Of a stretch of DNA of 39,448 bases, positions 1-39,448 are shown piece after piece. A program made the position numbers and the translations under genes. Below the pieces are notes generated by a model. The model did not search any database and was not told where the DNA came from. It saw nothing but the letters and a program-made list of their open reading frames with translations. How positions within the stretch are numbered: position 1 is the stretch's first letter; every line of letters starts with the position of its first letter. This DNA is from an uncultured Clostridia bacterium (GTDB taxonomy: Bacteria; Bacillota; Clostridia; Oscillospirales; CAG-272), in the NCBI GenBank assembly GCA_947632285.1, contig CANROT010000003.1, forward strand, positions 1 to 39,448, in the 5' to 3' direction.

Positions 1-755
1 CCGGAGTTGTCGGCGACGGCGGTCGCCTCAAGGACGAACGCCATGTGCGGGTCAATGGCGTATGCCGTCGTCTCCGCGCCCGATTTGCCGACCTCCTCGC
101 GCACGGTGAACGCGAGATACGTGTCGTGCTCGGGCAGCTGCGGCGCCTCTCGGAGTGCGCGCCCGAGCTCGATCAGGGCGGCACAGCCGAAGCGGTCGTC
201 GAGCGCCTTTCCCTTTATATATTTGCCTCCGCTGCCGAAGCGGACAAACTCGGAGTCAAATGTCGCGAACGCGCCGCGCTTGACGTAGCCCTCCGCCTCC
301 TCCTTGTCCTTCGCGCCGATGTCGATATAGAGCTCGGAGAGCTTGGGCACGGCCTCGCGCTCGTCGCCCTTCAGTAGGTGTATCGGCTTTGTGCCGATAA
401 CGCCGGGGACGCGGCAGTTCTCATCGCCGACGGTGACGCGGCGCGCGGGGAGCGCGGAGCCGACGATGCCGCCGAGGTTCATAAACGAGAGCGTTCCGTC
501 CGAATTGACATTCTTTATCATGAACCCGACCTCGTCCATGTGCGCCGAGAACATGACGCGGCGCTCGCGGTCTGTCCCGTGGTCGGTGCCGTATATGACC
601 GCCGTGAGATTGCCCATTTTGTCTCGCCTTATCTCGTCCGCGATGTCGCTTATCTGCGCCCGGACGAGGTCGGCGACGTTGTCCTCGCATCCGGTCGGCC
701 CGAATGTGAGCGAGAGCTCGCGCAAAAGCTCGATACCGGATAATTTGTTACTCAC
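1..755 (-). CDS. M42 family (TET-like) aminopeptidase, truncated at the window edge
   Basis: Not in the ORF track because its stop lies outside the window. Manual translation from GTG at 755 (overlapping the upstream stop, GTGAGTAA) gives [25 protein letters not shown]...AHMDEVG...KALDDRFG...VREEVG, which are M42 metal-binding motifs. Confidence 0.9.
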
Positions 756-1800
756 GGCACCACACCTCCAGTTCACGGTTTTTCATCACGGCGAGGACGA
801 GCTTTGAGAGCTCGAGCGCGTCCGCCTCGTCTATGACCTCGGCGGGAGTGTGCATCGAGCGGAGCGGGATCCCGAGCACGACGGTCGGGACGCCGCCCGC
901 GGCGAGCGTCACGTCGTCACCGTTCGTGCCGGTGCCGGAGGGCTCCGCCGAGACGGTGTATTTTATATTTTCGTCGTCGGCGATGTGCATGACGCGGCGC
1001 GTCAGCTTAACATTCGTGACGGCGGAGAAGGAGACGATGACGCCGGAGCCGAGCGCCGACGTCCCGTTTTCCTCCGGCGAGCCGGGGGCGGACGCAAAGC
1101 CGACGTCGAGGATGAGCGCGAGGTCGGGGGTGATCGCGAACGCCGCCTTCTCGGCGCCGGACATGCCCGTTTCCTCTTCGGCGGAGGCGACGACATAGAC
1201 GTCAAAGCGCCCGCGGTCGTCTCCCATCATTTTTACGGCGCATATCGCCGCGGCGAGGCACGCCTTGTCGTCAAAGGCGACACCGGCGGCTCTCTCGCCG
1301 AGCAGCTTTGTAAACGGCGCGCGGTAGCCGACCGTCGTACCGACGCGGACGCCGAGCGCCTCGAGCTCCGATTTCGAATATCCCGTGTCGATGCGCATTT
1401 CCTCTATCGGGGCGACCTTGTCGCGGTCGTCGCCGGAGATCAGGTGCGGCGGCGTCGAGGCGACGACGCCGAAGATCGGCTCGCGCGCGTATACGGTCAC
1501 CTCGGAGGCGGGGAGAATGCGGCGGTCAACGCCGCCGAGCCGCGTTACGAGGAGGCACCCCTCGTCCGTGATATCGGTGACGAGCAGGCCGACCGCGTCA
1601 TAGTGCGCGTCTATCATAAGGCGCGGCGCGTCCGGCTCCGATGCGCGGCGGTGGAAAATATGGTTCCCGACGCTGTCAACGCGCCAGTCGTCAAAGCACG
1701 GCGACAAAAGGTCGGTGAGCGCGCCGCTGTCGGCAGTCTCGTGACCGACGAGCGAGCGTGATGCAGACAGCCGGGAGAGCAATTCAAAAAATTCTGACAA
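748..1800 (-). CDS. M42 family (TET-like) aminopeptidase
   Basis: AHYDAVG, AFDDK, AEEETG and SMHTP motifs; TTG start with GAAAGGA RBS. Confidence 0.9.
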
Positions 1801-1843
1801 ATTCTATATCCTTTCACAGCTTGATTTTTTATCCGCAGCTTAG

Positions 1844-1872
1844 ATGATACCACAAAAACAGAAGAACGCCAA
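1844..1872 (-). promoter_or_regulatory. Putative sigmaA promoter of the M42 operon
   Basis: TTGGCG-17bp-TATCAT with a TG extended -10. Confidence 0.5.
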
Positions 1873-1967
1873 TAGCTTTTTGCGGTATCTGAAAAATTTT
1901 TGCGCCACCGAGCGCACAGGGCCGGCAAAAAGGCGGATTTTTTACTGTATCTCGCGCGCTTTCCGTG

Positions 1968-1996
1968 TTGACAAACGGGGCTCCATCGGTTACAAT
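1968..1996 (+). promoter_or_regulatory. sigmaA promoter of the arabinofuranosidase gene
   Basis: TTGACA-17bp-TACAAT. Confidence 0.75.
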
Positions 1997-2042
1997 GTAC
2001 AGTGGCGCGGGGCGCACTTTTTTCGCTCAGGAAGGATTTTTT

Positions 2043-3521
2043 ATGAGCAAACTCGTTATAAACACATACGACAAAAGGAGCCGTATAGACAAAAATATTT
2101 ACGGTAATTTCTCCGAGCACCTCGGGAGATGCATATATAACGGCATTTATGTCGGCGAAAATTCGCCGATCCCGAACGTGGCGGGCATGAGGACCGATAT
2201 CGTGAAGGCGCTCCGCGACATGAAGCTGCCGGTGCTCCGCTGGCCGGGCGGCTGCTTTGCGGACGAATACCACTGGATGGACGGCATCGGCCCCAAGGAA
2301 AGCAGAAAGCTCATGGTCAACACGAACTGGGGCGACGTCACGGAGGACAACAGCTTCGGCACGCACGAGTTCTTCGAGCTCTGCCGCCAGATCGGCTGCG
2401 AGCCCTACATAAACGCGAACGTCGGCAGCGGCTCCGTTCAGGAGATGTCCGAGTGGGTCGAGTACATGAATTTTGACGGCAAGTCCCCGATGGCGGACCT
2501 GCGCGCGAAAAACGGGCACCCGGAACCGTTCGGCATACGCTATCTCGGCATCGGAAACGAGAGCTGGGGCTGCGGCGGCATGATGCGCCCCGAATACTAC
2601 GCGGACGAGTACCGCCGGTACGCGAACTTCTGCCGCAATTACGGCGAGGACCGCCTCTATAAGATCGCGTGCGGGCCGAACGCCGCCGACTACAACTGGA
2701 CAGAGGTGCTGATGAAGCAGGCGGGGCACCAGATGAACGGGCTGTCGCTGCACTATTACACGATCTGCCACGACTGGGACCACAAGGGCTCCGCGACCGC
2801 GTTTGACGAAAAAGAGTGGTACCTCACGATGAAGAAAACGCTCGAGATGGAGGAGATAATCACCGGACACGAGCACGTCATGGACCGCTATGACCCGCGC
2901 CGCCGCGTCGCGCTCATTGTCGACGAATGGGGCAACTGGTTCGACGTTGAGCCCGGCACGAATCCCGGCTTCCTCTACCAGCAGAACACGATCCGGGACG
3001 CTGTCGTCGCGGGCGTCAACCTCAATATTTTCAACAAGCACAGCGCGCGCGTCAGAATGGCGAACATCGCGCAGCTCGTAAACGTGCTCCAGTCCGTCAT
3101 TCTCACGGACGGCGAGAAAATGATACTGACGCCGACGTACCACGTTTTCAAAATGTACGCGCCGCATCAGAATGCAACACTCGTCGGCAGCTTTATCGAG
3201 AAGTCGAAGATAGGCGTCGAGGACAAGGTCCGCGCGGACGACCTCTCCGAGTCCGCATCGATCGACGCCGAGGGCAGCCTCAACATCACGGTCTGCAACC
3301 TCTCCTGCACGGACGCTCACGATATCGACGCGATCCTTGTCGGATATAAGCCCGCCTCGGTCGAGGGCGAGATCGTGACCGGCAAGATGGACGCGTTCAA
3401 CACGTTCGAGTCTCCGGAAAACGTGCGGGCGGAGCATTTTGACGGCATTAAGCTCACGGACGACGGCATCTCGTTCACGCTGCCCGAATGTTCTGTCGCG
3501 AGGATAACGGTCAAGCGGTAA
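2043..3521 (+). CDS. abfA: Alpha-L-arabinofuranosidase, GH51
   Basis: [30 protein letters not shown] (acid/base E) and VDEWG (nucleophile E); ATG at 2043 follows an AGGAAGG RBS. Confidence 0.93.
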
Positions 3522-3790
3522 TGGACGGAGACTATTCGCAGCCCCGCTGCCGCCGGTGCCTCCTCTCGGAGATCGACCGCGACGGGGTGTATAAAACGGT
3601 GCTCGAATACCTCGCCTCGCTCGACGACTCGGTCAAGTGCGGGGCGGACGAGTACGCGTCCCGCCTCAGGATATGCCGCGCGTGCGACCGCCTTTCGGAC
3701 GGTATGTGCTCGCTCTGCGGCTGTTTTGTCGAGGTCCGCGCCGCCAAAAAGATACAGACGTGCCCCGACCTGCCGCACAGGTGGGAATAA
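3521..3790 (+). CDS. Small Cys-rich protein (DUF6171-like)
   Basis: 89 aa with CRRC, RLRICRAC, CSLCGCFV and CP..W; TAATG stop/start overlap with abfA. Confidence 0.75.
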   Translation: MDGDYSQPRCRRCLLSEIDRDGVYKTVLEYLASLDDSVKCGADEYASRLRICRACDRLSDGMCSLCGCFVEVRAAKKIQTCPDLPHRWE

Positions 3791-3800
3791 AATTCAAAAT

Positions 3801-3850
3801 AAAAGCTGCCGGGGGAGGGACCCGAAAAAAGGTCCCTCCCCCGGTATTTT
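3801..3850. terminator. Hairpin between convergent genes (bidirectional terminator / REP-like copy)
   Basis: 14-bp stem CCGGGGGAGGGACC / GGTCCCTCCCCCGG (3809-3844) flanked by A- and T-rich tracts. Confidence 0.75.
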
Positions 3851-3869
3851 TGCCCGAAAGCCGGGTGCG

Positions 3870-6800
3870 TTATTCAGTGAGCTTTTTCGCTCTCTCGGTC
3901 AGCTCTTTGTATCTTTCGTCCTCCCTCGCGGAGTCGAACCACCCCCAGCTCTGCTGTGTCGACGTCATGGCGCGGTATATAATTCCGCTGTCGGAGAGCC
4001 GCCGGCCGTCGATGATGCCGTCCGCGTCGATCTCGCGCTTTGTGCCGTCCGGCAGCTCTATTATCGACTGCCCTTTTATATAGCGAATGCTTCCGAACGC
4101 CGCCTCGTCGCCGAAGGAGAGCGCCTCGCCGTCCGGTACCGCGTGCCACCGCTCGGCGAAGTCGAGCGCAAGCTCGAGATATTTGTACCCGTCCCCGCGC
4201 TCGCCGCCGCCGAAAAACGCGAGCGATGCCAAAAGGCATATCCATGACGCTTTCGCGCAGAACGCGGGCGGAACGCTGCCGTCTCCCGCCGCCTCGAGCA
4301 GCCGCAGGTAATAGGTAAATCTCCTCGCCCTTGTGAGCGGGTCGCCGTAGTGGTAGTCTCTCTTTGACGTCTGGTGCAGAAGAAGGAGTATCGCGTTGCA
4401 GCCGGACTCGAGGTTTGCCTCATCAAATTTTTCCGCGTTCGCGAGGCACGCCTCTTCAAGCTCGCCGACGGTCGAATTATAGCGGGTGATTTTTTTCGGC
4501 TTATGCCTGATCCCCGTCAAGTCCGAGAAGATCACGAGCTTGCCCTCGCAGTCGCGGGCGTATGTGTATTCCGCCGCGCCCTCGTAGCCGTCGGTAAGCC
4601 CGAGATCCTCGTATCTGCGCCTCATTCCGTCTGCTGCGGGCATGTAGCCTTCGCCCGTGCCTTCGTATGAGGTCAACTCATACGCGCTCACAGAACCGGC
4701 GTTCGTGTATATCTCCACTTTTACGAGCCCCACGCCGGGCGCGAAATAATATGTCCGCCTGCCGCCTCGGTAGATGTGTCCGCTGTCAAACCCGTCGCAG
4801 TATGTGTCGACAGAGAGACACCCGTCAAAGCTCCCGGCGCATACGGTGACCGTTCCCGCGTCCGCGCAGCTTATACGCGTCCTGAGGCTGCTGTTGCTGC
4901 CGTAATCCTTTGATTCTTCGGAACTGTACCCGGGCTGCCACCTCTCGTCAAAGAGGCAGCCTGTTACGTCGTGCAAAATCGAATAGATGTGATTTGAGAG
5001 CAGGCGATTGCAGAGCGAGGTGTCGTCCGTGTTCTTCCACTCAAAGTCAAATCTCCGGCTGCTCCTGACAAGGCAGAGCTTTCCGTCCGTGGACTCGACC
5101 GTATTGCGGTTGAAGAAATTCCACTGTCCCACCGCCTCGCATTCGGGGTCAAATTCCTCGTCCGTCTCGATTATCCTTTTGACGACCGAATATGCTGCCT
5201 CGGCGTGCGCCTTTTCAAACGGCGTCTTCGCGAGCTCCACGGCGCGCCGTGCATAAGGTCTTACGTCAACGATCCTCTCCGGCTCCTTCGTGAAGTAGTC
5301 GTCGCGGGTCTTCAGGATCATGTCGAGCCATGAGTTCTCGTCATACTTGCTCCGAATTATGCGCGTATTCTCCGTAACGATCGCCCTCTCGCCGTCGCAC
5401 CACTCGACACAGATCCGCGTCGGCGCGGAAAACGACTCGGGGTCGCAGTCCATCTCATATTCCCATAAGTTACCGGTGCAGAGCGGCAAAAGCCCTTCGC
5501 CGCCGGAGACGTTATAGGTTTTTAATGATTTTGCGTCGCTGACTCCCTCGCAGATCATCTCTTGCCTGACGAGGCCGACACCGCGCTTGAGCCAGCTTCT
5601 GACCGTGCCGACTTTTAAGCGCGACACCCAGACCTCGCAGCCGGAAAACGTCCCCGCCGGGACCGTGACCGTCTCGTCCCCCGATTCAAACGTGAGCGTC
5701 GAGCCGTCCGAGGCGGTGACGCTCTCGCCCGGCGCTATATCCGCCGTCATCTCCCCGTCGCATCTGAATAGATTTTCAAACAGCTGCGTGCACATATAGT
5801 TCAGCGCGTAGAGCCCGCCTATACTGTAGTATTCGTCCCGGGCTATTTTTAAGCCGCCCGACATGACAAATTCATAAGTCACCCCGACGCTTTTGCGGTT
5901 CTGAACGTCGCTTATGAATTCCTCTTCTGCCGACTCCACAAAGGCTTTTTTCATTTCAAGCGCGTGATGGTATAAAACGTCCGCCGGGGTCAGGAGCGCG
6001 AGCGCGCTGTCAAAGGCGTCCGTGCCGTCCTTTAAGTTTTCGGGCTTTGTCAAGTCGCCGACGGCGCACCATCTGTCCGCGAGCGTGAGCCGGAAATCGA
6101 CGGGGTCAAGGGACGGGATCTGCACGTTTTTGATGTGCTCCCGCTTTTCATCGCCCCAATATTTGGCCGCCTCGCGGACAAGCACATAGCTCATGACCTC
6201 GTTGTTTTTGCCGAGCGTTGCCGCCTCGCGTATGCGTTCGAACAGCCGATCGTTCTTCTCTCCCGGCAGCCACCAGTAACCGCGCATCAGAACGTCCGCC
6301 AGGGCGTGATATTTCTCGCGGCACTCGGGCATCGTGTCGATGTCCTTCAAAACGTCACGATAGACCTTGTCAAAGCCCTCCTTCGAATTCTTGTACTGCC
6401 AGCTTTTTATTTCGTCGATCTTTTTCCTGATCTTCAGAAGTAGCGTGTCATTTAATTTTTCGTCCATAGCACATAGCTCCTTTCGCATTTTCTTTCTGCC
6501 GTCGTGGAGCTGCGATTTGACCGTCCCCACCGATATGCCCATCAGCTTTGCGATGTCCTCCGCGCTCATGTCCTCATAATAGTGCAGATAGACGACCTGA
6601 CGGGCGCGCTCGGGGAGCCGACGCAGTCCGCGGCGCATGAGTTCTGCCTCCTCCTCCGTCATGAGCATCAGCTCCGGGTCCCCGTCGTCGGCGCGCATGT
6701 ACTCTATACCCTCGACGTCGTCAAGGCAGAGATAGTTCCTGAACCGCAGCGCCATGTTCCGGGCGCAGTTTTTGGCGATGCGGCAGACCCATATCCCAAA

Positions 6801-7013
6801 CTTTTCCGGTTCGCGGAGCCGGTCGAGCTTGAGCCACGCCGCCAAAAAGGCGTCCTGCGCCGCGTCCTCGGCGATGTGCGCGTTGCGTATAACGGAATAC
6901 GCCGCCGCGAGGACGCGCTTTTCATGGCGCAGGAACAGCTCGTCATATGCGGCGGAGTCACCAGCGAGCGTCAGGAGCACGAGCGTGCCGTCCGAATTTG
7001 AAGAATGAGGCAT
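3870..7013 (-). CDS. ECF-family sigma-70 factor with very long C-terminal extension
   Basis: aa 1-180 carry region 2 (AEDAAQDAFLAAW...WVCRIAKN) and region 4 (LPERARQVVYLHYYEDMSAEDIAKLMGISVGTVKSQL); ~860 further aa with no obvious TM segment. Confidence 0.88.
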   Translation of the reverse strand: MPHSSNSDGTLVLLTLAGDSAAYDELFLRHEKRVLAAAYSVIRNAHIAEDAAQDAFLAAWLKLDRLREPEKFGIWVCRIAKNCARNMALRFRNYLCLDDVEGIEYMRADDGDPELMLMTEEEAELMRRGLRRLPERARQVVYLHYYEDMSAEDIAKLMGISVGTVKSQLHDGRKKMRKELCAMDEKLNDTLLLKIRKKIDEIKSWQYKNSKEGFDKVYRDVLKDIDTMPECREKYHALADVLMRGYWWLPGEKNDRLFERIREAATLGKNNEVMSYVLVREAAKYWGDEKREHIKNVQIPSLDPVDFRLTLADRWCAVGDLTKPENLKDGTDAFDSALALLTPADVLYHHALEMKKAFVESAEEEFISDVQNRKSVGVTYEFVMSGGLKIARDEYYSIGGLYALNYMCTQLFENLFRCDGEMTADIAPGESVTASDGSTLTFESGDETVTVPAGTFSGCEVWVSRLKVGTVRSWLKRGVGLVRQEMICEGVSDAKSLKTYNVSGGEGLLPLCTGNLWEYEMDCDPESFSAPTRICVEWCDGERAIVTENTRIIRSKYDENSWLDMILKTRDDYFTKEPERIVDVRPYARRAVELAKTPFEKAHAEAAYSVVKRIIETDEEFDPECEAVGQWNFFNRNTVESTDGKLCLVRSSRRFDFEWKNTDDTSLCNRLLSNHIYSILHDVTGCLFDERWQPGYSSEESKDYGSNSSLRTRISCADAGTVTVCAGSFDGCLSVDTYCDGFDSGHIYRGGRRTYYFAPGVGLVKVEIYTNAGSVSAYELTSYEGTGEGYMPAADGMRRRYEDLGLTDGYEGAAEYTYARDCEGKLVIFSDLTGIRHKPKKITRYNSTVGELEEACLANAEKFDEANLESGCNAILLLLHQTSKRDYHYGDPLTRARRFTYYLRLLEAAGDGSVPPAFCAKASWICLLASLAFFGGGERGDGYKYLELALDFAERWHAVPDGEALSFGDEAAFGSIRYIKGQSIIELPDGTKREIDADGIIDGRRLSDSGIIYRAMTSTQQSWGWFDSAREDERYKELTERAKKLTE

Positions 7014-7046
7014 TTTTTATTCCTTTCGTTGAAAGCTTTCGTTATA

Positions 7047-7074
7047 TAGACATCAAAAGCATCAAAAAGGTTGG
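7047..7074 (-). promoter_or_regulatory. Putative ECF-type (autoregulatory) promoter
   Basis: CCAACC-17bp-GTCTA upstream of the ECF gene RBS (GAAAGGA), matching the general ECF AAC/GTC pattern. Confidence 0.45.
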
Positions 7075-7167
7075 TATGAAAAAGAAAAATTTAAGGAGCC
7101 TTGTTTTGGTATGTGAGATACTGCAAAAAAAGTGTTCACTTGTCGCCGTAAGCCAAACCAAGCAATA

Positions 7168-7226
7168 AAAAGTTTTGAAGAGGGGGGACCGGGGGGAGGA
7201 ACCTTTTCAAAGGTTCCTCCCCCCGG
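7168..7226 (+). repeat. REP-like palindromic element, also positioned as terminator of the envelope operon
   Basis: AAAAGTTTTGAAG + G-rich spacer + >=16-bp stem (7189-7226); same architecture as 33421-33470. Confidence 0.7.
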
Positions 7227-7244
7227 ATAAATTACCTGATATTA

Positions 7245-7796
7245 TTACTCCGCCGCGGGCGTTTTGTGCTTTTGTATGTATGCGTCGAGGCGGTCGACGA
7301 TGAGGACGCCGAGGATACCGAAGAGGACGCCAAGCACGAGACCGGCGAGGATATCGGTGGGGTAGTGGACGTAGAGGTACATTCGTGAGAACGCGATCAG
7401 CGCGGCGAGCACGCAGGCGGCGATCCCCCATTTGCGGTGGCGTATGAGGATCACGGTCGCACCCTCAAAGCTTGCCGTCGTGTGCCCGGACGGGAAGGAG
7501 AAGTCCTTCTGCACTTCGCACAGATACGGCATTATCCCCTTGACGTCATATGGTCGGACGCGCGCGACGAGCGGCTTTATCGTTATGTTGCAGACGAGAA
7601 GGCCGAGAATGAGGGCGACCGCCATCATCAGGCCCGTTTTGCGCGTTTTTTTCGGGATCAGGAGCGCTATCGCAAGGATTATCCAGAATATACCCGCGTC
7701 TCCGAGCAGCGTGATCTTCGGCATAAGAAAGTCGAGGAAGGGACAGCGCAGGTGCTCGGCGATGAAATCGAGTATTGCAAGTTCGCTTACATTCAT
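7245..7796 (-). CDS. PAP2-family phosphatase (undecaprenyl-pyrophosphate phosphatase-like)
   Basis: KPLVARVRP, SFPSGH and SRMYLYVHYPTD motifs; several TM helices. Confidence 0.92.
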   Translation of the reverse strand: MNVSELAILDFIAEHLRCPFLDFLMPKITLLGDAGIFWIILAIALLIPKKTRKTGLMMAVALILGLLVCNITIKPLVARVRPYDVKGIMPYLCEVQKDFSFPSGHTTASFEGATVILIRHRKWGIAACVLAALIAFSRMYLYVHYPTDILAGLVLGVLFGILGVLIVDRLDAYIQKHKTPAAE

Positions 7797-7809
7797 ATGC
7801 GGACCTCCT

Positions 7810-8976
7810 TTACGCGTTGAACCAGTCGTAGATCAGGAATTTTCCGTCCACATTGTGCAGGAACACGTAATAATCCATGATCTCGCTGAAATTCTGCCCC
7901 TGCCGTTCGAGCAGCAGCTTGAACGAAATGTGGCAGGAAAAGACGTCGTCCGAGAATTTGTAGAATTCGCCGATCTCAATGTCGGTGAAGTCGTAGCTCG
8001 AGGGCGCCCATATCGTCCAAAGCGCGCCCGCCTGAGTGACGAGCTTTTCGTTCGCCGTGGAGTTCAGGTCAAAGTGACCGCTGTATTGCAGCCCCCAAAG
8101 GCTCTTGTCCTGCGCGCCCTGACCGAACGCGGCGAAATCCGTCATCGCGGCCGTCACAAATTCGGAATATTCGTCGGCGAGCGCCTGCGAATACGCAAGC
8201 CCCGCGGTGTACGTCATCGTTTCCTCGTTATATTTGACCTCGGCCTCGTTTCCGTCCGCGTCCGTGACGGTCACCTTTTCGGGCGGGGCCTCAAGCGTGT
8301 TCAGCATGTAGATCGAGAACTCGAGCCCTTCCGTGTTCCCCGATTCGGGCGGGAAATACATGATGATGTCCTTGTTCATGTGCTTCTGGGTGACGTTTTT
8401 CTCGGTGAGGGGGGTGCCGTCAACGGTGACGGTGTAGCTCGAGGGCACGTCGAAATAGAGCGTGACCGTTTTCGGGAGCTCCTCGGTCTCGGGAGGTTCC
8501 GGGTTGTCGCCTACCGTGTTGATAAACAGCTCGATATAGGAGAATTCATACTGAGTGTAGCCGTGCTTGGTCTTCTCGTCGGACGCCTTGAGGATAATGG
8601 AGGCGAGCTGCTTTGACCCGGCGCGGACGATGTATTTCATCTCGTCATCGCTTGCGGAGGAGGCGGAATACGTCACCTCGCTCTCGCCGATCTCGCTTAT
8701 GAGATACATCTTTAACGCTTCGCGCGTCCCGGCCTCGCGATCGTAGCGCGCATCGTCAAGGAGCGCGTCATAGTTGACGGAGGGCTCGAAATACCGCGAG
8801 AATATCTCGGAGGCGATATATTTCGGCTGCGCGTCCTCGTATTCGGCGAGCCGGTTCGAAACGACGCCGAGAGAGGCGATTATGATCAGTATCACCGACA
8901 CGGTCACGGCAAGATATATCGCGTAAAAGCGCGGGATATGAAAGCCGCGGCGCGCGTTGCTTTTTTTCATAGCCAA
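7810..8976 (-). CDS. Hypothetical protein with N-terminal membrane anchor and acidic extracellular domain
   Basis: Basic N-terminus, one TM helix (FYAIYLAVTVSVILIIIASLGVV), tight operon spacing, AGGAGG RBS; start may be 8970. Confidence 0.75.
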   Translation of the reverse strand: MAMKKSNARRGFHIPRFYAIYLAVTVSVILIIIASLGVVSNRLAEYEDAQPKYIASEIFSRYFEPSVNYDALLDDARYDREAGTREALKMYLISEIGESEVTYSASSASDDEMKYIVRAGSKQLASIILKASDEKTKHGYTQYEFSYIELFINTVGDNPEPPETEELPKTVTLYFDVPSSYTVTVDGTPLTEKNVTQKHMNKDIIMYFPPESGNTEGLEFSIYMLNTLEAPPEKVTVTDADGNEAEVKYNEETMTYTAGLAYSQALADEYSEFVTAAMTDFAAFGQGAQDKSLWGLQYSGHFDLNSTANEKLVTQAGALWTIWAPSSYDFTDIEIGEFYKFSDDVFSCHISFKLLLERQGQNFSEIMDYYVFLHNVDGKFLIYDWFNA

Positions 8977-8994
8977 GATGGTGTCCTCCTTTGC

Positions 8995-10680
8995 TTAGCT
9001 CTCGCGCCTGACGAGGAAGAACGTCGGCATCGTGCGCGGCAGGGTAAACGATTTGTATCTGTTTGTCAGCCCTTTGAGCTGGTATTCGTCAAGCCCCGCA
9101 GGGTCCATGTTGTATTTCGTATAGTAGTCCTCGTAATACATCATCGCGGAGGAACCGCCGTCAAGCATACCGGCGACGACGGCGCCCTCGGAGACGAGCA
9201 GGTCAATGACATCGTTGCGGTTCGCGCCGAGGCTCGAGGGAGAGCGCCCGTCCGTGACAAGGAGGATAACGGTCCCGTCCGCGCGCTGCGCGATCGCGGT
9301 GCGCTGCGAAAGCCCCGTGTTTCCCTCGGAGTAGTTGAGCGTCACCTGCTGCCCGTCGTTGCTGATGAGGACGTTGCCGTTCTGGAAGCAGACGCCGTCG
9401 CGTATGCCGAGCTCCTCCGCCTTTGCTTTGGTCAGGGGTTCAACGGCGTGCAGGACGTTGTTTTTGTCAAAGCCGATGAAGGTGCGCCACGAGCCGTCGT
9501 CCCAGACGCAGCTGCCGTTCGAATATGTTATGCCGAGCGGCTGGGCGCCCGAGCCGCCGCCGCCCGTGTCGAGATATTCGCCGGCGTTTATTCCGGCAAT
9601 GGCGTCGAAGCGGGCCACGGTGTCGAATATATTTTTGCCGACGGTCGCCGTCTGATAGTTATCGGACGAAGTGCCGACAAAGACGCGGGAGGGGTCCTTG
9701 ATAAGGAGCAGATACGCCTTGAAGGTCGGCCTCGTATACGTTTTGAAGATCATGCCGTCGATGGCGTTTGCCCATTCGTCGACGACGGGGGGCGGGTCAG
9801 TAACGTCGGTGCCGGGAGTGTCCGTATCCTCCCCCGTGGAGGGCGTGTTCGCGCCCGGGATCGTCCCCATCGGGACGGTGACGGGCTGCTGCTGTTCGCT
9901 GCGCTTGCAGATCTCATCGACGACCTCGTCGTCAAGGAACAGGCCGGGCAGCCATTTCGTTGCGCTCGCCTGCATCGCGGAGAGCACGAGCTTGTCGCGG
10001 ACGGTCTCGCTCGGGCCGTTCACGAGCGTGCTGCACAGCGCGAATGCCGCGAACAGCACCACGAGGATCGTCGTCAGGAAGACGAGCAGCACCCTGCCGA
10101 CAACGATGGACGGGCTCAGGCGTTTTTTCTTATTCGTGCGGCGCACGGGTGCGTCCGCGGACGTCATGCGCTGTACCTGCGATGAGCCGACGGGCGGGCG
10201 GCGTTCGCCGTCACCCGAAGGGGTACGTGCGGGACGCTGCGCGGCGTCTGTCGGCTGCGGCCTTACGGGACGCTGCACGGCATTCGTCGGCTGCGGTCTT
10301 ATGGGTCGCTGCGCGGCGTCCACGGGCTGCGGTCTTACGGGACGCTGCACAGCATCTGTCGGCTGCGGTCTTGCGGGTCGCTGCGCGGCGTCTGTCGGCT
10401 GCGGTCTTACGGGTCGCTGCACGGCGTCTGTCGTCTGCGGTCTCGTAGGACGCTGCGCGGCGTCCACGGGCTGCGGTCTTACTGGTCGCTGTGCGGCGTC
10501 GACCGGCTGCGGCCTTGCGGGACGCTGTGCGGCGTCGGTCGGCTGCGGCTCCGGTGTTTGTTGAATGTCGACCCTTCTTTTTGCGGAGCGCTGAGGCGTC
10601 CGCCTCACGGCGTCGGGGCGCGGCGTGCGCCGGGGCGCCTCCTCTTCCGGGATACGGTTTTCAGAGTTGTTTTCGTCCAT
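8995..10680 (-). CDS. Phosphodiester glycosidase (NAGPA-like) with repetitive cytoplasmic N-terminus
   Basis: AGINAG, QRTAIAQRADGTVILLVTDGR and MLDGGSS motifs; single TM at about aa 190-215. Confidence 0.88.
   Translation of the reverse strand: MDENNSENRIPEEEAPRRTPRPDAVRRTPQRSAKRRVDIQQTPEPQPTDAAQRPARPQPVDAAQRPVRPQPVDAAQRPTRPQTTDAVQRPVRPQPTDAAQRPARPQPTDAVQRPVRPQPVDAAQRPIRPQPTNAVQRPVRPQPTDAAQRPARTPSGDGERRPPVGSSQVQRMTSADAPVRRTNKKKRLSPSIVVGRVLLVFLTTILVVLFAAFALCSTLVNGPSETVRDKLVLSAMQASATKWLPGLFLDDEVVDEICKRSEQQQPVTVPMGTIPGANTPSTGEDTDTPGTDVTDPPPVVDEWANAIDGMIFKTYTRPTFKAYLLLIKDPSRVFVGTSSDNYQTATVGKNIFDTVARFDAIAGINAGEYLDTGGGGSGAQPLGITYSNGSCVWDDGSWRTFIGFDKNNVLHAVEPLTKAKAEELGIRDGVCFQNGNVLISNDGQQVTLNYSEGNTGLSQRTAIAQRADGTVILLVTDGRSPSSLGANRNDVIDLLVSEGAVVAGMLDGGSSAMMYYEDYYTKYNMDPAGLDEYQLKGLTNRYKSFTLPRTMPTFFLVRRES
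10225..10548 (-). repeat. In-frame 36-bp tandem repeat, 9 copies (PQP[TV]DA[AV]QRP[AVTI]R)
   Basis: Nine contiguous 12-aa units (aa 45-152) with no spacers. Confidence 0.92.
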
Positions 10681-10686
10681 TTGAAC

Positions 10687-11787
10687 TTACCTCCTGTCTG
10701 AGGATCTTTCTGCGAATACCCACTTGCGCTGCGCCCTGAAGCTGACAAGGAACAGAAGCGCGTCCACGGGTATCTTGACCGCCGTGCGGCCGATGTGTGC
10801 TATCGCGCCGACGCCGAAGACGAACGCGAGCAGCTCCGATATGAGATAAACGCTCAGCCATGACGCGAGCATTATCGGAACGGCGACGCATATGTAACGC
10901 GCCAGCGTTTTCCCCATGTTCGCGCGGCTGCGGAACACGAGCTTTTTGTTGGTGAGGAAATTTACTGTCGAGGAAACGACGCGCGCGCACGCCGTTGTAT
11001 AAAGGACGTCGAGCTTGCCGCCGCCGTTGAAGACGAATTGCCCGAGCAGGAAAAACATTAAGAGGTCGACGACGGTCGAGAAAACGGAGCTCGCCATATA
11101 TTTGAGTATCAGCCCGTAGACGCGGATCGAATCCCTGAACGGACGGAAGTGCGAGGCGCTGTTGTCGTCGAAATAGAGCGTTTTGATCGGGCGCTCGTGA
11201 TACGGGATATTGTTCTGCCCCATATAGAGAAGCATATTCGTCTCATATTCATACCGTGACCCGTTCACCTCGAGCATATCCGCGAGCAGATCTGCCGGTA
11301 TCGCGCGCAGACCTGTCTGCGTGTCCGAGATCTTCATTCCGCAGAAGACGCGGAAGACGAGGGAGGTCGTGCGGTTCCCGAAGCGGCTCTTCTTCGGGAC
11401 GTAGTCGAGCGAAAAGTCGCGGCAGCCGAGGACGATGCTGTCCGTCTTTTCCATGTCCTCGGCGCAGGCGATGATGTCCTCGGTCGCGTGTTGACCGTCT
11501 CCGTCCGCGGTGACGACGCCGGAGCGGCCTTTTTTGTTTTCGAGAAAATACGAAAACGCGGTCTTCAGCGCGGCGCCCTTGCCGAGATTTTTTTCGTGGC
11601 GCAAAAGCGTTATCTCCGGGTGCGCACGTTCGAGCTCGTCGAAGACGGCGCGGTGCTCGGCGCTGCTCCCGTCGTCAATGAGGATTATGTCGTCTATCCC
11701 CGCCTCGAGCGCGGAGCAGACGGTAGAAGTCAGCTTCCCGTCCGGATCGAGCGACGGGATCACAAGCGTGAAGTTATACTTTCCCAT
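10687..11787 (-). CDS. Bifunctional GT2 polyprenol-phosphate glycosyltransferase / GtrA flippase
   Basis: IDDGS, NLGKGAALK, TADGDGQH, DTQTGLR and SHFRP motifs, followed by a 4-TM GtrA-like C-terminus. Confidence 0.92.
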   Translation of the reverse strand: MGKYNFTLVIPSLDPDGKLTSTVCSALEAGIDDIILIDDGSSAEHRAVFDELERAHPEITLLRHEKNLGKGAALKTAFSYFLENKKGRSGVVTADGDGQHATEDIIACAEDMEKTDSIVLGCRDFSLDYVPKKSRFGNRTTSLVFRVFCGMKISDTQTGLRAIPADLLADMLEVNGSRYEYETNMLLYMGQNNIPYHERPIKTLYFDDNSASHFRPFRDSIRVYGLILKYMASSVFSTVVDLLMFFLLGQFVFNGGGKLDVLYTTACARVVSSTVNFLTNKKLVFRSRANMGKTLARYICVAVPIMLASWLSVYLISELLAFVFGVGAIAHIGRTAVKIPVDALLFLVSFRAQRKWVFAERSSDRR

Positions 11788-11795
11788 GATATTTC

Positions 11796-13436
11796 CTATT
11801 TATCGCGGCTGTGCCGCGTTTTTGACGTGAACTGAGGCAGAGCGCGCAGAACGCAGAGAACTGCGGCGATCACAAGGAGGGCGACGATGCACAGCGTTGG
11901 CACGATCCCGCCGAAGGCGTTATCTGTACCCGGGCTAAAGGCCGTGTCTGCTGCTTCGGGTTCGCGCGCATCAGCTTCAGACCGGGGCTCGGACTCAAGG
12001 CGGCTCTCCTCGGCGCTCACGCTCTCGGAGGCGAGGACGCTTTCCTCAAGGCTGATGCGCTCGGACTCGAGGCGGCTCTCCTCGGCGCTCGCGCTCTCGG
12101 AGGCGAGGACGCTTTCCTCAAGGCTGATGCGCTCGGATTCGGCGCGGCTCTCTTCAACGCGCTGCCGCTCCGCCTCCGCCTCCGCCGCAATCTCCGCGTA
12201 TGACATCGGAATGTTCTCGAACATGTCGCCGCCCTTAATGTCGGCGCCGACCGTCGAGCGGAAGAGCCCGTAGCGGCAGGGGGAATATGTCGTTATCTCG
12301 GAGGCTTTCGTTATTCTGCTTTCCGTGCCGTATATCCAGCCGTAGAACTTTGTCCAGTGCTGGGATCTGTGGCACATAAAGCCGTCCTGCGAGACCCCGA
12401 ACGCCGTTTTCCCGCCGAATTTTTCAAGCGGGATATCCCAGTTCATGACGATCTCGTTTTCCTCCCAGAGGTGGATATATGTCTTCGGCGTGTCCCACAC
12501 GCCGTATTTTTCGGCGGATTCGGGATCGTAGCTCGCGTCCGCCGCGAGCGGCAGCGCCTCCCGCAGCGTCTCGCTGTTTATGATGTGCTGGCCGTGGCCG
12601 TATTCGCCGTTCACGTCATGCCCGACGACGACGTGCGGGCGGAAGCGGCGGAGCGCCTCGACCTGTTTTTTTACGATATAGTCGCGCGAGAATCCGTATG
12701 CTGCCTGCCGGCTGTATGCGTCCGCGGCGTTCTCCGAATAGGAGTCGATTAGCTCGCCCTCGACCGGGTAGCTGCGCACGCCGACCGTCCAAAGGCCGTT
12801 CAGCTGTTCGTGCGGTCTGTCGTGATACGTGTACGGCGAGGTAAAATAAACGACCTCGACCCGATATCCGAGCTCTCCGGCGTAGTAGGGGAGAAGTCCG
12901 GCAAAGAAAAGCTGCTCGTCGTCGACATGAGTCGAGAATAGCACGAGGTCCGCCTCCTCACACGGCGGCTCCCAGACCTGGACCCATGAGGGGAGCGTGC
13001 CCTCGCCGAGCGCGTATATCTCGGAGATCGCCGCCGCGCCGCCCGAAAACGTCAGCGTCAGGGACTTCGGAGAATAGCCAAAAGCCTCCGTGACGTCGAC
13101 ATATTCGTGAAGGAATCCGTCCTTCCCGCAGCCGACGTTGACGGTCCCGTCCGAGAGGGACCACTCGCCGAAGACGCGGTCAAATTCGATATAGAGGGAG
13201 GATATCCCGCTCCCGGCAGAGACGGTGACGGCCCCGCCGTCCGGCAAGGACGCAAACGTCGTCTCGTTTCGGTCTGCTGCGGGCGCGGTCTGCGCGCCGG
13301 GGCAGGTCACGGATATCTCAAGGTTTTCCGCCTCGGTGGGGGTCGCCTCCTCCGCCGAGAGGCTCCCGGACAAAACGGTTACGGCGGCAAGCAGCGAAAA
13401 CAGCATCGCCGGGAATATATCTTTGAAGCGCTTCAA
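11796..13436 (-). CDS. Secreted, C-terminally membrane-anchored PIG-L/LmbE-family de-N-acetylase
   Basis: Signal peptide, STHVDDEQ (HxDD), GEYGHGQH, Glu/Ser-rich stalk, C-terminal TM plus basic tail. Confidence 0.85.
   Translation of the reverse strand: MKRFKDIFPAMLFSLLAAVTVLSGSLSAEEATPTEAENLEISVTCPGAQTAPAADRNETTFASLPDGGAVTVSAGSGISSLYIEFDRVFGEWSLSDGTVNVGCGKDGFLHEYVDVTEAFGYSPKSLTLTFSGGAAAISEIYALGEGTLPSWVQVWEPPCEEADLVLFSTHVDDEQLFFAGLLPYYAGELGYRVEVVYFTSPYTYHDRPHEQLNGLWTVGVRSYPVEGELIDSYSENAADAYSRQAAYGFSRDYIVKKQVEALRRFRPHVVVGHDVNGEYGHGQHIINSETLREALPLAADASYDPESAEKYGVWDTPKTYIHLWEENEIVMNWDIPLEKFGGKTAFGVSQDGFMCHRSQHWTKFYGWIYGTESRITKASEITTYSPCRYGLFRSTVGADIKGGDMFENIPMSYAEIAAEAEAERQRVEESRAESERISLEESVLASESASAEESRLESERISLEESVLASESVSAEESRLESEPRSEADAREPEAADTAFSPGTDNAFGGIVPTLCIVALLVIAAVLCVLRALPQFTSKTRHSRDK
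11988..12140 (-). repeat. 72-bp in-frame tandem duplication in the stalk (ESERISLEESVLASES[AV]SAEESRL x2)
   Basis: Near-identical repeat visible in both DNA and protein. Confidence 0.88.
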
Positions 13437-13472
13437 TGCGAGCCCTCCGATACTTCGACCGTAATCATATTT

Positions 13473-13501
13473 ATTTTACCATAAATCCTTTCGTTGTGCA
13501 A
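13473..13501 (-). promoter_or_regulatory. sigmaA promoter of the envelope operon
   Basis: TTGCAC-17bp-TAAAAT with a TG extension. Confidence 0.6.
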
Positions 13502-13671
13502 GTATTAAAACAGGGAAAGCTAAAAAATTAAGGCATAAAATGTCGACGGTGCGTGGGAACCGGTTACAGCGACACCATATATTATTACATTATTGCGGCG
13601 ATATTATATATCGGTAAAATAAACGGCGGCGAAATTTATGCCGCTGATGCGGGAAATTTTTTCGGGAGGGC

Positions 13672-13700
13672 TTGACATTTCGCCGGCTTTATAATAAAAT
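13672..13700 (+). promoter_or_regulatory. sigmaA promoter of the surface-protein locus
   Basis: TTGACA-17bp-TAAAAT, about 345 bp upstream of the main ATG. Confidence 0.7.
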
Positions 13701-13846
13701 GAAAATGTATAGTTGGGCTTTTCGCCGAATCTTCCTCGACAACGAGCAGTCGCGCGGAGAGGAGGCGGAGGTTCGGCTGTTCAACCAGGTCGTCGGGGCG
13801 CGGCTTCAAATGCCCCGGCGGAATTCCAGTAATCGGGAGGTTTTAT

Positions 13847-13930
13847 ATGAATAAGGTCAAATTATGCTTCCGAAATACGGGGGGGGGGGTATATCCTTTC
13901 AGGTTTGCTGCGCCAAACGGAAGGAACTGA
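13847..13930 (+). CDS. Putative leader peptide (27 aa, MNKVKLCFRNTGGGVYPFRFAAPNGRN) containing a G11 tract
   Basis: GGGAGG RBS at 13835-13840, ATG at 13847, G11 at 13879-13889, TGA at 13928-13930. Confidence 0.55.
   Translation: MNKVKLCFRNTGGGVYPFRFAAPNGRN
13879..13889 (+). repeat. Poly-G homopolymer (G11), candidate slipped-strand switch
   Basis: Longest homopolymer seen in the window. Confidence 0.85.
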
Positions 13931-13959
13931 TCCTCTCGCTGGAAACCGGTTCTTTTTTT
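13923..13959 (+). terminator. Putative attenuator-type terminator in the leader
   Basis: GGAACTG/CGGTTCT stem with inner TCC/GGA pairing, running into a T7 tract; the stem is imperfect. Confidence 0.45.
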
Positions 13960-14044
13960 GACACATACTCCACGGATTCTGCGGGGTTGCCGGGGGTATG
14001 AGATCCCCAAATCCCGACAGAAATCTGTTAAAGGAGAAACAAAG

Positions 14045-15949
14045 ATGGAAAAAACAAGGAAATTCAGGATTTCCAAAACACGGCGCGCGATGCTGATGAG
14101 CGTGCTTTCCATGCTGTTGTGCTGTTCCATGCTCGTAGGAACGACCTTTGCATGGTTTACCGACAGCGTAACGTCCGGCAAAAACAAGATCGTCGCCGGC
14201 AACCTCGACGTGGAGCTGTATCACACGAGCGCATCTGTCGAGGACGAGACGAAGATCGAAGGCAAAACGGATCTGTTCCTTGACGCCGACGGCAAACCGA
14301 TCCTCTGGGAGCCGGGCGTTATCGCTTACGAAAACTTCACCGTGAAGAACGTCGGCAGCCTGGCGCTCAAGTATAAGCTGGCGCTCGATGTTGCCGGGAA
14401 GAACACAGTTACGGTAGACGGCAAGACTCATTCGCTTGACGAGGTCATTCAGGTGGCGTTCATCGAAGGGAAGTTTGAAGGCGACCGCGAGGCTGCTCAA
14501 AAGCTTGATTACAAGCCGCTCGCAGACACGGCGAAGACCGGCGTGCTCCTTCCGAAGGACGAAACCACACCCGATAAGGACACCACATCATTTGCAGTCG
14601 TGCTTTACTGGAAGCCCACCGAAAACGACAACCTCTACAATGTCAACAACGGCAAAAAAACCGACGAGCCGGAGCCGTCCGACCGTCTCTGGATCGAGCT
14701 CGGCGTTGACCTGACAGCTACGCAGTATACATACGAGAACGACAGCTTCAACGACCAGTATGACAAGAACGCCGACGACAACCACGGCAATGTCATCGAG
14801 CTGACCTCCGTCGAAAAAGAAGTCAGCTCCACAGAGCTGACGAGCAGCCCGCTGACCTTCGTATTTGACAACACCGCGCCGCTGCCCGAAGGCGAGCACG
14901 AAAGCACGACGGTCGAATTAGAAGCAGGCGCTCTCGCCGCAGGATCTACGAGCGAAAAGCACACCGTCGATCTGACCATCGAGACCGAGTTTGAAAGTTA
15001 TACGGCTATGCCGGACGGCTTTTCCGGCGTTGCAAAAATCGCCCTTTCTCTCCTTGTTGACGGAGAAGAAGTCCACAATTTTGAAAGCGGAAAGAAAGCG
15101 ACGATCACTACCAAAATACCGGCAGGACTGGAAAATGTTGAAGTCAAATATAACGGCGAAGACGGCGAAGATCCCGACAAAACTGATGTAAAATATGATT
15201 CGGACACCGGTGTGCTCACCTTCAAAACCACGCATTTCAGCGAGTTTGAGGTGATTTGCAAATTCCCTGAGCCGACGTTTGCGCAGTTGAAGAGTGGAAA
15301 AGAACTTTTTAAGACCGGCACCGGAATTTTTAACCAATTGCTTAATTACAAGGAGGTAGACCTGAACATATCTTGGCGCGATGCTAATTATTCGGTAAAG
15401 AAAGTTGTCTTCTGCGATTTTGAGGACTTAGCTTCAAAATATGATTTTACACCCACTTGGAATAGTGGTAAAATTATAAGCGAAAATGTAGAAAACGGGA
15501 AGGAAGCAAGAGTTTTCGTCACTTCAAAGAAGGACGCGATGTATATTTGTGTAGAATCTTCGACCGACATCATCTATCTGAATGAGAATTGTAATGGAAT
15601 GTTCAGCAACTTAGGAGGCGTGACGGAAGTTGATTTCGGCGAAAAGGTTTCCTTTGAAAAAGTTAAGGATTTATACAATTTCTTCAACGCTTGTTCCTCT
15701 TTGACAACGGTTAAATTCGGCGACGTTGACGTTTCAAATGCAACCGATTTCGGGTGCATGTTTGGAGAATGCGAAAGCTTGACGGAGCTTGACCTTTCCG
15801 GCTGGAATACACCGGTAAATGCAAACATTACGAAAATGTTTACTTTGTGCTCTAAGCTCAAAACTGTCTATATCGGCGAAGGCTGGAAACTTTCCAAAAA
15901 CGCTTCTGATTTCGGCAGCCAATTCAATGCAACTTTCCAAACAAAATAA
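14045..15949 (+). CDS. SipW-dependent-type signal peptide (TasA/CalY-like) surface protein with C-terminal BspA/DUF285-type LRR domain
   Basis: N-terminus LLCCSMLVGTTFAWFTDSVTSGKNKIVAGNLDV; ATQYTYENDSF..YD; C-terminal MFxxCxSLxxLDLSxW repeats; AAGGAG RBS before ATG 14045. Confidence 0.85.
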   Translation: MEKTRKFRISKTRRAMLMSVLSMLLCCSMLVGTTFAWFTDSVTSGKNKIVAGNLDVELYHTSASVEDETKIEGKTDLFLDADGKPILWEPGVIAYENFTVKNVGSLALKYKLALDVAGKNTVTVDGKTHSLDEVIQVAFIEGKFEGDREAAQKLDYKPLADTAKTGVLLPKDETTPDKDTTSFAVVLYWKPTENDNLYNVNNGKKTDEPEPSDRLWIELGVDLTATQYTYENDSFNDQYDKNADDNHGNVIELTSVEKEVSSTELTSSPLTFVFDNTAPLPEGEHESTTVELEAGALAAGSTSEKHTVDLTIETEFESYTAMPDGFSGVAKIALSLLVDGEEVHNFESGKKATITTKIPAGLENVEVKYNGEDGEDPDKTDVKYDSDTGVLTFKTTHFSEFEVICKFPEPTFAQLKSGKELFKTGTGIFNQLLNYKEVDLNISWRDANYSVKKVVFCDFEDLASKYDFTPTWNSGKIISENVENGKEARVFVTSKKDAMYICVESSTDIIYLNENCNGMFSNLGGVTEVDFGEKVSFEKVKDLYNFFNACSSLTTVKFGDVDVSNATDFGCMFGECESLTELDLSGWNTPVNANITKMFTLCSKLKTVYIGEGWKLSKNASDFGSQFNATFQTK

Positions 15950-16024
15950 CTCCGGTTTGTATGTGAACTGCATTAAGTCGTGACCTCGGAAAAAACATAA
16001 AGAGGCTCGCGTAATACGCGGCGT

Positions 16025-16063
16025 GACCGCCCTTCCCGGTTGGGAAGGGCGGTCCGTTTGTTT
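16025..16063 (+). terminator. Intrinsic terminator
   Basis: 13-bp stem GACCGCCCTTCCC/GGGAAGGGCGGTC followed by a T-rich tail. Confidence 0.75.
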
Positions 16064-16096
16064 GACGGCGGGTGCTCTTTTGCGCAAAGAAGTGTA

Positions 16097-16125
16097 TTGT
16101 AATCCCGCGGAAAATATTATATAAT
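16097..16125 (+). promoter_or_regulatory. Putative sigmaA promoter of dusB
   Basis: TTGTAA-17bp-TATAAT. Confidence 0.55.
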
Positions 16126-16169
16126 AATAATGACAATAATATTTGCGGTATTTTTTGGGAGGGCGCTTT

Positions 16170-17153
16170 GTGAAGGATATTCGCCTCGGCAAAGCCGTGA
16201 TACCGAACGGCGTGATGCTCGCGCCGATGGCGGGCGCGTCCGACTATGCGATGCGGACCGTGTGCAGGGCACACGGCGCGGGATATGCCGTCACCGAGAT
16301 GGTGTCGGCAAAGGCGATGATGTACGGCGACAGAAAAACGGCGGCGCTCGCCGCCGTCCGCGACGGGGACGGGCCGCTCGCGGTACAGATCTTCGGCCAC
16401 GACCCCGAAACGATGGCGAGGGCGGCGGGCGAGCTTGCAGCGTCGGCGAACGCTCCTGCGGCGATAGACATAAATATGGGCTGCCCCGCGCCGAAAATAG
16501 TTAAAAACGGAGACGGTGCGGCGCTGATGAAGGATACGGCGCTCATCGGCAGGATCGTTTCGGCGTGCGTCCGCGCGGCGGAGCCGTGCGGCGTCCCCGT
16601 CACGGTGAAGCTGCGCGCCGGGTGGAACGAGTGCAGGAACGCGCCGGAGGCGGCGAGGGCGGCGGAGGCGGCGGGCGCCGCGCTCATCGTCATACACGGC
16701 AGGACGAGGGAGCAGATGTATGCCCCGCCGGTCGACCTGGCCGTGATAGCGGACGTAAAGCGCGCGGTCGGTGTCCCCGTCGTCGGTAACGGGGACATAG
16801 TCTCCGCCGCAGACGCCGCAAGAATGATCGACGCCACGGGGTGCGACGGGGTCGCGATAGGGCGCGGCGCGCTCGGAAATCCGTGGATATTCGAGGAGAT
16901 CGGTGCTTTTGCGCGCAATGAGGAGTACACGATGCCGACGGTGCGGGAGAGGTGCCTCACCGCCATATCGCACGCGCGGCTGCTCGTCGCGGACAAGGGC
17001 GAGCGCGTCGGCGTGTTTGAGGCGAGAAAGCACTTTGCGTGGTATATACACGGCATCGAGGGCGCGCCCGCGTGCCGCGACCGCATCATGCGCTCCGCGA
17101 CGCTCGCCGATATGGAGACGGCCGTCCTCGAGCTCGCGGAAAGGTACGAATGA
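16170..17153 (+). CDS. dusB: tRNA-dihydrouridine synthase B
   Basis: LAPMAG, TEMVSAKA, IDINMGCP, IHGRT, GNGDI and GRGALGNPW motifs; GTG start after GGGAGGG. Confidence 0.93.
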   Translation: MKDIRLGKAVIPNGVMLAPMAGASDYAMRTVCRAHGAGYAVTEMVSAKAMMYGDRKTAALAAVRDGDGPLAVQIFGHDPETMARAAGELAASANAPAAIDINMGCPAPKIVKNGDGAALMKDTALIGRIVSACVRAAEPCGVPVTVKLRAGWNECRNAPEAARAAEAAGAALIVIHGRTREQMYAPPVDLAVIADVKRAVGVPVVGNGDIVSAADAARMIDATGCDGVAIGRGALGNPWIFEEIGAFARNEEYTMPTVRERCLTAISHARLLVADKGERVGVFEARKHFAWYIHGIEGAPACRDRIMRSATLADMETAVLELAERYE

Positions 17154-17215
17154 GCTGTGATTTAAAGCCGCAGACCGCGGCAAAAAATAAAAACAACAGG
17201 AAAGTGAGGCAAACA

Positions 17216-19876
17216 ATGAAACACGGACTGCCGAAGCTCTTATCGCTCGTATTGGCGCTCGTCTTTGTTTTCGCGGTTATGCCGCTGACCGTTTCGGCGG
17301 ACGACGAAAATGACGAGGACATCGTCTATCATGTCCGCCCGGTCGTGAACTCGGACGGGGTGACGGTCATCTCCGCGGAGAAGTACCACGCGGCGGAGAG
17401 CGAGCATTTTCAGCTCTTGTGGGGCGACCAGAACAACTCATATATCACCGACGACTGGATCGCGGCGATATTCGATATGTATGAGGCGTGCTGGAAGCTC
17501 TATATCGACGATCTCGGTATGCAGCCGCCGTCGCTCTGTACGTACAGGAACGGCGACCAGAAGACGCACTACAAGGTGAACATTGTCGTCTGGGGCACGG
17601 GGCTGCCCGGCTACCACAACGCCGCCGACCCGAACGAGTGGGCGGCATACGGCGGCATCGACTACGAGGGCTACGGCTACATGATGTGCAGCCGCAGCGC
17701 GATGGAGTCGAATTCATGGGCGCTGCCGCACGAATTCGGCCATGTGACGCACTTTGCGCAGGGGTACAACAGCTGGGCGTCCGGCAATTACCTCGGCCCG
17801 TGGTACGAGGCGATCGGCAACTGGTTCCGCGAGCAGTACCTTTACAGCGATTACTATACGGCGGGCGGCACCCGGACGGATTTTTCGTATCTCATCATGC
17901 GCGCCTCGAGCCTGACGGCGGCGAACGGACGCGCGTACTACGAGGCGTGGCCTATACTCCAGTACCTGACCGAAAACCCGGACGGGCTTGACGGGTACGG
18001 CCCCGATTTTGTCGCGAAGCTGTTGCAGAACGGCAGCTCGAGCGGCTACATATATACGATGATCGCCGAGCACGCCGACGCAAAACTCGAGGATATGCTC
18101 GGATATTTCGCCGCGCACATGGCGACGCTCGATTTTGAGCATCAGAAAAACTATATGGCGAATATGCAGAACGCGGTAAACGACCAGGACTTCTTCTGGC
18201 AGCAGTTCTACACGACGCTCGAGGCGACCCCCGGGTCGGAGCACACATACGCCGTCCCGACGGAGCGCGCGCCGCAGCAGGCTTCATACGTCGTCGCGCC
18301 GCTGAAGGCTGACGGCGACACGTTGTCTGTGACGCTGCGCGGAATGACGGACGCCCCCGGGGCTGCGTGGCGCGCCTGCGTCGTGGCGGTCAAAAAAAGC
18401 GGGACGGAGTATTCGGAGCTGTTCGGTGACGGGGACACGATAAAGGTAGACGTGTCCGGCGCGAAAGAGGTGTATCTGACCGTCGCGGCGACGCCGGCGA
18501 TCGACAAATACGTGAAATACGCCGCGTTCCAGTCGGAAAACGACGTTCCCTTCGGCACAAAGCCGCGATATCCGTTCTGCGTGGAGCTTGACGGTGCGGA
18601 GCCGAAGGTGCGCGAGATCGCGAACGGCGGCGCGGGCGCCCCGCACCCGAACGGCGGCGGATTCGTCGCCAAGACCGCAAAAGTCAGCGAGAGCGTGTAC
18701 GTCGGCCCGGACGCGAAGGTGCTCGGGAATGCGGTCGTTACCGGAAATGCAAGGATCGAGGATCACGCGGTCGTCATGGGCTCCGCGAGGGTGTCCGACA
18801 ACGCCGTCATAGACGGCTGCGCCGTCGTGGCGGGCAGCGCCGTCGTCGGCAAGGACGCCTATGTCGGGGACAGCGCCGTTGTGACCCGAAATGCGAGCGT
18901 TTACGGGCACGCACGGGTCATCGAATCGGCATATGTTGCCGGAAACTACAAGGTCTATGAAAACGCGACCGCGAAGGGGCTCGCGCTCTGCCTCGGCGGC
19001 GGGGCGCTCAAGGGCGACGCCGTCGCGGACGGGGATTTCTTCGAGGACGGCGGGCTGACGATCGGGTCCGGCACCGCGTTCGGCTATTTTCCGTCGCTCG
19101 GCGACAGCAGCGCGCAGAACGCGTACATAAACAAGCTCCGCAAGACAGACGGACTTATACTCGGCTATACGTTTGACAAAGGGGACAACGAATTTTTGAC
19201 AAACCCGCAGTACGGCTCGACATACGCGGCGGTCAACGGCGCGAGATGGGAGCGCGGCGGCGTCGAGACCGCGATGGGGTATTACAATTTCACCGCTGAG
19301 GACAGCATCACGCTCGACGGGCAGGCGCTGTCGTCAAACGAGCTGCAAATATTCCTTTCCGCGATGCTGAAAAAGAACGGCGGCAGCCTTCTGTCATTTG
19401 AAGGGAGAAACGGTTCGCTTTCGCTCACGTCTGACGAGGAGGGTAAGCTCACCTTCGAGCTGGAGGTCGAGGGCGAAAAAGTGACGCTCACAACGAAGTC
19501 CGCCGTCCCGGTCGATGAGTTCACAAACATTTACGTCACGTTCGCGGACGGAGCGGCGGCGCTGACCGTGGGCGATATTACGCACGACGTCGTGAAGACG
19601 GACATCTGCCCTCGCGACATCGGCGCGACATACGGTACGCTGGGCGGCGGATTCAAGGGGGCCGTCGACCTGGTGAGGTTCTACCGCAATAACGCGGAAA
19701 ACGTAGAGATGGAGGTCAACGTGCCGGCGGCGGAGCCCGAGGAAACGGAGCTGACGACGGAGACCGCCCCCGCCGAAGACGGCGGCGGATGCGGCTCCGC
19801 GGTAGGAGGCATCGGCATGTTGTACATCGCGGCAGCCCTCTCGGCCGCAGTATGGCTCGGAAAGAAGGAGCGGTAA
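17216..19876 (+). CDS. Secreted Svx/AvrXca-like (DUF6055) gluzincin metalloprotease + hexapeptide beta-helix + LamG-like domain + Cys-containing C-terminal anchor
   Basis: Signal peptide; HEFGH...WYE; HPNGGGFVA...VYVGPDAKV hexapeptide repeats; tail GGGCGS-TM-KKER. Confidence 0.78.
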   Translation: MKHGLPKLLSLVLALVFVFAVMPLTVSADDENDEDIVYHVRPVVNSDGVTVISAEKYHAAESEHFQLLWGDQNNSYITDDWIAAIFDMYEACWKLYIDDLGMQPPSLCTYRNGDQKTHYKVNIVVWGTGLPGYHNAADPNEWAAYGGIDYEGYGYMMCSRSAMESNSWALPHEFGHVTHFAQGYNSWASGNYLGPWYEAIGNWFREQYLYSDYYTAGGTRTDFSYLIMRASSLTAANGRAYYEAWPILQYLTENPDGLDGYGPDFVAKLLQNGSSSGYIYTMIAEHADAKLEDMLGYFAAHMATLDFEHQKNYMANMQNAVNDQDFFWQQFYTTLEATPGSEHTYAVPTERAPQQASYVVAPLKADGDTLSVTLRGMTDAPGAAWRACVVAVKKSGTEYSELFGDGDTIKVDVSGAKEVYLTVAATPAIDKYVKYAAFQSENDVPFGTKPRYPFCVELDGAEPKVREIANGGAGAPHPNGGGFVAKTAKVSESVYVGPDAKVLGNAVVTGNARIEDHAVVMGSARVSDNAVIDGCAVVAGSAVVGKDAYVGDSAVVTRNASVYGHARVIESAYVAGNYKVYENATAKGLALCLGGGALKGDAVADGDFFEDGGLTIGSGTAFGYFPSLGDSSAQNAYINKLRKTDGLILGYTFDKGDNEFLTNPQYGSTYAAVNGARWERGGVETAMGYYNFTAEDSITLDGQALSSNELQIFLSAMLKKNGGSLLSFEGRNGSLSLTSDEEGKLTFELEVEGEKVTLTTKSAVPVDEFTNIYVTFADGAAALTVGDITHDVVKTDICPRDIGATYGTLGGGFKGAVDLVRFYRNNAENVEMEVNVPAAEPEETELTTETAPAEDGGGCGSAVGGIGMLYIAAALSAAVWLGKKER

Positions 19877-19917
19877 TCGCGCGCAGCCGATCCCGATGCG
19901 GCGGCGAAGCAAAACTT

Positions 19918-19955
19918 TACCCCCGGCAAGGTGCATGGGCACCTTGCCGGGGGTA
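19918..19955. terminator. Bidirectional terminator between convergent genes
   Basis: 17-bp stem TACCCCCGGCAAGGTGC / GCACCTTGCCGGGGGTA. Confidence 0.75.
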
Positions 19956-20003
19956 TTGTTGTGCGCTCGGCCAACCGACCGAGCGGGGGCGGAGTTATAT
20001 TTT

Positions 20004-20333
20004 TTACCGTTTTTTCACTCTGCCGCCCGTATTCATAAAGATGACCCCGCCGACGCACACGAGGACGATGAGTCCGACGCTGAGCCACAAAAGCATCATC
20101 TTATGAAACAGAAACGCAGCGACGGCGAAAAGAGAGCACGCCGCGCACAGAAACATAATTATGCTCATGTATTTAAAGAGCTTTTTTTCGTCATATTGTT
20201 TCTTTCGGTACAGCGGCGCGGTGTTATATCCGGCGATGAGAAAGCCGCCCTTTCCGGTGCGGAAAACGACGCCGAGTATAACGAACAGCACGGTGAAAAA
20301 AGCAAATATGGCAGCAGGCATATCCGTCCTCAC
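20004..20333 (-). CDS. Small 3-TM membrane protein (DUF3784-like)
   Basis: GKGGFLIAGYNT...YDEKKL motif. Confidence 0.8.
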   Translation of the reverse strand: MRTDMPAAIFAFFTVLFVILGVVFRTGKGGFLIAGYNTAPLYRKKQYDEKKLFKYMSIIMFLCAACSLFAVAAFLFHKMMLLWLSVGLIVLVCVGGVIFMNTGGRVKKR

Positions 20334-20791
20334 CTCCCGCAGATGCTGTCCAGAAGTCCGCGGCAGCCCTCGGATATATCGCGGTACGCGGTGTCAAAGT
20401 CGCCGGTGTACCACGGGTCGTCGATGTCCTCGCCCCGCCTCTCCGTAAAGTCGAGCAGCTTTTTAACTTTGCCGTCCGGGTCGCCGCCGGTTATGCGGAG
20501 GATGTTCGAAATATTGTACCTGTCCATGCCTATGATGAGGTCGAAGTCGTCGTAATCCCGCCGTGTGAGCTGCCGCGCCGCCCTGCGCTCAAACGGGATG
20601 CCCTCGCGGCGCAGCTTTGATTTTGTGCCGTAGTGGATGTCGTTCCCAATCTCCTCGGTGCTCGTCGCCGCGGATTCGATGTGAAATTCGCCGCCGCGCT
20701 TTTTCACCATGTCCTTGAGCACGAATTCCGCCATCGGAGAGCGGCATATATTCCCGTGGCAGACAAAAATTATCCGGTTTTCGGTTTTCAT
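20330..20791 (-). CDS. Low-molecular-weight protein-tyrosine phosphatase
   Basis: VCHGNICRSP P-loop and DPWY motif. Confidence 0.95.
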   Translation of the reverse strand: MKTENRIIFVCHGNICRSPMAEFVLKDMVKKRGGEFHIESAATSTEEIGNDIHYGTKSKLRREGIPFERRAARQLTRRDYDDFDLIIGMDRYNISNILRITGGDPDGKVKKLLDFTERRGEDIDDPWYTGDFDTAYRDISEGCRGLLDSICGR

Positions 20792-20881
20792 AGCGTTAAG
20801 GTCCGTTTCAAAATGTCAAATTACCCGCACGAGCGGGTCGGGGGAGGCCCCGGATGACGGAGTCTCCCTTCCCGCATACAG

Positions 20882-21085
20882 CTATTCGATGTCGAGCTCC
20901 GGCGGGACGTCGAGCTCGTCGGAGACGTATTTGCCGTTCTTCTTGCGCTGGCGGACGCACTCGGTCAAAAGGTATTCGATCTGCCCGTTGACGGAGCGGA
21001 AATCGTCCTCCGCCCACGCGGCGATAGCGGCATAGAGCTTCGGTGACAGACGCAGCGGGACCTGTTTTTTCTCGTTGTCCGCCAT
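20882..21085 (-). CDS. Arc-like ribbon-helix-helix DNA-binding protein
   Basis: [34 protein letters not shown]; 1 bp from the SPFH stop. Confidence 0.82.
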
Positions 21086-21086
21086 G

Positions 21087-22124
21087 TCAATACAGGCTGC
21101 CGGAATTCACGACGGGCTGTGCGTCGTGGTTCCCGCAGAGGACGACGAGCAGGTTCGAGACCATCGCGGCCTTGCGCTCCTCGTCGAGCGTCACGGTCCC
21201 CTTTTCGTCGAGGCGTTCGAGCGCCATTTCGACCATGCCGACGGCGCCGTCGACGATCATCTTGCGTGCGTCAATGATGGCGGACGCCTGCTGGCGCTGG
21301 AGCATAACGGCGGCGATCTCGGTCGCGTATGCGAGATATGTGATGCGCGCCTCGATTATCTCGATCCCCGCCTCGTCGACGCGCGCCTGTATCTCGTCGC
21401 GTATGCGGGAGGCGACGAGCTCGGAGGAGCCGCGCAGGCTGCCGTCGTCCGCGATGCCGTCGCCGGTCGTGTCCACGTTCGGCGCGACGTCATAGGGGTA
21501 GAGGCGGACGATGTTGCGCAGCGCGCTGTCGCACTGGAGGGAAAGGAATTCCTTGTAGTTGTCGACGTTGAAGACCGCCTTCGCGGTGTCAACGATGCGC
21601 CACGTCACGGCGATTCCGATCTCGATTGGGTTGCCGAGGCAGTCGTTGATCTTCTGGCGGCTGTTGTTCAGCGTCATGATCTTGAGCGACAGCTTTTTCG
21701 AGACGGGCTCCGCCTGCGTTGAGGAGGTGCCGTTCGTTGTTACGACGGTCGCGATGGACGAAACGTCGCCGGACTGGTTCAGCTTTGTCTTTGCCGCCGG
21801 GTTGACGGAGACGCAGAACGGATTGATGGCGTAAAAGCCGTTGCCCTTGAGCGTGCCGATATATTTGCCGAACAGCGTCAGCACGAGCGCCTCATTCGGG
21901 GCGAGAATGCGCAGCCCGCAGAGCGGGATCCATGCGAAAGAAAAAACGAGCAGCGAGACGACGAGAAGCGCGGTCGAGGCGGCGTCCGTAGTGCCGCTCT
22001 CCTCCGCCGCGTCAAGTCCGATGCCGCCGAAAATGACCCCGGCGATGGCGGCGAGCGTGATCACGATGCAGACGATGAGCGTTGCCATGCCGTGCTTTTT
22101 GTTTGAAAGAACGATCTCATTCAT
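21087..22124 (-). CDS. SPFH/band-7 domain membrane protein
   Basis: Two N-terminal TMs; [29 protein letters not shown] and [10 protein letters not shown] motifs. Confidence 0.92.
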
Positions 22125-22143
22125 GATTATTACCTCTCATATT

Positions 22144-22186
22144 CTTGTGATATCATAATGATATCACAAGCGCGCCCGCTTGTCAA
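22144..22186 (-). promoter_or_regulatory. sigmaA promoter with overlapping perfect 27-bp palindromic operator
   Basis: TTGACA-17bp-TATCAT; CTTGTGATATCAT-A-ATGATATCACAAG (22144-22170) covers the -10. Confidence 0.75.
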
Positions 22187-22212
22187 TACTTGGCGAAGAA
22201 TTTTTTTGCGGC

Positions 22213-22248
22213 AAAAAAGCTCGCGGGGAGAAAAATCTCCCCGCGAGC
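22213..22248 (-). terminator. Intrinsic terminator of trkAH
   Basis: 12-bp stem GCTCGCGGGGAG/CTCCCCGCGAGC plus T6 on the minus strand. Confidence 0.8.
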
Positions 22249-22262
22249 ACGGCACCGTATTT

Positions 22263-23717
22263 TTATTTCCTTCCGTTCCACGTGGACGGGACGAAGAGCA
22301 GGAGCACCGGGAAGATGCCGAGCCTTCCGAGCAGCATATCGAACGCGAGCAGGAGCTTTCCGACGGGCGAATAGCACGTATACGCCATCGCCGGGCCGAC
22401 GAGGCCGAAGCCGGGCCCGACATTGTTTATGCACGCGAGCACGGCGCTCAGGTTCGTCTCTAAGTCGCAGCCCTCGATCGAGAGCAGCAGCGTCGAGAGC
22501 GAGACGAGGATCATGTAGACGAAGAAGAACACGCCGCAGCGCGCGAGCGTGCTGCGCTCGACGACCTCGCCGTCCATCTCGATAGTCGGGACCGCGTGCG
22601 GGTGCAGGAGCTTTTTGATCTCGTTGCGGAACGCCTTCCACATTATGACGAGGCGCGTGACCTTGACGCCGCCGCCGGTCGAGCCGGCGCAGGCGCCGAC
22701 GACCATCAGAATGAGCAGCACCACGTGCGAAAATTCGGGCCACGGCTCGTAATCGAGCGTTGTGCCGCCGGTCGTTGTGATTATCGAGACGACCTGGAAG
22801 AATGCGTGATGAAACGCGACCTTTGCGGAGTCAAAAAATTTCAGCACGTTGACGGTCACGGCGGCGACGGAGACGCCGACTATCGCGAGATACGCGCGCA
22901 GCTCGCTGTTTTTGAAGACGCGGCGGAACTCGCCTATGAGAATGAGGAAATATATGTTGAAGTTGACGCCGAACAGCAGCATGAAGACGGCGAGCGTCGT
23001 CTGGCAGAACGGGCTATAAGAGGCGAAGCTGTCGTTTTTGATGGAAAATCCGCCCGTTCCCGCCGTGCTGAACGACGCGGTCACCGCGTCAAAGACGGGC
23101 ATTCCGCCGCAGATAAGGATAATGATCTGCAAAACCGTCAGCCCGAGGTAGATCGAATAAAGTATGCGCGCGGTCAGGTGGAGCTTGGGCGCGAGCTTCC
23201 CCGCCGTCGGCGTCGGGCTCTCGGCGCGCATTATCTGGAACGACATGCCGTTCCCGCGCCCGTCCGGTCCGAGCGCGAGCAGGAAGATGAGCACGCCCAT
23301 GCCGCCGAGCCAGTGAGTGAACGAGCGCCAGTATAAGACGCTCATCGGCAGCGACTCGATGTCGGTGAGTATCGTCGCGCCCGTCGTCGTAAAGCCGGAA
23401 ACCGTTTCGAACACCGCGTCTATGAACGACGGTATCGCGCCCGACAGCGTCATCGGGAGCGCGCCGAAAAGCGAGATCGCGACCCACGAGAGCGCAACGA
23501 TGACGCAGCCCTCGCGCGAGAAAATGTTCCGGTTCTTCGGCTTAAAGCAGAATATCAGCAAGAGCCCGGCGCCTGCCGCCACGGCGATCGAGACGGCGAA
23601 CGCGACGGCGGACGTCAGCCCGTCCGCGAATATCGCCATTATGAGCGACGGCAGCATCGTCGCCGATTCGAGCAGCAGGATCCGCCCAAGATAGTTTGAG
23701 ACGATCTTGTAATTCAA
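22263..23717 (-). CDS. trkH: Trk potassium uptake membrane subunit
   Basis: FETVSGFTTTG, WLGGMG, GSTGGGVK and NNVGPG pore motifs. Confidence 0.95.
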   Translation of the reverse strand: MNYKIVSNYLGRILLLESATMLPSLIMAIFADGLTSAVAFAVSIAVAAGAGLLLIFCFKPKNRNIFSREGCVIVALSWVAISLFGALPMTLSGAIPSFIDAVFETVSGFTTTGATILTDIESLPMSVLYWRSFTHWLGGMGVLIFLLALGPDGRGNGMSFQIMRAESPTPTAGKLAPKLHLTARILYSIYLGLTVLQIIILICGGMPVFDAVTASFSTAGTGGFSIKNDSFASYSPFCQTTLAVFMLLFGVNFNIYFLILIGEFRRVFKNSELRAYLAIVGVSVAAVTVNVLKFFDSAKVAFHHAFFQVVSIITTTGGTTLDYEPWPEFSHVVLLILMVVGACAGSTGGGVKVTRLVIMWKAFRNEIKKLLHPHAVPTIEMDGEVVERSTLARCGVFFFVYMILVSLSTLLLSIEGCDLETNLSAVLACINNVGPGFGLVGPAMAYTCYSPVGKLLLAFDMLLGRLGIFPVLLLFVPSTWNGRK

Positions 23718-23729
23718 GGCACGCCCCCC

Positions 23730-25106
23730 TTAGTTCCTGACGGCGTCGCGTTCAAAGATGTCGCGCAGGTCCCCGACGGTGCGGTCCGCCGTCGTGACGA
23801 CGATGACGGTGTCGCCCGGGTGGAGCGTGTCGTTGCCGTTCGGAATTATGACCTGATTCGACCGCGTGATGCAGGCGATGAGAACATTTTGCTTGAAGCG
23901 GAGCCTGGAGAGCGGAATGTCGATGTGCGGCGTCGCGTCCGTGACGAGGAATTCGAGCGCCTCCGCCTTTCCGTCGACGAGGCGGTGGAGCGCGCGGATC
24001 GAGTCCTCGCCGCTGTTCGATATCGCGCGGATATAGCGAATGATCTCGTTCGCCGTCAGTTCCTTCGGGCAGACGACGGAGCCGACGTCCCGATCGGAGA
24101 ACAGGCGCAGATACTCGTTGCGGTCGATCTTCGTGACCGTTTTCTTTATGCCCATGTGGCTGCAATACATTGAAATGATGAGGTTTTCCTCGTCAACGCC
24201 CGTCAGCGTTATGACCGCGTCAAAGTTATCGACGCCCTCGGATTCGAGAAAGCCGCGCTGGGAGGCGTTTCCGTTTATGACGAGTGCTCTCGGGAATCGG
24301 AGCTGGAATTCTTCCGCGCGCGCGCGATCCTTTTCTATCACCTTGACGCTGACGCCGGAGCGCAGAAGCTCATCTGTCAGATATTCCGCGATTCTGCCGC
24401 AGCCGATGATGAGGACGCCGCGTATCTTCTGCCGCATAAGGCCGAGAGATTTTACAAGGACGGCGAGGTCGATGCGCGCCGCGGTCACCGTTATCCTGTC
24501 TCCGGCGCGCAGCGTGAAGCTGCCGTTCGGGATAGTGACCGTGTCGTCGCGCTCGACGGCGCAGATAAGGACGCGCAGGCCGAGGATCCCGGACGCCTCG
24601 TAGAGCTTTTTGCCGTCGAGCGGGCTGCCCTCGGCTATCTTCATTTCGACAAGCTCGACGCGCCCCTTGTCAAACGAGTCGCGCTTTAAAAACGACGGTA
24701 ACTGTATTATCCTGTAGATCTCGTTTGCCGCCATGTGCTCGGGGTTGACGGCCATCGCGAGCCCGAGATCGTCGCGCAGAAACTGAATGTGGCGCGAATA
24801 CTGCGGGTCGCGGACGCGCGCCATCGTGTGGCGGCAGCCGAGCTTTTTCGCGGAGAGGCAGCAGAGCAGGTTTTTCTCGTCCGCGTCGGTCATGGCGATC
24901 AGGACGTCGCCCTTTCCGGCGTCCGCGCGGCGCAGCGTGTCAATGGCAGCGCCGTTGCCCTCGATGGTGAGGACGTCGAGCGTTTCCTGCGCCTCGGTGA
25001 GCACGTCGGTGTCCGTGTCGATGAGCGTTATATTGTGGTCCTCGTATGAGAGGCGCTCGGCGATAGAAATGCCGACCTTTCCTCCGCCTACGATGATGAT
25101 GTTCAT
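23730..25106 (-). CDS. trkA: Trk potassium uptake NAD-binding subunit
   Basis: Two RCK units (IIVGGGKVG; IIGCGRIA). Confidence 0.95.
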   Translation of the reverse strand: MNIIIVGGGKVGISIAERLSYEDHNITLIDTDTDVLTEAQETLDVLTIEGNGAAIDTLRRADAGKGDVLIAMTDADEKNLLCCLSAKKLGCRHTMARVRDPQYSRHIQFLRDDLGLAMAVNPEHMAANEIYRIIQLPSFLKRDSFDKGRVELVEMKIAEGSPLDGKKLYEASGILGLRVLICAVERDDTVTIPNGSFTLRAGDRITVTAARIDLAVLVKSLGLMRQKIRGVLIIGCGRIAEYLTDELLRSGVSVKVIEKDRARAEEFQLRFPRALVINGNASQRGFLESEGVDNFDAVITLTGVDEENLIISMYCSHMGIKKTVTKIDRNEYLRLFSDRDVGSVVCPKELTANEIIRYIRAISNSGEDSIRALHRLVDGKAEALEFLVTDATPHIDIPLSRLRFKQNVLIACITRSNQVIIPNGNDTLHPGDTVIVVTTADRTVGDLRDIFERDAVRN

Positions 25107-25149
25107 ATATTTTCTCCCTCTCGGGTCGACTCCATATTTTTACGGCTAC

Positions 25150-25178
25150 ATAATAGCACAAGCGAGTGACTTTTTCAA
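25150..25178 (-). promoter_or_regulatory. Putative sigmaA promoter of trkAH
   Basis: TTGAAA-17bp-TATTAT with a TG extension. Confidence 0.55.
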
Positions 25179-25258
25179 GGGCAGTTTTGCGACTATAAAA
25201 AGATTTCCCGCGCCCGGGAATGCGGCGGGAAAGGCATAAAATATTTTTAACACGGCTT

Positions 25259-25289
25259 AAAAATAATGGGCGGTGCCGCAGCACCGCCC
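25259..25289 (-). terminator. Intrinsic terminator after the sensor kinase
   Basis: GGGCGGTGC/GCACCGCCC stem plus T-rich tail on the minus strand. Confidence 0.65.
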
Positions 25290-25306
25290 GCCAGATCAAA
25301 TATGAG

Positions 25307-26671
25307 TCAGCACTGAATTTTTATAATGACCTGTGCGCCCCCGGTCGCATCGGAATTTTTCAATATGAGCTGTCCTTTGTGCTGTTTAATAATGCTGTCC
25401 GCAATATACAGCCCCATGCCGAAGTGCATATCGGAGGTTCGGCTTTTATTTCCCATAAAGAATTGTTCCCGCGCACGGTGCAGCTCTTCCTGCGTAAAAC
25501 CTCGCCCCTCGTCTGTTACGGAGATCAAAAGAAAGTCGTCCCGCCTTTGCACGTCCATATAAACCGTTCCTTTTTTGGGGGAATGATCCGACGCATTGTC
25601 TACGGCGTTCATAATTGCTCGCCCCAGCAATAGTTTATCCGCTTTGAATGTGCCGAGATCAGCTCCTTTCTCCATGCGCAGATATATTTCTCTTGTAAGA
25701 CAAAGGGAACTTGCCTGCGTCTCGATCTGCTCCATATAATCGGCAACGTCGACCTCCTCCAAATCGATCCGGTACCCGGCCGCTGTTCCTGATATATCGA
25801 TCAGCGCCTTGATATATGTGCCGATCTGCTCGGCGCTTTCCGTAATATATCCCGCATATAGCCGCTGTTCACCGTCAAGCACCGTTTCGCTTAAGAGGTC
25901 GATATTTCCCCGGACGACGGTCAAGGGCGTTTTCAAATCGTGCGCAAGCGCCGCGATCTGCTCCCTTTGCATTTGCTCAGCGCTCCATTGTTTTTCCAAA
26001 GAAGTTTTTAAACTGTCTTTCATAGAAGAGAAAGAGCGCAGCACATCTTCAAACTCTCTGATCTTTGAGTGCCCCACTTCAAAATCAAGATTTTCCCCCG
26101 CGATCTGTTCCGTTGCATCAAAAAGCGGGGATAGCTGTGCCCGCATGTTTTTTGCAAATTTTGCCGTCAATAAAGTGCAGACCGTGATACAGTTTATCCC
26201 CATAAGGATATAGAGCAAAATTTCCGGAGAGGGAAAATGATCATAAAGCCACTCGTTTATGAACTGTGAGCCGATGTAATATTGCAGCACAACGTATTCA
26301 TTTTCACGAGTAACAAGCAAATACTGCCGGTTGAGGTTCCGGTTTATCCTTCCGGTCGCGGCATATTCCATGGCCCGGTCCAAATCGCCACCCTCAAGCG
26401 TCGTGTCGATCACATGATAACTCTTATCCAAAAGTAAATATTTGCATCCCATAGGCAGCTGCACGTCCCCAAGCTCCGGCGCCGCGGCAATGACAGGAAC
26501 AAGACTTTTTGTGCTCTGCTCCGAGTAATCGGCATAAGTAATAAATCCCGCACCCGTTCCGACTATAACAAGACCGAAAGGAATGACGACCGAACATGTC
26601 AATCCGATCAACAGCATACACAAAAATTTCCAAAACAGCGCTTTCAGAGATGCCGGTTTATTTACTCCCAT
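25307..26671 (-). CDS. HAMP sensor histidine kinase (NisK/SpaK-like)
   Basis: Two TMs; AHDLKTPLT H-box; DEGRGF and HFGMGL boxes; ATG overlaps the end of the regulator gene. Confidence 0.88.
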   Translation of the reverse strand: MGVNKPASLKALFWKFLCMLLIGLTCSVVIPFGLVIVGTGAGFITYADYSEQSTKSLVPVIAAAPELGDVQLPMGCKYLLLDKSYHVIDTTLEGGDLDRAMEYAATGRINRNLNRQYLLVTRENEYVVLQYYIGSQFINEWLYDHFPSPEILLYILMGINCITVCTLLTAKFAKNMRAQLSPLFDATEQIAGENLDFEVGHSKIREFEDVLRSFSSMKDSLKTSLEKQWSAEQMQREQIAALAHDLKTPLTVVRGNIDLLSETVLDGEQRLYAGYITESAEQIGTYIKALIDISGTAAGYRIDLEEVDVADYMEQIETQASSLCLTREIYLRMEKGADLGTFKADKLLLGRAIMNAVDNASDHSPKKGTVYMDVQRRDDFLLISVTDEGRGFTQEELHRAREQFFMGNKSRTSDMHFGMGLYIADSIIKQHKGQLILKNSDATGGAQVIIKIQC

Positions 26672-27321
26672 TTGTACCCTATCCCCCAAACTGTAGATAT
26701 CGGCTGAATATCCGAGCCGCTCAGTTTAGCCCGAATGTTTTTGACATGGGTGGAGATCGTGGAATCATCGCCCCTGCCGTCAAGGCTGAAGACCGCCTCA
26801 TAGATCTGTTCCTTTGAAAACACCTGCCCCTTGTTCCTTGCAAGAAATTCACAGATCAAATATTCGCTTTTTGTAAGCGGAACAGGCGTATTATCTACGT
26901 ACAGTTCTCTTGCGGACAGATCGATTTTTATTCGGTCAAAGGTAAGGGCGGCGTGCCGTTCACGACGCTCGCGGCGCAGGTGCGCGCCGACCCTTGCCCG
27001 CAGCTCTGCAATTCGGAACGGCTTCGTCAGATAATCGTCCGCGCCCGAGCCAAGCCCGAATGTGATATCGTTTTCCGCTGTTTTAGCTGTCAGAAACAGA
27101 ATGGGGCAGTCAGTGAGTGAACGAATCTTGCTGCAATAAGAAAATCCGTCGATGTCCGGCATCATTATATCAAGTATGATCAGGTCAAATCGGTTCAGCA
27201 TATCTATCGGGACATTTGCCGCAGACGTATACGCAGTAACGGTGTGCCCGTCTTTTTGCAATCCGTTTTTCACAAGCTCTAAAATAGACCGTTCGTCATC
27301 GACCACAAGGATATCAGCCAT
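26662..27321 (-). CDS. OmpR-family response regulator (NisR/SpaR-like)
   Basis: VVDDE, LDIMMP, GADDYLTKPF and STVWGIGYKWE motifs. Confidence 0.92.
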   Translation of the reverse strand: MADILVVDDERSILELVKNGLQKDGHTVTAYTSAANVPIDMLNRFDLIILDIMMPDIDGFSYCSKIRSLTDCPILFLTAKTAENDITFGLGSGADDYLTKPFRIAELRARVGAHLRRERRERHAALTFDRIKIDLSARELYVDNTPVPLTKSEYLICEFLARNKGQVFSKEQIYEAVFSLDGRGDDSTISTHVKNIRAKLSGSDIQPISTVWGIGYKWE

Positions 27322-27381
27322 AATATCGCCTCCATTTGCCGTTTCTTTATTATAGCATGATCCGAGCGCGCGGGAAAGCTG

Positions 27382-28194
27382 TCATTGCCGCTTTGCGATA
27401 TAGCAGCAGTTATTTATTTTTACCGCGACCGCCTCCTTTTTATCTGTGCCGTAAATTTCATAAACAGCCGTGTAAAACCACATCTCGCGTCCCTGCCCGG
27501 CGGCCTCCCCTGTCAGGTCGAGTTTATTCAGATCGATTTTAGAGAGGGGGCGTTTCGTTTCCGTGTCAAATGTAACGCTTTTTGCGATGATATCGATATA
27601 ACTTCCCAATTTATCGGCCGGTACGGGCTCTGACGTTACCTGATAAACCGCCCCGCCGCAGATAAGCCGTGTTGCGTTTTCGGGATCGATTTCAAATTTT
27701 CCGATCATAGACGGCGCGCTCTTAAAGTCAAAGACGGGATCGGTGTCTTTAACTTTTTCGCTCCTGACGGCTTTGTGATATCCTCCGTTTACATCTACGA
27801 TCAGATAATCGTCCGTGTTGGGCGCGGCATACACGTTTAAGAACGGTATGATATATGCGGCCTTTTGGGCGCACCCCGCAAGATCTGTCGGGGGCTGAAA
27901 TGCAGCGGTTTCCATACTGTCCTGAAACAGTATTTTCCCTGTTTCGTCTACTGCCGCAAGTCGGCGAATATATCCGACCCATTCTCCAAGCCCGCCGTTA
28001 GAGACGGTGTCATCTAAAATAGTATAGGCGGCTCCCATATAGGAAAATTGTGTTACATTTTCCGTGTTCAGATAACACTGTTCTTTATTAGCGGAGTATT
28101 CCTCGATCATGCGCTGTAAAGAGCAGCCCGTAAACGAAAAAACTACAATAATGTCTGCCAGAAGCGATGCCGTTATTTTTTTGATCAGGTCCAT
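27382..28194 (-). CDS. NisI/SpaI-like lantibiotic immunity lipoprotein
   Basis: Lipobox FTGC; two similar domains (Y.I...TV....LG.WVG / YQVT...V....LGSYI; both ending V.VN..Y..A); adjacent to a NisRK-like pair. Confidence 0.7.
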   Translation of the reverse strand: MDLIKKITASLLADIIVVFSFTGCSLQRMIEEYSANKEQCYLNTENVTQFSYMGAAYTILDDTVSNGGLGEWVGYIRRLAAVDETGKILFQDSMETAAFQPPTDLAGCAQKAAYIIPFLNVYAAPNTDDYLIVDVNGGYHKAVRSEKVKDTDPVFDFKSAPSMIGKFEIDPENATRLICGGAVYQVTSEPVPADKLGSYIDIIAKSVTFDTETKRPLSKIDLNKLDLTGEAAGQGREMWFYTAVYEIYGTDKKEAVAVKINNCCYIAKRQ

Positions 28195-28236
28195 ATTTTT
28201 CAGTCCTCATTTTTCTTCCTTTCTTATAATGAGAAA

Positions 28237-28270
28237 ATGATAGCAGTTCTTTTTGAAGATTTTATAAAGA
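28237..28270 (-). promoter_or_regulatory. Regulated promoter with nis-box-like TCT-N8-TCT
   Basis: TCT-TTATAAAA-TCT (28270-28257) lies 14 bp upstream of TATCAT (extended -10), in place of a -35. Confidence 0.55.
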
Positions 28271-28409
28271 AATCTGTTTTTTTCGAGCACTTTTCAAAAA
28301 ACGGCGGCTGTCCTCACAAGTCACAGCACATTTTTGACCTTTCTCATTTAAAATAATATCCCGGATAAGTCTGCGGGGGCGAGAGTGATTCCCCGCTTTT
28401 ACAAAGCCG

Positions 28410-28443
28410 AAAAACGGCACAGCCCGAAAGCTGTGCCGTTTTT
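28410..28443. terminator. Intrinsic terminator
   Basis: AAAAACGGCACAGC / GCTGTGCCGTTTTT inverted repeat. Confidence 0.75.
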
Positions 28444-28495
28444 CAAAAGACGGTCTATACTGTTTTACGAGTCCCGCTCTCATCCGGATAAATAT

Positions 28496-29791
28496 TTACC
28501 GGTACATGTTTTTCGGCATGCCGCAGCGGGGGCAGGCCGGGAGGCTTGCCGGATACTGCGCGCCGCAACGGGGGCAGACGGTGAGCGGCGGCTGACCGTA
28601 TGCGGCGGCGGGCGCTGCGGCTGCCACGGACTTCATTCGGCTGCGGTAGCTGACGAGGGCGACGCCGAACATGATGATCGCCGTACCGGAACAGATGTCC
28701 GCCAAAGCGCCGATCAAGCTCACGGCATTCCCGGCTATCGCGTTTGCAATAAGGGAAAACGAGCCGAACACCGTGAAGGCGCCAATAATGAAATCGAGGA
28801 CGGCGACGTACATGACGGAGCCTCTGACCTCCGGTACGCCCGTGCGCGCCGTCTTCTTAACGGCGCCGACGGCGCGCACCAGGCATATGTAATACGAGAG
28901 AACAACGCCGACGATAAGCGCGAGAACGATAAAGATGATCGCCATTCCCACGGCCAAATACTCGACGTCACCGGCGGCCGAGAGCGATACCGCCGCGGCG
29001 CCGAACACAATAAGGATCAGGAACACGATAAAGCAGATCGCGCCGAGGGTTATGCCGTTGATGACGTTTATGAGCGTCAGCCCGCCGGTGCCGAGAGTGG
29101 GGCTCGTTCTGCTCTTTGCCGAGGCAAAGACGACGAATACCCCGATCACGATGATTATATTCGGTATCGCGGAAAAAATCGCGGACGCAGCCGACACGGA
29201 GGGGTCTGCGGAGAACATAAGCCCAAGGTCGTTGAAATCGTCGATGAAATCTTCAAATTCATCAAAATCACCGAAGTTATCGAGGCCGCCGAAGCCGCCG
29301 TATATATCCCCGAGCGCATTATTTATGTTGACAGAACGCGCGACCTGACTGACGATGCCGAGCAGGACGGCGGCAGCCAGTAATATCGCGGCGATGAGCA
29401 CGACGGGCGAGGCGCCGACCTCCTTGAGCGCGCGGTGTACGGCGCTCCCGGCATTGGGCGCTGCATATGCTCCGGAGCTGTAAGGTGCGTACCCGGCCTG
29501 CGGGGCCTGTCCGTATGGATACGCGGGCTGCCCGTACATCGGCGCATACGGCTGCTGCGGATTTACATATTGCTGCCGGGACTGCGGATCCGGATATTGC
29601 TGCCGTGGCTGCTGCGGATCGGAATATTGCGGCTGAGGCGGGGCGTTTTCGGTAATGAGCTCCGTGCGGTCCGGGTCTTCTGCGGGAGTGGGTTCGACGG
29701 CGTCTTCGGGTTCGTTTTTCAGCTCCGTGCCGCAGTTCGGGCAGAATACCATACCGTCTTTGCAGTCAAAACCGCATTTTTTGCAGATCAA
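28496..29791 (-). CDS. Membrane protein with zinc ribbons at both termini and a Pro/Gln-rich linker
   Basis: CKKC..FCPNCG at the N-terminus, 5-6 TM segments, CPRCG..CPRCG at the C-terminus; AGGAGG RBS and TTG start. Confidence 0.82.
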   Translation of the reverse strand: MICKKCGFDCKDGMVFCPNCGTELKNEPEDAVEPTPAEDPDRTELITENAPPQPQYSDPQQPRQQYPDPQSRQQYVNPQQPYAPMYGQPAYPYGQAPQAGYAPYSSGAYAAPNAGSAVHRALKEVGASPVVLIAAILLAAAVLLGIVSQVARSVNINNALGDIYGGFGGLDNFGDFDEFEDFIDDFNDLGLMFSADPSVSAASAIFSAIPNIIIVIGVFVVFASAKSRTSPTLGTGGLTLINVINGITLGAICFIVFLILIVFGAAAVSLSAAGDVEYLAVGMAIIFIVLALIVGVVLSYYICLVRAVGAVKKTARTGVPEVRGSVMYVAVLDFIIGAFTVFGSFSLIANAIAGNAVSLIGALADICSGTAIIMFGVALVSYRSRMKSVAAAAPAAAYGQPPLTVCPRCGAQYPASLPACPRCGMPKNMYR

Positions 29792-29831
29792 GTCAGTGAT
29801 CCTCCTAAATTACAAAAAGTCTCAAAACCGA

Positions 29832-29861
29832 TTCGGGGGACTTCATGCGAAGTCCCCCGAA
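29832..29861 (-). terminator. Hairpin/terminator after the sugar ABC ATPase gene
   Basis: 12-bp stem TTCGGGGGACTT/AAGTCCCCCGAA. Confidence 0.65.
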
Positions 29862-29878
29862 AATCAGCGAGTGTATTA

Positions 29879-31003
29879 TCAGTGAACGATGCAGCGCTCG
29901 GTGTCCTTATCGAAGATGTGGATCCTCGTAGGATCGATGGCGACCTTGATGTTGTCGCCGGCGCGTGCCGTGGACGTCGGAGCGACGCGGGCGATGAGGT
30001 TCTGCTCCTCGGAAACGATGTAGAGGTAGATCTCGGCGCCCATAAGCTCCGTGACCTCAACGTCACAGTTGATGACGCAGTCCGGGAATTGTGTGAGGTA
30101 TGCGGGATCGTCGTGAATAGCCTCGGGACGGATACCGGCGATGACTTCTTCGCCGATGTAGTCCTTGAGCTCGGGAGCGTTGCCCTTTTCGGCGGGCAGC
30201 TTGATCTTGCTCTTGGTCTCGCCCTCGCCGTATACGAGATATGTATCCTCGCCCTGGCGCTTGAGCGTGCAGTTGACGAAGTTCATCTGAGGCGTGCCTA
30301 TGAAGCCCGCGACAAAGAGGTTGCACGGTTTGTCGTAGAGGTTCTGAGGAGTGTCGACCTGCTGGATAAGACCGTCCTTCATAACGACGATGCGCGTAGC
30401 CATCGTCATAGCCTCTGTCTGGTCGTGCGTGACGTAAATGAACGTCGTGCCGACTCTCTGATGTATCTTTGTAAGCTCGGTTCTCATCGTCGCGCGCAGC
30501 TTAGCGTCGAGGTTTGAGAGCGGCTCGTCAAGAAGGAAGACGCGCGGGTTACGGACGATAGCACGGCCGAGAGCGACACGCTGCTTCTGACCGCCGGACA
30601 GAGCCTTCGGCTTTCTGTCGAGCAGGTGCGTGATGTCGAGAATGCGGGCAGCCTCTTCGACGCGGCGCTTGATCTCTTCCTTCGGTGTCTTGCGGAGCTT
30701 AAGACCGAATGCCATGTTGTCGAACACGGACATGTGCGGGTACAGAGCGTAGTTCTGGAACACCATCGCGATGTCGCGGTCCTTCGGAGCCACGTCGTTG
30801 ACGAGCTTATCGCCGATGAAGAGCTCGCCTTCGGAGATCTCCTCAAGACCTGCGATCATACGCAGAGTCGTCGACTTTCCGCATCCGGAAGGGCCGACGA
30901 GGACGAGGAACTCCTTGTCTTTGATCTCAAGGCAGAAGTCGGACACAGCCGTGACGCCGCCGGGATACTTCTTATAAATATGTTTCAGGGATAAGCTTGC
31001 CAT
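29879..31003 (-). CDS. msmX: Multiple-sugar ABC transporter ATP-binding protein (MsmX/MsmK-like, stand-alone)
   Basis: GPSGCGKST, VFQNYALYPHM, LSGGQKQR, DEPLSNLDAKLR and a TOBE tail; ATG 31003 after GGAGG. Confidence 0.9.
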   Translation of the reverse strand: MASLSLKHIYKKYPGGVTAVSDFCLEIKDKEFLVLVGPSGCGKSTTLRMIAGLEEISEGELFIGDKLVNDVAPKDRDIAMVFQNYALYPHMSVFDNMAFGLKLRKTPKEEIKRRVEEAARILDITHLLDRKPKALSGGQKQRVALGRAIVRNPRVFLLDEPLSNLDAKLRATMRTELTKIHQRVGTTFIYVTHDQTEAMTMATRIVVMKDGLIQQVDTPQNLYDKPCNLFVAGFIGTPQMNFVNCTLKRQGEDTYLVYGEGETKSKIKLPAEKGNAPELKDYIGEEVIAGIRPEAIHDDPAYLTQFPDCVINCDVEVTELMGAEIYLYIVSEEQNLIARVAPTSTARAGDNIKVAIDPTRIHIFDKDTERCIVH

Positions 31004-31230
31004 TCTTGAATGGTTCCTCCTTAGATTCGGATATGACGGCAAAACGCGAGCCGATACATACCCATACTTTTGTTTTTATATATTTTATCAAAAACCTGCG
31101 CCTGTGAAAAGAGCTTTTTTCTCCAAAAATCACAATTGGCATTTGTATATGTTGCATAACTCGGGAAAAACAATCGCGGATTTTCGGACAGAAGCTTCCA
31201 TTTCGTTTTAATAGATTAAAAACGTCCGCG

Positions 31231-33411
<2,181 letters not shown>

Positions 33412-33420
33412 TGGTTACAG

Positions 33421-33470
33421 GCGGGGGTGACTTTTGAAAAAGTCACCCCCGCGCCCCCTTCAAAACTTTT
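33421..33470 (-). repeat. REP-like palindromic element in the tex 5' UTR
   Basis: Minus strand AAAAGTTTTGAAG-GGGGC-GCGGGGGTGACTTTT-TC-AAAAGTCACCCCCGC. Confidence 0.7.
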
Positions 33471-33495
33471 CGGTATGGTATGATTTAACAGATAC

Positions 33496-33524
33496 ATTGT
33501 ACCACAAAATCGGCGCGGCGTAAA
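33496..33524 (-). promoter_or_regulatory. Putative sigmaA promoter of tex
   Basis: TTTACG-17bp-TACAAT with a TG extension. Confidence 0.55.
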
Positions 33525-33559
33525 GAGGGGTCTTTACGGTGTTTGTATAGCGAAGAATT

Positions 33560-34087
33560 TTACGGCACCTCTATAAGTGTCGTTATGAGGGCGACGTTTT
33601 CGGGAACGGGTCTTGTCCCGTCAACGCGCAGTACGGGGCAGCCGAGCGACATTGCATATTTCCCGGCGGCGGACTCGTCTTTTGATTCGATATGCCGGAA
33701 GAACGCTTCCTCCCTCTCGTATAAGTCCCCGCCCGGCATCATTCTCTCGCCGAATTTGGCGTGCGACCGGCTCCTCACACGCCGAAAGCGTATTTCCTTC
33801 GGGACTTCGATCAGGACCGCGTAACGGAAATAATGGCATATCTCCGGCCAGTGCTCGCAGCTCCCGGCGGCGAGGACAAAATTTCGGCGCCGGTTTACCT
33901 CACGAAAAAGCAGCTCGCCGACCTCAACTTCTGTGCGTGGGTCGGCGTAGAGATAGTTGGGGTTCTTCTTCGGAAAATACAAGTCTTCGATATCTATAAA
34001 ATAAAACCCGAGCTTCTCCGCGAGCATTTTACCGAGCGTGCTTTTTCCGGCGCCGTTAAGCCCGCAGACTATGATCCCGACGTCCAT
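33560..34087 (-). CDS. P-loop small-molecule/nucleotide kinase-like (AAA_17/18) protein
   Basis: GLNGAGKSTLG Walker A; NMP-kinase-like length. Confidence 0.82.
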   Translation of the reverse strand: MDVGIIVCGLNGAGKSTLGKMLAEKLGFYFIDIEDLYFPKKNPNYLYADPRTEVEVGELLFREVNRRRNFVLAAGSCEHWPEICHYFRYAVLIEVPKEIRFRRVRSRSHAKFGERMMPGGDLYEREEAFFRHIESKDESAAGKYAMSLGCPVLRVDGTRPVPENVALITTLIEVP

Positions 34088-34116
34088 GTTTCCCTCCGAT
34101 AAGTTTTTTTCGACCG

Positions 34117-35091
34117 TCAGCGTCCCGCCGCGCGCAGGATCGCATAGCGGTTCTCGCTGTAAAACCGGATCCTTTCGACTGTCGCCATGCTCTCGCGCAG
34201 ACCGAGCGCCGCCTCCTCCGGGTCCGACATTTCGCCGCAGGCGCGGCGGACATTGTATTCAAGCCATTCGAGCCACGAGAAACCGAGGCCGAAACACGAT
34301 TCCGCGTCCGGGTGAAGGCCGCACGCGCGCTCATATGCGTCGAGAAACGCGCGAAAGCGCTCGCCGTCAAACTCACACACGTCTCCGCCCGCCCATGAGA
34401 GCGCGAGCACCCATGCGTCGTAAAACGGGCTGCCGTACCTGAGGCATTCGAGGTCGATGATGACGGGGCCGGACGGCGTCCACATCACGTTTTTCGCGTC
34501 CATATCGCCGTCGGTTATCGTCAGGACGCGCGGCAGGCGGCGGACCGAGGCGTTATATTCGCCCTCCGCGGAATAGAGCAACTCTGCGTTTTGCGCTATC
34601 GCCTCCGCGAGCTTTGGCGTGCATGCTCTGGCACGCGCCGCGAGCATGTCCCAATTGACGCTCACGCAGTTAACGGCAGGTACGCCGCCCCGGCGCTCAA
34701 TACCGTGTATGCGGCCGAGAAGGCTGCCCGCGGCAGAGGCGTGGCTCGCGGTCAGCGCGTCCCACCCGACCGCCATACCGTCTATCCAGTCAAATATGTA
34801 GAAAAACTGCCCTCCGGCGTCGAGCCGTTTGCGCCCGTCAAAGGTAAGCGCGCATGACACCGGGACCCCGGCGTCGGCGAGCGCGACCTCGAGCGATTCC
34901 GCGCGGTCAAAGTTTGATGCTGCGTCCGGGCGAGACATCACCTCGGGCGAAAGCAGCTTGAGCGCGAAGGTCCCGCGCGTCGTTTCGAGCCGATACATTT
35001 TGTGCATGAGCCCGCCCGTCACGCGCGACGCAGACAGCGGCTCACCGAGCGGGAGGCGCTCGGAAATATAGCGGAGGACGGCGTCAAGCAT
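34117..35091 (-). CDS. APH/choline kinase-family phosphotransferase
   Basis: GGLMHKMY..FALK, DGDMDAKN (Brenner-like) and IIDLE motifs. Confidence 0.82.
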   Translation of the reverse strand: MLDAVLRYISERLPLGEPLSASRVTGGLMHKMYRLETTRGTFALKLLSPEVMSRPDAASNFDRAESLEVALADAGVPVSCALTFDGRKRLDAGGQFFYIFDWIDGMAVGWDALTASHASAAGSLLGRIHGIERRGGVPAVNCVSVNWDMLAARARACTPKLAEAIAQNAELLYSAEGEYNASVRRLPRVLTITDGDMDAKNVMWTPSGPVIIDLECLRYGSPFYDAWVLALSWAGGDVCEFDGERFRAFLDAYERACGLHPDAESCFGLGFSWLEWLEYNVRRACGEMSDPEEAALGLRESMATVERIRFYSENRYAILRAAGR

Positions 35092-35797
35092 TGCCGCCTC
35101 CGGTGAAGAGGTTTATTTCCTCGGGCGTGAGGTAACGCCACTCGCCCGGGGCGAGCGTCGTGTCAAGCTCGATACCTGCGAAGCGGACGCGGCATAGTGA
35201 TGTTATTTCGCTGCCGACCGCGTGAAACATTCGCTTGATCTGATGGAATTTTCCCTCCGTGATCGTGATCGTGTCCCCGTCGATCACCGCCGGAGCCGTG
35301 AGGACGGCCTCGCCTTTTCCGTCCCGCTCGCCGATGTCGACGCCCACCGCAAGCGCGCCCCTCATCTCCTCCGTCAGCGGGGGCGTGCACGTGAAACGGT
35401 ACGTCTTTTCAACGTGATGTTTTGGCGAGATGGCGCGGTGCGCGGACGCGCCGTCGTCGGTGAAGAGCAAAAGCCCCGTCGTGTCACGGTCGAGGCGGCC
35501 GACGGGGAAGACGCGGCGCGCCGTCTCCGGCGGCAAAAGCTCGGAGACGACGCGCTCGCCGGGGCGCGCGTCCTCGGTCGCGGTGATATATCCCGAGGGC
35601 TTGTTCATCATCAAATAAATGTACCGCGAAAACGTGAGCGTTACTCCGTCGAGGGCGACCTCTGCGTCTTCCGCGACCTTGAGCGCGCCGTCCCGGACGG
35701 TGTCCCCGCCGACGGTGACGCGTCCCTTCGCGATGGCGCGTGCGGCGTCCCGCCGGGTGAGGTTCGCGGAGGACGAAACAAATTTGTCAAGCCTCAT
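35084..35797 (-). CDS. rsuA: RsuA-family rRNA pseudouridine synthase
   Basis: S4 domain MRLDKF; NKPSG, VGRLDRDTTGLLL and EGKFHQIKRMF motifs. Confidence 0.88.
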   Translation of the reverse strand: MRLDKFVSSSANLTRRDAARAIAKGRVTVGGDTVRDGALKVAEDAEVALDGVTLTFSRYIYLMMNKPSGYITATEDARPGERVVSELLPPETARRVFPVGRLDRDTTGLLLFTDDGASAHRAISPKHHVEKTYRFTCTPPLTEEMRGALAVGVDIGERDGKGEAVLTAPAVIDGDTITITEGKFHQIKRMFHAVGSEITSLCRVRFAGIELDTTLAPGEWRYLTPEEINLFTGGGNA

Positions 35798-38487
35798 TTT
35801 TTGCCTCCCGAAACGGTGACTCGGCCGTTTTTCACTCCGGCGGGAACGGTAAATTCGACCGCGCCGTCCGTGCGGACCGTGAGCGGGACGGGGGCACCGT
35901 CAAGCTCTGCCGAGGCTCCGGCGGGGGAGGCGAGCGACACGACGACGGCGCCGGGGCGGCCGCCGTGATTTGTGACGGTCAGCGTGACCGAATCCGACTG
36001 CGCGTCATAATTCTGCGAGCCGAGCCACAGGTCGAACCCGCACGAGACGGTCCCGGGCGTGTAATATGCGCACGCCCAGATGAGAACGGGGGAGGACAGC
36101 CCGCCGAAATGGTGGAACCAGCCGCCGCGCCCCGTTTTGATATTGAGCATTTCGAACGTATAGTATGAGTGGTCGACCTCGCGGGCCCACGCGTCCAGCG
36201 CGCACGATGCTATTCTGTACGCGAGGTCGCCGCGGCCGAGGTCGAGCATCGTTTTCCACAAAAACCACTGGTGCGAGAACCAGACGTTGCCGTTCCAGTA
36301 GCCGTCGTCGCGGTAATACGACGCCGACATGTCGACGGCGCTGATCCCGACCGGGGAGAACATTTCGCGCTCGGAGAAAATGTGGCGGAGCAGGATATCC
36401 TCGCGCCGCTCGTCGCAGACCCCGGCGACGAGCGGATAGACGCCGTCCATGCCGCGGGAAAGGTTTTCGCCGTCCGCGGTCTTATATACGCCGACGGGGG
36501 CTTTGCGCTCGCCGTGGACGACATAGCCGAAGTAGCCGCTCTCCTCGTCCCACGCATAGCGGAGGAGCGCCTCGGAGCGGCGCGCGATGTCGGCGCCGTA
36601 TTCGGCGGCGTCGTCGGTAAACCCCGCCTCCTCGGCGATCATGCGCAGAATTTTCGCCATGCGGATAAGGTGCGAGGTCGTGAGCGCCGGGGCGCAGTCA
36701 AATTCCTTGCCGGAGGTGTGCATCTCGACCTGCGGCGGCAGGTCGTCCATGCCGCTGCAATTGTAAAAATACGAAAACGTCGTCGTAAGCCCGCTCAAAA
36801 ACGGGTCGGTGACCGAGCCCTCGTCCTTTCCGGCGAGATATCTGTAATACCGCCTGAGGCGCGGGTAATATGCATATAGTGCCGATTTGTCGCCTGAGCG
36901 CTGCAAAAGCTCGAGGTAGAGGTATGCCTGTACCGGGACGGGCGAGCCGTGCAGCAGGAAGGCGAAGTCGTCGTTCCCGTCCTCGGAGAGGTAGAGGGAG
37001 AGAACGTATTCGGAAAGGCGCGGCTCGACCTCGAGCAGGCCGAGGCCGATGAAACCCGAATCCCACGTATAAAAGCTGTCCCAGCGCTTTCCTGGCGTGT
37101 GGTGCTTTACGTATTCGCCGCGGCGGTACACGGGATAGACGATGTTCGTGAGCAGCGCGGCCCTCAGTATGCGGCAGCCGAGCGTGTACCGCTCACCGCC
37201 GCCGACAAGGCGGAGGGCGGGGACTTCGCGCTTTTTCGATACGTATATTCTCTCTGCCTCGCTTTTCGGGATCGGGCGGACCTCGCCGTCGGAGATGACG
37301 GCGTATTCGATGTGGCGCGAGGCGGGCGGGATAAAGATCGAGTGAACGATGAAATTCTTATAAAATCCGTCGTCCGACCTCTTGTCCGAAAACGAGCGCG
37401 TGAACGAGCGGAGCACGCGGTCAAAGGAGGGGTCCGCCTGCGAGAGCCGGGAGGGGAGCGCATCTTCAAGCGCGCCCGTCGGTATGTCGCGGACGCGGTA
37501 CAGCTCCGTGAGCGGATAAAATCCGAATGCGCGCGGCGCGCCCTTATATTTAAGCATAAAGCCGCCGTCCTTTTCCGTGAGCTCCGGGAAATATTCGGGC
37601 GTGCGTACAGAGACGGACACGGGCGCGCACGAGAGCGCGGCGAAGTCGAGCTCGGAGCCGCCTCCGCCCAAAGACGTGAGCGTCAGCGAGACTTTCCCCT
37701 CGGCGCGCGCGACGGGGACGGCGACTGTTGCGAGTCCCGCGGACGCGAGGAGTAAAAGCTCCGATTCGGCGCCGTTATAGATGAGCTGAAAGCGCGCGTC
37801 GCGGTCCGAGGTCGTCCTGTACCGCAGCGTGAGCGTGTCGAATGATGCCTTTGCGTCGAGCGTCAGCGTGACGGTGTCGCCCGCCTCCTCACCGAAGCGC
37901 GTGCGCGGGACATATTCGGGCATGTGCGCCCGCTCGCCGAAGCCGCGCCCGTCCGTGAAGGCGTCGTCAAAAAATTCGCCCCTGTGCAGTCCGTCCGGCA
38001 TGAGGTGCTCCCACGGGCGCGGGGTGTAATACGCCATCGAGTCATATTCAGTGAATTTTTTTATGGAAAACTCGCCGTCTCCGCGCGCCTCCACGATGCG
38101 GCGGCGCGGATATTCGAGCGAAAGATAGTAGTTCAGAACGCAGTTGCGCGCGAGGTCCGTGGAGTTCACAAATTCGGTGCGGACAAGGGTCGAGGCGCCG
38201 TCCAGTCTGATAAATGAAACGTCCGCAAAGAGGCGGTCGCGCCATTCAAGCTCGACGCGGTATGAGAAAAAGGAGAGGTCGGGGGCGGCGTCCCACATGT
38301 GCCATGACGACGGGTATGTCACGTTCGGCACGGGCTGGTTCATGTTTGCCTCGGCGGGGTGGACGACGAGGTCAAAGCGGACGCCGGGCACCTCCGCGTC
38401 CGGCACCGGACGGGAGACGCCCATATATTTTTTCGAATACGGCCCCCAATCGGGCAGCAATTCCTTCGGTTCCGTAAATCCGTTCAT
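35794..38487 (-). CDS. Cytoplasmic GH63/MGH1-like (alpha/alpha)6 glycoside hydrolase
   Basis: WGPYSK, YTWDSGF, SGMDD, YWNGNVW and YTFE motifs; no signal peptide; ATG 38487 after AAAGGTG. Confidence 0.8.
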   Translation of the reverse strand: MNGFTEPKELLPDWGPYSKKYMGVSRPVPDAEVPGVRFDLVVHPAEANMNQPVPNVTYPSSWHMWDAAPDLSFFSYRVELEWRDRLFADVSFIRLDGASTLVRTEFVNSTDLARNCVLNYYLSLEYPRRRIVEARGDGEFSIKKFTEYDSMAYYTPRPWEHLMPDGLHRGEFFDDAFTDGRGFGERAHMPEYVPRTRFGEEAGDTVTLTLDAKASFDTLTLRYRTTSDRDARFQLIYNGAESELLLLASAGLATVAVPVARAEGKVSLTLTSLGGGGSELDFAALSCAPVSVSVRTPEYFPELTEKDGGFMLKYKGAPRAFGFYPLTELYRVRDIPTGALEDALPSRLSQADPSFDRVLRSFTRSFSDKRSDDGFYKNFIVHSIFIPPASRHIEYAVISDGEVRPIPKSEAERIYVSKKREVPALRLVGGGERYTLGCRILRAALLTNIVYPVYRRGEYVKHHTPGKRWDSFYTWDSGFIGLGLLEVEPRLSEYVLSLYLSEDGNDDFAFLLHGSPVPVQAYLYLELLQRSGDKSALYAYYPRLRRYYRYLAGKDEGSVTDPFLSGLTTTFSYFYNCSGMDDLPPQVEMHTSGKEFDCAPALTTSHLIRMAKILRMIAEEAGFTDDAAEYGADIARRSEALLRYAWDEESGYFGYVVHGERKAPVGVYKTADGENLSRGMDGVYPLVAGVCDERREDILLRHIFSEREMFSPVGISAVDMSASYYRDDGYWNGNVWFSHQWFLWKTMLDLGRGDLAYRIASCALDAWAREVDHSYYTFEMLNIKTGRGGWFHHFGGLSSPVLIWACAYYTPGTVSCGFDLWLGSQNYDAQSDSVTLTVTNHGGRPGAVVVSLASPAGASAELDGAPVPLTVRTDGAVEFTVPAGVKNGRVTVSGGKK

Positions 38488-38522
38488 AAAATAAGCACCT
38501 TTTTCGGTATTGTGAAATAATG

Positions 38523-38564
38523 AAAGAGAAGAATGCCCGCCCGGCTTGCTCCGGGCAGACATTC
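38523..38564 (-). terminator. Terminator of the TA operon
   Basis: 14-bp stem with GU pairs (GAATGTCTGCCCGG/CCGGGCGGGCATTC) followed by TTCTCTTT. Confidence 0.6.
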
Positions 38565-38829
38565 AGCATTCGTATACTTCGCGTCGGTGGCCGACTTCGA
38601 GCGCGACGATAACGAGCCTCCCGTCGTCGATGAGGCAGATCAGCCTGTAGTCTCCGATCCTGTATCTCCATTGGCCGTGCCTGTCGCCGGTGAGGCTTTT
38701 GCCGTGCACCCTCGGGTCGTCACAGTTTACAAGATTTTTTTGGATCCATGACTGTATCATTTTCATCGTGTATCTGTCGAGCTTTTTGAATTCCCGATCA
38801 AATCTCGCGGTCGTTTCAACTCTGTACAT
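38563..38829 (-). CDS. relE: Type II toxin, RelE/ParE family
   Basis: FKKLD, PRVHGKSL, WRYRIGDYRLI and VGHRREVY motifs; TGATG overlap with the antitoxin. Confidence 0.9.
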   Translation of the reverse strand: MYRVETTARFDREFKKLDRYTMKMIQSWIQKNLVNCDDPRVHGKSLTGDRHGQWRYRIGDYRLICLIDDGRLVIVALEVGHRREVYEC

Positions 38830-39050
38830 CACAGCCCCGTTTCGCGCCAAAGCTCTTCGATGGGCCTGCTCTTTTTGCCGCTTTTTTCGTATTCGTCATA
38901 CGCCTCATCTGCCGCGACAAGGTCAAATTCGTCTTCGATGCGTTCAAATAGCGCTTTCTTGAACGCCTCGCCGAGCGATATCGAATGTATCTTTGCATAG
39001 CTCTCGGCAAGCCTTCTTTCTTCATCTGTCAGTCTGATAGAAAAACTCAT
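38829..39050 (-). CDS. Type II antitoxin, RelB-like RHH (DUF6290-like)
   Basis: MSFSIRLTDEE...ERIEDEFD; acidic; directly upstream of the toxin. Confidence 0.88.
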   Translation of the reverse strand: MSFSIRLTDEERRLAESYAKIHSISLGEAFKKALFERIEDEFDLVAADEAYDEYEKSGKKSRPIEELWRETGL

Positions 39051-39076
39051 AACACAAACCTGCCTTTCTGTCTTTC

Positions 39077-39105
39077 ATTGTACTACACATTCGCCGCTTT
39101 GTCAA
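39077..39105 (-). promoter_or_regulatory. TA promoter with short operator palindrome
   Basis: TTGACA-17bp-TACAAT; TGTA-C-TACA inverted repeat overlapping the -10. Confidence 0.65.
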
Positions 39106-39134
39106 ACATTTTTTCGTATGCGTCCGGATCGTTG

Positions 39135-39168
39135 AAAAAGGGGAGGGGACGATGACAGTCCCCTCCCC
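39135..39168 (-). terminator. Intrinsic terminator after the alcohol dehydrogenase gene
   Basis: 11-bp stem GGGGAGGGGAC/GTCCCCTCCCC plus T5. Confidence 0.78.
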
Positions 39169-39188
39169 GATGCGGTATGCTTTTAGTC

Positions 39189-39448
39189 TTACATAAGCGA
39201 GCGGTAGAGCTCGGCGATCTCGGCCTCGCTCGTTTCGCGCGGGTTGCCGGGGCGGCAGGCGTCCGCATATGCGTCGCGCGCGAGCGCGGGGATATCCGCA
39301 GGGTCGACGACGCCCTTGAGCGAGCAGACTATGCCGACGTCCTCGGACAGCTTTTTGACCGCGTCGACGGCGGCGCGGCGGTATTCGTCCTGCGTCATGG
39401 AATCAACGCCGGGAACGCCCATCGCGCGGGCGATCTCGCGATACTTCT
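39189..39448 (-). CDS. Iron-containing alcohol dehydrogenase (lactaldehyde reductase FucO-like), 3' end only
   Basis: KYREIARAMGV...AAVDAVKKLSEDVGI...DACRPGNPRE; the frame runs off the window edge. Confidence 0.82.
   Translation of the reverse strand, partial: KYREIARAMGVPGVDSMTQDEYRRAAVDAVKKLSEDVGIVCSLKGVVDPADIPALARDAYADACRPGNPRETSEAEIAELYRSLM

Follow-up and report, generated by a model that had tools for sequence, protein, structure and literature searches.

What might a run of 11 G residues be doing in a short open reading frame that lies immediately upstream of an intact surface-protein gene? The question is raised by a 39,448-nt stretch of a contig from an uncultured Clostridia bacterium, referred to below as the window. 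The corresponding genome assembly, here G000, consists of 213 contigs that comprise 2.21 Mb with 57.6% G+C. The first-pass annotation, made from the letters alone, read this region as a candidate phase-variable attenuator, in which the G tract of a leader peptide would control a transcription terminator. The elements of the region that are relevant to this question include an upstream open reading frame (uORF) with its own Shine-Dalgarno (SD) sequence, a conserved "box," and a two-tier hairpin, as follows.

13672 to 13700, plus strand: sigma-70-like promoter, TTGACA-17-TAAAAT, found in a scan with 11/12 matches.
13706 to 13782, plus strand: hairpin domain of the 5' leader, preceding the uORF (seen in the MFE and centroid structures of 13705-14050, z -3.6).
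13835 to 13840, plus strand: SD sequence of the uORF, GGGAGG, read from the sequence.
13847 to 13930, plus strand: uORF as assembled (G11 frame), 27 codons plus TGA, the "early stop" frame.
13879 to 13889, plus strand: G11 homopolymer, the presumed slippage site.
13894 to 13925, plus strand: variable mid-leader hairpin (fold of -10.4 kcal/mol, z -1.9, with 10 of 200 shuffles as good).
13953 to 13961, plus strand: U7 run ending in the TGA of the G10 frame (13959-13961), the "box stop."
13963 to 13976, plus strand: the box, a predicted anti-SD strand, with CUCC at 13968-13971 (SD:CUCC pairing P 0.98).
13977 to 14028, plus strand: P2/P3 hairpin, with P3 formed by 13992-13997 and 14003-14008 (match to covariance model R1, 49 bits).
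14033 to 14036, plus strand: SD sequence of the main gene, GGAG.
14045 to 15949, plus strand: main gene, coding for a 634-aa SipW-signal protein with a camelysin/TasA-like N terminus and a DUF285/BspA-type C terminus.

The sequence observation behind the first-pass annotation is real. The ribosome-binding site (RBS), the start codon ATG at 13847-13849, the G11 tract, and three frame-dependent stops are all present where that annotation had placed them. Read with G11, the frame ends at TGA 13928-13930 (27 aa), which is 31 nt upstream of the box-stop position. Read with G10, it ends at TGA 13959-13961 (37 aa), and with G12, at TGA 13999-14001 (51 aa), which sits in the P3 loop. The promoter that had been claimed at 13672-13700 was recovered as a promoter-like site, and the hairpin claimed at 13894-13925 was reproduced in folding; paralogous leaders also have a hairpin at the latter position, with a different sequence. 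Promoter-like sites on the plus strand are found in two of the four leaders scanned, those of the window and of its paralogue C152, where the site lies ~180 nt 5' of the tract, and none passed the scan in leaders L001 and L009. A second sigma-70 promoter candidate within the leader (TTGACG, in the box region) was dropped, as it has no -10 element downstream.

The main gene appears, from its sequence matches, to encode a SipW-dependent secreted protein of the TasA/camelysin type. The protein matches Peptidase_M73 with 25.3 bits (cut-off, 22.5) and DUF285 with 35.7 bits (cut-off, 25), and its SipW-type signal peptide matches TIGR04088 with 26.6 bits, against a cut-off of 19. Three SipW-type peptidases, with TIGR02228 matches above the cut-off, are encoded in G000. 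The adjoining gene on the minus strand (11796-13436) codes for a PIG-L-like deacetylase with an acidic tandem repeat near its C terminus; the repeat unit, RISLEESVLASES...AEESRLESE, is present twice.

The terminator proposed for 13923-13959 does not hold up as the conserved element of this leader. According to the attenuation model, the frame of the leader peptide selects either this hairpin with its T7 run or the competing hairpin. The window does contain both hairpins and the T7 run, and a tract:C-run hairpin followed by U4-U5 is found in four paralogues (C58, C152, C165, and C72c). However, the stem that precedes the T7 run (13924-13952) folds with only -7.8 kcal/mol (z -1.1), a value close to that of shuffled sequences (28 of 200 as good), and both the stem and the T7 run lie within a 16-nt insertion that is missing from 12 of the 12 aligned paralogous leaders. 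None of the three paralogous leaders scanned has a terminator-like site on the plus strand. In the fold of 13950-14050 (-37.9 kcal/mol, z -4.5, with 0 of 200 shuffles as good), the CUCC pairs with GGAG and the U run is bound to CAAAGA, immediately before the main AUG, so that, on this model, the U run is better understood as lengthening the anti-RBS strand. The conserved intrinsic terminator expected of a leader-peptide attenuator is not found, the window hairpin being weak and absent from the paralogues. The conserved mechanism is other than transcription attenuation, which might operate in the window copy alone; as the explanation of the leader, attenuation appears very unlikely. What stands from the first-pass proposal is a leader ORF with a tract of the hypermutable type, located upstream of an intact adhesin ORF and repeated in the genome, and what falls is its terminator/attenuator part.

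That the leader is repeated is evident from a count of homopolymers. Long G/C runs are generally avoided in G000, which contains 1899, 203, and 10 of lengths 5, 6, and 7, respectively, but then 4, 4, 9, and 1 runs of lengths 8, 9, 10, and 11, with the peak at 10. The G tract of the window is far beyond chance and shows the excess over background that marks a contingency locus. Fourteen of the 18 runs of at least 8 residues belong to homologous leaders. The search suggested in the first-pass annotation, for the same leader in front of other SipW-signal genes, was productive, as 13 more copies are found in G000, three in G061, and two in G072, the latter two being genomes of other bacteria described below. 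The 14 leaders of G000 share a common layout. An RBS of the AAAGGAGG type is followed by ATG or GTG, then by 7 to 11 codons, and then by a tract of G8 to G11. A C-rich run comes 7 to 9 nt past the tract, followed by the variable hairpin. Next come the conserved box, (U)AGACGCGCUCCG, the two-tier hairpin P2/P3, and the RBS GGAGUG. The downstream genes are paralogous and start with MKHTKKALL...STFAWFTDSVTSG. A SipW-signal paralogue starts 132 to 155 nt after the tract in 13 of the 14 cases, and the 14th leader runs off its contig. These paralogues are 560 to 940 aa long, and their C-terminal parts vary, comprising DUF285/LRR, an M26-like region, a GLUG motif, or no recognized domain.

Among the 20 paralogue starts in G000, 13 have the full leader, two at contig ends show its 3' part only, one (C205) keeps the 3' element without the uORF start or the tract, and four carry unrelated leaders. 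The covariance model of the 3' element, R1, has 16 matches in this genome. We consider it about an even bet that the window contains a member, and a rather divergent one, of a family of leaders that switch translation.

Paralogues with their leaders form head-to-tail arrays, with four copies on contig C72 and two on contig C104 of G000, three copies within 9 kb on contig C3 of G061, and two within 2 kb on contig C5 of G072. Three G000 contigs end in or beside a leader, and C104 begins inside the tract; therefore, the leader family is probably under-assembled in this genome. In nearly all copies, the uORF RBS is preceded by a pair of GC-rich hairpins (13706-13834 in the window; other examples are L009 and L062), and their letters vary from CCGCCCCUCCC-UUCG-GGGAGGGCGG in the window to CAUCCCC...GGGGGUG in G061 and G072. 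In the leaders of C58, C72c, C152, C165, C40, and C98 (L003, L006, L011, L012, L002, and L007), the uORF SD is embedded in a perfect palindrome of 10 nt that comes in two versions, GAGGTACCTC and GAGGCGCCTC, which differ by a compensating change. The palindrome is paired by RNAalifold, and three double changes fall on the outermost of its three pairs. It could be an RNA hairpin that masks the uORF SD or, alternatively, a DNA operator. GGA sites of the CsrA type, located in the purine-rich stretch, were rejected as a reading of the region because of their lack of conservation.

A further property of the family is the relationship between the reading frames of the uORF and the position of the box. 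All 18 tract-bearing copies with a complete uORF have their own SD and start codon, with a GGAG-type SD located 4 to 12 nt before ATG or GTG, and for these copies all three frames were read past the tract. In 18 of 18, one frame stays open for ~20 codons and meets its first stop at -6 to 0 of the box-stop position, which is 8 to 9 nt 5' of the CUCC of the box (14 nt in G072b). The stop codon is TAG at 0 in 13 of the 18 copies, TAA in two (C58 at 0 and G061a at -4), and TGA in two (the window at 0 and G072b at -6); in C18, the stop of the box frame is at +55 after the tract. Among the remaining 35 frames, 28 end 19 to 44 nt earlier and seven pass the box. The box stop of the window occupies the position homologous to that of the paralogues' TAG, 9 nt 5' of the CUCC, and this TGA at 13959 is kept despite surrounding letters that are unlike those of the family. 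The tract length found in the assemblies puts five of the 18 (C152, C165, C182, G061b, and G072b) in the box-stop frame and 13, including the window, in an early-stop frame. The run-through frame of C152 ends in an ATGA on the main start, and that of C18 ends 17 nt 5' of the start, which is the layout of ordinary translational coupling.

The five copies that have no G run of at least 8 residues (C205, G062a, G062b, G146a, and G146b) all either lack the SD and start or have a stop that precedes the tract position; therefore, the tract and the uORF go together. This association bears on the possibility that the G run acts as RNA, be it as the stem of a hairpin with the C run, as a target of a C/U-rich small RNA in the style of RepG-tlpB, or through a mixture of transcripts made by transcriptional slippage. 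A C-rich run (CCCC, CUCCC, or CCGCCC) is indeed found 7 to 9 nt past the tract in all copies and is paired with it in folds, and the targeting of a leader G-repeat by a small RNA, RepG, has been reported (PMC8295292). A role in RNA alone, however, would not explain why the tract always resides in an ORF with a strong SD, why the tract and the uORF start were lost jointly in five of five copies, or why one frame is open to the box in 18 of 18 copies while only seven of the 35 other frames are. We consider such a role distinctly unlikely.

The tract, which is always inside an ORF with a strong SD, reads GGG GGG GGG in every copy. Such a string resembles the codon runs of amino-acid attenuators, and the leader could be imagined as a fixed peptide whose three or four GGG codons register the supply of glycine or tRNA-Gly, heritable switching playing no part. 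A sensing leader, however, would be intolerant of the changes in the downstream frame that result from tract lengths of 8, 9, 10, and 11. The existence of a defined stop for each length and the homopolymer excess that peaks at 10, a signature of contingency loci, also speak against glycine sensing, which we regard as highly improbable.

The lengths of the tracts have to be read with some care. The four public runs that contain the locus come from one study and are contig-level data with a depth of 2 to 3; none of them spans 13879-13889, and the X3 run pieces stop at 13881 and resume at 13891. Contigs break at tracts, as seen in C104 and in the run contigs on either side of the window tract, and exact lengths are uncertain from low-depth short reads, which would fit an artefact of sequencing or assembly at homopolymers. 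The tracts, however, are internal to contigs and have conserved flanks at 14 loci in this genome and in two other genomes, which makes an artefact barely credible as their source. Among 13 close pairs of paralogues, with flanks at least 80% identical, ten have tracts of unequal length, but the flanks, which are 80 to 93% alike, are too diverged to demonstrate a raised indel rate. MutS and MutL are present and intact in the genome. The run-length distribution and the design of the leader, taken as sequence evidence, suggest that the tract length may switch at the DNA level.

What the position of the ribosome might control becomes apparent from the pairing partners of the box. Its sequence is AGACGCGCUCCG in the family and ACAUACUCCACGG in the window. 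In folds of whole leaders, the main SD is paired with the CUCC of the box at P of at least 0.7 in nine of 13 copies, including the window (0.98), and in folds of the 3' element alone, at P of at least 0.78 in 18 of 21. The box:SD duplex has an energy of -7.3 to -18.4 kcal/mol in 18 of 19 copies, compared to a mean of -4.3 kcal/mol for shuffled SD windows. In the uORF-less C205, the CUCC has become CCCC, and the duplex is left with only -3.4 kcal/mol and P of 0.05. Single compensations are seen in UGCUCC:GGAGCA (G062b) and GCACUCC:GGAGUGU (G061c), and G061a has a 10-bp version of the helix. Co-evolution of the box and the SD is not significant, as cognate pairs average -10.35 kcal/mol versus -10.05 kcal/mol for non-cognate ones, with 697 of 5000 permutations as good; CUCC can pair with GGAG in any combination of copies. 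G062a and G062b retain a strong box:SD helix without a working uORF. Taken together, the folding models place the SD of the main gene in a conserved helix.

The box stop would bring the ribosome onto the sequestering strand of that helix. When the positions that a ribosome would cover at the box stop are barred from pairing in the folding model, the median accessibility of the SD rises from 0.01 to 0.20-0.27, whereas with footprints at the early stops it stays at 0.01 to 0.02. No rise is seen in five of the 14 copies (C152, C98, C58, G061a, and G061b), C40 behaves in the opposite way, and in the window the SD becomes more accessible with a longer footprint only. Masking thus lends partial support, within the limits of the model, to an overlap between the position of the ribosome and the strand that sequesters the SD.

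These observations are consistent with a frame-coded translational switch, which is opened by a ribosome that stops on the box or passes through it, a reading that we hold with about as much belief as doubt. It is built on the anatomy of the leader, the fact that this anatomy recurs, the frame rule, and the pairing predictions, from which we infer the switching of length, the translation of the uORF, and the polarity. The leader would be transcribed together with the surface-protein gene, and the uORF would be well initiated, with the G8-G11 run forming its codons 8 to 12. Strand slippage during replication, adding or removing one G, would then shift the frame past the tract. One open frame would take the ribosome to the stop 8 to 9 nt before the CUCC, which in the window corresponds to G10 and TGA 13959. 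The other frames would mostly end 19 to 44 nt earlier, and the window as assembled (G11) would be of this early kind; in seven copies, one frame would pass through the box, which in the window would require G12. The box:SD pairing would close a stable domain around P2/P3. After an early stop, this helix would remain shut and the gene would be off, whereas a ribosome terminating on the box or passing through it would melt the helix, expose the SD, and turn the gene on. Each of the ~14 paralogues would thereby have its own heritable and reversible switch.

A second pairing of the box complicates the assignment of polarity. The 12-nt box can also pair with the 5' arm and the loop of P3. This helix B is 91% paired (91.1 to 91.6%) across 21 to 25 copies, compared to 33 to 60% when it is slid, and it represents the RNAalifold consensus; for P2/P3 with the box:loop contact, the corresponding values are 85% and at most 53%. 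The box of the window (CAUACUCC) and its P3 loop (GGGGGUAUG) differ from those of the family and are still mutually complementary. The window duplexes have -17.1 kcal/mol for the box with the 5' side of P3 (1.9% of shuffles as good) and -8.6 kcal/mol for the box with the SD (4%). The conserved TAG is also part of helix B, so its conservation goes partly beyond the role of a stop codon. The same device might, therefore, work with reversed polarity, such that after an early stop the free box would pair with P3, at its 5' arm and its loop, while the RNA is being transcribed, leaving the SD free and the gene on. A ribosome parked on the box would instead allow P2/P3 to fold, and once it is released the box would close on the SD and turn the gene off. 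The consensus status of helix B, its retention in the window with other letters, and the fate of the uORF-less G062 copies, which would be constitutively on instead of dead, all argue for this version, and formation of helix B first during transcription would result in such a reverse polarity. On the other side, the nested energy model favors the SD-closed structure A over B by a median of 6.6 kcal/mol, with P(B) of at most 0.03 in 19 of 21 copies. The box:loop contact could also add to the SD-closed form as a pseudoknot.

The polarity in which an early stop leaves the gene off is favored because it fits two further observations, namely, the ATGA overlap of the C152 run-through frame, which points to an activating coupling, and the loss of both the uORF and the CUCC in C205, which is expected if the default state is off. 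The reverse polarity is, in our view, unlikely. Under the favored one, G062a and G062b would be permanently off, and these two copies count against the switch model, as do the contig-level nature of the runs, the intact MutS and MutL, the null result of the co-evolution test, and the uneven outcome of masking.

The leader is also found outside G000, with a patchy distribution. A pattern scan of species genomes revealed it in two further metagenome-assembled genomes (MAGs), and a family-wide scan of 150 genomes added two more. Matches to R1 number three and two in G061 and G062 and two each in G072 and G146. The three copies in G061 have the RBS, ATG, and tracts of G9, G10, and G9, and the two copies in G072, which belongs to another genus of the same family, have tracts of G10 and G11. 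The two copies each in G062 and G146 have no working uORF or tract. In the uORF-less copies L080 and L082 of G146, a long GACATGATGTC-like inverted-repeat run is found in place of the P3 hairpin. The leader is common to several genera, because the housekeeping protein Dus of G061 and G062 shows 52 to 53% identity to that of the window, compared to 58 to 72% within the genus.

Searches with covariance models scored 26 to 150 candidates per genome. R1 found no match in 60 relatives, including 18 genomes of the same genus, among the 66 candidates scored per genome, which are a part of the total. A protein search of 40 relatives detected distant homologues in G039, G049, G052, and G022, and 13 of the 14 matches inspected have leaders without a tract or a uORF. 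No Rfam 15 family reaches its gathering threshold in window positions 13300-14300 or in seven other leaders. A metagenome scan with the box pattern returned no matches; a species with eight exact copies would have matched. With slightly more doubt than belief, we propose that a ribosome end point coded by slippage acts on a leader RNA with two stable states (box:SD and box:hairpin) to switch ~14 intact genes independently and reversibly in translation, generating a combinatorial surface code in a gut Clostridia commensal that has spread patchily among genera, perhaps by transfer.

Most of what is known about phase variation comes from a few Gram-negative pathogens, together with the DNA inversions of Bacteroides and Clostridioides difficile. 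In the latter organism, cwpV codes for a phase-variable surface protein controlled through its leader RNA; there, unlike in the leader described here, a recombinase inverts DNA to create a terminator, and neither a homopolymer nor a uORF is involved. The attenuators of trp and his combine a leader ORF with mutually exclusive pairings, one strand of which is covered by the ribosome. The present leader differs from them in having no conserved intrinsic terminator, in ending at the SD, and in taking the frame as its input in place of tRNA charging. The secM-secA system is an example of SD unmasking controlled by a uORF, with a short translated leader and a helix-held downstream SD. Both secM and ermC respond to secretion or to a drug via a stalling peptide, whereas here the tract length would set the end point. 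The translational attenuation of ermC likewise relies on a short leader, a helix-held SD, and a ribosome whose position decides whether the helix is open (PMC5499644).

The poly-G phasomes of Campylobacter, Neisseria, and Haemophilus have the tract in the regulated ORF or in its promoter (PMC6321876, PMC11955535). They resemble the present family in the exact G8-G11 runs, the many loci, the surface products, and the three length classes. The differences are that here the tract lies in a separate uORF ~140 nt upstream, that the regulated ORF is never frameshifted, and that the host is a Clostridia commensal with MutS and MutL. The G-repeat of tlpB read by RepG is similar in that a length-variable G run in the leader sets the post-transcriptional output, and dissimilar in that the reader is a small RNA, with no uORF involved (PMC8295292). 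Haemophilus influenzae hmw1A also has a repeat in its 5' untranslated region that acts on an adhesin through RNA structure (PMC12721329); the unit there is a heptamer, RNase III processing takes place, and the output is graded with the repeat number and does not involve a reading frame.

Within the full-text literature covered (CC-licensed PMC and bioRxiv), no case of a homopolymeric tract in a uORF controlling a downstream gene was found, and none of phase variation of SipW/TasA-type genes. In its design, the leader brings together two known elements, slippage and the control of RNA folding by the ribosome, in a combination that is new. If the switch model is correct, a poly-G phasome in uncultured gut Clostridia would extend phase variation to a new group, with the regulated genes left intact and the switch carried by a leader of 30 codons. 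The design predicts a code of stop-codon positions that is directly testable, and it has a signature recognizable in metagenomes, consisting of an RBS, a short ORF, a homopolymer of at least 8 residues, and the conserved anti-SD box. Surveys of simple sequence repeats that are confined to coding regions and promoters will overlook such leaders. A module this compact could also be engineered as a stochastic translational switch.

Two other long G runs of G000 have a different setting. A G9 run in contig C13 (19695-19703) splits the frame of a Ser/Thr kinase-like protein (HRDIKAENI...GGGG / ...LIDFGIA), and a G10 run would rejoin it, so that this locus is either a classical phase-variable gene with the tract inside the ORF or a homopolymer miscall. 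A G10 run in contig C82 (6496-6505) is found in AT-rich intergenic DNA beside TATAAT-like words, ~270 nt before a gene whose product has a signal peptide, and may represent a promoter-type tract, that is, another design.
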